A DNA stretch of 63,886 nt, counting the filler, from Octopus bimaculoides (taxonomy: Eukaryota), in the NCBI RefSeq assembly GCF_001194135.2. It is 6 parts of 4 records of this genome, joined end to end, with 100 filler letters (N's around TTAATTAATTAA, not from the genome) between each part and the next. Parts side by side here need not be neighbours in the genome. Positions count along the whole stretch, not along the records: positions 20,917 to 41,030 come from NC_068987.1; 5 more parts are not named here. One strand, given 5' to 3'. Both the position numbers and the translations under genes were made by a program. Shown here in pieces: positions 1 through 63,886 of this stretch. The notes under the pieces are model-generated. The model was given only the letters and a program-made list of their open reading frames with translations, did not search any database and had not been told where the DNA came from. Position 1 is the stretch's first letter; each line of letters opens with the position of its first letter.

Positions 1-67
<67 letters not shown>

Positions 68-85
68 AATGTATGTATGTATGTA
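1..85. repeat. (GT)n grading into (ATGT)n microsatellite
   Basis: Directly visible; representative of dozens of (GT)n, (AT)n, (AG)n, (ATGT)n and (AGAT)n tracts in the window, most N gaps being flanked by them. Confidence 0.95.
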
Positions 86-104
86 TATAAAGTATGATAG
101 GTAT

Positions 105-226
105 TGGTGTCAAGAAGACCTAAAGGTATCAGGTAATGTTGAGTACGTGCTATGGACAGACTATAGTTAAGCTCCTGGTTCGATAATGATACGAATGAGG
201 AGTCCAAAGTATGTCGTGCACTAGCA
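105..226 (+). repeat. Dispersed ~122 bp repeat 'X' adjoining a hammerhead fold-back element
   Basis: About 85% identical by eye to the reverse complement of 32391-32512; in both loci it is followed by a short AT tract and AAATTAACAGAATGA. Confidence 0.85.
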
Positions 227-239
227 ATCATATATATAA

Positions 240-515
240 AAATTAACAGAATGAGATAAAACATATATACACCATTCTGCTTTAATAATGTTACTGCAAA
301 TACAATATCCTTACGTATCTCACGTCTGTTTTCATTCCTCCACTTCACTCTGTATTCCATATCTTCTCTATAATAACTATTACTTAAACATTTTCTCGCA
401 AAGTCTCTGATGAAGGGATATTTAGAATATCTCGGAAACAGCTATAAGACCTTCTCTTTATAAATGTTCTGAAATCTTTCATAGACTTGGATTTTTTATC
501 TCATTCTGTTAATTT
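240..515 (+). mobile_element. Hammerhead-bearing non-autonomous element (family B/C), probably Penelope-like pLTR-derived, with a 22 bp inverted copy of its 3' end
   Basis: AAATTAACAGAATGAGATAAAA at 240-261 is the reverse complement of 494-515; 350-515 matches the reverse complement of 32067-32240; hammerhead motif at 403-450. Confidence 0.7.
403..450 (+). ncRNA. Minimal type I hammerhead ribozyme motif (stem III mutated)
   Basis: GTCT-CTGATGA-A-GGGATA(tttagaa)TATCTC-G-GAAA-CAGCTAT-A/AGAC. Stem I is GTCT/AGAC; stem III is ACAGCTGT in sister copies, here with G16.2>A. Confidence 0.7.
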
Positions 516-888
516 ATATATATATATCAGAATAATCTCGGCGACAAAGTATCTACGTACCTTTATCATGTGACCTGAACATCCAACACTGTTACAAAAA
601 ACATAAATACGTATGTGAATGAGTCAATAAATATAATAAAATAAGCATGTTGCAATCAGCTTGTATTAAGAAGGATTGCCATGGTATCGTCACTGAGCAG
701 CCAAATTGGATATTGTAACCTAAAAGACGTCTAATCAGTCTTGGAATTAATATCTTCTAATATATTCTGGTTATAATATTTGTCTATAACGCAAACACTC
801 ATACATGCATACATACACACAGACGTGTGGATATATGTATATGTGTATGTGTATATACAATGATGTAAAGTATATCTGTAAGTTTGTG

Positions 889-922
<34 letters not shown>

Positions 923-944
923 TTAGATGATGTATATCTATACA

Positions 945-979
<35 letters not shown>

Positions 980-1845
980 ATGTGTGTGTGTGTGTGTGTG
1001 TGNNNNNNNNNNNNNNNNNNNNNNNNNNNNNNNNNNNNNNNNNNNNNNNNNNNNNNNNNNNNNNNNNNNNNNNNNNNNNNNNNNNNNNNNNNNNNNNNNN
1101 NNNNNNNNNNNNNNNNNNNNNNNNNNNNNNNNNNNNNNNNNNNNNNNNNNNNNNNNNNNNNNNNNNNNNNNNNNNNNNNNNNNNNNNNNNNNNNNNNNNN
1201 NNNNNNNNNNNNNNNNNNNNNNNNNNNNNNNNNNNNNNNNNNNNNNNNNNNNNNNNNNNNNNNNNNNNNNNNNNNNNNNNNNNNNNNNNNNNNNNNNNNN
1301 NNNNNNNNNNNNNNNNNNNNNNNNNNNNNNNNNNNNNNNNNNNNNNNNNNNNNNNNNNNNNNNNNNNNNNNNNNNNNNNNNNNNNNNNNNNNNNNNNNNN
1401 NNNNNNNNNNNNNNNNNNNNNNNNNNNNNNNNNNNNNNNNNNNNNNNNNNNNNNNNNNNNNNNNNNNNNNNNNNNNNNNNNNNNNNNNNNNNNNNNNNNN
1501 NNNNNNNNNNNNNNNNNNNNNNNNNNNNNNNNNNNNNNNNNNNNNNNNNNNNNNNNNNNNNNNNNNNNNNNNNNNNNNNNNNNNNNNNNNNNNNNNNNNN
1601 NNNNNNNNNNNNNNNNNNNNNNNNNNNNNNNNNNNNNNNNNNNNNNNNNNNNNNNNNNNNNNNNNNNNNNNNNNNNNNNNNNNNNNNNNNNNNNNNNNNN
1701 NNNNNNNNNNNNNNNNNNNNNNNNNNNNNNNNNNNNNNNNNNNNNNNNNNNNNNNNNNNNNNNNNNNNNNNNNNNNNNNNNNNNNNNNNNNNNNNNNNNN
1801 NNNNNNNNNNNNNNNNNNNNNNNNNNNNNNNNNNNNNNNNNNNNN

Positions 1846-1897
<52 letters not shown>

Positions 1898-1919
1898 CGT
1901 GTGTTGTGGTTGTTGTTGT

Positions 1920-2135
1920 TAAAGCAGCGAGTTGTCCGAATCGTAGCACGCTCTGCAAGATGCTTACCAGTATTTCGTCCGTCTTCTCATTCAGAGTTCA
2001 AATTCCAACGTGTTCGACTTTACCTTTCAATCCATCGGGGTCGATAATAAGTGCCAGTTGAACAGTGGGCTCAATGTAATCAACTTACTTCCTCCCACGA
2101 ACTTACAGGCCTAGTCTCAAGATTTGAAATTATTA
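1920..2135 (+). mobile_element. SINE-2 (tRNA-related head), diverged copy
   Basis: B-box-like GAGTTCAAATTCC, body similar to copies at 13213 and 19618, short ATT tail. Confidence 0.8.
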
Positions 2136-2139
2136 TGAT

Positions 2140-2852
2140 GGGACTAGTGTAAAAATAATTGCAGTCTTTGTTAATTTATTTTTTAAGCTAGTTTTGGAAT
2201 GAGCTTTTATTGAACTATGCGTGCAACATACATTTTGCAGCGCAAGTTATCTTTCTATTGATTTATGTTAATGGTTTTGCTTTCCTTTCACAATTAATTC
2301 TTGTTTATTTTAGGTTTGTAAATGAAAGATAGAAAAAAACGAATAATGGCGATTTTATGATATTAGTTGAAAATGAATCGCAGACCTGCGGAAAGTGCTT
2401 GCAATATCAACCAGTCATCTAGTCAGGGAAATTCCAGCATACTTACAGCTCAATGTCGGTTTCAAAAATGTGTATTGATCAGTACGATGAGTTCAACATT
2501 ATCGTTGGGAAACCACACAAAACGAAACGGGAGGTTGTAGAATGGCTGAAAATTGGCCATTCTACATCTATCTATCGGTTGTACCAAACTGAAAAGTCTA
2601 ATATACTCGACAAATGGGTTTTCGCATGGGGTGTACAAACATTTTAAATACCGCTTTTATGGAGTCTGCTCTGCGTTTCTTTTGAGTGGTGACGATGATC
2701 CTCGTCACATGAATGTTATTCTTTTATTCCTTTATTCTTTTACTTCTTTCAGTCATTTTGACTGCGGCCATGTTGGGGGGTACAAACACAGACATATACA
2801 AACATATACAAACATATACACACACATACATATATATACATATATATATATG

Positions 2853-2901
<49 letters not shown>

Positions 2902-3243
2902 ATATATANNNNNNNNNNNNNNNNNNNNNNNNNNNNNNNNNNNNNNNNNNNNNNNNNNNNNNNNNNNNNNNNNNNNNNNNNNNNNNNNNNNNNNNNNNNN
3001 NNNNNNNNNNNNNNNNNNNNNNNNNNNNNNNNNNNNNNNNNNNNNNNNNNNNNNNNNNNNNNNNNNNNNNNNNNNNNNNNNNNNNNNNNNNNNNNNNNNN
3101 NNNNNNNNNNNNNNNNNNNNNNNNNNNNNNNNNNNNNNNNNNNNNNNNNNNNNNNNNNNNNNNNNNNNNNNNNNNNNNNNNNNNNNNNNNNNNNNNNNNN
3201 NNNNNNNNNNNNNNNNNNNNNNNNNNNNNNNNNNNNNNNNNNN

Positions 3244-3277
<34 letters not shown>

Positions 3278-3868
3278 GACAGACTTCTTTCAGTTTCGGT
3301 CTACCAAATCCACTCACACGGCTTTGGTCGGCTCGAGGCTATAGTAGAAGACACTTGCCCAAGTGGAACTGAACCCGGAAGTGGCTGGTAAGCAAGCTAC
3401 TTACCACACAGCCACTCCATAGAAATTATTCCTCTTAGCGGCTACCCCGAAGCGAAGCACTACAGGTCTTTTCCAAATCCCAGCCGCATCAGAATGCAAT
3501 TCGTCGACTTTACAAGGCCAGGCAAGTTTTGCAATGCATTTTGCAGAAATTAAATTAATCGGCTTCTTTTACCGAAATTACTCATCAAATTTCTTTCCAA
3601 TCGACCTCTACTTTTTCATGGTCCCCAGTATCTTCCTGCAACAGAAGACCTTCAATAACAGAGTAAGAGCTCAAAACACTTTCCCAGAATTCATTGGTTT
3701 CAGAACTCCAGAATGCTTTACTACCAGAATAACTACACTTACTTATTGCTGATAAAAAAAAGTAAAATGTAAAGACATATAAATTTAGAAGTGTAATTAT
3801 TTTGATTTTGATTAATATAATTGTTCTAACCTTTACATAGATAAATTTCTATTTTTGCACCAGCCTGG
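2140..3868 (+). mobile_element. Decayed mariner (Tc1/mariner, DD34D type) split by a SINE-1 insertion
   Basis: TIR-like ends (..TAGTGTAAAAATAATTGC / TTTTTGCACCAGCCT); translated fragments AIL*Y*LKMNRRPAESACNINQ..RFQK, GHSTS..LDKWV, VCSAFLL..DDP and FFPIDLYFF..FNN..FPEFIGFRTPE resemble the HTH, WVPH and C-terminal regions of mariner transposases. Confidence 0.75.
2716..3419 (-). mobile_element. SINE-1 (tRNA-like head, central microsatellite, AAAAGAAT-type tail)
   Basis: On the minus strand the head reads GGAGTGGCTGTGTGGTAAGTAGCTTGCTTACC..GGTTCAGTTCCAC; the tail matches other copies; the gap lies in the central microsatellite. Confidence 0.9.
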
Positions 3869-4140
3869 GAGACAGTTCATAGTTCTCATAAATTAAGAAT
3901 AAAGAAAAACAATTCAATATATTAAAGTGTTAGAAGAAAAAGACAATCAGATGTTTTCCTTCGGTGGTAAGGTACAACAATGAATACGCACCTCTACCTC
4001 AATATGCGTCATAAGCATAGTCCTCGTCTCCTAAGAAATTTAGGTCTCTAATCATATACAGAATAAGTTGAGAACAGTTTTGTCCATAGTAAATTTACAT
4101 AAGTTATACAATAAGACGCTAAACAAAATGCAACGGGGGG

Positions 4141-4217
4141 TGAATTTAGATAAAGTCATCGGTGAGTTGCCGATACTGATGAATTTAGATAAAGTCATCG
4201 GTGAGTTGCCGATACTG
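4141..4217. repeat. 39 bp tandem duplication
   Basis: TGAATTTAGATAAAGTCATCGGTGAGTTGCCGATACTG twice (4141 and 4180). Confidence 0.95.
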
Positions 4218-4576
4218 TATCCGATAAATCAAATTTTATGCGAGCTATGTTGCGGTCTGATGATAGTATATACGCCTGCCATTGTTTCCTCTGTTTCTGT
4301 GCAGTGGTGTGGCAGAGGTGGAATAAGTTATAGTAACTACGATTGCCTCAGATGGTGATCAGTTTGTGGGTGTTGTTTATAGTACATTTGTTATTGTTGT
4401 AATGATTCTGGTTTTATGGTATTGCTGTCGTTAGTGGTACAGCGAATGTTCGACTGATTCTTTGTGTTAATAATATTGTCGATGTAATTGTTCTATTGTT
4501 GCTGCTACTGTTGTTGTTGTTGTTGTACAGGTCACTCCTGAGTATAGCGAATAAAAATGTGCTTGAAAGCGACCAT

Positions 4577-4620
<44 letters not shown>

Positions 4621-4680
4621 TTTCTCTCTCTCCCTCTCTCTCTCTCCCCAGAACTCTGAATGATGTCTACATTATTATGT

Positions 4681-5008
4681 AAAAGGAGCACTCCGTCGCT
4701 TACGACGACGAGGGTCCCAGCTGATACGATCAACGGAACAGCTTGCTCGTGAAATTAACGTGCAAGTGACTGAGCAATCCACAGACACGTGTACCCTAAT
4801 GTAGTTCTCAGGGAGATTCAGCGTGACACAGAGTGTGACAAGGCCGGCCCATTGAAATACAGGTACTACTCATTTTTGCCAGCTGAATGAACTGGAGCAA
4901 CATGAAATAAAGTGTCTTGCTCAAGGACACAACGCGTCGCCGGGATTTGAATTCACGACCTTACGATCGTGAGCCGAATGCCCTAACCACTAAGCCACGC
5001 GCCTTCAC
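4681..5008 (-). mobile_element. SINE-3, tRNA-derived, near full length
   Basis: Minus strand has A box TGGCTTAGTGG and B box GAATTCAAATCCC, followed by TTGTGTCCTTGAGCAAGACAC; a second head lies at ~57419-57540 (+). Confidence 0.85.
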
Positions 5009-6030
5009 TATTATGTAATATGCTTTTCGTATTTTTAACAAGACAGTGCAATGTGAAAGAATTTTAACTGTTATTTCTAACAGATGAAGCAACTGTGCAG
5101 ATGCTCATCTGCTAGTTGTTGTTTTATTAGGTTTTACTTGTGTTCAGCCCCATTCAGCGCTAAGAGAACAAGCTATAATCGAAACTATTCCGCTCGTCAG
5201 CACCAGATCTCTTTTCTCCATATATGCTATAACTATGACTATGTTATCCAATTGCCTTGTTTACAGCAGTTGGGAGATTTAACTGCTAATTCTAACAGAT
5301 CTGGCGATCGCTTAGCGGCCACTTCGTCTTACAGTTTGATTGTTTGCTGGTGGTTGTGGTGATGATTGTGGAGAGGATGTTGGTATTCTTGATAATGTTA
5401 TGGCGTTGATCATGTTTAATCCTAGGTGGGTTCTAAAGGAGAAAACCCTGTGGTGAAAGGCGTTCCAGTTAAGACAATCGTATTTTGTACGTCCATATCA
5501 ACGATGATATCCGTCGCTGTTTTAGAGATCAGAGTATGGTTTAATGTAAATTTGGGTGATATTTCTAGCTAGTCAAATACTTACATAAAATCTTCATCAT
5601 AAATGGTGGTGGTGGTGGTGGTGGTGGTGGTGGTCATCGTCGTCGTCGACGCTGCCGCCGTTTCCTGCTATTAATGACAATACTGACTGTCGGAAATCTT
5701 TACCCCATCATCTTTAATTTCATCCTATTTGTCTTGATTAACCAAAGAAATCGATTCATTCCAGAGTGCCCGACACACAGACAAAATCTCATCACGCGCG
5801 CGCGCGCACACACACACACACACATATATNNNNNNNNNNNNNNNNNNNNNNNNNNNNNNNNNNNNNNNNNNNNNNNNNNNNNNNNNNNNNNNNNNNNNNN
5901 NNNNNNNNNNNNNNNNNNNNNNNNNNNNNNNNNNNNNNNNNNNNNNNNNNNNNNNNNNNNNNNNNNNNNNNNNNNNNNNNNNNNNNNNNNNNNNNNNNNN
6001 NNNNNNNNNNNNNNNNNNNNATATATATAT

Positions 6031-6154
6031 AAACTGCGGCTATGCTGGGGCACCGCCTTGAAGTATTTTAGTCGAATAAATCGATCCCAGAGCATGGTAC
6101 TTGCAACCAATACCGATCGTCAAGCGGTGGTAGGGGACAAACACAGACACTAAG

Positions 6155-6189
<35 letters not shown>

Positions 6190-6378
6190 GTCTAGAGAGA
6201 GTTATTTATGTCATTCAACATGCATACATACATACATACATACATACAATCAGGCAACACTGGTCGGCCCGAAATAGTAGTAGTAGAAGGCAAATGGCCG
6301 AAAATGCCGCACGGAGGGACTGAGCCTTAAACCACGTGGCTGCAAAGTGAGCTTCTTAACCACACAGTTATGCCTGTG
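6031..6378 (-). mobile_element. SINE-1, diverged
   Basis: Tail CTGCGGCTATGCTGGGGCACCGCC and head ..CTTCTTAACCACACAG match family copies. Confidence 0.8.
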
Positions 6379-8470
6379 TCTATGTATGTATGTATGCATT
6401 GATGTATATGTATTTATGTATGTATGTATGTATGCATGGATGTATGTATGAATGTAAGTTGAAAGAGGGAGATCGGGTGGAAAGGTGTAAGAGAAGGGTA
6501 CGAGAAAGTAGGGTAACGTGAGGAGCAAGAAAGCGGAGAACAGCCATAAATCATGAACACTGGGTAGAGACCTTAATGGCTGAAACTGTCACCGATAGGT
6601 TTTGGTTGTGTTGTTCTAGCGCTCGTTGTAGTAAGTGTTGTTATCGGTGTAGGTGAGTGGTGAGAGGTAAGTGGTGAGAGGAGAAAGAGAGGGGGGGAGA
6701 ATGAGAGAGAGAATGTGATATGAAGGTGGTGGGACTGGAAAAAAGAGGCTTTGGTCGCGCATGAAAAGAAGACAAGCTGTGTGTGAGAGTCAAAGACATG
6801 AGAGGGAGGGAGAGGGGGAGAGTGAGAGAGCGGTAAGGAGGGAAAATTGGGTATAGCAAAAACTAGAAGAAGGATTGAAAGGAAGAGAAGAAAGTAGAGG
6901 AAGTGGAAGTGTTTAGTTAAATGATAACAAACATAAATAAATGATATTGAAATGGAGAGAAAGGAAATCGAGACAGAAAGAAGATAAACAGGCCAGGATA
7001 TGCGTATGTATACATGTGTGCGTGTGGTGTTTGTGTGTGTGTATGTGTTTGTGCATATATATATATATATATTCATATTATGTATGTATGCATGTATGTA
7101 TGAATGTATGTATGTATGTATGTATGTATGCATGTATGTATGAATGTATGTATGTATGTATGTATGTATGTATGTATGTATGAATGAATGTATTGCTCAG
7201 GGTAGTTACTCGAGGAGACCATGTCACGGATTTAGATAATTTAGTTATCTGATGCTGAAGTACTGTTATTACACATGCAAACATAATGTTTGGAAATAAA
7301 TTTAATGTATGGAAATTTGTCTCTTACTTAGAGAAAGTAAACAAAGGCCTAACCGTAATTGTTAGTGATTCTAAAAGAAAGAAAGCGAGTGTAATTTCAA
7401 GAAATGAAAATTAAATTGACAGAAACTGTAACTTTGAAGTTTAGAGAGAAAATCTGAAGTTGATAGCTACGAACATACTTCGGTTTTATTAGAACTCGTC
7501 ATTGCAGCATTGACTTATCAAAATACGTTTGTTTTAGAAGTGTAGTGATAGAAGGGAAGAATTCTATAAGAACAAACTGCGTAAATTCGCAGAAAGGATT
7601 TGCTTAACACGCTTTCAGCAAAGTTAATTAACCTATGAAGTTGTCGTTGTGAGTTGTAAATGTAAGATACGGTTTATTCGTGAGTTTGAATATTCTATTC
7701 TACCGTCTATTGTGACGTGACGCTTGTGCCATTTTCATTGACTTCTAAATTTTATAAAACTGTATGTGTAGCTTTATTATTACTATTAGTGGTGTTATTC
7801 AATAAGTCTAAATTATATGTCTCGCCTATAAAGTCTTTGTATCTGATGACACGGGAAGTTTATTTAAATTTCACAGAAATTTTAGATATTTGTTTACAAC
7901 TATAAATGTTTTCAAGTAGTTTTCAATGTTCTTATTCAATTATTTTATAAATAACTGCTTCTACATGAAGCTCTCACTTTCACCAGCAATATCATACCAA
8001 TTCACCGGCAATATTATACCAATATCATACCAATATCATACTAATTATTGTATTCCATATTAAAATCACTATCGATGCAAAAAAACCCTTGTGTTCTTCG
8101 GTAGTACCAAAATAAAACTTCGGGTTATCATATCCCTATGGTTCATCAACTGCCTTTTATGCACATGCTTCTGTTATGACTATGATGATGAATAACCTGT
8201 GTCTTTTTCCACTAGTTAGCTAATCACTGCTTATGAAGGCCCTCTTATACGTCCTTAGTCCTATGCTAGCCACCTCTAGATCTCATAATCTTAGGCCTTT
8301 CTGTTCCTATGCCCACTTCATATTTCTTTCCCATGGTAGCGTGGGAAACCAGTATGAGGTTGGCGTATAAAAGGAAGATAACAACTAGGATTTTGTGCCG
8401 TAAGGGCTTTGCTTCATTTATATTTCTCGGGAGAGAGAGGGGGATAGAGAGGAAGAGAGAGAGGGAGAGA

Positions 8471-8751
8471 CGCATATGTGGGTGTGTAGTAAGAAGGTTC
8501 GTTCCTAATCATATGGTTCCGAGTTCAGTACCACTGCGTGGCACCTTAAGCAAGTGTCTTCTACTATAGCCTCGGACCGATTAAAGACTTGTGAGTGTAT
8601 TTGATAAACAGAAACTGAAAGAAGCCCATCTTATATATGTGTGTGTGTGTGTGTGTATCTATGTGTGTATTTGTATTTTTGTCCCCTACCCACCGCCTGA
8701 CAACCGATGTTCGTGTGTTTACGTCAATGTAACTTAGCGGTTCGGCAAAAG
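8471..8751 (+). mobile_element. SINE-1, 3'-truncated
   Basis: GGTTCCGAGTTCAGTACCACTGCGTGGCACC..GAAACTGAAAGAAGCCC..TTAGCGGTTCGGCAAAAGA. Confidence 0.85.
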
Positions 8752-8764
8752 ATATATATACATA

Positions 8765-9185
8765 TATCTCGTTGCTCACACGTGACCATCGTCCATCTTT
8801 CTTTCCTTCACGTGACCATCTTTCATTTTCTGCAAGGACGTTCAAACGAGCGGGCATGTCTTTCTCTCTCTCTTCTATATTTTCTCTTTTCAAAAAGAAT
8901 GTTTCACCCTGCGTTCACTATTTTCCTCTCGTTCTAGTCTAACGGCCCTCCATGTTTGTTTTCATTCGGTTACCTCGTATGTCTCCACCGTCATTTTTTC
9001 TTCCCAACTTTGACCTTCCATAAATCCTAAAATCTATTTTAGAATTTATGGGAGGCAACTGTCTTTGCAGACTCATATTGTCGTTGAATGCTCGAAATGA
9101 AGAGTAGATAGACAGCCGACGTCAGATGAAGGGTCCTTTCTCTGTGTTAACTTGTCCTGTTTTCCATTTTCTCTCGTTGTTCACG
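8765..9185 (+). repeat. Unclassified interspersed repeat 'Y'
   Basis: Shares CACGTGACCATC, CCAACTTT and CAGCCGAC..GATGAAGGGTC..CTCGTTGTTC blocks with the reverse complement of 51420-51870. Confidence 0.65.
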
Positions 9186-9210
9186 TATTATATATATATA
9201 TATATATATA

Positions 9211-9990
9211 TAAGGATAAGATCGTTATTCAAATAACAATCAAAGCAAGTGGCAGCATGGAAAGAAAAATATCTTATAGGTTATAATTATTATTAAAATT
9301 ATAAATAAGGGATATCACCATGTGCCTGAAATAGTAGTCAAAACCTGACTCTAAAATCACATCATGTATTCAATACAGCACAAGGTAAAGACAAATACAT
9401 AAATAAACTAGTGGAAATTGGAAAATTCCAGACCCTGGGTTTCTGCCCCTGTATAAAAATACTTTGCCAATGCAATATGCCAAGAATTGTACATAATTAC
9501 TTATATATACACACAAACATACGAATACTTACGTATATACACAACCAGTTCAGTAAGCACGTATAAACACGATCAGTTCAGTTATCCGTTCAAACATTAT
9601 GTGCTGTATGGTCAAAATACCACCGCAGTAAATATAACGACGAAGTAAATATATATAAATTTCTATTTAAATAAGGATAAGATCGTAATTTGAATAACGA
9701 TTAAAGTCAAGTGGCAGCATGGGAAGAAAAAGCCTCATAGGTTATAAATATTATTAAAATTATAAATAAGGGTATCTAAAAGATACCACCATACTTGAAA
9801 TAGCAGTCAAAACCTGACTCTAAAACCACATCATGTATTCAATACGGCACAAGGTAAGAAGACAATGTTCACTAGTTTATCTATTTTCTTTTTACCTTGT
9901 GCTGTATTCAATACATGATGTGGTTTTTAGAGTCAGGTTTTGACTGCTATTTCAAGCACGATGGTATCTCTTAGATACCCTTTTTTATAA
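9211..9990. repeat. Composite direct plus inverted repeat (~190 bp unit twice, then ~95 bp fold-back)
   Basis: 9211-9390 matches 9672-9860; 9889-9985 is the reverse complement of ~9765-9858. Confidence 0.9.
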
Positions 9991-9996
9991 TCTTAG

Positions 9997-10063
<67 letters not shown>

Positions 10064-10065
<2 letters not shown>

Positions 10066-10464
10066 GGTGCAGGAGTGGCTGTGTGGTTCCGGATTCAGTC
10101 CCACAGCGTGGCACCTTGGGCAAGTGTCTTCTACTATAGCCTCGGGCCGACCAAAGCCTTGAGAGTGGATTTGGTAGACGGAAACTGAAAGAAGACCGTC
10201 GTATATATATGAGTGTGTGCGTGTGTGTGTATGCGTGTGAGAGTGTGTGTGTGTGCGCGTGTGTATGCGCGTGTCTGTGTTTGTCCCCCCAACACCGCTT
10301 TACAGTTTACGTCCCCATAACTTAGCGGTTCGGCAAAAGAGGGCCGATAGAATAAGTACTAGGCTTACAAAGAATAAGTCCTAGGTTCGATTTGTTCGAC
10401 TAAAAGTGGTGCTCCAGCATGGCCGGAGTCAAATGACTGAAAAAAAATAAGGGAATAAAAGAAT
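10064..10464 (+). mobile_element. SINE-1, near full length with a small head deletion
   Basis: GGTGCAGGAGTGGCTGTGTGG head, central (GT)n, tail GGTGCTCCAGCATGGCCGGAGTCAAATGACTGAAA..GAATAAAAGAATA. Confidence 0.92.
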
Positions 10465-10635
10465 ACACACACACACACACAATATAGAATCAAGCTATAT
10501 TAAACTCACAACTCTATCAAAATGTGTTGAGTTCATCTTTCTTTCAGTTGTTCATATATCATATACATGTCTATAATTATACACACACATATTCATATAC
10601 ATACATATATATATATATGTGTATGTACGAGTGTA

Positions 10636-10975
10636 TTTTTCATCTTTTATCTTTTACTTCTTTCAGTCATTCGACAGCGGCCATGCTGAGGCACACCTTG
10701 AAGAATTTTGAATGAATCGACCCCAGACTTATTCTATCGGATCTCTATGGTCGAGTCGCTAAGTTACGAGGACATAAACACACCATAACATCAAGCGATG
10801 GTGGGAGACAAACACAGACACAAAGACACACATACAGGCTTCTTTGAGTTTCCGTCTACCAAATCCACTCGCAAGGCTTTGGTCGGCCTGAGGCTATAGT
10901 AGAAGGCACCAGCCAAGGTGCCACGCAGTGGGACTGAACCTGGAAGCCATGTGGTTGGGAAGCAAGCTTCTTACC
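10636..10975 (-). mobile_element. SINE-1 lacking its extreme 5' end
   Basis: Family tail and head motifs on the minus strand. Confidence 0.85.
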
Positions 10976-11310
10976 GTCGTATATATGTGTATGTATATAT
11001 ATATGTGTATGTATATATATATGTGTATGTATATATATATGTGTATGTATATATATGTGTATGTATATATATATGTGTGTGTGTGTTTGTGTCAGTGTTT
11101 GTCCCCACAACATCGCTTGACAACCGATGCTGGTTTGTTTACGTCCCCGTAACTTAGCGGTTCGGCAAAAGAGACCGATAGAATAAGTACTAGACTTACA
11201 AAAGAATAAGTCCTGAGGTCGATTTGCTCGACTAAAAGCTCGACTAAAGGCCATGCTCCAGCATGGCCGCAGTCAAATGACTGAAACAAGGAAAAGCGTA
11301 AAAGAGTGCA
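10976..11310 (+). mobile_element. SINE-1 3' half, fused head-to-head with the previous copy
   Basis: Starts at CGTCGTATATATG (central microsatellite start) and ends with the family tail. Confidence 0.85.
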
Positions 11311-11783
11311 ATGGTGTTAAAATTGGACTGATACCGAAACAGTTGTGATTAGTAATAAAGATGTTCTCAAATACTTTCTCATCTTCTTTCGTCGATTTTA
11401 TGCGTGTGTGTGAGTGTGCGTCTGGGTGTGCGCGCTCGCGCCCGCGCCCGCTGACGTAATTGCCGTGTATAAGTACTCCAATTGCAAGTAATAATACCAC
11501 GATGCAATATATAAAAATATTTTAACAAACTTATCATATAAAGTATTTCACATGTATATATCATGTGTGTATGTATGCATGAATATATAAATGTATACAC
11601 ATATTTATTTAAAACCTGTTGATAGAAAATAGTTTAGTCTCAAAATACGAGTGAAAAGTAATGCGCATTAACAGGCATAAACATTAATATATATATATAA
11701 AATAGTGAAAATATTTATTTCAGTGTTTTATAAACTTACATTTAGTTCCACACGCATATGCTCACACACACACACTCTCTCTT

Positions 11784-11831
<48 letters not shown>

Positions 11832-12435
11832 ACACACTCACACACATGAATGAACAGTCACACGTCATACACCATGTCGTATGTAAAACCAATTAGTGTG
11901 TATATTTGTTCAGCAATATACACGCACCACATTTTATCGCACAATTTTTTAATACTACGAATTTTGCCTCAAGAGTAACAGGTCACTGTTATATGTAACG
12001 GCATATATCTGATACTCTAAAGCAAAATAAAATATCTCTAAAATTTACATCAATCAACTAAGGTACTCGTAGACATAAACTGTAGCACATTTGTGCACAT
12101 AGTTTTCTCAGTAATGACATGGAGCGACAGCAGAAATTATTGTACTTTTATGATGTTATATTTAATTTACTGTAAAGATCAACTCTCAGCTGGGGGTGTT
12201 TAATTGTATTATTTATTATTTATGTGGTGAGCTTAAAAGTTATCGGAAATTTTGCCAATCTAACAAGAATCAAAATAGTACTCATATACAGTGTGTCATG
12301 CAATGAAATGAGCGTTTTTATAAATTTGAAATCAATCTACCAGTCGAGAACTGGGGTCAATGGAATTGACTATTCCTCCTTCACCAGAATTTCAGGTCTT
12401 GTGCCTATAGTAGAAAGGATTATAATATTATTATA

Positions 12436-13092
12436 ACTGAGTGAGAGAGCAGTGCATGCCATCAAAGTGACACTGGGGTAAAAAAAAAATACGAAGCCCA
12501 ATATACCCATCATGAATACCCGTTTGATAAGGGTACACTAGGCACATGCATAACAACCATATGTGTGCGACATGGTGATCTCATATCAAGATAAACAGCG
12601 CATGACCTCGCAGGTGGGGCCCAGTTAGAATTTTCTTCAGGTCGAGTAGCTCATCCCGTTCAAAGGGTCACTGAATAAGGTTTGTTTAAGGGTGTTGAAC
12701 GAAACACACGTGTTTCCACGGGTGAATTATTCAAGCACCAAACAATTCCTCTCAACACATGGCTATGATGTTAGCCAACTACTTCTGCTCGTGATCAGAG
12801 ATGCACATATCGTCAGCCACCAGGGGATATGCTTAACTAGTTAAGGTCAAACAACTAGCAAGTAAATCTGTGGTATTGAGCAGAATATTTGCTGTAGTCT
12901 ATCATTTATGCCAAGACAAAACAATATACATGATAACATTTCCAATTAATTAAGATTTGAAGCCATGAAAGCCACTGCCTGGTATTACATCAGGGCAATC
13001 AGAATATTTGCTGTAACCCATTTTTTATATCAAGACAAAACAACGTACATGACAACACTTCTAATCGGTTACGATGAGAAGCCATGAAAGCC
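12436..13092. repeat. Unclassified ~650 bp repeat-like segment with an imperfect ~95 bp internal duplication
   Basis: 12881-12974 matches 13000-13092 (CAGAATATTTGCTGTA..CAAGACAAAACAA..GAAGCCATGAAAGCCA); preceded by a SINE-2 3' part at 12335-12435. Confidence 0.55.
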
Positions 13093-13101
13093 ATATTATT
13101 A

Positions 13102-13157
<56 letters not shown>

Positions 13158-13159
13158 GA

Positions 13160-13212
<53 letters not shown>

Positions 13213-13215
<3 letters not shown>

Positions 13216-13429
13216 AGGTAGCGAGCTGCTAGAATCATTAGTACACCGGGCGAAATGCTAAGCGTTATTTCGTCTGTCACTACGTTCTGAGTTCAATTTC
13301 TGCGGAGGTCGACTTTGCCTTTCTTCCTTTCGGAGTCGATAAATTAAGTACCAGTTAAGTACTGGGGTCGATCAACTCGACTATCCCCCTCCAACAAATT
13401 TCAGGCCTTGTATCTATAGGAGAAAGGGC

Positions 13430-13430
<1 letters not shown>
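13213..13430 (+). mobile_element. SINE-2 flanked by (TTA)n(GTA)n upstream and an (ATT)n tail
   Basis: GTAAGGTAGCGAGCTGCTAGAATC head, GAGTTCAATTTC B box, (ATT)n at 13430-13484. Confidence 0.88.
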
Positions 13431-13483
<53 letters not shown>

Positions 13484-13484
<1 letters not shown>

Positions 13485-13759
13485 TTATGTTTGACTTTTG
13501 CTTTCCATTCGTACAAGTTGGATCCAAGTCTCACCCAGAGACCTCAAGAGACAACAAGTTAGAAGTTCATGTAGGTGTTATGCCTAGGGTACCATATATT
13601 TGGATTTGTACAGTTTTGTTCAAGTGAATGTTTAAGAAACCATAAGAAAATTATGCGTTTGCTTTAAAATTTGAGATCACATAGACAGTATTTTATGTAG
13701 GATATGGGCAGTCACCATGAGCACTATCTTTTGAACTTCAGCCATTTTGGGGTTTCCTG
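13484..13759 (-). mobile_element. R4/Dong-type RLE retrotransposon 3' end, cut by a linker gap
   Basis: Minus-strand translation PGNPKMAEVQKIVLMVTAHILHKILSM* parallels the C-termini at 55380-55460 and 55740-55817; the 3' UTR runs into (TAA)n. Confidence 0.8.
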
Positions 13760-13859
13760 NNNNNNNNNNNNNNNNNNNNNNNNNNNNNNNNNNNNNNNNN
13801 NNNTTAATTAATTAANNNNNNNNNNNNNNNNNNNNNNNNNNNNNNNNNNNNNNNNNNNN
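13760..13859. other. Artificial 100 bp scaffold linker N44-TTAATTAATTAA-N44
   Basis: Palindromic 12-mer with stops in all six frames at 13804-13815. Confidence 0.9.
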
Positions 13860-13874
13860 CTTGTTAAGCAGTTA

Positions 13875-13991
13875 GGATGAAAATGGACAAGTAGTTGTGA
13901 GGTGGCCAGGATGAAAATGGACAAGTAGTTGTGAGGTGGCCAGGAGGAAAATGGACAAGTAGTTGTGAGGTGGCCAGGAGGAAAATGGACA
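13875..13991. repeat. 34 bp minisatellite, ~3.4 copies
   Basis: Unit GGA(T/G)GAAAATGGACAAGTAGTTGTGAGGTGGCCA. Confidence 0.95.
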
Positions 13992-15246
13992 CTTGGCAAG
14001 GCAAGCAAATCCTGAGAAATTACAAAGTTGATAGACATCAGTTTATATACTGCCTCATTAACACAAACAAAACAAATCCAACTAATTAGATGATTGCATT
14101 CCAAGTTGCTGACAGTTCAGTTTGATTCCATTTGGAGCCATTTTCATAACCTCAAGTGTTTTGATAACTCAATTTTGGTTAAATTGAGAAGTATTACTTT
14201 CAATCATTGAGAAACTTTAAAATATTAACTTTCTGTAATGGTTTCCCCCTACCCACCCCCTATAATCTTACATTTCCAACATTAATAAGGCTTTTGATAC
14301 TCTTCTAACAAATAACATTGTCATCTGATATTTTGTATTGTTGTCTATTACATTTTTGCATTGTCATCTCTTTTATGCATATTATATCAACATTGGTGAA
14401 ATAAAGGAAATTTTTTATTATCAATTCTAAGAACATAGCTTTCTTACATGGGTGTTTATTATCCAGGGACAACATTTTATAGTGATCCTGAATCAAAAAA
14501 CAATTGTTGTATTAGATTTTCTAATAAGGGTGCTGTACACCATATTCAATATCAAAAACAACCTCAATAACATACAAACACCACATCAAGAAGGAAATAC
14601 TCTTAGACATTTCTCGAAAATCAGTTTCCCCCCCCCACCTCACACACACACACACAAAGAAATCTGCTGATATGGTGTTAAGCAGCAACCTACAACTCTT
14701 TCACAGCCTATACAAGAAAAGTTTTATCTTGCACAAAAGATGTTGCTTCAGTATGGTATTGGCCATGATGGCTAAAACAAACTCAAGACAAGCTCAGGCT
14801 ATAGAAATGCTGTAGAAGTATAACATTTTGCAGTTTAGTACAATGCAAAAGGATTATTTTGTAATTCATAAACGATAACAAGCCTGGCTGGAAACCAGAA
14901 CATGTCCCATTTCATGGCTGAATGATTCATGTCACAAAGGTCTATAAAATATAGTTTGTTTTGTTTGGGTTTTTTTCTTATGAATAATGAAACATGCAAA
15001 CTGAAGAACCGAAGCAGTAAAGGAAACCTAATCATAACAAAAATACAACAAGAGAAAAGCATTTGTCTATGAACCTATTTAAAAACCGTTTGCTTTAGTT
15101 ATTTTCCCTATAAACCGACTAGATATAGGTGTGAATAAACTGACAGTCAAATTTTATTACCAGTATATAGTGCTCGACATGGTAATAAAATTTGACAGTC
15201 AAATTACCCAGTCTACTAAGGTAAGTACCATGGAGAGGTACAGAAC

Positions 15247-15470
15247 ATTGCCATAAGCATGAGAAAGACCAAATAATTACTGTTTTGTTAGCTATCAGTG
15301 CTGAGTTTAAATCATTCCAGAAAATCAAGTTTTGAAGAAGATTTATAAGACAGTCTCTGAGATTATTCCAAAGAAACAATACAGCCAATGAGGGAACCTC
15401 TACAACAGGAAAGGGGCAACTTATTTTGAGAAGTGGACTGCATGAGTCATAGCTCATCATCAGGTAGGCA
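15247..15470 (-). mobile_element. Old decayed relative of hammerhead element family A/D
   Basis: Minus strand CTGATGA-T-GAG-CTATGA-CTC-A-TGCAG versus element A CTGATGA-C-GAG-CAATGA-CTC-A-(GAAACATGTCCCTGAA)-TGCAG; the 3' part resembles the A/D terminus. Confidence 0.45.
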
Positions 15471-16349
15471 ACACTACAAGTAACATTTCATTAGGCCTGC
15501 CATTCAGAAAGTCTCACAGACTACATGCAGCCTGCAGTTTGCCTATGACTACACAACAGAATCATTAGACCTGCTAAAACTAGCACCTAAATCTCTCAAA
15601 TCATGGCCTACCATCTTGAAAAAGACATGTTAGATAATGTAGTCCTTGATGCAAGATGACTAAAGAGAGACAGAATAGTCAAAGCTGAAACACTTTTGAT
15701 CATAGGTCTGTTCAATCAAAGCTGATTTGAGATTAAACAACAAGATCAATAACTGATTTACAGTCATACCAATACAAATTTGTACAAATGTAGAAAGTTG
15801 AGAAGTAAATTAAATAGAAATCAAACACATCCTACAGATGGCTCTGTTAATGCTGCTAATTCAAATATTCTTACCACTGAAGACAGATTTTTTCACTTCA
15901 GAAACAGCTAATATGAAGTCATTGATACCATTAAATATATATTTTTCAGATTATCGTCCATGATAAAACATAACTGCCATCAGGTTTGGCTGTGTGATGT
16001 CATGCTTTGTTCAAAAGAATAGTTTACATAATATTAAGTTCTGCTAACAGTCAATGATTTGCTCTAGTCATTACAATTGCAACTATGCTGTAGTGGGCAA
16101 GTTGGCTTTCTTTTTTATGTTTTGCATGAGAAGACATTTTAGTGTTTGATGTGTGCTTTTTTTTTTTTTTAATGTTAGTGTAGAGATAAGTGTCTGAATA
16201 CATCATGATGAAGGTCAGCTGAGCAATGGGAAAGAGAGAGAGAGTAAAGAGAAAGCTTTTAAATACTGATTGGCCAAATTCAAATGAAACAATTGAGAAA
16301 ATATGGAAAACAATAACCAAAGCCAGTTATAATTTTCCACATTAACCTC

Positions 16350-16760
16350 TGAGGTAGGAAGTTTGTGTCATGACTCCATGGTTTTGGGTTCAGTCTCACC
16401 ATATGTCACCTTGGGCAAGTGTCTTCTACTATGTACTCAGGCTGACCCAAAGCCATAGGAGTGGATTTGGTAGATGGAAACTGTGTAGAAGCTTGTCTGT
16501 GCGCATGCATGTGTGTGCATGCATGTGTGTGCATGCATGTGTGTGCATGCATGTGTGTGCATGCATGTGTGTGTCTGTCTTTGTAGCTGTCCCCACCACC
16601 ACTTAACAATCGCTGTTGGTTTGTTTACATCTCTATAAGTTGTCAGTTCAGAAAAGAGACCAATGGAGTAAGTACCAGACTTTAAAACAAAAACACTGGG
16701 GGTCATTTGTTCCACGAAACCCTTCAATGACTGAAGACAGTAAAAGATAAACAATAAAAG
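16350..16760 (+). mobile_element. SINE-1, heavily CpG-decayed
   Basis: Family motifs with CG replaced by TG/CA (GCTGACC, TAGATGG). Confidence 0.85.
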
Positions 16761-17031
16761 AAAGATATATACATGAATGTGAATACACAGGAACTAACAA
16801 CTTCATGTATTGAGTGAGTAGCAGTAACTAAAAGACTGTCAGCCATCACATGTCACCCATTTTTTATTAGCTTTTTCTAAGAATGAATTCTTGATCAGAA
16901 ACTTTGTCTAATATATAAGCAAACAGTAACACTTTCACGTACAATAATGGCAAACAGCCAGACATGTGCCACTGATGAGTATTTATTTCTCTATTGACTC
17001 ATCAGAAGTTTTAGTCTACCAGATCACTTGA

Positions 17032-17222
17032 CCCCTTTAGCATTTAAACTAACCATATACAGCCAAAATATTCTACTGGTCTATGTTCAAACTGGCTAGG
17101 TCCAGTCTCTCACAACAGCCCAATGATATTCTAAAAATAAAGTCACATCTCAAAATCTTGAAGCTATGAAATATTGTAGGATTAAGCATTACATTTGACG
17201 GAGCAATCTGAATGGTAAAGGG
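17032..17222. mobile_element. piggyBac-like MITE
   Basis: TTGA|CCCCTTTAGCATTTA..TGAATGGTAAAGGG|TTAA: imperfect TIR starting CCC and a TTAA-like TSD. Confidence 0.65.
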
Positions 17223-18464
17223 TTAAGTAACTAAAACAGTAGAAATATCATGGACAGGTGGAATGGGTAACTCTAAGGGTACTAAATGGGCATCTATTAA
17301 TGTACAGAATTCAAAGTGATTAAAGTCCAGGGAAGCTGCTTCCTATGTTAACAACAAGAATTTCCATTCTCGATAAGTAGGTATTTTGTACCTGGATATC
17401 ATCATCGAAATACTATTATCAAACATCAGATATCAAATTTCCAGTAAGGAAAAGTAGAACAATGCGTGTCATATTCAGTGATGTAACAACAAAATATATC
17501 TAAGATCATTTACATTAAAGTCTCGGTGATTAATTCCCAGCATAACAAAGATTTGAAATATATGTTTAAGCTATGATCCATGAATAATAGCGAGAACTAG
17601 GTGAGAGCGTATATATGAAGCAATAATAAAATGAATAAACAGGTCACTGAAAATATGTGGAATGAAAGAGAAAGTGTTGTAAAAAGGAAAGTGAGAAGAA
17701 ATGAAGAGAATTTCTCATATGGAAGGAAAAAAAAATTGCTCAACAAGAGATTAAGTGTTAAAAAATAAAGAACTGTATGTTGTAAAAGTAGTTTCAGCTT
17801 AAATCTGATGTAAATATTTCCTGGACAAACATTACATTAAACTGTTTGTTTTCGTCCATTCTTGTAGGTTTTAAATCAAGCAGGTTATCTCAGCCACAGC
17901 TGAAGAGTGTTAGTTTTCAAACACTCATAACATCCAGTCAGTGTCAGTTAAACGAGAAGTAAAGATAAATTGTTCAAGTCTACTCTGCTTAGCACGAGTT
18001 AAATGAGTACATTGATGGGGCATCGGTTTACAAGTAGATGTTTGCCCTATCACCAGTCCTTGATTGTTTTGCAAGTAAAGGATCTCTTATTCCACATGTC
18101 TTTGAAGGTGCAAAGCCAGGGGATACTTTGTGAGCAAGGCAAATGACAACACCACCACTACTACCAGCAGCAGGGCAATTTTGGGGGGGAAACAGAGTTG
18201 CAAACAAACATGCAAACATACACATGCATACATAAACAGTCATCATCATTATAATCACACACACACATATGGACAGCGAAAGCGAGGTAGACTGAGGAAA
18301 ATGTGGAGGGGACAGGTGGAGGAGGAGATTGGGAGGGTTGGCTTGTGAAGGGAGGACGTCCAAAACCAGGCAAGATGGTATGAGGACGGTTGCTATGGCA
18401 CTGAGGTAGATGTGGCCACCCTCGTTAACTGGGGACAAAACCTGGATTCAAACTGATGGATGAT

Positions 18465-18638
18465 GATTTCAGTTTCCATCTACCAAATCCACTCAAGGGT
18501 TTGATCAGCCTGGGGCTATAGTAGAAGACACTTCCCAAAGTACCATGGAGGGAGATTGAATCTAGAATCATGGGGTTGAGAAGCAAACTTCTTACCACAT
18601 AGCCATGCCTACACAGCCACACCTACACAGCCATGCCT

Positions 18639-18640
<2 letters not shown>
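18465..18640 (-). mobile_element. SINE-1 5' portion with locally duplicated head end
   Basis: TTTCAGTTTCCATCTACCAAATCCACTC..CTTCTTACCACATAGCCATGCC, then ACACAGCCA repeats. Confidence 0.8.
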
Positions 18641-18682
<42 letters not shown>

Positions 18683-19194
18683 CGTGTGTGTGTGTGTGCG
18701 TGTGTAAAAGCAAAATTATTGTTAAGAAAAACAGAGTACAGAGAATATTGGAAAGTATAAATGTTATGCGGCCAAGTATTTAAAATATTGCATGACCAAC
18801 TTATGAATCATGGGATTATGAATCCAGCTCAGGTGTTTCAGTCTAATACACCATGTATTTCACTGAAGCTATTTGTTGAGAATAATCACCATGCATTTCT
18901 GAGAAAGTCACTGCTAATATATTCCTAGAGAACTGTCATGCACTAATTAATGCTACAGAAAAGATTATAATGTCAACGAGCAAGAAAACATTTTGCATTT
19001 TCTCCATTTCTAATTTTGCAGAATTACAAATAGATGACGTAATAAAAAGACCAAATTTTGTACCGTCTCTGGTCGTGCGTTGCCTCTCAAAGAACGTACT
19101 GAATACCTTCAACATCGGTCTTTCAAGACAAATGAAATATATATATAAGGAATGGTTCTCCAGTATAGCACTAATCATGTTTAATAACAGAGAG

Positions 19195-19540
19195 TTTATT
19201 TTCTATCTTTTACTTATTTCAGTCTTTCAACTGCAGCCATGCTGGGGGAGGGGGGATGTGGTGAAATGTTTAGTCAAACAAATTTACTCCATTACTTTCG
19301 TTTTTCAGCTTGGTAATTAGTGTATCAAACTGCTAAGTTTCCAGGACATAAACAAACCAACACTAGTTGCCAAGCTGTGGAGGGAGTCAAACACAAAGAT
19401 ACTCACACACCCACCCACAATTAGCTTCTCTCAGTTTCCAGTCTACAAAATTCCCTCAGAGATTTGGCTGGCTTGGAGCCACACAGTGGAACTGAACCCA
19501 AGACCACAAGGTTGGAAAGTAAGCATCTAACCACACAGCC
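19195..19540 (-). mobile_element. SINE-1, diverged
   Basis: Family tail and head remnants. Confidence 0.7.
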
Positions 19541-19617
19541 ATTACTAAAGCACCTACATTACTAAATTTAAACCTTGTTCAGGTTAGCAATCTAACTCAT
19601 AAACTACCACTTAGAGA

Positions 19618-19855
19618 GAGGGAAGCTGGCAGAATCGTTAGCACACCAGGTGAAATGCTTAGTGGTATTTCGTTTGTCATTACATTCTGAGTTCAAATTC
19701 CACCGAGGTTGACTTAGCCTTTCATCCTTTCAGGGTCAATTAAATAAGTACCAGTTACGCACTGGGGTCAATGTAATCGACTTAATCCCTTTGTCTGTCT
19801 TTGTTTGTCCCCTCTATGTTTAGCCCCCTGTGGGTAATAAAGAAATAAAAAAAAC
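19618..19855 (+). mobile_element. SINE-2 variant with a different 3' tail
   Basis: A box TGGCAGAATCG, B box GAGTTCAAATTCC, tail ..TTTAGCCCCCTGTGGGTAATAAAGAAATA. Confidence 0.88.
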
Positions 19856-19914
19856 AATGGCAATTCCATTCATCAGAGAAACTATTTTAATCTAATTTTA
19901 AATCTATTTTTTTA

Positions 19915-20236
19915 ATTTTTTACTCGTTTCAGTCATGACACTGGCCATGCTGGAGCACTGCCTTGGAGAAATTTTTTAGTCGAATGATTTGACCCTAGTA
20001 CTAAGTTTTTTTTTTCTGTTTTAAGCCTAGCAGTTATTCTATCGGTCTCTATTGCCAAATCCTTAAGTTACGGGGACGTAACCAACACTGGCTGTCAAAC
20101 TGTGGTGGGGGGCAAACACAAACACACATACATCCACACATATCAGGCTCCTTTCAGTTTCCATCAACCAGATCCACTCATAAGGCCTTGGTTGGCCTGA
20201 GGCTATAATTGAATACAATTGCTCAAGGTGCCACAC
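19915..20236 (-). mobile_element. SINE-1, CpG-decayed
   Basis: Complete tail-to-head motif order on the minus strand. Confidence 0.85.
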
Positions 20237-20479
20237 AGTAGAATTGAACCTAGAACCATGTGGTTGGGAAGCAAACTACATACCACACAACCATGCTTTT
20301 TCTTTTTTTTCTTATTACCTGTTGATTTATGCTACGGATGTACACAATCAATGCCAGAGCAACAAAGTTTGTTTTTTTGTTTTTTCCTCACATAATCAAC
20401 AAGTATTTGATTGACTCCTTCCAAGCTATGATATAAGCTGCTTCATTACAACTGACTTCACAAATCAGACTCGAGGTAT

Positions 20480-20817
20480 TTCGTGTTGCAAGACAGCGTA
20501 GGAGAGAGAATAGTGATGTTGTAGGAGAGAAATGTGTTCGCATGGATGATGGTACGCTTGCATTAAATGAGGATGCAAAGAAAGAGGTCTGGAGATGCCA
20601 CTACGATAGATTGCTTAATAAAGAGAATGAATGGGAGAAAGAGAGCCTGCCGTATGTCGACCCAATAGAGGGACCAGCTATCCGAGTTGATAGTACCGGG
20701 GTAGATAAAGCAATTAAGAGTATGAAGACCGGGAAAGCCCCCGGCCCATCAGGAATCACTGCAGAGATGCTCAAAATATCTGGCAGTGTTGGCTATAGCC
20801 TAGTCACCTGTATTACN
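20480..20817 (+). mobile_element. RTE-clade LINE fragment (pre-RT region)
   Basis: ORF ..KKEVWRCHYDRLLN..VDKAIKSMKTGKAPGPSGITAEMLK..; GKAPGPxGIxAExLK is typical of RTE-clade ORFs; truncated by a linker gap. Confidence 0.8.
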
Positions 20818-20916
20818 NNNNNNNNNNNNNNNNNNNNNNNNNNNNNNNNNNNNNNNNNNNTTAATTAATTAANNNNNNNNNNNNNNNNNNNNNNNNNNNN
20901 NNNNNNNNNNNNNNNN
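20818..20916. other. Artificial scaffold linker (TTAATTAATTAA at 20861-20872)
   Basis: Same design as 13760-13859. Confidence 0.9.
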
Positions 20917-21060
20917 GAAGTATTTGTTCAAACTCCGCGCTCTGAGTTCAAATTCCGTCAAGGTCAACATTGCCTTTCATTCTTTCCAGGATAATACTCT
21001 TTAAATGGTTATGTATATGTATATATGTACGAATGTGTATATATGTATGAATATATCTGT

Positions 21061-21114
<54 letters not shown>

Positions 21115-21367
21115 TGTATATAAATGAATGTTTGTATATATTTATATATATATATTAGATATACACATACGTATGTGCATATGAATATCTATAGATATGA
21201 GTGCTGTGCGCATATACATAAAATGTTTGAGAGAGTGTTTCTACGTGTGTGAATTTGTTTTGATTAGGTAAAAATTGGGACGGTGATCGATTCCAATGTC
21301 CGCCTCAGTAAAAAAAAATTCAACGTAAAGAACTTTAATCTTCAGTCCTGTATTCTTGTCAGCCACA

Positions 21368-21398
<31 letters not shown>

Positions 21399-21922
21399 AG
21401 CTCTCTTTCTCTATCTCCCTACCTTTCTTTCTCCTCTTTCTTTCTAACTATATATTTCTTTCTCTTCGTCCATTCTTTTTTTTATTTCTCATTTTACATT
21501 TTCTTTTTACTCTTCTAACTAATATTTTTCCTTTGAATTTTACATGATCACTGACACACACACACACAATCACACACACACAAACATATGCATAGACAAA
21601 ACACTCACACATACACTCAAAGCATACAGATATACAGTAACCCCTCGGCATATTGAGGTTCACCTGTCGCGGTTCACCTATCGTGGTTTATTATTTAAGC
21701 TTACGTCGATTCCTCCGTAGTGTTGTTTTGCATTTATAATAAAATAGATATATTTAAAGCAGTTGTTTACTGTCAACTTAATGTGACAGACCCATTAAGG
21801 GAATCATACTGCTGGTATTTAGCCCTAGGAAGCTAGACCGCTTCCTGTTGGCCTTGACACATTTCCTGTGTCCTTATATTTGTGAACGGGAGACAAGCCT
21901 CCCCACCCAGCTTTAGTCTGCA

Positions 21923-21965
21923 TTCAGGGACATGTTTCTGAGTCATTGCTCGTCATCAGCCTGAA
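21923..21965 (-). ncRNA. Minimal type I hammerhead ribozyme motif (mirror copy)
   Basis: Exact reverse complement of 22017-22059. Confidence 0.82.
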
Positions 21966-22016
21966 TTAGCCGACCAGCTGGTTGAAAAAGCATGTCTAGC
22001 CTTCACAAATATATAC

Positions 22017-22059
22017 TTCAGGCTGATGACGAGCAATGACTCAGAAACATGTCCCTGAA
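22017..22059 (+). ncRNA. Minimal type I hammerhead ribozyme motif, predicted GUC cleavage after 22053
   Basis: TTCAGG-CTGATGA-C-GAG(caatga)CTC-A-GAAA-CATG-TC/CCTGAA: perfect 6 bp stem I, intact core, palindromic stem III ACATGT. Confidence 0.85.
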
Positions 22060-22760
22060 TGCAGACTAAAGCTGGGTGGGGAGGCTTGTCTCCCCTTCAC
22101 AAATATAAGGACACAGGAAATGTGTCAAGGCTAACAGGAAGCGGTCCAGCTTCCTAGGGCTAAATAGCAGCAGTATGATTCCCTTAATGGGTCTGTCACA
22201 TTAAGTTGACAATAAACAACTGCTTTATCGTAGCACTGCTGCTTATATCTCTCTGTGAGATTTATAATTAGATCATTTCTAAATATATTCAAATTGTAAA
22301 AATAATTTTAAAAATATACAGTACTGCTTCTACTTCGCGGATTTTCACCTATCGCGGAGTGTTTGGAAACATAACACCCGCGATAGTCAAAGGATTACTG
22401 TAGTACACACAAAACGCATGCATGTAGATGAAACAAATATATAAAACAACACACACGTACAGATCACAATCACTCTGATTTAATATACACTCACATGACA
22501 CATATTCACACACACAAACACACACACACTCACGCATGCACTCACATGTACACACACAAGCACACACACACACATACATTTATACATACATACATACATA
22601 CACTCACACATACATACACACACACACATCCTGTTTCTCTTTATTATCTTGTTCCCACATACACACACGCAACCACACACAAACACACACACAAACTCCG
22701 TCTCTCTCTCACTCTCTCACCATCTCTCTCTCTCTCGCTCTTTCTCTCTCTCTTCCTGTG

Positions 22761-22812
<52 letters not shown>

Positions 22813-23149
22813 CATCAAANNNNNNNNNNTCCTGTGTATATATGTGTGTGTCTGTGTGTGTGTGTGTGTGTGTGTATGTGTGTGTGTGTGTGCATCAAAT
22901 ACAGAGAATAGAATTAACGAGATCCTTTATTCCAAACCACTACAATTGTTTTAACACATTCTCTCACCTGTAGGTTATAGGTGAGATGTTGTGCAGTTAG
23001 TTATCTGCATCACAGGTGCAGAATGCGCTTCCTCAAGTGACTGTTTAAACAAGTTCCTCGCTATATCCTCTCGCCATTTCACTTAACTGTGGTTGAGCTT
23101 TGCACAGCATTCTACACGGTTTTTACCTGAATCTCAACTCGAACGAAGA

Positions 23150-23995
23150 AAAACATCACGAAAATTTATGAACTGACCTTGGTGGTCCGTCACCGAAGAA
23201 TTGACGAACATGTTGATATGACTGGGGTGTTCTGGAGCTCCTCCCAACGGATTTTGAGCGAGGAATTGCGAATGAAAAGAGTTGCAGCAAAATTTGTGCC
23301 TCGTTTGCTCACAGAAGATCAAAAGCAGTCACGACTGAATGCATGTCGTGAACGGAAAAAGCAGTTGGAAGTTGATCCGAACCCTTTTTTCAAAAGTCGT
23401 CACTGGTGACGAAAGGTGTTGCTATGGCTACGACCCGAAACGAAGCAGCAATCAAGTGAAAGGAAGCATTTAATGTTACCACGGCCCCCAAAAATGCGCC
23501 AAATGAAGTCCTATGTGAAGGCGATGCTGATTTGTTTCCTCGGTGCGAAAGGAATTGTCCACACGGTATTTGTTCCTCCTGGTCAAACTGTTAACCAGAC
23601 ATTTTACTTAGCAGTTCTGAAGCGTTTGCGAGACACGGTGAGACGAAAACGCCTCGACCTGTGGCAAAGTGGAGAGTAGTGGTTTCATCACAACAATGCA
23701 CCTTCACACACCGCCTTGAGTGTGAGACAGTTTTTGACCTAAAATGGCATGACCCCGTTTATCCACCCTCCCTCTTCTCCCGATCTTGCTTCCTGCAGCT
23801 TATTTTTGTTTACCCGAATGAAAAAAAGTCCTTAAAGGAAAACGTTTTGCAGATGTGGAAGAGGTGAAGAAAAAATGACGGACGCATTAAAAGGCATCAC
23901 TTTGCAAGAGTTCTAGGACTGCTTCCAACAGTGGAAAACGCATCTTGACCGATGCATTGCTTCAAATGGAGAATACTTTGAAGGTGATAAAAGTG
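23150..23995 (+). mobile_element. Mariner transposase relic (DD34D type), frameshifted
   Basis: Fragments KRVAAKFVPRLLTEDQK, VTGDE, FVPPGQTVNQTFY..LKRLRD, HNNAPSHTA, SPDLAS and DRCIASNGEYFEGD*. Confidence 0.9.
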
Positions 23996-24071
23996 TAAAC
24001 CTGTAAAACTAAGTAAATAAACAATGTTAAATCTCTAAACGAGGTATTAACAGTAACTGCACAATAAGGTG

Positions 24072-24355
24072 AAATATATTTGCCACTTAAATGTGGCTGA
24101 CCCCTAAGGGTGGATGTTACTGTTGCTTTTGCATCGAAGGTCGGCGATTGTCGTACGCTGAGGACGGGAAAATACCAAGAAACTCGAGTCCGTACGTATC
24201 GCAGATCAAGATGGGAAGGATGACTTCCCTTTGCAAATGCAGACAGGACACAGATGTGTGTCGATAGCCAGCTGGAGGAGATGTTCTCCTGGGGCTAAAA
24301 GCAACAGTAACATCCACCCTTAGGGGTCAGCCACATTTAAGTGGCAAATATACTT
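24072..24355 (+). mobile_element. Element D: hammerhead-bearing structured element with a 59 bp inverted copy of its 3' end
   Basis: 24072-24130 is the reverse complement of 24297-24355 (1 mismatch); the 3' region is homologous to the element A arm. Confidence 0.85.
24144..24202 (+). ncRNA. Type I hammerhead ribozyme motif with extended stem I, predicted GUC cleavage after 24190
   Basis: GCGAT-tgt-CGTACG-CTGAGGA-CGGG(aaaata)CCAA-GAAA-CTCGAG-TC/CGTACG-t-ATCGC: stem I CGTACG/CGTACG plus GCGAT/ATCGC, palindromic stem III ACTCGAGT; stem II has only 2 Watson-Crick pairs. Confidence 0.8.
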
Positions 24356-25499
24356 NNNNNNNNNNNNNNNNNNNNNNNNNNNNNNNNNNNNNNNNNNNNN
24401 NNNNNNNNNNNNNNNNNNNNNNNNNNNNNNNNNNNNNNNNNNNNNNNNNNNNNNNNNNNNNNNNNNNNNNNNNNNNNNNNNNNNNNNNNNNNNNNNNNNN
24501 NNNNNNNNNNNNNNNNNNNNNNNNNNNNNNNNNNNNNNNNNNNNNNNNNNNNNNNNNNNNNNNNNNNNNNNNNNNNNNNNNNNNNNNNNNNNNNNNNNNN
24601 NNNNNNNNNNNNNTATATATATACATACATACATACATACATACATACATACATACATACATGCATGCATACATACATACATACATACATACATACAAAG
24701 ACGCATGCAGATGTATATATACATATATGTATATGAGTGTACGTATGCATGTCAGAGTGCTTGCGCGCGTGCGTATGTGTGTATTTCAAATACATTTTTA
24801 GAAAAATGTGTTGATACAGTCATAATATTTTAAAAGGAATTTCTTAAATTAAAAGTTATTACTTATGTAATTATATTAGAAAATCATTTTAAGCGAAAAG
24901 CGGATTAAGACAGACCTGGCAGAAGGGAGGTTTTGAGCCAGCGCTTTTCACTGTTTACAGCTTTTCAAAAATACGTCTTGCTTGCAAAACTGAAAAGAGT
25001 GGAAGCGCTTACAGAAGACTTTCTGCCGTCTAGTTTGTGTTAATTTGTTTTTTAAAAAAAAGACTTTTTTGCGTAATAGATAATCGTTAAATTANNNNNN
25101 NNNNNNNNNNNNNNNNNNNNNNNNNNNNNNNNNNNNNNNNNNNNNNNNNNNNNNNNNNNNNNNNNNNNNNNNNNNNNNNNNNNNNNNNNNNNNTGTGGCC
25201 TGCTTGTTTGTTGCACCTTGTTTACCATTTTTGTCCTTGTTCTTTTGCCACGCCATGTACCCAGTTATGTATCTATATGTACATGTGGATGAACGTATAT
25301 ACATACATGTACATATATATGCATATACTCATATATTGTTTATATATATATATATATATATAGTTATGGTATATTCTGTTAAGAATGTAGTAGAGTACAG
25401 TAGAAAGCTCGTTCACCTTCAGATTTACCCTGTCCTATCCTGTAGTGGCATTATACGTACTTCCAGGTTTGCGTTTGAGCATCTATCGTGTATGAATAC

Positions 25500-25944
25500 A
25501 TAATTGAAAAAATTGGAGTCAACAAGAAGGGGTACGGTTGGACATTTATTTTTTAATCCCAACAATTGTTTCCACGTAACATAGTTCTCCAGGAGTTCAG
25601 GTACTTGATTATGCAATTATTTCCCTGCATTATGAGATCTAGATGTGTCTCCTCAAGCGATATGCAAATATTGAAATCCTCGGCTTCAAGAACATCCCCT
25701 CTGTTTGTCGAGGCCTGACAGACAGGCAGAGGAGATGTTCTTGAAGCCGAGGATTTCAAACTTACGAAGACAATATTTATATATCTCCTGAGGAAACACA
25801 ATTAGATCTCATAATGCAGGGAAACAGTTGCATAATAAAGTACCAACACTCCTGGAGAACTTCGTTCCGTGGAAACAATTGTAGGGATTAAAAAATAAAT
25901 GTCCAATCGTACTCTTTCTTATTGACTCCAATTTTTTCAATTAT
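25500..25944. repeat. Element E: 445 bp imperfect palindrome (~210 bp arms, ~11 bp spacer)
   Basis: ATAATTGAAAAAATTGGAGTCAA.. mirrored at ..TTGACTCCAATTTTTTCAATTAT; ~88% arm identity over the outer 160 bp by eye; ~13 bp indel. Confidence 0.9.
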
Positions 25945-25956
25945 TTTTTCAGTTAT

Positions 25957-26023
<67 letters not shown>

Positions 26024-26315
26024 TGCACAGATACGCATATATACAAATGTATGTATACTTATACAGATATATATACATATATATATTATAAGTAAATTTC
26101 TCAAATTGATTAACAAGAATATATAATCCTAGCGGGTACCGTGCTCGCTCTTATCGGTTAACAATGCAAACTAACCTCAGTGAATGTAGACGAAATCCAG
26201 TTGAATTTACTATACTCAATGAATCTTCTCTTTGATAAATCCAAATGTCTTTATAATGACTGCCTACTGTCAGTAGAGAAGAAATAATATATTAATAAAT
26301 ATCAGAACAGATATT

Positions 26316-26367
<52 letters not shown>

Positions 26368-26443
26368 AACATACATGTGTGTGTGTGTGTGTGTGTGTAT
26401 AAAACAAATACTGTATTAGCTTAACGCTTAAAAGGTGGGAAAA

Positions 26444-26481
26444 CCTTCAACATATCGGACGTTAGTCCTTCATCAGAAGAA
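26444..26481 (-). ncRNA. Decayed hammerhead motif (Penelope pLTR type)
   Basis: Minus strand CTGATGA-A-GGAC(taac)GTCC-GATATGTT-GAAGG: perfect stem II; GAAACGTT would be restored by two changes; stem I imperfect. Confidence 0.45.
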
Positions 26482-26975
26482 AGAGAAAAACATAGGGCGA
26501 CTCAGAATGAGAGTGATAAAAAAGATGGCAACAATATAGGAGTTCATCCTTGTTTGGAGATAGACATATGAGGAAGTGATGTAGTGGAGGTGGGATTAGG
26601 GTATATGTATGTGTGTAGAAGTGTGCAAATGCGAAAATATAATGGCATCTGTAATCATTTAGTATATTTTAGGAAAGCGTAAGCGTAGACGTTAGGAGGC
26701 GGAAGCGGGCACAAGTATGAGGTAAAGGAGAAGGCAAGAGAAAGGTAGCGGATATGATAGAAGTGTGTGCAAGGGTATGGGTGTGAGACGCTGTGACATG
26801 GAAGAATGATATATGAACAAAAGAAATGTAAGTAAAAGAAATATTAATTCAGGAAGAGAAGTCAGAGAAAAATTGATTACAAGGCAGTGCCCCAGCATGG
26901 CCGCAGTCTAATGTTTGAATCAAGTAAAACGTAAAAGGTAAAATATACAATACAAGACACTGGTAAAGAGAGAGG

Positions 26976-27021
<46 letters not shown>

Positions 27022-28020
27022 AGGGAGGTAAGTGATAAATCCATGGAAGTTACACAATGCTAGTAAAATGTCCGGAGATCATGAATCTGCCTCAAAGATG
27101 TCGGAACATATGTGGTTGAATAAAGTTATGTACAAATATCTAAATACTATTTTCGAATTTTACTTAAAAACGTTACAAGCTTTTGTTCCAACTCAATATA
27201 TTTTATTTGCCTTCATACATATTCACATGCATGTATATGTAAGTACATATATCTGCATGTGAGTGCATATGTGTGCATGCGTGTGTATGCATGCGCATGT
27301 TTAAATCGATGGTGTGCATATGTGAGTATGCGTGTGTGTGCATGTGTAAGTGTAAATCTAGGGCTTGCGTATGTTTTGAGGACAACATATATCCAAACAG
27401 CTTGCATATATGGGTTAAGAAGCTGCTTCATCTCTAAACATGTAAGGAATACCGTTTCGCTAATTTAACATAATTTTTATCTGCGCAAAGCAATAATATA
27501 AAAGTGAAGTAATTGATATCAACAATATAAGCTACATACATCAAATAATAACATAATGAAGATTTACATGACCATGCAAAAACAGAAAACCACTCTTCTG
27601 ACGAATAACGAACCTCTCAACGTAATTGAAAAAGAAATTTTCCAATAAAAAAAAAAGCACATTGAAAAATGTCTCACATAGAAATCACAAGCTGAACATT
27701 CCCACGAAAATGATTTCTGATATGATAATTGTTTCTGATTTGTGAACGAGTGCAACAATTTTGAGTGGAGATTAGTGGATGCCATCGACCTCTACTTTAT
27801 TTTGTCGATTCCAGGTGGGGGGCGGGATGGAAGTTGACCTCGGTGGGTTTTGAACTCGGAATGTAAAAGTCCAGGGGAAAAAATCTGCCCGTCTGAATAA
27901 CTATCTGAATTGCATACACCGGAATATTATTGTGCCGGACGACTATTCACAATACCAGTCATTATTTCCTATATCGGAGGCGACAAATTTTGTCTAGACG
28001 TGTGGCTGGCTGCTAGTACT

Positions 28021-28061
28021 TGTCATTGACAAGGCCTAATAAGGCTGAAATGCATCTGGGG
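28021..28061 (+). ncRNA. Decayed hammerhead motif
   Basis: TTGACAA-GGCCT(aata)AGGCT-GAAA-TGCA-TC/TGGGG; consistent with CTGACGA..GAAACGCGTC after C>T/G>A (mostly CpG) decay; stem III still palindromic (ATGCAT). Confidence 0.45.
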
Positions 28062-30108
28062 TTCTCGTTAGGCGCGGTCGAGACGATTTTCTGTTTCTTT
28101 CCGATATATATTGTATTTTTAAACAGGACATGTCCATAAGAGATTTTATTCTCGAAAACCCCAGTAACTTGCCAGTCAATGATGTATATACATTACATAT
28201 GATTCTTACATTGCTCTTTTATTTTAATACTGCTTTAATTGAATACACTGGATTATTTTATTGTATTTTTATATATAATTTTATCATCTTTATTTCCCTT
28301 TCAGCAGATCGACAATCCCGTGTCTCCATGTAGCTCTTCAGTTATCATCTATCTCCGTCCTACTTCTTACAAGGATCCCTTGACTGGATAGTACTAAGGC
28401 CATAACTAAGTATTGCAGGACATTTAGTCCAATGCTCTAGTGATTCCGTCAGAACACAAATTAGTGTTCAAATACAGAGCCGATTAATTTGGGACGGAAA
28501 GAATTAAGAATCCGGATGTATGAATAATGCATTTTAGTACTGAAGAGCTTTTTAGTCAAGAAATCTCCAGTCGCTGCTTCCTACCCCCATTAATAACAAA
28601 CACAACAAGCACAACAAAGCAACGACGTGCGTCTATTTGGTCGCTCGACCTACTAAAAATAACAGCTAAATGTTCCTTCTCCTCACATTATGTCTTTGAA
28701 AAAAAACAGAGAGAGAATAGGCGCAGGCGTAGCTGTGTAGTAAGAAGCTTGCTCCCGCTTCCGGTTGTGTCAGTGCTGTTCTTACACTGCAGAAGTCGCC
28801 ACGCTGGTGTACAACTGGCGAAATATTGATTGAAAAAGCTCAGCTGTAAGGTAAGACTTTTGTTTTTGGGGTCCAGTGAGAGTTTGTTGTTTGCTGTATT
28901 TTTTTTGTACAAACAAGAAATCCTCACTGGATTCTGGACTCTGGTCTGCCTATAGTTGGGCAAAATTGTTCACTTTTAAGTAAATTATTTTGGTGGGCGG
29001 ATCTTCTGCCGCCATAAACTGTGGAATTCTTTTTGCTGCTATGAAAAAAAAATTTTCTTCGTTGTGTATTTACCATTTAATGATAAATTTTGTTTGTTCC
29101 NNNNNNNNNNNNNNNNNNNNNNNNNNNNNNNNNNNNNNNNNNNNNNNNNNNNNNNNNNNNNNNNNNNNNNNNNNNNNNNNNNNNNNNNNNNNNNNNNNNN
29201 NNNNNNNNNNNNNNNNNNNNNNNNNNNNNNNNNNNNNNNNNNNNNNNNNNNNNNNNNNNNNNNNNNNNNNNNNNNNNNNNNNNNNNNNNNNNNNNNNNNN
29301 NNNNNNNNNNNNNNNNNNNNNNNNNNNNNNNNNNNNNNNNNNNNNNNNNNNNNNNNNNNNNNNNNNNNNNNNNNNNNNNNNNNNNNNNNNNNNNNNNNNN
29401 NNNNNNNNNNNNNNNNNNNNNNNNNNNNNNNNNNNNNNNNNNNNNNNNNNNNNNNNNNNNNNNNNNNNNNNNNNNNNNNNNNNNNNNNNNNNNNNNNNNN
29501 NNNNNNNNNNNNNNNNNNNNNNNNNNNNNNNNNNNNNNNNNNNNNNNNNNNNNNNNNNNNNNNNNNNNNNNNNNNNNNNNNNNNNNNNNNNNNNNNNNNN
29601 NNNNNNNNNNNNNNNNNNNNNNNNNNNNNNNNNNNNNNNNNNNNNNNNNNNNNNNNNNNNNNNNNNNNNNNNNNNNNNNNNNNNNNNNNNNNNNNNNNNN
29701 NNNNNNNNNNNNNNNNNNNNNNNNNNNNNNNNNNNNNNNNNNNNNNNNNNNNNNNNNNNNNNNNGATACTGAATTTGAAGAGGACTATGAGTAAGAGGTT
29801 GCAAAGCCTCGATATTGTGAACTGATAAGAGGTTTGAAACCTCATTCTGTTTTTAACCAAGGTACGAGGCGTAGTGCCTCATTTTTGTGTTTTAATGAAC
29901 AATTATGAACAATTGTAAGAGGTTTATTGCCTCTTGTATGATAAATAAGAGAACAATGTTTTCGGGAAACAACAATCGGCGGGCGTTGTCTGTTTCCCCT
30001 ATTAATCATCATTTTCACTTTTCATCTCATATAACATTATGTCTGTGTCCAGCCCGCAGCTTCCTTCTTTCGCTATGTAAAGCTATTATAGCCAATTTAA
30101 TGAAATAA

Positions 30109-30497
30109 AGAAGCTTGCTTCCCAACCACATGGTTCCGGGTTCAGTCCCACTGCGTGACACCTTGGGCAAGTGTCTTCTACTGTAGCCTCGGATCGACCA
30201 AAGCTTTGCGAGTGGATTCGATAGACAGAAACTCAAAGGAGCCCGTCGTATATGTATGTGTGTATGTGTGTGTATATATTTACGTGTATGTGTCTTTGTG
30301 TTTGCCCCTCCATCACTTGACAACAGATGTTGGCGTGTTTACGTCCCCGTAACTTAGCTTCCGACAAAAGAACCGATAGAATAAGTACGAGGCTTATAAA
30401 GAATAAGTCCTGGGGTCGATTTCTTCGAATGAAAGGTGGTACTCCAGCTTGGCCGCAGTCAAATGACTGAAACAAATAAAAGAATAAAAGAATAAAA
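30109..30497 (+). mobile_element. SINE-1, 5' end clipped
   Basis: AAGCTTGCTTCCCAACCACATGGTTCCGGGTTCAGTCCC.. through the (AAAAGAAT)n tail. Confidence 0.92.
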
Positions 30498-31363
30498 TAA
30501 TAGAATGTATATCAGACAATGCGTAGTTTTTGATTCTTTGATATATTGTTTAAATAAAATATAGGGTGGTCATAACTGGAACGCCTTCCTTTCTAGGTCT
30601 GCTCAATCACTGCCGGCCTGAAACTAAATGACTATAAATCAGTACACAACAATAATATTTATATACATAACATGAATTATGTTTAAATAAATATTGAAAT
30701 ACAAGCATATACACAGTAGCCTACTTATGGTCTAAACAGTGACAGCTGGCGGCGGGTATTGGACTAATAACCGAGATGTCGACACATTATATCCTGTAAC
30801 TCATCTATAGAGGATCTGTGTAGGTATCTATCATGTCACACACACACACACACACGTTTCGTTAGAGCTTTGGACAGAATGCTTGACAGTATTTGTTTGA
30901 GCTCTGTGTTCTGAATTCAAATCCCGCCATGGTCAACTTTGTCTTTCATCCTTTCTGCTAATAATATATCCAATGTCTGTGATTATAAAATGGCGTTTTA
31001 TTGGGTTTGTGGTGTAGCTAATANNNNNNNNNNNNNNNNNNNNNNNNNNNNNNNNNNNNNNNNNNNNNNNNNNNNNNNNNNNNNNNNNNNNNNNNNNNNN
31101 NNNNNNNNNNNNNNNNNNNNNNNNNNNNNNNNNNNNNNNNNNNNNNNNNNNNNNNNNNNNNNNNNNNNNNNNNNNNNNNNNNNNNNNNNNNNNNNNNNNN
31201 NNNNNNNNNNNNNNNNNNNNNNNNNNNNNNNNNNNNNNNNNNNNNNNNNNNNNNNNNNNNNNNNNNNNNNNNNNNNNNNNNNNNNNNNNNNNNNNNNNNN
31301 NNNNNNNNNNNNNNNNNNNNNNNNNNNNNNNNNNNNNNNNNNNNNNNNNNNNNNNNNNNNNNN

Positions 31364-31398
<35 letters not shown>

Positions 31399-32131
31399 GT
31401 TATGCTTTCATGCATTCGGGGAGATTTCGTTGCTATTGTTAGCAGGTCAACTAACTAAGTAGAGGTTCTCTCGTTCGCTCCTTCGAATAAAATGGTCGCT
31501 AATCAAAGTTATAAACGTTTTATAGTAAACAGGAAGCATGGGTTCAATGTCGGTAATATGACAGTGGTGAACTCTTGTTTCGTTCAGCAACCAAGAAATA
31601 GCATTTGTATGACACAAAGGCAAACTACCCGCGTGTTAGTCTTTACTAGTGACAAACTGGATGGTCGTGTGCTCAACCAATGTTTTCCATTATCGTTTAC
31701 GTTGTTGTTTAGCCCCATGTTAAACTTGATAGAGCAAGTCTATGATCAGATATATTCCAGCCATAACTACATCGTCTCTTAGGGAAACCAAGGATTAGAT
31801 CATTCAATTCAATCTTGTTTCAAATCCTTTGGGATGGGAGGTGGGGTGATGCGATACGGAAGCTACGCGATACTTTTTGTGAAGCAAAATAGTAATTCAT
31901 CAACTAAATCCTAAATATGCACATGCATACGTATGCGTGTGTGTGTATATATACACATGTATGTGAGCATGAGGTATATGTGTAAATATATATATATCGT
32001 GTGTATACACATACATACATACATAAATACACACACACACACACGCACACACACACACACACACATAAAATTAACAGAATGAGATAAAAATCCAAGGCTG
32101 TGAAAGATTTCAGAAGATTTATAAATAAAAG

Positions 32132-32180
32132 GTCTTACAGCTGTTTCCGGGATATTTTATATATCCCTATCATCGGAGAC
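32132..32180 (-). ncRNA. Hammerhead motif, U4C variant
   Basis: GTCT-CCGATGA-TA-GGGATAT(ataaa)ATATCCC-G-GAAA-CAGCTG-TA/AGAC: perfect 7 bp stem II, palindromic ACAGCTGT. Confidence 0.65.
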
Positions 32181-32265
32181 GGTGTGAGAAAATGATTAAG
32201 CAATAGTTATTCTAGATAAGATATGAAATAAAGAGTGATATTTTGCTTCACCATTTTCTCACACC

Positions 32266-32314
32266 GTCTCCGATGAAGGGATATATTAAAATTTCTCGGA
32301 AACAGCTGTAAGAC
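32266..32314 (+). ncRNA. Hammerhead motif, U4C variant, predicted GUA site after 32310
   Basis: GTCT-CCGATGA-A-GGGATAT(attaa)AATTTCTC-G-GAAA-CAGCTG-TA/AGAC. Confidence 0.65.
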
Positions 32315-32390
32315 CTATTTATAAATCTTCTAACATCTTTCACAGCCTTGGATTTTTATTTCATTCTGTTAATTTTTCTATATATACACA

Positions 32391-32512
32391 TGCTGATGTA
32401 TGACCTACGTAGGACTCCTCATTCGCATAATCACCGAACCTGAAGCTTAACCATAGTCTGTCCATAGCACTTACTCAGCATTACCTGACACCTTTGGGTC
32501 TTCTTGACACCA
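32391..32512 (-). repeat. Second copy of repeat X
   Basis: Reverse complement of 105-226, same position relative to the hammerhead element. Confidence 0.85.
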
Positions 32513-32530
32513 TTACATCTCATAACCTAT

Positions 32531-32562
<32 letters not shown>

Positions 32563-32888
32563 TATTTTTTTGTCTACGTTTTGTTTGCAATGTCCTGTAC
32601 CCAGATATGCACCTATATACACAGGTAGATGTAGGTATGCACATACTTGTACGTGTATATGCATATAGTCATTTATTATTTGTTTTATATATATANNNNN
32701 NNNNNNNNNNNNNNNNNNNNNNNNNNNNNNNNNNNNNNNNNNNNNNNNNNNNNNNNNNNNNNNNNNNNNNNNNNNNNNNNNNNNNNNNNNNNNNNNNNNN
32801 NNNNNNNNNNNNNNNNNNNNNNNNNNNNNNNNNNNNNNNNNNNNNNNNNNNNNNNNNNNNNNNNNNNNNNNNNNNNNNNNNNNNNNNN

Positions 32889-32945
<57 letters not shown>

Positions 32946-33132
32946 CAGGGGCGTGCTGTCTAGGTAGGCAAGGTAGGCAGTGCCTACCTTGGATAAAATA
33001 CCAACATTCCTACAACAAGTAATTCTGCCTACAACTCTGTCGCACGCCTGTGTTCCGCTTATTTTGTGTATGTTTTACTACATAAAGGTCACCAACTGCC
33101 TACCCTGAGTAATTACTGACGGCACGTGCCTG
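32946..33132. mobile_element. hAT-type MITE (187 bp)
   Basis: TIRs CAGGGGCGTGCTGTC / GACGGCACGTGCCTG (12/15); 8 bp flanks GTGTGTAT and GCATGTAT. Confidence 0.7.
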
Positions 33133-33261
33133 GCATGTATGTACTACCATGCATGTATATGTTTGCTTCAATGTATATATGCATGAATGTATGTGTATGC
33201 GTGTGTGTATACACATGTAAGCGTAAGTGTGTATCTACCTCTCTGAGCGTAGATAGATAAG

Positions 33262-33326
<65 letters not shown>

Positions 33327-33538
33327 TATTACATATGTATGTATGCATGTATGTATGTATGTATGTATGTATGCATGTAAGTTCTCTTTCTCCTTTTAAT
33401 TAAGCATAAATACTAACTGGCCATCTACTTGATAGCAAGATTGTGAAAGAAAGCATCTTGTTTTAGCCATCATCCTTTAAATCTTGTAGATTTTTGTAGT
33501 CCCAGTTATCGTAATCATTTGTAGCCTATGAATTATAT

Positions 33539-33569
<31 letters not shown>

Positions 33570-34377
33570 NNNNNNNNNNNNNNNNNNNNNNNNNNNNNNN
33601 NNNNNNNNNNNNNNNNNNNNNNNNNNNNNNNNNNNNNNNNNNNNNNNNNNNNNNNNNNNNNNNNNNNNNNNNNNNNNNNNNNNNNNNNNNNNNNNNNNNN
33701 NNNNNNNNNNNNNNNNNNNNNNNNNNNNNNNNNNNNNNNNNNNNNNNNNNNNNNNNNNNNNNNNNNNNNNNNNNNNNNNNNNNNNNNNNNNNNNNNNNNN
33801 NNNNNNNNNNNNNNNNNNNNNNNNNNNNNNNNNNNNNNNNNNNNNNNNNNNNNNNNNNNNNNNNNNNNNNNNNNNNNNNNNNNNNNNNNNNNNNNNGGGT
33901 GCGTGTGTTTCATCGTTGTTGTTGCTACTGCTTTTACTAGTGATGCTGCTATTTTTGTTGTTGCTGCTGTTGATGTTGTTTAGCCCCAATTTAGACCTGA
34001 TCAAGCAAACCAATGTCCAAAGCTCTGATAGTACATCAAGGATTACTTTACGCAACGGTGTCCTTCAATTTTAAAGACTGTGGGTTATGAAAGAAGCAAT
34101 GGCATTGGTGTCGACATTTTGTACAGGCCCGGGCAAAACTCGGCTAGAAAACTATGAGAACAGGCAAACTTTAAATCCGGAATAATATGAGGGACTTTTT
34201 TGTGGGTAAATCAAATTCAAATCACATTTCAGTTTTATTGTAAAGTTACAATAAATATACAGAGTGAAACATGGAAGACGGTAACCAATAAAAAGAAAAA
34301 AAAGTTTCCACATTTTACCGCAAAACGAAGAAAGCTGTCTTAAAATTTTATCTTTTTTTTCTTTTTTCTTTTTCATC

Positions 34378-35620
34378 AACTCCTGGGAATCGTGCTTAAA
34401 TTGTTCAGTCTGTTATCTACAAAAGAATTCCAGGTAAGTTTTGAAAAACTGAGTTCACAGGCTGCACCTCTTGCAAGCTGTGTTACAGTGATTTGAAGTT
34501 GTTTGAAGAGTTCCAGGAAGGCATCTCTATGGGGATTCTAAAGTTCAAGTAACTCAGTCAGTGAGTTCGAAATACGTGACTTCTGCTCATTGAAACGCTT
34601 GGTACTGTAACAATCTGCCTTCAAGGCGTCAAAGTCCAGCCAATATGTCTCTGAAGTGGCTATGAGATCACAATTCTTGAGAAACTGGTTATTTGGGTGA
34701 TTAAGATCAGACGGTTCGTAGTCATAATAACTTTCTGCCGAAAAGTGGCGTAGGAGCTCTGAGAAAATTCGATCTAGGAATAGGAATTAGAGCGAAAATC
34801 AGCTGCTTGTGGACCGGCTTCTGTTACTTCTCGGAACACCTAGTCCTCCAAATGCCACGCTAATTTTCCCCACCGGTTTGTCTTCTCTTAAACCAGCTGG
34901 TTGTAGTTAATAAGCTCAATGACCTGCTGCTAGATCGTCCAAGTTACTTCACTCCTCATAAGAATTCCCAATGCAACTGGATAACAATTCACTTACTACA
35001 TTTATATCCAGTTAAGAAGTTTGTAGCAAATTTGTCAGAAGTTTGCTTCGTAGAACTTGCCCGAAGAGGACGAGGGGAAGACAAGACAAAAAGAGACAGA
35101 AATGATTTGTCTTCAGTTTGTGTCTCCGATAGTTTGCTATCCTTACTGAAATGTGATAATGTATCCAAAATGAATGGAAGTGTAAAATGCACAGCATTAC
35201 ATAATGCATTCTGAGAGAGCCATAGGACAAGCTTTTCAGCTCCACTGGCTATTCGCTTTTTCTTCCTGTAACTAGTTAAAGTACTGAGGCACAATGAACC
35301 GAGGCATAAACGGGCAGAATTGCACAGTGTAAAGAAAAATTCGCTCGCGTCCTTTTATGCATTCAACAGCTGGTTGAATGGAAATGCATGTCTACGCAAA
35401 TGGGGCCGCAGCTTTGCTTGAACACCAGCAATTTTTTCCGTTCATGACCGAAGTAGTCGTCATCACAAATACAGTTCAGCACTGACAATGTGCAACTTCA
35501 GAAGTGATTCGGCATCATACTTAATACCCATATCATTCGTGTTTAAGAGCAGAAAAGGGTTGGATGCCTCTGACAAGGGGCGTCCTTGAAAGAAATATTC
35601 TCAATGGTCAAACGTTATCA
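34378..35620 (-). pseudogene. hAT transposase relic (catalytic to C-terminal dimerization region)
   Basis: Minus-strand fragments SVMNGK..GVQAKL, DASEFFFTL, ELKSLS..ALCNAVHFTLPFILDTL, FLDRIFSELLRHFS and DAFLELFKQLQI..AACELSFSKL..DNRLNNL, with stops and frameshifts. Confidence 0.8.
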
Positions 35621-35699
35621 AGACAGCTGAGTTTATCCAACGTTCAAAACATCAATAACGATTATTCCAGTTTGTTGATGAAAATTATCACTGAGTAGT

Positions 35700-36690
35700 T
35701 CAAAGTGGCGGAGTCCACAAGCAGACGTGTGGTGCACAGGGACATAATGCACAGTTTTTACGGGATGAGGAGAGAGCATATTTCTTTGCTTCAGGTCAAA
35801 GCGCTTTGTGAACAAACTCAAGTACTTCGAGAAACCCGCCATGCATTGATTTTTCTATGGAGAAAAACTTCACCTAGAACAAGAAAATAAACAGAAAAAA
35901 TGACAGCTGACTCTGCGCGTACCCCACAAAAGTATCTACGGTGGAGCACGCGAAATTTTCTTCGTCTCTGTTGGTCCTAGGAATCTTAACCAACGGGAGC
36001 TTGTCATCCCACTTCAAGTTTTCTTGCAGGGCTTCAGACTTTATTCAACCACCAATACCGAAGTGCAAAATGCAGATTTCCATATCTAATGTGTTCTTTT
36101 CTTATTTAAGACGTTGGGCATGACTTTGTATAATTTAGCTGCTATTTCTAAAAGTCCGAGTGACCATTTAGAAACTCGCTCTTTGACTCATCGAAGAGAG
36201 AATTGGCAATAAATCTGGCGCCAGTGTTAAAATTAGATCACTGTAAAGTTTCTACGGAGCCGACATTTCAACTTGGCAATGCAGCAAATCTCAGTACTGT
36301 TTTTAGATCCTGGATCGCTTCGATGTACAAAAGGATCTCAATGATCAGAATGAACGGCTGCCTATTTGAATCCATTTGAATCACAAGCTCGGTCCATCGA
36401 AGGTGTTTTCTATCGTCGCGGTTGTATGATTCGACTTCTCAGTGACCACTGTGAAAGTTTGATGGGTTTAAAGCTCTAATTCTGCTCTAAATATCACATA
36501 AGAGAGTTATGTCTGCATATACAGACGACATCACCACCAAGCTGTCGGAAATCTCAGATATCAAAATGATCAGTCCCATATTGAAAGAATGTGAAACGGT
36601 TACGTGAGCAACACATTAGCCAAGACAAGTTAATGACCTTGCAAATTGGCAACTGGAAAAGTAAGTCCATGTCAACCAGAATATGAAGCT
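35700..36690 (+). mobile_element. Tx1/L1-clade LINE RT relic
   Basis: Degenerate RT motifs FRLYSTTNTEV, LDHCKV..VFRSWIASMY, IRMNG..ITSSVHRRCFLSSRLY and SAYTDDIT. Confidence 0.7.
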
Positions 36691-37826
36691 GAACTGAGGA
36701 TGGGGTTCAAGTATTCTATGATCTGGTTAAGTCAAGACATTCAATGCAATCTCACTCAAAAATGAACAAAGGGGAAGTTCTGTCCACGAATATTTAAGCC
36801 GAGATATCCTCCTCCTTCAGCACAGAGCAGGCCAGAGGCCACGACCAGTAGGTTTTTCCATTCATCTTGCAATGATGAAGAAGGATTAAAGGATTAACAG
36901 TAGTGACAACTGTCGCTAACAGTGCCAGAAAACAAAACAAACGCAAGAAAATGAGAAAGCTAACCAAAGACGAAGAAGATTAATACACAAGAGCAGGAGA
37001 CCATTGACGGTTTTTGAAAAGTCAATAATATAGCACATGTGTGACAGTGTGGTAACAAGTTTGCTTCCCAAGCACGTCATTCTGGATTCAGTCTCACTGT
37101 GTGGCACCTTGGGCAAGTCTCTTCTGCTGTAGCCCCGGGCCGACTAAAGCCTTGCGATCTTTTCTGTTTGACTGCCAATTTTCAATCTCTTCAATTTTTG
37201 TTCGAACTGATTTCATATTCGGTGTCACAGACACATTCATGCCTCTTCCCATAGTAACAAGCCAAACATGAGAACTCTTTTGTCTGCGAGAAAGCACGAG
37301 TTGACAAATATATTCCATTTACTGACTTGGTGGTGAGATGTGCTAAAAATAACAGCTAAATAGGCCTTAAATCACGCATCCCCAGATTTTTTGTTTCGGT
37401 GTTTGCATAATCGTATGAATTCCTGCGTGTAGAATACAAATTCGCGAAAATTTTCTGAAAATTCCAAAAAATAAAAAATTCATGAAGGATTATATGGTTA
37501 TATGCCTAAAGCAGAATTCTACCAGTATTTCATTTGTTTACAGTTGACAATACGAGCTGTCATGCACAAAATGACAGCTTCCAAATTTTGTTTCCTAACT
37601 GAGTGAAAATGATCAAACTTTAAAACTCTACAACTTTTTAAAAACAACTTTTCTGAAAAAAGTGAAATATCTCCTGAGATTCAGGTTGGAAAACTACATT
37701 AATGTACCAAATTTTAAAATTTCCAATAAACTTCAAATTTCGAAAATGTGTAGGCATTTATTGTGAGTGTATTCATCCAGTAGACGAAATCTGAAAGAAG
37801 CCCGTCGTGTGTGCGTGCGTGCGTGC

Positions 37827-37861
<35 letters not shown>

Positions 37862-38357
37862 CATGCGTGTGTGCGTGAGTGCGTTTGTTCCCCACCACGA
37901 CTTGACAACTGGTGTTGGTTTGTTTGCGTCTGCGTAAATTAGTGGTTCGGCATTTGAACCTGATAGAATAATTACCAGACTTCAAANNNNNNNNNNNNNN
38001 NNNNNNNNNNNNNNNNNNNNNNNNNNNNNNNNNNNNNNNNNNNNNNNNNNNNNNNNNNNNNNNNNNNNNNNNNNNNNNNNNNNNNNNNNNNNNNNNNNNN
38101 NNNNNNNNNNNNNNNNNNNNNNNNNNNNNNNNNNNNNNNNNNNNNNNNNNNNNNNNNNNNNNNNNNNNNNNNNNNNNNNNNNNNNNNNNNNNNNNNNNNN
38201 NNNNNNNNNNNNNNNNNNNNNNNNNNNNNNNNNNNNNNNNNNNNNNNNNNNNNNNNNNNNNNNNNNNNNNNNNNNNNNNNNNNNNNNNNNNNNNNNNNNN
38301 NNNNNNNNNNNNNNNNNNNNNNNGTGGTGGTGGTGGTGCTGGTGGTGGTGGTGGTGT

Positions 38358-38404
<47 letters not shown>

Positions 38405-38923
38405 ATGGTGGTGGTGGTGGTGCTGGTGGTGCTGGTGGTGCTGGTGCTGGTGTCAAGCGTCTATAAAAAGTGGATATACAGCTGCCGCATTCCTTGCAAT
38501 AACGTCCGTTAATTCCCTTCTTCCTGGTCTTTTAACGTCCTTTAGTGTTAGTCTACATTAAACTTCCTAGAGGGAAAAACACAGGTGGTGTTAAAGCCAG
38601 AACAAGATTTCTAAAATAAGTGACAAGGCCTTAAAGTTTGCGAGTAGATATAACAAGAAATGAAGAAGACAGTGTTGACGAGACGTTTTAATCGGCTCAA
38701 GAACAATAGACAACGTTCAGTCCTTTTATAAAAGGCATAGTGACCGGATGTAGGCCCTAATGGACAATGGTAAGTTATTTTCTGTCATGAATTCGGCTCG
38801 TGCCGTGACACCTTCCCTCGATATTCGTTTGACCCTTTCCTTTACTAAAATTGGTTACTCACAAAGTGGCCATATAAAGGATTAATTGGTCATCTAAGGA
38901 TTAATAGTTACTGCTTTGGAGTT

Positions 38924-38970
<47 letters not shown>

Positions 38971-39340
38971 ATTGTTTTGTGGAGCGACGGTCTTTTTGCT
39001 TTGATTTTCATAAGAATTTTGTTTTCTGATTTTCCTTCTATATACATACAGACAGACAGACAGACAGATATACATACATATATACATACATACATACATA
39101 CATACATACATACATACATACATACATACATACATANNNNNNNNNNNNNNNNNNNNNNNNNNNNNNNNNNNNNNNNNNNNNNNNNNNNNNNNNNNNNNNN
39201 NNNNNNNNNNNNNNNNNNNNNNNNNNNNNNNNNNNNNNNNNNNNNNNNNNNNNNNNNNNNNNNNNNNNNNNNNNNNNNNNNNNNNNNNNNNNNNNNNNNN
39301 NNNNNNNNNNNNNNNNNNNNNNNNNNNNNNNNNNNNNNNT

Positions 39341-41002
39341 AGACACCAACTTGCAGTTCCTCTGACCAACATCTGGAGAAATTCTTTAGACTCAGGTTAT
39401 ATACCGAAACAGCTCCTATCCCAGTCTGTCATCCCGGTTTTCAAACAAGGAAACAGATCCCTCGCAGTCAACTATCGCCCAATCTCACTCACCTCCCACA
39501 TCATTAAAGTGTTTGAAAGGGTAGTAAGATCAAGGATAGCTGACTTCCTGGAGACCCACAAACTCCTAAATGCAAACCAGCATGGCTTTCGCTGTGGCAA
39601 GGACTGTCTAACACAGCTCTTACACCACATTGAAGATATACTTAAAGCCTTGGGAACAGGCTCGGACGCTGATGTCATATATCTTGACTTCAGTAAAGCC
39701 TTCGACAGGGTTGACCATAATATCTTACTCGCAAAATTGGCAAAAGTTGGAATCCATGGAAAACTTCTACACTGGATTAAGTATTTCCTGGAGAACATAA
39801 CACAAGAAGTTGTGGTCGATGGAGTCCACTCAAGCCCAGCAAAAGTCACCAGTGGTGTCCCTCAGGGGACTGTCTTAGGCCCGCTCCTCTTTATAATTTA
39901 TATAAATGACCTTTCCACCGTCGTAAATCACTGCAAAGTGAAAATATTTGCTGATGACACTAAGCTCCAGCAAATCATCAATTTAGAAGAAGACCGATCC
40001 CAACTCCAGACTGATCTATATGCTGTGAGTCAATGGGCAGATAAAAACAAAATGAAAGTGAACGAGGGAAAATTTGAGCTGATGCATTTTGGAAGAAAGT
40101 CTGTACTAAAACAGCCATACTCTCTTCCTTCAGGGGAACCGCTCACGGCATCCAATAATATCAGTGATCTGGGTGTAATTGTTGACAACAATCTCAACTG
40201 GAGTGCCCACATCAACAATAAGGTCAATATAGTTGGTAGGATGAGCTCCTGGATCTTAAGAACCTTCCGGTCCAGAGAACAAGGTGTCATCATTCCACTT
40301 TTCTCCTCCTTTGTACGGCCACACCTCGAATACTGCTGCCCTTTGTGGTCTCCCCATNNNNNNNNNNCCACTTTTCTCCTCCTTTGTACGGCCACACCTC
40401 GAATACTGCTGCCCTTTGTGGTCTCCCCATACTAAACATAACTTCTCGAGGATTGTATCACCCCAGAGGGCACTCACTAAACGAATTGAAGGCATGACCG
40501 ATATTGATTACTGGGACCGCCTTAAAGCCTTGAAGCTCTACTCTCTCCAGCGCCGCCGCGAGCGGTACATCATCTATACGATGTGGAAAATATACCACCA
40601 GCATTGCCCAAACGACCTGAACATTAGTTTCAAGGTTCATCCAAGGCTGAGACCACAAGCCATACGTCCCCTGCCCAATTCATGATCACAACATATAGGT
40701 ACACTGCGGCATAATTTCTTTTCCTCAACAGGCCCTGCCGTGTTTAACGTTGTCCCGAAACAGATAAAAGAAGAAAAGGATCCTATCAGTTTTAAACGGA
40801 GTCTAGATAGATTTCTTCAAAGAATACCAGACAAGCCACCCATACCTGGATACAACTCACTCAATAAGAACTCACTACTTGAATGGACCATAGACCAAAC
40901 TTGACAGTAAAAAGGATTTAGATAATCCTATCAGGTGGTGCTATTAAGTTAGACACGGCTTGGACCAATCTTTGGTCGAAACATATCTAAGTTTATCTAA
41001 GT
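39341..41002 (+). mobile_element. CR1-group LINE 3' portion (RT domain, 3' UTR, TCTAAGTTTA tail repeats)
   Basis: ORF 39509-40435 has YRPISLT, QHGFR, YLDFSKAFDRVDH, SGVPQGTVLGPLLF, FADDTK and RPHLEYCCPLWSP; terminal hairpin GACCAA..TTGGTC. Confidence 0.93.
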
Positions 41003-41030
41003 TTGTGTGTGTGTATATATATATATATAT

Positions 41031-41130
41031 NNNNNNNNNNNNNNNNNNNNNNNNNNNNNNNNNNNNNNNNNNNNTTAATTAATTAANNNNNNNNNNNNNN
41101 NNNNNNNNNNNNNNNNNNNNNNNNNNNNNN
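41031..41130. other. Artificial scaffold linker (TTAATTAATTAA at 41075-41086)
   Basis: Same design as the other linkers. Confidence 0.9.
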
Positions 41131-41177
<47 letters not shown>

Positions 41178-41212
41178 ATATATGTGTGTGTGTATATATA
41201 TATTTCTATATG

Positions 41213-42170
41213 TCCCATGCTGGCCCTGCCTGTGAAACTCACTGCCTAATCAATTTTCTAGACATCCTACTAAGACCCTTGCTGAAATACATCAAAAGTT
41301 TCATTAGAGACGATCTAGATATAGTTGATATCCTACCAAAATCAACTAATGAACAGACATTATAGTTTTCCTACGATGTTATTACTCTTTACACTAATAT
41401 CCCACATGACTATGGAACAGGAGCAATAAAATTATGGCTGGAAAAGTATCCCAAAGAACTTCCGGGGCACATAAACTAGGTTTTTATTATTGAAACTTTA
41501 AAATTTATACTTCAGAACAATTATTTCCTATTTGATGACACCTAGTATTGTCAAAAATGCGGAATGGAATTGCGATGAGAACGAAAGTAACCCTTGTTCT
41601 TGCAAACCAAGCATTCAATATCATCGTCCAAAATCTTCCAATACTCCATAGGACCCCAAACTTAAGGAAATTCTATGTAACCATAAAATTATTAAGAGCA
41701 GCAAACAGCCTAAGACATTGAAGAAGATTCTCACCAATGCCAAGCTGTTATCTAGAACAACGGACGCAAGTGTTATAAAGTGTTGTCGCCCTAATTACGG
41801 AACATGTCCCAATCTGTTAGAAGGATCGTAATTCTATTTCAGATAAGGACAAATATTCATAATCAAATCTAACTTCACTTGCGCCTCCCAAAACCTCATT
41901 TACTTAATCAGATGCTCGGGCTGCCATCGAAACTATGTTGGCTCGACAGGAAATTCGATCCGAAAGAGATGTACGGTCCACAGACAACAAATTTTCTCCC
42001 CACAATATCGGCAAATATACCTCAGTCAACACATTGACGAATGTGCAGAACGATTACAACCACAATTCATAATTTTCTCATTTTATCAACTTACCTTCTG
42101 GACATCAACACAAGTAAGACTGAATAAAGAAGCCTCATTTATCCAAAAATATTAACCAGAATTAAATATG
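41213..42170 (+). mobile_element. Penelope-like element relic (RT N-terminal part + Cys-rich linker + GIY-YIG endonuclease), probably Neptune type
   Basis: FLDILLRPLL, YDVITLYTNIPH, ILQNNYFLFDD and GIAMRTKVTLVLAN; then KCCRPNYGTCP and NLIYLIRCSGC..YVGSTG..RCTVHRQQI..KEASFIQKY*PELN; RT catalytic core deleted near 41610. Confidence 0.88.
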
Positions 42171-42526
42171 AAACTATATTCAAGATAAAGGACTTACCTC
42201 ACCTAATATAAGCTATAAGCCAGAATAAAATAGAAAACACAAATACAAGCAAAAAATAAAAATTACAGATTTACCTCCCCTTTACTGCAAAATAAATGAA
42301 TGAACAATTATCTCTCCTAGCAATATATCGTTTTCAACTCTCAGTTTGATGAGCAATGCGACACCGGTCCTTACTTCAATTATGCTGAAAAAACAAAGAA
42401 CATATTTTGTACAATGTTGTATATCTTTTTTGTCAGGGCTCTAATATACTCTTAAATCCTGTAAAACAAATGTGCTTTTTTCTTTTTTATCTTTTATCTT
42501 TCTCTCAATCACTTTCTCTCTATATA

Positions 42527-42610
<84 letters not shown>

Positions 42611-43409
42611 NNNNNNNNNNNNNNNNNNNNNNNNNNNNNNNNNNNNNNNNNNNNNNNNNNNNNNNNNNNNNNNNNNNNNNNNNNNNNNNNNNNNNNNNNN
42701 NNNNNNNNNNNNNNNNNNNNNNNNNNNNNNNNNNNNNNNNNNNNNNNNNNNNNNNNNNNNNNNNNNNNNNNNNNNNNNNNNNNNNNNNNNNNNNNNNNNN
42801 NNNNNNNNNNNNNNNNNNNNNNNNNNNNNNNNNNNNNNNNNNNNNNNNNNNNNNNNNNNNNNNNNNNNNNNNNNNNNNNNNNNNNNNNNNNNNNNNNNNN
42901 NNNNNNNNNNNNNNNNNNNNNNNNNNNNNNNNNNNNNNNNNNNNNNNNNNNNNNNNNNNNNNNNNNNNNNNNNNNNNNNNNNNNNNNNNNNNNNNNNNNN
43001 NNNNNNNNNNNNNNNNNNNNNNNNNNNNNNNNNNNNNNNNNNNNNNNNNNNNNNNNNNNNNNNNNNNNNNNNNNNNNNNNNNNNNNNNNNNNNNNNNNNN
43101 NNNNNNNNNNNNNNNNNNNNNNNNNNNNNNNNNNNNNNNNNNNNNNNNNNNNNNNNNNNNNNNNNNNNNNNNNNNNNNNNNNNNNNNNNNNNNNNNNNNN
43201 NNNNNNNNNNNNNNNNNNNNNNNNNNNNNNNNNNNNNNNNNNNNNNNNNNNNNNNNNNNNNNNNNNNNNNNNNNNNNNNNNNNNNNNNNNNNNNNNNNNN
43301 NNNNNNNNNNNNNNNNNNNNNNNNNNNNNNNNNNNNNNNNNNNNNNNNNNNNNNNNNNNNNNNNNNNNNNNNNNNNNNNNNNNNNNNNNNNNNNNNNNNN
43401 NNNNNNNNN

Positions 43410-43451
<42 letters not shown>

Positions 43452-43957
43452 CAGACAGAACGGCGAAATGAGAGGAAAATATTACAGAAAGGGCAATAGA
43501 GAAAGAAACGAGAGGGAGAAAAGGGGAGATAAAAGTAAAAAGAGAAAGGAGCAGAGAAAAAAGGGAGGAAAACGAAAGAGTAATAGAATAATAGTATAGA
43601 ATACAATCACATCAGAATTATTAAGATAAAACTCATTTGGAAATGGATGCGTGGCCTTCATTCATATAATAATACAAATAATATATATATGCATATATAC
43701 ATATGTATTTGTACATACTTACATATAAACGTATATATATGCCTCTTGTCCAAGCATGCTTCTCTGCGTTCGCAAGTAGGTGTTCCCTGGTATTATGACA
43801 TCCTAGGGTGTAAGGCTAAAAAGGTGAAGGTTGGTGAAAGGGAAAGGGAAGAAGAGTAAGAAGAGGATTGACCACCAGATAATGGAGCAGGGAACCCTGT
43901 CAAAGACTTTCTTCATGTATGTATGCATGTATGTATGTATGTATGTGTGTGTGTGTG

Positions 43958-44009
<52 letters not shown>

Positions 44010-44028
44010 GCATGTATGTATATATATA

Positions 44029-44367
44029 AATTTACACGAAGCGCAATGATGCTTAAAATTGTACACCTGCTAGAAATAAGAGCTAAAGTTTTAATTAATT
44101 CACCGTACAGCACCAAGATAACAGAAAAAAACAGTATGCGAGGAAAACGGACAGAATTAATACATTCAAAAGCACAAAATCGTATATTATGCACTTTAGG
44201 ATATCCACATACCCCGGTTTCGGCTTTTGGATATTTAATCCTTGAGCCGCTTCAGTGTGAACCACCAAGTAAGAATTCACGACTGTCACGATGAACTCCG
44301 ATGTGCAACTGGTTTTGTTTCGCACCAAAAACACAGCACACGGTGCAAATTTCGCTTCGTGCAAATT
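44029..44367. mobile_element. MITE-like element of unknown superfamily
   Basis: TIR AATTT(A/G)CACGAAGCG at both ends, TA on both flanks. Confidence 0.6.
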
Positions 44368-44650
44368 TACAATTCATAGCCATATTGCTGATTCTAAAAT
44401 GAGCCATTGTCATCATTTTCATCATTTTAATTTCTATGCTGGCATGGGTTGGACGAAATTTATTACGGCAGAGTTTCTATGGCCCAATGCTGCCAACTCT
44501 CCATGGCTAATATTGAAATCAAACGATACTGCTTGTATGACAGCGACACTTGTTTACAACTATTTATTCAATGTCAGACATCGGTGTAAAATCGCGCTGG
44601 GTGGAGAGCCAAATCTAAAACTGGAGTGGTGATTAGGCTGTAGAGTGGGT

Positions 44651-44722
<72 letters not shown>

Positions 44723-44811
44723 CAGGCTCAGTAGAAGATCCCACATTTCAATCAACACGGGCATCAAAGCACAGAAGAGGCTATTACGTGGAACATGACC
44801 CATGTAATTTA

Positions 44812-46650
44812 TTTATTCTATTTATTTCATTTTATTTTATTTTATCTACTTTCAGCTCACGAGCAGTGGCCATGCTGGGCACTGCCATTTGCTGTTGCTA
44901 CATAATCTTATTTCACGAATGCTTTTCAGGAATTGACATTTGGTGCATAAGAGAGTTTGATGCAGCTGCCCTCATCTGCACCTCCTGCTGCGAAGTTGGT
45001 TCATCTGGGACACTTGACAGGAAGAGGTCCAGCTTTATTTTGAAGATGCCTACATCACCCGCATGCAGGTCTCTCAGGTCCTTCGGGTAGATATTGAAGA
45101 GCTGTGGACCTCTGAAGCCCAGGCTATTGCAGTATCTTGTCCTATATCTTGATGGAAGATTTGGAGTCCTTGGCACTATGCAGTGGCACCCAGTTCTAGT
45201 ATTTGTGTCACTCTCGATGCCAAAGTTTGGGACAAGTCCTTCCAGGATCTTCCAGATGTATGTTATGGCATATCTTTCTCGCCTACGCTCTAAGGAATAG
45301 AGTCTTAATCTCTTGAGTCTTTCCCAATAGCTTATATGCTGCATAGAGGCTATCTTCTTCGTGTAGCTTCGTTAGATTGCCTCAAGTTGTGAGATTAATT
45401 TGACACTGGTTGGTGACCATAGCTGAGAGCAATGATCAAAGTGGCTTAGGACAAGTGTTCTCCAGAGGACCATCATGGTTTCCTCATCTCTTGTTCTAAA
45501 AGTTCTAAGAATTCATCCGGTCAGCCGCCTGCATTTCATTGCCAATTTAGCAACATGCACGTGAAAGGATGCATCATTACTCATGTAAATGCCCAGGTCT
45601 CGCACTGACTATGCCTCTGGGATTGCAGTCCCTCCAGGTCCAGTGTATTTAATGGGCATTGCATTTAGTTTTGCATGCTGAGAGCACAAGGCTTGAAACT
45701 TTTCAGCATTAAACTGCATGCTATTCATTTCAGCCCACTTGTATATTTCATCCAGCTCACATTGCAGGTGCATAGTGTCTTCAGGGTTCTTTATTACGTG
45801 TGAGACCTTTGTACCATCTGCATAACTTGTGATCGTGGCTCTCTGTGTGGCTGAGAGGGTATGTCTGAGAGGGCATGTCTGAGAGGGCCATTATGAACAG
45901 TAGTGGTCCCAAAACAGTGCCTTGCGGAACACCGCTCACTATTTGCGTGTCATTGGCTACTACCACCGGACTTCTATCCCAATTTTCCAACTATGCCGAG
46001 ATCACGCAGTTTGTTACATATCATTCCATGATCGACTTTATGAAAGGCCTTTGCAAAGTCGAGATATATCACTTCCACATTTGAGTAGTTGAGCAGCTGT
46101 TTCAGTACCCCGTCATTGTGTTGTAAGAGCTGAGTCAGGCAGCTTTTTCTTGGTCGGAAAACATGTTGGGTTTTAGGCAGCAAGTCATTTTCATCAAGGA
46201 AGGTGATTAGTTTTCTTCTGACTATTCGTTCCATGACCTTGCTGATGTGCGAGGTCAGAGAGATAGGTCTGTAGTTCTTGGCCTCCACTCTGCTACCTCC
46301 TTTATGAATAGGGCATATTTTACCTTCCTTCAGTTTTCTTGGAAGTTTGCCAGTTGCAAAGAAGCTCTGAAAGAGGGACTGCAGTGGTCTTGCTAGAACT
46401 TGCTTACATACTTTTAGAAGGATTGCTGGGAATCCATCAGGGTCAGTAGCTGAGTTTGGGTTCATTTCATCTCGCTATTACATCGTGCTCCTTTATATTG
46501 ATGTAATCGATCATCATTGCCTCTGTTTTTATATCTGCAGTAGTAAAACGTCAGTTGGATTGCTGGTTTGAAAGTGCCCTAAGGGAGGAGTGAAAATACT
46601 TTTGAATTGCTCATTTAGTATTTCACTTATCCTCATTGTATAAATAAAAT
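44812..46650 (-). mobile_element. CR1-group LINE 3' portion (second family)
   Basis: ATDPDGFP, NYRPISLTSHISKVMERIV, YLDFAKAFHKVDH, SGVPQGTVLGPLLF and LYSLERRRERY; short 3' UTR ending GCAGTGCCCAGCATGGCC..CTGAAAGTAGATAAAATAAAAT. Confidence 0.92.
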
Positions 46651-46846
46651 AGAGAAAACATATTTGGAATTTGTTGTTTAACACTGAGGAGGTGAATTAA
46701 TAAGAATATAAAAACTTTGAACAAGCACTCATGTAATCCGTGAGGTTAACTTGCTGAGATGCATGTGTAAATATATATACATGCACACGCATACACACAC
46801 ACACATAATACATACATACAAACACATACATATACTTACACACACA

Positions 46847-46899
<53 letters not shown>

Positions 46900-48106
46900 A
46901 TGTCTACGTACGTAAATGTCGAACGATGAAATTGAGTGCCCAATACCTACATATGAAAATACCTACATATATATATATATATATATANNNNNNNNNNNNN
47001 NNNNNNNNNNNNNNNNNNNNNNNNNNNNNNNNNNNNNNNNNNNNNNNNNNNNNNNNNNNNNNNNNNNNNNNNNNNNNNNNNNNNNNNNNNNNNNNNNNNN
47101 NNNNNNNNNNNNNNNNNNNNNNNNNNNNNNNNNNNNNNNNNNNNNNNNNNNNNNNNNNNNNNNNNNNNNNNNNNNNNNNNNNNNNNNNNNNNNNNNNNNN
47201 NNNNNNNNNNNNNNNNNNNNNNNNNNNNNNNNNNNNNNNNNNNNNNNNNNNTATATATAAATCCAAGAAAGTTAGGGGTTGTGAATCCAACCCACTAAGG
47301 AATAATATCTATCCAATATACTGCTGGAAGAAAACCCAATTATTATTACACTAGTGTTTTTTCTTCGTATTACCAAGTGCAATAAATGGGTGTGGGTAAA
47401 AGGATATTTTACCCTTAATTTATATAGTAATAAGAAAATGGAGGGGAATATGTGGTACTCATCAACTTGCAGACATTGTACTGTGTCAATTTATCTGTCT
47501 AGTTTTCAACTAAGAGGACAGGACAATAAAAACAATATACAAACACATATGGCATATTATGTCATATCAGTAATAAAAACTTAAAAAGGACATCTAGTGA
47601 CCGAAAATGGGACAATAACTTAAAGCTGTTTCAGTCTAAAGGTGACATGCCTCATTCTATCTATATAACTCCAGTAGGCTGAAGCAATTGATAGATGAAA
47701 TGGATGAAATAGAGGTACATGGATGATTCTCTAGGCCTCTTTAGAGATTTTATAAAGTTCATAAGGTTAATTTAAAATATAAAAATATAAAAATATAAAA
47801 AACAGTAAAAATTCACATATATATGCATACTTTAACATATATAGATATACATAAATACATTAATGTACATTTAAATGTGTTTACACACATGTCTATACAT
47901 GCATACCAGTGAGTCAATTATTATTGTTGTTATACATGAGGAAGACACATATATATACCTACCCACACATACATACATACATACACATATGTATACATAA
48001 ACATTCCCGTACAGACATGTTCCCTGGTACAAACGCATTAGTTGCATTTGGAAAGGAAGATCGGTGCATTGGTTCCTAAGGCTATATTTACAACAAAATG
48101 TCCAAA

Positions 48107-48155
48107 CCTATATATATATATATAAATGAGAATGTGTGTCTGTCTGTATGTCTGT

Positions 48156-48211
<56 letters not shown>

Positions 48212-49189
48212 NNNNNNNNNNNNNNNNNNNNNNNNNNNNNNNNNNNNNNNNNNNNNNNNNNNNNNNNNNNNNNNNNNNNNNNNNNNNNNNNNNNNNNNNN
48301 NNNNNNNNNNNNNNNNNNNNNNNNNNNNNNNNNNNNNNNNNNNNNNNNNNNNNNNNNNNNNNNNNNNNNNNNNNNNNNNNNNNNNNNNNNNNNNNNNNNN
48401 NNNNNNNNNNNNNNNNNNNNNNNNNNNNNNNNNNNNNNNNNNNNNNNNNNNNNNNNNNNNNNNNNNNNNNNNNNNNNNNNNNNNNNNNNNNNNNNNNNNN
48501 NNNNNNNNNNNNNNNNNNNNNNNNNNNNNNNNNNNNNNNNNNNNNNNNNNNNNNNNNNNNNNNNNNNNNNNNNNNNNNNNNNNNNNNNNNNNNNNNNNNN
48601 NNNNNNNNNNNNNNNNNNNNNNNNNNNNNNNNNNNNNNNNNNNNNNNNNNNNNNNNNNNNNNNNNNNNNNNNNNNNNNNNNNNNNNNNNNNNNNNNNNNN
48701 NNNNNNNNNNNNNNNNNNNNNNNNNNNNNNNNNNNNNNNNNNNNNNNNNNNNNNNNNNNNNNNNNNNNNNNNNNNNNNNNNNNNNNNNNNNNNNNNNNNN
48801 NNNNNNNNNNNNNNNNNNNNNNNNNNNNNNNNNNNNNNNNNNNNNNNNNNNNNNNNNNNNNNNNNNNNNNNNNNNNNNNNNNNNNNNNNNNNNNNNNNNN
48901 NNNNNNNNNNNNNNNNNNNNNNNNNNNNNNNNNNNNNNNNNNNNNNNNNNNNNNNNNNNNNNNNNNNNNNNNNNNNNNNNNNNNNNNNNNNNNNNNNNNN
49001 NNNNNNNNNNNNNNNNNNNNNNNNNNNNNNNNNNNNNNNNNNNNNNNNNNNNNNNNNNNNNNNNNNNNNNNNNNNNNNNNNNTATATATATATTTATATA
49101 TATATATATAGGGAGAGAGAGAGATGTATGGAGCAAAATCCTTTTTACAGGGTCCATAACACTGGAATTTTGCAATGTGCGCATAAATA
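48107..49189 (+). mobile_element. Partial upstream copy of the Helitron-type element (mostly gap)
   Basis: 5' motif TATATAAATGAGAATGTGTGTCT at ~48118; 49131-49188 matches 49709-49768. Confidence 0.55.
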
Positions 49190-49953
49190 TCAGATATATA
49201 AAGATGAGAATGTGTGTCTATGTGAATCCCTAAAACTCGAGAACTACTCAACCAATTTCATTCCAAATTAATACATGCCTTACTTAGGGTTCATGTAGTG
49301 TCTTAGACCAAAAAGATTTTTACTTTTTGCACAGTCCGAGCCCACAGTAATATCATATCGCCTCCACTATTTCAGTATTACGTGTTAAAAGTGAAACTAT
49401 AACATCACTCTACTGTAATGTCAGATACTTTCACTTTAACACTGAAACTATTCCACTATTTCAGTATTACGTGTCAAAAGTGAAACAATAACATGTCGCT
49501 ACTGTAATTTCAAATACTTTCACTTTAATACTTTCAATTTCATACTGAAACTGTTAAAGTGAAACTATCACATATATACAGGCATACTATAGGATCCAAG
49601 TTAAAAACATTCCCAACAATTCAACTTCTCTGGTTGACATTAACACCCCCACCCCCAATAGGGGCCTTCATTCCCACATTTTAGAGCTCCATGAGCTCCA
49701 TTTTTCAGGAGCAAAATCCTTTTTACAGGTTCCAGAAGACTGAAATTTTGGAATATGCGCATAAAGATCAATAGTATGGGATACATGCTTCATGATTATA
49801 ATTTTTTTAGGGTGTGTAAAGTGGGAAAGAACCTTATGTGCAATTTTGACGAAATTCGAATCATATGTATTCCAGTTCCTTACAGAAAATATAACAGAAA
49901 AGTCTCATTCTTCAATTGTATGTAACACGGGCAACGCCGGGTATCTCTGCTAG
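49190..49953 (+). mobile_element. Non-autonomous Helitron-type element (764 bp)
   Basis: A|TC 5' end, subterminal GC hairpin CGGGCAACGCCGG, CTAG|T 3' end; internal imperfect tandem repeats at 49360-49570. Confidence 0.75.
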
Positions 49954-50320
49954 TGTGTGTATATATATATATATATNNNNNNNNNNNNNNNNNNNNNNNN
50001 NNNNNNNNNNNNNNNNNNNNNNNNNNNNNNNNNNNNNNNNNNNNNNNNNNNNNNNNNNNNNNNNNNNNNNNNNNNNNNNNNNNNNNNNNNNNNNNNNNNN
50101 NNNNNNNNNNNNNNNNNNNNNNNNNNNNNNNNNNNNNNNNNNNNNNNNNNNNNNNNNNNNNNNNNNNNNNNNNNNNNCATAGCATCATAATTTCGAAATA
50201 TTTATAGAACCGTCAAAAGCTTGTTTATTTTTATGTTTTTTTATTTATTTATTAGTGTTGCTTCATGTTTTGTAGCAATTGCTGTTCCTTTGCAGATATC
50301 ATCAGAAAAAGGTAATTAAG

Positions 50321-51100
50321 ATGACAAATCTATTGGACTTTCAAAGAGATCAAGTTGTTGGTGCTTGTATGACAGGCGCTAGCATAACGAAAACACCCGA
50401 AATGTTTAGTGTATCAAGAAGTACTTTCTCGAGAGTAATGACAGCCTTTGAGAAAGAGGGAAAAACCTCCTCATTGAAACAAAACTCCGGAAGAAAACCA
50501 AAACTTTCAGATAGGGACCGACGAACTCTTATGCGAATTGTTAGAAAGGATCACAAAAGTGCAGCTCCCAAAATTACTGCAGAGTTTAATGACCACCTCG
50601 AGAACTCAGTTTCCACAAAATCTGTTCGCCGAGAGCTGCACAAACCCGGATTTCATGGGCAGGCTACAATAAGAAAACCACTGCTTTTAAAAACAAAGGT
50701 TGCAAAGCGTTTGGAGTGGAGTAAAAACCAACAGAATTGGTCCCTAGAGCAGTGAAAGAATGTTATTTTCTCGGAAGAGTCAAGCTTTACCTTATTTCCG
50801 ACCACAGGCCGAGTATGTGTATGGAGTCAGCCAAAAGAAGCATTTAACCCAGACTGACTTCTTCCAACTATTAAACATGGAGGATGATCTGTGATGATCT
50901 GCGGGGCTATATCTTGGAAATCCGTCGGCCCAATGGTTTCCCTTCATGGCAGAATTAATAGCCAAGACTATTTAAGCATTTATTCTCATCAAATTCATCC
51001 TATGTTTGCGGAATTTGAACATCTTATCTGGCCACCACAGTCCTCAGATCTCAATATTATTGAACACTTATTGTGCATTTTAGAATAACAAGTAAGGAGT
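50321..51100 (+). pseudogene. Tc1-type (DD34E) transposase relic with an internal deletion
   Basis: FSVSRST, SGRKPKLSDRDRR, SVRRELH, VIFSEES, KHGG*SVMICG and WPPQSSDLNIIE; the segment with the second Asp is missing. Confidence 0.9.
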
Positions 51101-51253
51101 CTACCCGATTTCTTGTGCTTATGAAGTATTGAGGTGTTCGTGTGGTCAATCTACGCCCTTTAATATAATTATCTATGTATTTATAAATTTAGTATAGAAT
51201 TTTACCTACAAGAGTTTTATTTCACGCTGGCCACTTGATAAAATCATTAAAGT

Positions 51254-51404
<151 letters not shown>

Positions 51405-51419
51405 CATATATGGGTACAG

Positions 51420-51870
51420 GACGTCACAAAACTTACACAACACGAAATACAAAAGACAACATGAAATAAGAAGACAAACTTTTGCGAACAACGAGGGAAA
51501 CAAATGGAATTCAAGACAAGTAACATAAAGAACGACCCTTCATCAGTTGTCGGCTGTTTTATCTCCTCCACACTTCGAGCAATTCACAACAATATGTGCC
51601 TTCGAGGAAACAATTGCTCCCGCAAACCGAATTTGGGATTTTGCGGAAAATGAAAGTTGGTAACAAAATCAGGACAGTGAAATAAGCAGTGAGGGCTTCT
51701 AAGCCAGACGGAGTAAGGTGGCGAAAGCTGAAGAACATTCTTTGACAGCAGAAAAGGTGTGAAAGGTGACAGACAAGAATACGTCTGGTCTGTGCAACAG
51801 ACCAGAAAAAAACAATGATGAACACGTGTGGAAAATAACGATGGGCGATGGTCACGTATAAACAACAAGA
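51420..51870 (-). repeat. Second copy of repeat Y
   Basis: Reverse complement resembles 8765-9185. Confidence 0.65.
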
Positions 51871-51883
51871 GAGTAAAGGAGGA

Positions 51884-51926
<43 letters not shown>

Positions 51927-52185
51927 AAATGGTGAAGGAGAGGAAAAAAAGAATTAGAGAAAGGATGAGAGGGGAAACAAAAAGGAGAGAAGAAAGAGAA
52001 AAAAAGAATTAGAGAAAGGAAGAGAGAGAAAAATGAAAGGGGAAAGAGGGAGAGTGAGAAAACAGTACAGAGTCGCATCAAAATTATTAAGATAAACTTA
52101 CTTGGAAATAGATACGTGGCGTTCAATCATATAATATAACTAAATATATATATAGACTTATACACATACGTATATGCACATAGTG

Positions 52186-52262
<77 letters not shown>

Positions 52263-52964
52263 AAAGGCAGGATGTGTGTGTGTGTATATATAAAAGGCAG
52301 GATGTGTGTGTGTACGTAAATGTAATTTATGCACGTCCACAAATTAGCACGCATGTCGCTCCAATTTTAGGAGGACATTCGTCATGACCCTATCTGCATT
52401 TTCGTCAAGTTTTTCTCTCAAAGGCACCCGCGTATAGCTGTAAAAATTGATTTTCAACCATAACTTTTACCAATTTTGAAGTTTGCTAACATGGCGAAGT
52501 GAAAGTGTGCGTTTGCGCGTGAAGGAGAGAGAGAAATTGTGTGTTGATGTATGTGTGTGTGAGAGAGAGAGGGGGAGTGAGAGAGAGAGGGGGAGTGAGA
52601 GAGAGAGAGAGAGGGGGAGTGAGAGAGAGAGAGGGGGAGTGAGAGAGAGAGATAGAGATTGTTTGCTAGCGTCTAACAAAAAAAAGTAAAGAAAAATTGG
52701 GAGAGGGAGACAAAAAGCGTCTAATGAAAGAAAAGCTAGGTGTGAGTAAGGAAGACAGAGTAAGTGTAAAATGTAAAATGCTTTTTTTTTTCTTAAAGAT
52801 AAGATATAGTGTCAATTATAAGATGTTTTTGAAAGACACTACATTTTATAATGATATTATTTATACTTTCTCACACAACAATTAAAATATATTTATTTTA
52901 AATCATTTGTTTATTTTAGATCGTTCATCTTTCTCCCCCGCCTTTCACTCTCTCTCTCTCTCTC

Positions 52965-53064
52965 NNNNNNNNNNNNNNNNNNNNNNNNNNNNNNNNNNNN
53001 NNNNNNNNTTAATTAATTAANNNNNNNNNNNNNNNNNNNNNNNNNNNNNNNNNNNNNNNNNNNN
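52965..53064. other. Artificial scaffold linker (TTAATTAATTAA at 53009-53020)
   Basis: Same design as the other linkers. Confidence 0.9.
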
Positions 53065-53173
53065 GAGGATGATGATGATAATGATACTACTACTACTAAT
53101 AATAATAATAATAATAATAGTAGTAGTAGTAATAATAAACATAATAATAATAACAACAACAACAACAACAACG

Positions 53174-53234
<61 letters not shown>

Positions 53235-53331
53235 CAACAGCAACAACAGCAACCACAACAACAACAATACTACTACTACTAACGACAACGAAGACGACGA
53301 CAACAACAACAACAACAACAACAATAATAAT
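53065..53331. repeat. Compound trinucleotide microsatellite (AAT/AAC/ACT/GAT)n
   Basis: Directly visible. Confidence 0.95.
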
Positions 53332-54290
53332 GTAAACAGACAGTATGCGGACTTACAAGAGAGAGAGCTTGATATCAGATTCAGTTTAGAAGAATGCTGC
53401 AAGGCAACCTTGAAGAGAGGAAACTTAATTAAGAACACTAATGTCATATTAGATAAAGAAACAGAGATTAGAGAATTAGACCAAACACAGACATACAAAT
53501 ACTTAGAAATTAATGAACTAGACATAATACAACACACACAAATGACAGAAAAGTTTAGGAAAGAATAGGAATATCATAGATACATTAGATTAATATTTAA
53601 AACAGAGCTAAATGCAAAAGTAAGCTAATAGGCGACAATACTCCAGCTGTCCCAGTAATAAGCTACAGTTACTATATTCTGAACAACTAGACAGAAAAAA
53701 AACAAAATACAAATAGAATATCACCCAAAATGCTACACACAAAGGATAAATTTACTATGAATACAGGGAGGAAGCAGCCTTATGTAACTTGAAAACTACT
53801 GTAGAATATCCAGTGCAAGACTACTGAAATACCTGTGGAAGGACAATGAAAGACCAATAGTAAGAGGCAGTGAACGGAAAGAAAACAAGAAATAACAACT
53901 GATTTTTGCTATTGAAGGAAACCAACATGTGATATAAAGAGTTGAAGTAACGAAAATGCAGGGACAGATGGGGCTGATGAGAAATCTGAAAAAATAACAG
54001 AAATTATGTAAAACCTAAAAACTACGGTAAAAATAGGGTTATAAATTGTAATCTTAAGACCATAGAATGGAATGTCCTTTCTGGTCGATACGTGAAAAAA
54101 AAATAATAAAAATAAACAGGGATGAAATAGATAACGAAAAATCGAAAAATCGAAAAACTGATTGAGAAGCAATGAACACAAAACTCTGACTGAAGGATGT
54201 TTATTACTGCATAAGATTAAAACTGTCCTATCACAAACCTCGAATGACTTTACGAAACAGAATGCATTAAGTAATTGCACAATATGAAAC
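53332..54290 (+). mobile_element. R4/Dong-type retrotransposon relic 1 (RT C-terminus to Zn-knuckle region), old
   Basis: DIRFSLEECCKATLKRG..TYKYLEINE..KTELNAK, later EIDNEKS and TEG..-like fragments; begins directly after (AAT)n. Confidence 0.7.
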
Positions 54291-54319
54291 CGTAAGAAAC
54301 AAACACATTGTTTCTTGAC

Positions 54320-55460
54320 GCTCAATCATATCCAAAAGTACATCGATGGAAATGACACACTTGCAAAAAGATGCACCACCCAAAGCCTGACGCAGATAGT
54401 CTTTACCTCCCCAGAGCTCAAGGAGGTCGAGGTTTGATCAAGTTTGAAATCTCCTACATAAACACCACAACTGGACTGGCAAAATATCTTGAAACATCTA
54501 ACGACTGGATGTTAAAGCTCATTGAAAACCATGAAAAACGTAAGAAGCCTCATTCTCTTATGAAGGAAAGCAAAACTTTACAAGTGAATTTATGTAAAAT
54601 ACCCAGGTTGAACAGCACGAGGGAAATGAAACAACTGTAGTTGTAAAGAATGTGAAATCAAATGCAAAGCAAAATGCGTTTGAACAATTGGCTAATAGGT
54701 GGAAACAAAGACCTCTGCATGCCAAATATGTGGCCCGTAGCAAACAAGCTGATGTAGACCAGAAGCACACCCATCATTGGCTACGGAGCTCAGGGCTAAA
54801 GGCAGAGAGTGAAGGCTTTATTTTGGCTGCCCAAGATCAGAGCTTATTGATCTGGAACGATCAAGCCAATGTGATGAAAAATGGTGTGGACCCAAAGTGC
54901 CAATACTTCAACGATGGTATAGAAACAGTGGACCACCTAATCTCTGGATGTAAGATTTTAGCACTGTAGAGTACAAATCAAAACATGACAAAGTTGGCCA
55001 ATATCTACAATGGATAATGTATCGGCATTATAAAATCAAAACTACTGACAAATGGTACAAGCACCACCCTGAGGTAACTGAGGGAGAAAATGTAACGATT
55101 CTTTGGAACTTCCCAGTATGTATAGATCGAACCATCAAAACTAATAAACCAGATATTGTTGTGAAAGATAATATCAATAAAGCTTGTTTACTGATTGACA
55201 TGAGCATACCCTGTGACCATAATATCTCAGCAAAAGAATCTGATAAGTTCAGAAAATATAAAGATCTCCTAATCGAAATCGAAAAGATGTGGTATCTCAA
55301 GACGGTTAAAATACCAATGATTAAAGGAGCACTTGTAATGATCAAAAAAGGAATTGAAAATTATTTAAGAATGATCCCTGGCTTACAATCCATGCAGGAA
55401 GTGCAAAAGATTGTCTTAACTGGTACGTCACACGCATTGAGAAGAGTATTGTCGCTGTAA
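54320..55460 (+). mobile_element. R4/Dong-type retrotransposon relic 2 (CCHC + restriction-like endonuclease)
   Basis: MHHPKPD..LYLPR..GGRGL, WLRSSGLKAESEGFILAAQDQ, KC..ETVDHLISGC and NKPDIVV..LIDMSIP..KYKDL (PD-(D/E)xK). Confidence 0.9.
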
Positions 55461-55504
55461 ATTTTTCGATGAAAATAAGTCTACTGAATAATAATAATAA
55501 TAAT

Positions 55505-55555
<51 letters not shown>

Positions 55556-55556
<1 letters not shown>

Positions 55557-55970
55557 TCAGTGTTCCCACTGATAAAAATATACCTGTCAAGGAATTTGAC
55601 AAACTAAATAAATATAAGGACGTAGAAATTGAAATACAAAAGATGAGGCATCTTAAATCGAGAACTGTTCCTGTTATTGTAGGAGCTCTAGGTATGTTAA
55701 AGAAAGGGATGTCAGAAACATCTAGATAAGATCTCAAGAGAGCCATGTCTCAGAGAAATCCAAAAGATTGAGCTGACAAGTACTGCCCACATCCTTAGAA
55801 AAACCCTATCCATTTAAATGTCGTTGTTGCATTACATGAAAATATTTCACTATCTCTCCTCCCCAAGCTCTCAGTTATATTGTAACATCATTTATCTTTC
55901 ATTCGCCCCAGGACGCTCGGAGTGTCTCAGCAAGTGACTATGACAAAGATGCGGATTAAAAGTAAATAAC
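55556..55970 (+). mobile_element. R4/Dong-type relic 3, severely 5'-truncated, with 3' UTR, flanked by (AAT)n on both sides
   Basis: SVPTDKNIPVKEFDKLNKYKD..VPVIVGALG..TAHILRKTLSI*; (AAT)n at 55487-55555 and 55965-56018. Confidence 0.85.
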
Positions 55971-56016
<46 letters not shown>

Positions 56017-56019
<3 letters not shown>

Positions 56020-56148
56020 GTTTCAAATTTCGCCACAAGATCAGCAATTTTGGGGGAGGGGTTGAGTTGATTACATCGACCCCAGTGTTCCCTTGGTACT
56101 TATTTTATCGACCCCAAAAGGATGAAAGTCAAAATCGACGTCGGCGGA
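56017..56148 (-). mobile_element. SINE-2 3' half, tail-to-tail with Dong relic 3
   Basis: GATTACATCGACCCCAGTG..GGTACTTATTTTATCGACCCC..GGCGGA, reverse complement of the family body. Confidence 0.85.
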
Positions 56149-57869
56149 CTAATAATAAGAATATGTGCATATCCATTGACATTCAGACATTCAACATTGA
56201 CATTGAAAATTTTAAGACTGTGTACAACCTCTTGTTACAAAAGGCCCCAGGTTTTTTAAAGTCTTCCTCGAGCTACAAGTCGTTTAGTGCGCAATTCATC
56301 TCCGTCACGAGGGCGCATATATGACAAGAGTAGAAGACTACCACCTGGATAGGACAACATCCCTTCATAAGTTTGTCTCTCTGGTATTACTTGTACAAAT
56401 TTCATTTGTGTAGACTGTCGCAAATTGAAATATATAGATTTGTGCCAGCTCATGGGAAAAACTGAACTCGCAAACTAAGGATCAGAAGTCAAACACCACC
56501 TCAATCACACGCATTCACATCGTAGGATATATTTGGTATGTTTATTAAACCTATTCTTGTGCTGCATTTATGAAAGCTAATTCGTAGTATAGTCAAGATG
56601 TTTCTAAATTATACGTGGTCTTAGTATTTGCTTACTTATAGTTACAAAAATGTATTTTAGTTTTTAAATTTTCTAATCTACGCCGAAGTCTAACATATGA
56701 TTAGTTTTATTGCAATTTTCATTGTTGCAGCATTTCCCACTAAATAATTTCATGAATTTTACGCTGATTATTCGTTTGGTTTTTGCGGTAAACTATGTCT
56801 TTTGCTTGTTTCATTTGTGTTGATGTTTTTGGTCTTCACTTTTTTTTTTCAAGAAGATATTAAATATCTTTTATCTTATATCTACCAATAGTTTGTTGCC
56901 ATAGTACTACAAATAGACGCAAAAGCTGATGTACATTCGAATAAAGGAGACAAAGACCAACATACGAAGGTAATATAATTCTTGAGAATGGGCGTCGGAC
57001 ACTCAAAATGTAGACTTTTCGTAAAACTCTTGCACAGTTTTAGTGGTATAACAACAAACAAGACGTGCTAAATTAAATAGTATATCTAAAAAAGCATTTA
57101 GCTAGTCATATTCTTGCAGTTGTACATATATATATGGCAAATTAATTACTAATTATACAATTAATTTTTGATTAGTAGCCAGTCATTTGTCTTATAAAAT
57201 ACCTCTGTCAAAGCTCGATAAGAAAATTAATCATAAGCTACATTTTTGTGTTAGAAAAAAAAAATTTACAAACTAAAATACATTCTTATAACTACAAGTA
57301 TATGAATACTAGGAAACGAAGCATATTTGAGAAACAACTCAACAAATCTACGAATTAGCTTACATATATGCAGTAATAGAATGAGTGTAACGATCCCCAC
57401 AGCTTATACTCATTGAAGTGAAGGCATGTGGTTGAAGTGTTTGATTTATGATCATTAAGTTTGTGAGTTCAAATCTCTGACGGGATGGCATGTCGTGTTC
57501 TTGGAGAAAGCAATTTACTTGATTTCCCCCAGTTTTGCACAAATAAAATTTCAATATATATGTGTGTTTGTATTTATTTTCAATTTTTGAAACAAGGCCA
57601 GCAATTCCAGGGCGAGAAATAATTCGATTACATCGACCCCAGTGTTCGATTAGTACTTATATTATCGACCTCGAAATGGCTAAAAGCAAAGTAATGTAGA
57701 GCTTAGTAAGGTTGCCCCAATAAGATTTATAACGCCATTGTTTATACAATGTCAGGTTGCACAATCCTGGAGTTACATCGTGAGCTTTTTGTCATTATAC
57801 GAATTCTAGTCCAGATCATATTCCTGTCGACGCTTTGCAAAAATGCTCTTCTAAACTTTTTTTTATATT

Positions 57870-59560
57870 GCATCTAAGCCCCTTAATAAAAGTTTATCTG
57901 TTTATCTGCATCTTTCATTCCAGGCTGTTGAAAAGCGACTTTTGTTATTTCTCTATTGAAAACTTTAGTCAAAATCCTGATTCTCGTAGTTATGGCACAG
58001 TCAATCTTCTGCCCATAGCTAACAAGGTCTCTGAGACTTTGGCCAATCAGGGACTTGCACCTTGAAACATTCAGTTTGTTTCCGTATTTAGTGCAACACC
58101 CTTGATTTTATCATTGATCATGCTTTAGATAATTTTGGTGATTCAAGTATTTTTATGCTTAGAATGCCAAAAGCTTTTCACGGGGCTTGGCATTCTGCTG
58201 TCTTTCATAAGCTTCATTCAAATGAAATTTCTGGGAAAATCGTCAAAATAATAATAAAAAATATTTATGTTGTTTTAAATGACCATCATTCATTTAATGG
58301 TTCTATCGAATATGACAGAATCGTCAGAGTTTTATTGTAGTTCTTTTATTCTTGTTTCAATGATTTGACTGCGGCCATGCCGTAGCACCGCTTGGAAGGG
58401 TTTTAGTCGACCAAATGGACCCCAGGACTTAGATTTTAAACACTAGTACTTACTCTACTGGTTTCTTTTGACGAACTGCTAGGTTGCGGGGACGTAAACA
58501 CACCAACATCAGTTGTCAAGCGGTGATGGGGAGGAGGGCAAATACAGACACAAAGACACACATACATAAATACACACACATACACACACATACACACACG
58601 CACGCACACATATATACAGCGGATTTCTTTCAGTTTCTTTTGTCGGCCTGAGGTTATAATAGAAGATATCGGTCCAAGGTGCCACACAACGGAACTGAAC
58701 CCGGAACTATGTGGTTAGAAAACAAGCTTCTTACCACACAGCTACGCCTGCGCCTAGTTCATGGATTCTATTGCTGATATTTTGGCTAAAATCATGTCTA
58801 ACCTTACCATCTTTGGTGATGACACACCTTTTAATTTTGCTTGAATGAGAATTGTTTTGCCTGATTGGAGGAAAATTGTTTGTTCTCTTGAGTTTGACTT
58901 GCATTCAGTCATTGACTTGGTAGCTCATTAGTTGATTAGTTTAAACTCTAGAAACTACCGCCCATTGTTTGTTAGAATAACTATGATTATATATATCCTT
59001 GTTTCTATATGTAATGCTAATACTCCTGAATCTTTCGGTATTTGACTTTTGACTTTTGCTAAAAATCTTAGTTGGAACGATTATATTAGATCTATTTTTT
59101 AATCAACCAATATGAAAATTGACCTCGTTATCATATTTCCGCCTACGAATGCATTTTCCATCTTCATGAATCTCTAGTACATTCACATATTGAATTTTGT
59201 CACATTTGGTATTCTTTCTCATCTTGGATGAATTCAAAAGCAAGTTTCAAATATTGTTGGTCCTATGTTGGCACCTAAACTGCAAGCCCCTGTCTATTGT
59301 AACATTGCTTTTAATCTGTTCTATAAATACTTCGACGGTCGTTGTTCTGCCTTATTTTCTTTTCTTGAACGTCCTCATAAAACTAGTAATTGAATGACAT
59401 GCCTTTCTGCTGATTCTCATCCTTTCGACATTGTTGTCCTCTTCCGTAAGAACTCATTTTACTCTTGTAGTTTATTTCATCTACTATCCTATGGAGCGTT
59501 CACTTCGATCCCCAAATAAATATAGTCTTGATTCTTTTAAATCTGAAATTGATCGTTTTA
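57870..59560 (+). mobile_element. Very old CR1-clade LINE RT relic interrupted by SINE-1
   Basis: SYGTVNLLPIANKVSE, MPKAFHGAWHSAVFHKL, TIFGDDT, LSWNDYI and HIEFCHIW fragments. Confidence 0.7.
58341..58755 (-). mobile_element. SINE-1, full length
   Basis: Tail to head ..CCACACAGCTACGCCTGCGCCTA. Confidence 0.9.
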
Positions 59561-60220
59561 CAAGGGCAGTCTCTCATTATATTTTCTTCATGAGGATAGT
59601 CTCTCATTACATAGTTTCTTTGTTAATCTCGGCGTATGCAAGGTTTATTACATTACTGGTTACTTGCCAGCTTGTAGGGGAACAACTTCCAATAAAACGT
59701 CTCCCTTTCTGCTACTCTCTCTATTTATACGTATATTATATATGTCCATCCATATATAATATACGAATAAATGATTTAGTATACATTGATATAAACACAA
59801 TCGTTATTCATATTTCATCGAGTTTAGACTGAGACATGTTTGTTTTACACTTAAGAAAAACATTTAGTTTTACTTGTGGAAGCGTTAGTCTTTTTCATTT
59901 TGAAATAATAAACATCATAGGAAATTATTATTGAGTACATTGAAATTGTTTATATAAATACAATATACTTATTCCATTATATTAAATTTGAAGATTTCAT
60001 TCAATGAAGAGCTCCAAGAGAAAAAAGATTGTCTTGGTTCAGTATATAATAAATGTGTAGCGAAATAGTAACCTGTTTGGAAAATAGTTTCCAGCGCCAT
60101 AGCGTAATCTGATTAGTCAAATCATTACTTTGCATCATTTCATTTACCCATGGGCAAGATTTTCCTCTTCATCGAACAAGAAGGGCCTACGTTTTCACGA
60201 TACAGCGAGTTGCTTTCTTT

Positions 60221-60442
60221 TATTCTTTTTATTCTTTTATTTGTTTCAGTCATTTGACTGCGGCCATGCTGGAGCACCGCCTTGAAGGATTTTAGTCGAA
60301 CAAATCGACTCCAGGACTTATTTCTTCATTTAAGAGCCTAGTGCTTATTCTAGTCTCTTGGGCCGAACTGCCAAATTATGGGGACGCACACACACACCAA
60401 TATCGGTTGTCACATACGCACACACACATGCGCGCGCATACA

Positions 60443-60474
<32 letters not shown>

Positions 60475-60930
60475 NNNNNNNNNNNNNNNNNNNNNNNNNN
60501 NNNNNNNNNNNNNNNNNNNNNNNNNNNNNNNNNNNNNNNNNNNNNNNNNNNNNNNNNNNNNNNNNNNNNNNNNNNNNNNNNNNNNNNNNNNNNNNNNNNN
60601 NNNNNNNNNNNNNNNNNNNNNNNNNNNNNNNNNNNNNNNNNNNNNNNNNNNNNNNNNNNNNNNNNNNNNNNNNNNNNNNNNNNNNNNNNNNNNNNNNNNN
60701 NNNNNNNNNNNNNNNNNNNNNNNNNNNNNNNNNNNNNNNNNNNNNNNNNNNNNNNNNNNNNNNNNNNNNNNNNNNNNNNNNNNNNNNNNNNNNNNNNNNN
60801 NNNNNNNNNNNNNNNNNTATATATACGACGGGTCTCTTTCAGTTTTTGTCTACCAAATCCACTAACAAGGCTTTGGTACCCGGAACCATGTGGTTGTGAA
60901 GCAAGCGTCTTACCATACAGCCATACCTGC
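60221..60930 (-). mobile_element. SINE-1 with a gap in its central microsatellite
   Basis: Tail TTTCAGTCATTTGACTGCGGCCATGCTGGAGCACCGCC; head remnants after the gap. Confidence 0.88.
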
Positions 60931-61427
60931 TTTATCTAATTGCCGTTCATACATTGTACTACGAAAAGTTATTCCATTTATCCATTGGTCAATAATACTG
61001 GGCTCTAAAGACAATACAGCATAGGGTGAAAGGAATTGCAATATTCAACCGTGTCGCTACAAAATCATCACTATCTCAACTACGAATATGAATTCTCACT
61101 CCTTACCACAAAAAGTTCTACCGATTCCTTCTGGAGTTCTGTTAGTCGTTACTCAAAGAAGACTTATATCAAATCAGTATTTCTGCATGCATAAAGACTG
61201 TTGATTTCAAAGATTTCTTGATTTTTCCTAGTGGGCGAACGATTCTGCCAGCTAATAATAATAATAATAATAATAATGTTTTTTTATGTTTTCTTTTCAA
61301 TACAGTAAACATAAGAGCACCACAGCAAACCACAGCACATACCCAAGGCGCACAGAGCTGCGCTCAGTAGTGAAGTGAAAGCACGTTATAAAAATAAAAC
61401 TACTGAACAATAATAATAATAATAATA

Positions 61428-61635
61428 TTTACAATAGTCTCAAGACCTGAAATTTGGGGGAAGGGGTCAGCCGATACATTCACCTCAGTACTCAACAGGT
61501 GCATATTCTATAGACCCCTAAACATGAAAGACTAAGTCAACCTCGGCGGAATTTGAACTCAGAACGTAAAGACGGACGAAATACTGCTAAGCATTTTGCC
61601 TGGTGTGCTAACGATTCTGCCAGCTCGCCGCCTTA
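61428..61635 (-). mobile_element. SINE-2, full length, between (TAA)n and (TAC)n(TAA)n
   Basis: GGAATTTGAACTCAGAACG..GCTAACGATTCTGCCAGCTCGCCGCCTTA. Confidence 0.9.
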
Positions 61636-61636
61636 T

Positions 61637-61686
<50 letters not shown>

Positions 61687-61710
61687 ATAATAATAATAAT
61701 AATAATAATA

Positions 61711-61900
61711 ATCCTTTTTTCTATAGGAACAAAACCTGAAACTTGGTGGGAGGGGTTAGCCGATTACATCGACCCCAATATTCAAGAGGTACTTATTTTA
61801 TCGACTCCGAATGGATGAAAGGCAAAGTTGACTTCGGCGGAATTTGAACTCAGAACGTAAAGACAGGCGGAATACCGCTAAGCATTTCGCTCGACGTGCC
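61711..61900 (-). mobile_element. SINE-2, tandem with the previous copy
   Basis: Same family body; 5' end clipped. Confidence 0.88.
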
Positions 61901-62431
61901 AAGAAAACAGTAATTGCAGAGGAATGTCAGGTGCATCAGTACCAATAATTTCTACCTAGTGTCCGAATTTGAGCTTAGAATATGAAAAACTATCAGAGTA
62001 TAAAGTCATATTGGGATATATTAAGACACGTGTACTTAAAACAACAAGATGTTCATTCGAGTCTCTATTTTAGGACTTTGTACGCGCATGCAGAAACGGG
62101 CTCACACAGACGCACGCGCGCATGCACAGGCACGTTCGCAGGCACACACGAACGCAAATAGCCAAAAACATACTGATGCAGAAAAATATAAAATATAACT
62201 TTCTAAACAAATTAACATTCAGGGATTTACGTTAAAACATTTACTAATATTCGCAGATTCACACAAGCGCGTGCGCCTCATACTTGCACACGCACAGACA
62301 CACACAAACACAAACACATACACACATATACACACGCAAACATACGCATAAAGAGCGCGAGCAATGAAGCGAGAGAGTTAGCGAACGAGAGACTGAGAAA
62401 GAGAGAGCGAGGGATAGAGTAAGAAAGAGAA

Positions 62432-62484
<53 letters not shown>

Positions 62485-62584
62485 NNNNNNNNNNNNNNNN
62501 NNNNNNNNNNNNNNNNNNNNNNNNNNNNTTAATTAATTAANNNNNNNNNNNNNNNNNNNNNNNNNNNNNNNNNNNNNNNNNNNN
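62485..62584. other. Artificial scaffold linker (TTAATTAATTAA at 62529-62540)
   Basis: Same design as the other linkers. Confidence 0.9.
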
Positions 62585-62598
62585 TATATATATATATA

Positions 62599-63883
62599 TT
62601 GGGTCATCCCATAAATAATGCGGATTTTTTCAATTACATGAACCAAAAGTCGGAGGGAGACGGGATACATCAATTTACTATCAAAACAGGCAGTAATTTT
62701 AACCTGTACTTATTCTTAGAGCAAGTTTTGAAGAGTGCAGTTTGATTTTAACAGTCATTTTTTTCAAAGCTATAATGGAAGTGACAAAGGAGCATATTCG
62801 GCATATTTTGATTTATGAGTTCAATAAAGGCAACAACTCAACGGAAAGTGCAAGGAATAATAATGCAGAATATCGGGATCGGACAATAAGCATAAGCAAG
62901 TGTCAGCGGTGGTTTCAGAAATTCCAAGCCGGAAACTACAACCTAGAAGACGAGCCTCGTCCTGGAAGATCTGTAGAGCTCGACGAGGACATCTTGCAAA
63001 ACCTGGTGGAACAAAATCACATCGTAACTGTTGAGGAACCAGCAGAGAAGCTTGGATTTGGTCATTCAATCATTCATTGGAACCTGCGTGCCATCGGAAA
63101 AGTCAGCAGATTGGGTCAATGGGTTCCTCACAAACTTTCCATGTGTAATCGTGCACAGAGAGTGAATGTGTGCTCTTCTTTGCTGTCACGTCTCACGAAT
63201 GAACCTTTTTTGGACCGAATAGTGACTGGTGACAAGAAATGGGTTCTCTATAACAATGTCAAGCGCCGAAGACAGTGGGTTGGGAAAGGAGAAACACCAG
63301 CTCCCCAGGCTAAAGAAGATCTTCACCAACGTAAGGTGTTCTCATCTGTTTGGTAGTATATGAATGGTTTAGTCCATTTTGAACTTTTAAACCTAAGCCA
63401 AACGATAACAAAGGAGATCTACAGCATTCAGCTTGAACGACTTAAGTAAGCGCTAGAAGAAAAACGACTATTTTTAGCTTCAAGACGAAAGGTATTCTGC
63501 CATCAGTGTAATGCTCGGCCACATACAGCGAGAATGACATTCCAAAAACTGGGGCAGTTTGAATGGGAAACGATTCCCCACCAACAATATTCGACGGACA
63601 TTGCCCCATCTGATTATCATTTATTCCGCAGTCTTCAAAATCATTTGAACGGAAAAAATATGAATTCTGTAGACAAGGTGAAAACAGTACTGGAGGAGTA
63701 TTTTTTGTCACGGACAACTAAATTTTGGAAGAGGGGCCTTCCAAGCTTACCAGATAGATGGAAGGGCATTGTAGAAAATGAAGGAGCGTATATTTTACGT
63801 AGATTTAAAATAACTTTGTTTATCTTAATTTTGAAAAATAAAGAAATATAAAAATACCCGCATTATTTATGGGATGATCCAAA
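62599..63883 (+). mobile_element. Full-length mariner element (~1.29 kb) with TIRs and TA flanks
   Basis: TA|TTGGGTCATCCCATAAATAATGCGG..CCGCATTATTTATGGGATGATCCAAA|TA. Confidence 0.93.
62775..63851 (+). pseudogene. Mariner transposase pseudogene (one reading frame, two premature stops, second catalytic Asp lost)
   Basis: MEVTKEHIRH..WFQKF..WVPHKL..IVTGDKKW..W*Y..LK*A..HQCNARPH..YSTDIAPSDYHLF; ORFs 62742-63356 and 63534-63851 are in the same frame. Confidence 0.92.
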
Positions 63884-63886
63884 TAT

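What the first reader, a model, noticed from the sequence alone, without database searches (positions are those of the whole stretch)
22017..24355. Family of hammerhead-headed structured RNA elements with co-varying 3' hairpins (A and D)
Seen: the ~165 nt downstream of the hammerheads in A (22060-22227) and D (24203-24355) align despite strong divergence, and the stems are conserved while the loops vary. H1: GGGGAG/CTCCCC vs GGGAAG/CTTCCC. H2: GACACA/TGTGTC in both, loops GGAAA vs GATG. H3: AGGAAGC/GCTTCCT vs AGGAGA/TCTCCT. Then a shared linker GGGCTAAA(T)AGCA(G/A)CAGTA and a CCCTTA..GGG hairpin. Terminal hairpin: GTCA/TGAC vs GCCA/TGGC. Three hairpins (H1, H3, terminal) carry compensatory pair swaps. 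The hammerheads also differ entirely in stems I-III yet keep the core and a palindromic stem III. Established: Penelope-like elements and retrozymes carry minimal type I hammerheads with palindromic stem III that can cleave as dimers. Inference: a non-coding, self-cleaving, RT-recruiting RNA family under structural selection, which I do not recognise as described.
Basis: partly seen in the sequence, partly recalled or inferred. Interest (0 to 1): 0.9.

Follow-up and report, generated by a model that had tools for sequence, protein, structure and literature searches.

The report
Penelope-like retroelement ends with hammerheads
Two diverged, back-to-back pairs of short retrotransposon fragments each start at a minimal hammerhead ribozyme and run into a conserved set of RNA hairpins; this is the layout of truncated Penelope-like elements, a known class, so the finding is real but mostly ordinary.

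Summary
A (22014-22285) and D (24139-24355) are homologous (about 62-64% identity, E 6e-13). Both keep a type I hammerhead core with a palindromic helix III. Both keep the same row of hairpins downstream, and some stem pairs change on both sides at once. 49 of 57 modelled pairs survive, against 28.9 +/- 3.4 under random placement of the same substitutions.

Each locus is a head-to-head inverted pair of copies, with the hammerhead (5') ends meeting in the middle and the 3' ends facing outward. The three copies that still contain the hammerhead region begin 3 to about 45 nt upstream of it. A roughly 35-58 nt 3' "tail" is present on A-right and D-left but absent from A-left.

Penelope-like elements (PLEs) are published as having all of these traits: a minimal hammerhead, an adjacent inverted 5'-truncated copy and a tail at one end only. 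Published biochemistry also shows RNA binding and internal initiation of reverse transcription just downstream of the hammerhead.

I read both loci as dead, truncated copies from two subfamilies of a PLE or a PLE-dependent element. "Self-cleaving, RT-recruiting RNA" is plausible, but "undescribed" is not. No RT/GIY-YIG ORF and no further copies could be reached, so the PLE link is architectural only. D's apparent end at 24355 is an assembly gap.

The parts
21755..21968 (-). A-left: an inverted copy in the short form (no tail). Its hammerhead lies at 21923-21965 (-). Its upstream homology continues into the spacer to about 21983.
   Evidence: The arm is 97% complementary to 22014-22227 (I1) and differs at 6 positions. 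The core is found at 21929-21959 (-). GGTCGGC upstream of the hammerhead is shared with D.
21969..22013 (.). The 45-nt junction between the two A copies. It contains the 8-nt palindrome CCAGCTGG (21976-21983) and a decayed fragment resembling the H1 region.
   Evidence: D17 (79% to 22070-22107); nhmmer E 0.03.
22014..22285 (+). A-right: a direct copy in the long form (with tail). It is 5'-truncated 3 nt upstream of the hammerhead. Its 3' end is uncertain, somewhere in 22261-22285.
   Evidence: nhmmer 22014-22285, E 6e-76.
22017..22059 (+). The type I minimal hammerhead of A. Stem I is 22017-22022 / 22054-22059. The core is CUGAUGA followed by an extra C. Stem II is GAG/CUC. Then come A-GAAA and the palindromic helix III ACAUGU. 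The predicted cut is after C22053.
   Evidence: There is no Rfam match at E up to 10.
22078..22211 (+).
   Evidence: MFE and centroid folds, alifold on the hand alignment, pair counts and hairpin excess over shuffles.
22212..22228 (+). An A/U hairpin, AUAAA-CAACUGC-UUUAU. The short-form copy (A-left) ends at the position equivalent to 22227, at the 3' foot of this hairpin. It is a candidate proximal start site for reverse transcription.
   Evidence: The parallel with the stem-loop initiation site of PAc (PMC11167929) is inference.
22228..22285 (+). The 'tail', present on A-right and D-left but absent from A-left. It holds the 3' strand of the candidate long-range helix P5 (22235-22243, pairing with 22166-22174) and hairpin P7 (22247-22261).
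   Evidence: D-left (reverse complement) aligns to 22163-22269 at 67%, E 2.7e-7, and on to about 22278. Folds; coordinates.
24005..24130 (-). D-left: an inverted, strongly 5'-truncated copy that starts inside the linker upstream of P5 and carries the tail. Its outer end is uncertain, somewhere in 24005-24031.
   Evidence: I10 (59 nt, 98%); (nhmmer 24007-24130, E 7.5e-31).
24139..24355 (+). D-right: a direct copy that starts about 13-20 nt upstream of its hammerhead. Its 3' end is lost in the N gap at 24356-24613.
   Evidence: E 2e-59.
24152..24196 (+). The type I minimal hammerhead of D. Stem I is CGUACG/CGUACG and the core is CUGAGGA followed by an extra C. Stem II is weak (2 bp plus G.A). 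Then come A-GAAA and the palindromic helix III ACUCGAGU. The predicted cut is after C24190.
   Evidence: Rfam RF00163 scores 20.2 bits, E 0.0045 in a 71-nt search, below the gathering score of 34.
24213..24346 (+). The conserved hairpin array of D: H1 24213-24229, H2 24247-24262, P3a 24266-24269 / 24293-24296 enclosing P3b 24276-24290, P4 24317-24326 and P6 24329-24346.

Best explanation
A and D are two separate, fairly recent insertions. They come from two diverged subfamilies of one hammerhead-bearing retroelement of the Penelope-like (PLE) type. The parent could be an autonomous PLE or a short element that uses PLE machinery. Each insertion is a pair of 5'-truncated copies lying head to head, with the 3' ends outward.

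What the copies contain is the 3'-terminal RNA module of the parent: a minimal type I hammerhead followed by about 170-230 nt of hairpins.

Inferred mechanism, by analogy with published PLE biochemistry:
1. The parent is transcribed.
2. The hammerhead has a helix III too short to fold alone but palindromic. It is therefore active only when two copies pair, probably with help from the element's protein, and it cuts after GUC.
3. The hairpin array downstream is the platform that the reverse transcriptase binds.
4. cDNA synthesis starts internally at one of two sites about 35-58 nt apart. This gives copies with the tail (A-right, D-left) or without it (A-left).
5. The GIY-YIG nuclease cuts both strands of AT-rich target DNA, and both 3' ends are extended. 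The two cDNAs grow toward each other and are joined at their truncated 5' ends. This yields exactly the arrangement seen: left arm on the minus strand, right arm on the plus strand.

Shown here: the anatomy, the homology, the conservation of the hammerhead core, and the retention of the hairpins with compensatory changes.

Inferred: cleavage, RT binding, the two start sites, extension of both strands, and the PLE identity of the parent.
For: Both loci have the same arrangement: an inverted left copy and a direct right copy, with hammerheads inside and 3' ends outside (I1 and I10).

The inner ends differ. A-right starts 3 nt upstream of the hammerhead, D-right about 13-20 nt upstream, A-left about 15 nt or more upstream, and D-left inside the linker. 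That pattern is 5' truncation, not fixed termini.

The tail is present on A-right and D-left and absent from A-left.

The flanks are AT-rich and close to microsatellites.

The hammerhead has the published traits of PLE hammerheads: an extra nucleotide after A9, a short palindromic helix III, and high variability of the stems with the core kept (PMC4209133). The core is identical in A and D except at the free position N7, although the elements differ at 38% of sites.

The two arms of each pair differ by only 1.7-2.8%, while A and D differ by about 38%. Two long-separated lineages were therefore both active recently, and both kept the structure. 49 of 57 pairs are kept against 28.9 +/- 3.4, and there are 11 double changes against 3.4.

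Hairpins are in clear excess over shuffles. The plus strand folds better than the minus strand: -80.0 and -70.6 against -75.3 and -62.0 kcal/mol.

A computed dimer pairs through the palindromic helix III: -24.6 against 2 x -9.1 kcal/mol for A.

Literature:
- Inverted 5'-truncated copy, one-sided 30-40 bp tail and assembly trouble: PMC8557442.
- Dual hammerheads on opposite strands 100-700 bp apart, attributed to truncated PLEs: PMC4209133.
- Both target strands cut and extended, internal RT initiation at two sites that bracket the tail, the RNA determinant downstream of the hammerhead, and a protein-assisted hammerhead: PMC11167929.
Against: There is no RT or GIY-YIG ORF in the 20-kb piece. 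The only protein-domain hits are a mariner transposase remnant and a CR1-like LINE RT.

No copy could be linked to an autonomous element, because no other copies were reachable.

There are only two independent lineages. Compensatory changes in the 3' module alone are marginal (6 against 2.8, p about 0.05), and the alignment was guided by the structure.

Both hammerheads fall short of Rfam's threshold. Both carry an unusual extra A before G12, and D's stem II has a G.A at the 10.1-11.1 position.

The tail here (about 35-58 nt) is somewhat longer than the published 30-40 bp. No clear target-site duplication was found.

The three copies that still contain the hammerhead region start within about 45 nt upstream of it. 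This could also mean the parent is itself short.
Confidence: 0.7

Rival explanations
1. The elements are monomers of a non-LTR 'retrozyme'. This would be a short (about 300 nt), non-autonomous, hammerhead-bearing repeat that is normally tandem, is processed to circular RNA and is copied back into DNA by PLE machinery. On this reading the structured region is the self-paired body of the circle.
For: The length, low GC content (42-49%), type I hammerhead and strong self-pairing fit the published description (PMC7229834). Retrozymes derive from PLE pLTRs and often occur as dispersed monomers (bioRxiv 10.64898/2026.07.22.740005). The three copies that contain the hammerhead region begin within about 45 nt upstream of it.
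Against: There is no head-to-tail repeat at either locus; the only partner copies are inverted. The sequence upstream of the hammerhead (GGTCGGC...) does not resemble the 3' tail, as it would in a tandem unit. The hammerhead is the minimal PLE kind, without a loop 1 and so without the loop 1-loop 2 contacts. The 2020 paper separates that kind from the canonical retrozyme hammerheads (PMC7229834).
Confidence: 0.18
2. The elements are foldback or MITE-type DNA transposons with long terminal inverted repeats. On this reading the hammerhead-like motif and the hairpins are incidental features of the DNA.
For: A looks like a 473-bp palindrome with 214-nt arms at 97%. Other palindromic elements without hammerheads occur in the same piece, at 25493-25951 and 32067-32376. 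Every hairpin also exists on the opposite strand.
Against: The arms are unequal and differ between loci: 214/214(+58) nt in A against 126/217 or more in D. The outer ends differ within A, because the tail is on one side only. There is no target-site duplication at the repeat boundaries. The asymmetric hammerhead core is kept intact across 38% divergence, with 4 double changes in stem I. Chance or DNA-level symmetry does not explain that.
Confidence: 0.05
3. The elements are host non-coding RNA genes, for example hairpin RNA or small-RNA precursors, or a hammerhead with a host regulatory role, kept by selection at these loci.
For: A's long perfect hairpin gives sub-threshold matches to plant miRNA precursor models: MIR1882 at 75 bits (gathering 107) and MIR5380 at 55 bits (gathering 150). 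A transcript through A would form a double-stranded RNA of about 214 bp.
Against: Those matches only reflect a long hairpin and fall below the gathering scores. The loci lie in repeat-rich, gap-ridden intergenic DNA among a mariner fossil, a LINE and microsatellites. The two loci are paralogous dispersed repeats with variable truncation, which is the behaviour of a mobile element.
Confidence: 0.03

Closest known systems
Minimal hammerhead ribozymes in the pseudo-LTRs of Penelope-like elements (Cervera & De la Pena 2014, PMC4209133; dimer cleavage by Lunse et al. 2016, cited in PMC6765202)
   Same: Type I topology. Conserved CUGANGA / GAAA / GUC core. An extra nucleotide between A9 and stem II. 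A very short, palindromic helix III that implies action as a dimer. Extreme stem variability with compensatory changes. Frequent occurrence as isolated motifs, or as two motifs on opposite strands 100-700 bp apart, from truncated PLEs.
   Different: There is an extra A between stem II and G12 in both copies. Stem II is short (3 bp in A, 2 bp in D), whereas many PLE hammerheads have 6-8 bp. The Rfam score is sub-threshold. No flanking PLE ORF is seen here.
Insertion architecture of PLEs: partial tandems, an adjacent inverted 5'-truncated copy and a 30-40 bp tail at one end (Craig et al. 2021, PMC8557442)
   Same: An inverted 5'-truncated copy lies directly upstream of a direct copy at both loci. 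The 3' extension is present at one end only in A. The loci sit near microsatellites and assembly gaps.
   Different: No partial tandem (pLTR) and no ORF are present, and both members of each pair are very short. The tail is about 35-58 nt. Target-site duplications cannot be determined.
The template RNA module of the Anolis Poseidon element PAc (Frangieh et al. 2024, PMC11167929)
   Same: The order of parts matches: hammerhead, then a roughly 100-200 nt RNA needed for protein binding, then internal RT start sites in a stem-loop, with the tail lying between the two start sites. Extension of both target strands would explain head-to-head pairs.
   Different: There is no sequence similarity. In PAc this region is the start of the ORF, whereas here it is non-coding. 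Here the distance from the cut site to the short-form end is 174 nt, against about 85-92 nt in PAc. Nothing was tested biochemically here.
Metazoan non-LTR retrozymes (Cervera & de la Pena 2020, PMC7229834; Li et al. 2026 preprint, 10.64898/2026.07.22.740005)
   Same: Short, AT-leaning, non-coding, highly self-paired units with a type I hammerhead, evolutionarily tied to PLE pLTRs. Monomers are dispersed in genomes.
   Different: Retrozymes are defined by head-to-tail repeats and circular RNA, and they mostly carry canonical hammerheads with loop-loop contacts. None of these features is seen here.
L1 twin priming (Ostertag & Kazazian 2001; from my own knowledge, not checked here)
   Same: Both ends of one target break prime cDNA synthesis, producing inverted segments joined at microhomology.
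   Different: L1 twin priming gives one element with an inverted 5' part. Here there are two copies of the same 3' module facing each other.

Membership tests
Hammerhead ribozyme, type I (PLE minimal variant) | Conserved catalytic core C3-U4-G5-A6-N7-G8-A9, G12-A13-A14, A15.1/U16.1 and a cleavable H17 | tested here: met
   CUGAUGA...GAAA-C..G-UC in A (both arms) and CUGAGGA...GAAA-C..G-UC in D. They differ only at the free position N7.
Hammerhead ribozyme, type I (PLE minimal variant) | Stem I formed by the 5' and 3' flanks (type I topology) | tested here: met
   6 bp in both copies, with 4 of the 6 pairs changed on both sides between A and D.
Hammerhead ribozyme, type I (PLE minimal variant) | Stem II with a G10.1-C11.1 pair; PLE variants have an unpaired nucleotide after A9 | tested here: inconclusive
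   The extra C after A9 is present in both. A has G-C, A-U and G-C pairs, but only if an extra A before G12 is tolerated. D has G.A at the first pair and only 2 bp.
Hammerhead ribozyme, type I (PLE minimal variant) | Short helix III with a palindromic sequence (dimer-competent) | tested here: met
   ACAUGU in A and ACUCGAGU in D. The computed dimer pairs through these palindromes.
Hammerhead ribozyme, type I (PLE minimal variant) | Reaches the gathering score of Rfam RF00163 | tested here: not met
   D scores 20.2 bits against a gathering score of 34. A gives no match at E up to 10, and there is none in the whole-piece scan. Published PLE minimal hammerheads were found with relaxed RNAmotif descriptors, not covariance models (PMC4209133); whether they reach this threshold was not checked here.
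Hammerhead ribozyme, type I (PLE minimal variant) | Self-cleavage | not testable with these tools
   This needs in vitro transcription of monomer and dimer constructs.
Penelope-like element (PLE) | A single ORF with a telomerase-like RT and a GIY-YIG endonuclease | tested here: inconclusive
   There is none in the piece 20917-41030; the ORF scan finds only PF01359 (mariner) and a LINE PF00078. Copies truncated this far would not carry the ORF. Linking them to an ORF needs the source genome.
Penelope-like element (PLE) | A hammerhead motif in the terminal (pLTR) region | tested here: met
   Homology continues about 10-20 nt upstream of the hammerhead.
Penelope-like element (PLE) | Strong 5' truncation, with an inverted 5'-truncated copy directly adjacent | tested here: met
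   Seen at both loci (I1 and I10). There are four different inner end points.
Penelope-like element (PLE) | An optional 30-40 bp tail at one end only | tested here: met
   A-right extends about 35-58 nt beyond the end of A-left, and this extension is homologous to the end of D-left. It is somewhat longer than published. D-right cannot be read because of the gap.
Penelope-like element (PLE) | Partial tandem forming pseudo-LTRs | tested here: not met
   There is no direct repeat of the unit at either locus. This is expected for short truncated copies, so it is weak evidence either way.
Non-LTR retrozyme | Head-to-tail repeats of a 150-450 bp unit, each with a hammerhead | tested here: not met
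   Only inverted partners are present. The region upstream of the hammerhead is unlike the 3' tail.
Non-LTR retrozyme | Expression as circular RNA | not testable with these tools
   No RNA data are available.
Foldback / MITE DNA transposon | Fixed terminal inverted repeats shared by copies, flanked by target-site duplications | tested here: not met
   Arm lengths and both the inner and outer ends differ between and within loci. There is no duplication at the repeat boundaries.

The most novel reading that the evidence does not exclude
The roughly 210 nt downstream of the hammerhead cut site form a distinct RNA fold that has not yet been characterised. It consists of H1, H2, a bipartite P3 and P4-P6 enclosed by a long-range helix P5, followed by P7. 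This fold would be the recognition and initiation platform for a PLE-type reverse transcriptase. P5 pairs the conserved GCARCAGU linker with the tail and would act as a switch between the two start sites for cDNA synthesis. The family could also be a short, SINE-like parasite of PLE machinery that inserts as head-to-head pairs because both strands of the target break are extended.
Probability: 0.25. Interest if true: 0.55.

Novelty: new member of a known kind. Interest (0 to 1): 0.3.

Why it matters
How Penelope-like elements copy themselves is still poorly understood. The RNA features that their reverse transcriptase recognises have been mapped in only one element (PMC11167929).

This window holds two diverged lineages that keep the same hairpin order downstream of the hammerhead. 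One pair also shows both the tail-less and the tailed 3' end. Together these give a concrete structural hypothesis for that recognition platform, and for how extension of both target strands could produce head-to-head pairs.

As a genome feature, however, this is an ordinary dead retroelement fragment. Its main practical value is for repeat annotation: such palindromic pairs are easily mistaken for MITEs or hairpin RNA genes.

Tried and rejected
- **Rfam on the whole piece.** This gave only low-complexity and hairpin matches to miRNA models, all below gathering scores. I rejected them as artefacts of microsatellites and of A's long hairpin.
- **More copies inside the piece.** blastn with short words and an nhmmer profile of the hand alignment found only the four copies plus the spacer fragment.
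- **Copies elsewhere.** I scanned metagenome contigs (73 loci) and viral contigs (17 loci) with the conserved linker pattern GGGCTAAA(N)AGCARCAGTA. None shows any extended similarity to A or D, so these are chance matches.
- **Identifying the organism.** Searching with the LINE RT gave a best relative at only 55% identity. One related 97-kb animal contig (L091) has no copy of the element. The source genome is not represented, so genome-wide covariation could not be tested.
- **Target-site duplications.** Only ambiguous AT-rich similarity was found (ATATATT near 21746 and 22289), and I do not claim it.
- **A host MITE around A.** The inverted termini TACAGTAAYCC at 21632 and 22405 align over only about 26 nt, which is weak.
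- **Strand assignment from G-U pairs.** There was no signal: 3 such pairs on each strand.
- **A reading frame starting in hammerhead stem II, as in PAc.** A has an ATG there, but the frame stops after 33 codons, and D has no ATG.
- **The hammerhead-like core at 28540.** It has no stem I and is chance.
- **Literature.** Supplements of PMC4209133 and the Lunse et al. paper are not held.
Full report
**What is in the sequence.** The piece 20917-41030 is repeat-rich, AT-leaning (39% GC) animal intergenic DNA with many microsatellites and ten runs of N.

The finding covers two loci.

- **Locus A is a near-perfect palindrome.** Its arms, 21755-21968 and 22014-22227, are 214 nt long and 97% complementary, with 45 nt between them (I1).
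- **Locus D is built the same way, with unequal arms.** An inverted copy at 24005-24130 abuts a direct copy at 24139-24355 (I10).
- **The two loci are homologous.** A and D are 64% identical over about 220 nt by blastn (E 6e-13) and 62% (159/255) in my structure-guided alignment.
- **There are no further copies in the piece.** An nhmmer profile finds exactly these four copies, plus a weak fragment in A's spacer.

**The gaps.**

- The gap at 22820-22829 lies in (GT)n DNA between the loci. The 66 nt before it recur almost exactly as the 70 nt after it.
- The only other 10-N gap (40358-40367) is flanked by an exact 63-nt duplicate.
- Both therefore look like unmerged contig overlaps. Neither touches the elements, and the region is non-coding, so no reading frame is at stake.
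- The 258-N gap at 24356-24613 does matter.

**The hammerheads.**

- **The core is found three times.** The core pattern occurs at 22023-22053 (+), at its mirror 21929-21959 (-), and at 24158-24190 (+). A fourth match at 28540 lacks stem I. In all there are four matches against 0.25 expected.
- **The core is kept while stem I varies.** Between A and D the core is identical except at the free position N7. Stem I stays at 6 bp although four of its six pairs are replaced on both sides.
- **Helix III is palindromic.** It is a 6-nt palindrome in A and an 8-nt palindrome in D, too short to close on its own. A computed homodimer pairs through it: -24.6 against 2 x -9.1 kcal/mol for A, and -26.1 against 2 x -10.9 for D.
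- **Both match published PLE traits.** Both copies have an extra C after A9. That extra nucleotide, the palindromic helix III and the variable stems are listed as non-designed hallmarks of PLE hammerheads (PMC4209133).
- **There are departures from the canonical form.** Both have an extra A before G12. Stem II is short, and in D it starts with a G.A.
- **Rfam's type I model does not reach threshold.** It gives D 20.2 bits (gathering 34) and nothing for A.
- **I therefore call these PLE-type minimal hammerhead motifs.** They were probably functional in the parent lineages, but activity is unproven, and published examples are poor cleavers even as dimers (PMC4209133, PMC6765202, PMC11167929).

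| Helix | In A | Notes |
|---|---|---|
| H1 | 22078-22095 | one G-C to A-U swap |
| H2 | 22110-22126 | stem identical, loop differs |
| P4 | 22181-22191 | stem pairs identical in A and D |
| P6 | 22194-22211 | terminal hairpin; one U-A to C-G swap |
| A/U hairpin | 22212-22228 | sits at the short-form 3' end |
| P5 (candidate) | 22166-22174 with 22235-22243 | pairs the conserved GCAGCAGT linker with the tail |
| P7 | 22247-22261 | hairpin in the tail |

Statistics on the module:

- **Perfect hairpins of at least 5 bp are in excess.** A has six in 203 nt against 0.97 +/- 0.9 in dinucleotide shuffles (0 of 2000). D has four in 159 nt against 0.71 (1 of 2000).
- **Far more pairs are kept than expected.** I redistributed the observed number of substitutions at random over the alignment. 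This keeps 28.9 +/- 3.4 of 57 pairs, whereas 49 are observed (0 of 20000). For the 3' module alone the figures are 24.1 +/- 3.2 against 41 of 48.
- **Double changes are significant overall but marginal downstream.** There are 11 against 3.4 overall (1 of 20000). Downstream of the hammerhead there are only 6 against 2.8 (about 5% of trials).
- **The plus strand folds better than the minus strand.** MFE is -80.0 and -70.6 against -75.3 and -62.0 kcal/mol, and z-scores are -2.7 and -3.1 against -2.3 and -2.0.
- **Wobble pairs give no strand signal.** The strand call rests mainly on the asymmetric hammerhead core.
- **The module is non-coding.** All six frames of A-right have stops, and the alignment needs many indels that are not multiples of three.
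- **The caveats are serious.** There are only two independent lineages, and the alignment was fitted by eye to the structure.

**Why the structure signal is meaningful despite two lineages.** The arms within a pair differ by 2.8% in A (6/214) and 1.7% in D (1/59). A and D differ by about 38%.

- Each pair arose in one event, so both insertions are young relative to the split between the two lineages.
- Two long-separated parent lineages were therefore both still mobile, and both kept the hammerhead core and the hairpin order.
- The differences between A and D thus mostly record evolution under selection in active elements, not decay after insertion.

**What it is.** The anatomy matches, point for point, what is published for Penelope-like elements.

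- **Truncation and inverted partner copies.** PLE insertions are strongly 5'-truncated. Often an inverted 5'-truncated copy lies immediately adjacent, so that inverted repeats flank the unit.
- **A one-sided tail and assembly trouble.** A 30-40 bp tail is often present at one end only, and such loci break short-read assemblies (PMC8557442).
- **The same features appear here.**
  - The inner ends are at four different positions: 3 nt, about 13-20 nt and at least 15 nt upstream of the hammerhead, and, for D-left, far downstream inside the linker.
  - The 3' ends face outward at both loci.
  - A-right carries about 35-58 nt that A-left lacks. This extension is homologous to the outer end of D-left (67% over 110 nt, E 2.7e-7; extended).
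- **Paired hammerheads on opposite strands are already described.** Cervera and De la Pena reported pairs of minimal hammerheads 100-700 bp apart on opposite strands and attributed them to truncated PLEs (PMC4209133). The two hammerheads of A are 63 nt apart.
- **The main gap in the evidence is the parent ORF.** I could not find an RT/GIY-YIG ORF. The piece holds only a mariner transposase fossil and a CR1-like LINE RT. The source genome is not in any collection I could search.
- **The PLE assignment is therefore architectural, and I put it at about 0.7.** That figure includes the possibility that the parent is a short non-autonomous derivative.

**How it most likely works (inference from PMC11167929).** In the Anolis element PAc:

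- The hammerhead sits just upstream of an RNA stretch (the first 172 nt after it) that is needed for protein binding.
- Reverse transcription starts internally, at two adjacent sites in a stem-loop, and the tail is the sequence between them.
- The hammerhead cleaves only with protein present.
- The protein cuts and extends both strands of an AT-rich target.

Transferred to this family:

- The hairpin array would be the RT platform.
- The short form ends at 22227, at the 3' foot of the AUAAA-CAACUGC-UUUAU hairpin. The long form ends after P7.
- Extension from both 3' ends of one break would lay down two antisense cDNAs growing toward each other. The result is a minus-strand copy on the left and a plus-strand copy on the right with the truncated 5' ends meeting in the middle, which is what both loci show.
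- Because the two cDNAs are identical rather than complementary, joining would be easiest at palindromes. A's junction does contain the 8-nt palindrome CCAGCTGG.

None of these steps was tested here.

**Unexplained.**

- **A's 45-nt spacer can be read two ways.** On the plus strand it is a 79% match to A's own H1 region, but with the hairpin destroyed. That makes it much more diverged than the arms are from each other. On the minus strand it is the continuation of A-left upstream of its hammerhead. It could reflect a template switch or insertion into an older copy, and I cannot say which.
- **P5 is weakly supported.** It rests on six shared pairs, one double change and register extensions at opposite ends in A and D, in only two tail-bearing sequences.

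**Rivals.**

- **Retrozyme monomer (0.18).** Size and self-pairing fit, but the defining head-to-tail repeat and the canonical hammerhead are missing.
- **Foldback or MITE DNA transposon (0.05).** This is contradicted by the unequal, variable arms and by conservation of an asymmetric ribozyme core.
- **Host hairpin-RNA gene (0.03).** The only support is sub-threshold miRNA-model matches that any long hairpin produces.

**Verdict.** This is a new member, in this unidentified genome, of a known kind. The residual interest lies in the conserved multi-hairpin platform and the candidate tail-pairing helix, both of which need many more copies to test.

Noticed in passing
23179-23980 (+): A mariner-type transposase pseudogene lies between A and D. 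ORF fragments match PF01359 (E 8e-10), and the frame is broken by stops and frameshifts. No terminal inverted repeats were detectable. D-left abuts its 3' side.
   Followed up: partly
39509-40685 (+): A CR1-like LINE reverse transcriptase (PF00078, E 1e-27; it carries the ...VRPHLEYCCPLWSP motif). Its best relative among 5.8 billion proteins is only 55% identical, so the source genome is not represented there. It is interrupted by a 10-N gap at 40358-40367 flanked by an exact 63-nt duplicate, which is an assembly artefact.
   Followed up: partly
25493-25951: Another palindromic element with 181-nt arms (87% complementary) and a 97-nt spacer. It has no hammerhead core and is MITE- or foldback-like. 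The stretch 22935-23040, just upstream of the mariner fossil, is 66% similar to one of its arms (E 7e-4).
   Followed up: no
32067-32376: A roughly 310-bp element made of nested inverted repeats (61-nt arms at 95%, 77-nt arms at 83%), flanked by (CA)n. Its nature is unknown.
   Followed up: no
26881-26947 and 30433-30499; also 30108-30211 / 37054-37157: Dispersed SINE-like repeat tails (...CCAGCATGGCCGCAGTC.AATG..TGAA.CAA.TAAAAG...). From memory only, I associate this sequence with octopus genomes. If that is right, PLEs are a documented repeat class there (PMC13282606). The organism was not verified. ARAGORN finds no tRNA-like heads.
   Followed up: partly
21632-21700 and 22335-22405: A lies between weak inverted termini (TACAGTAAYCC...) with repeated TTCACCTATCGYGG motifs, so it may have inserted into a MITE of about 240 bp. 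The termini align over only about 26 nt.
   Followed up: partly
21969-22013: The spacer between A's arms contains a decayed copy of the element's own H1 region next to the palindrome CCAGCTGG. This could be a template-switch scar or an older copy that served as the target.
   Followed up: partly
21755-22227: A transcript running through A would fold into a double-stranded RNA hairpin of about 214 bp. That would bury both hammerheads and would be a plausible substrate for small-RNA pathways or A-to-I editing. It is the reason for the sub-threshold MIR1882 and MIR5380 matches.
   Followed up: no
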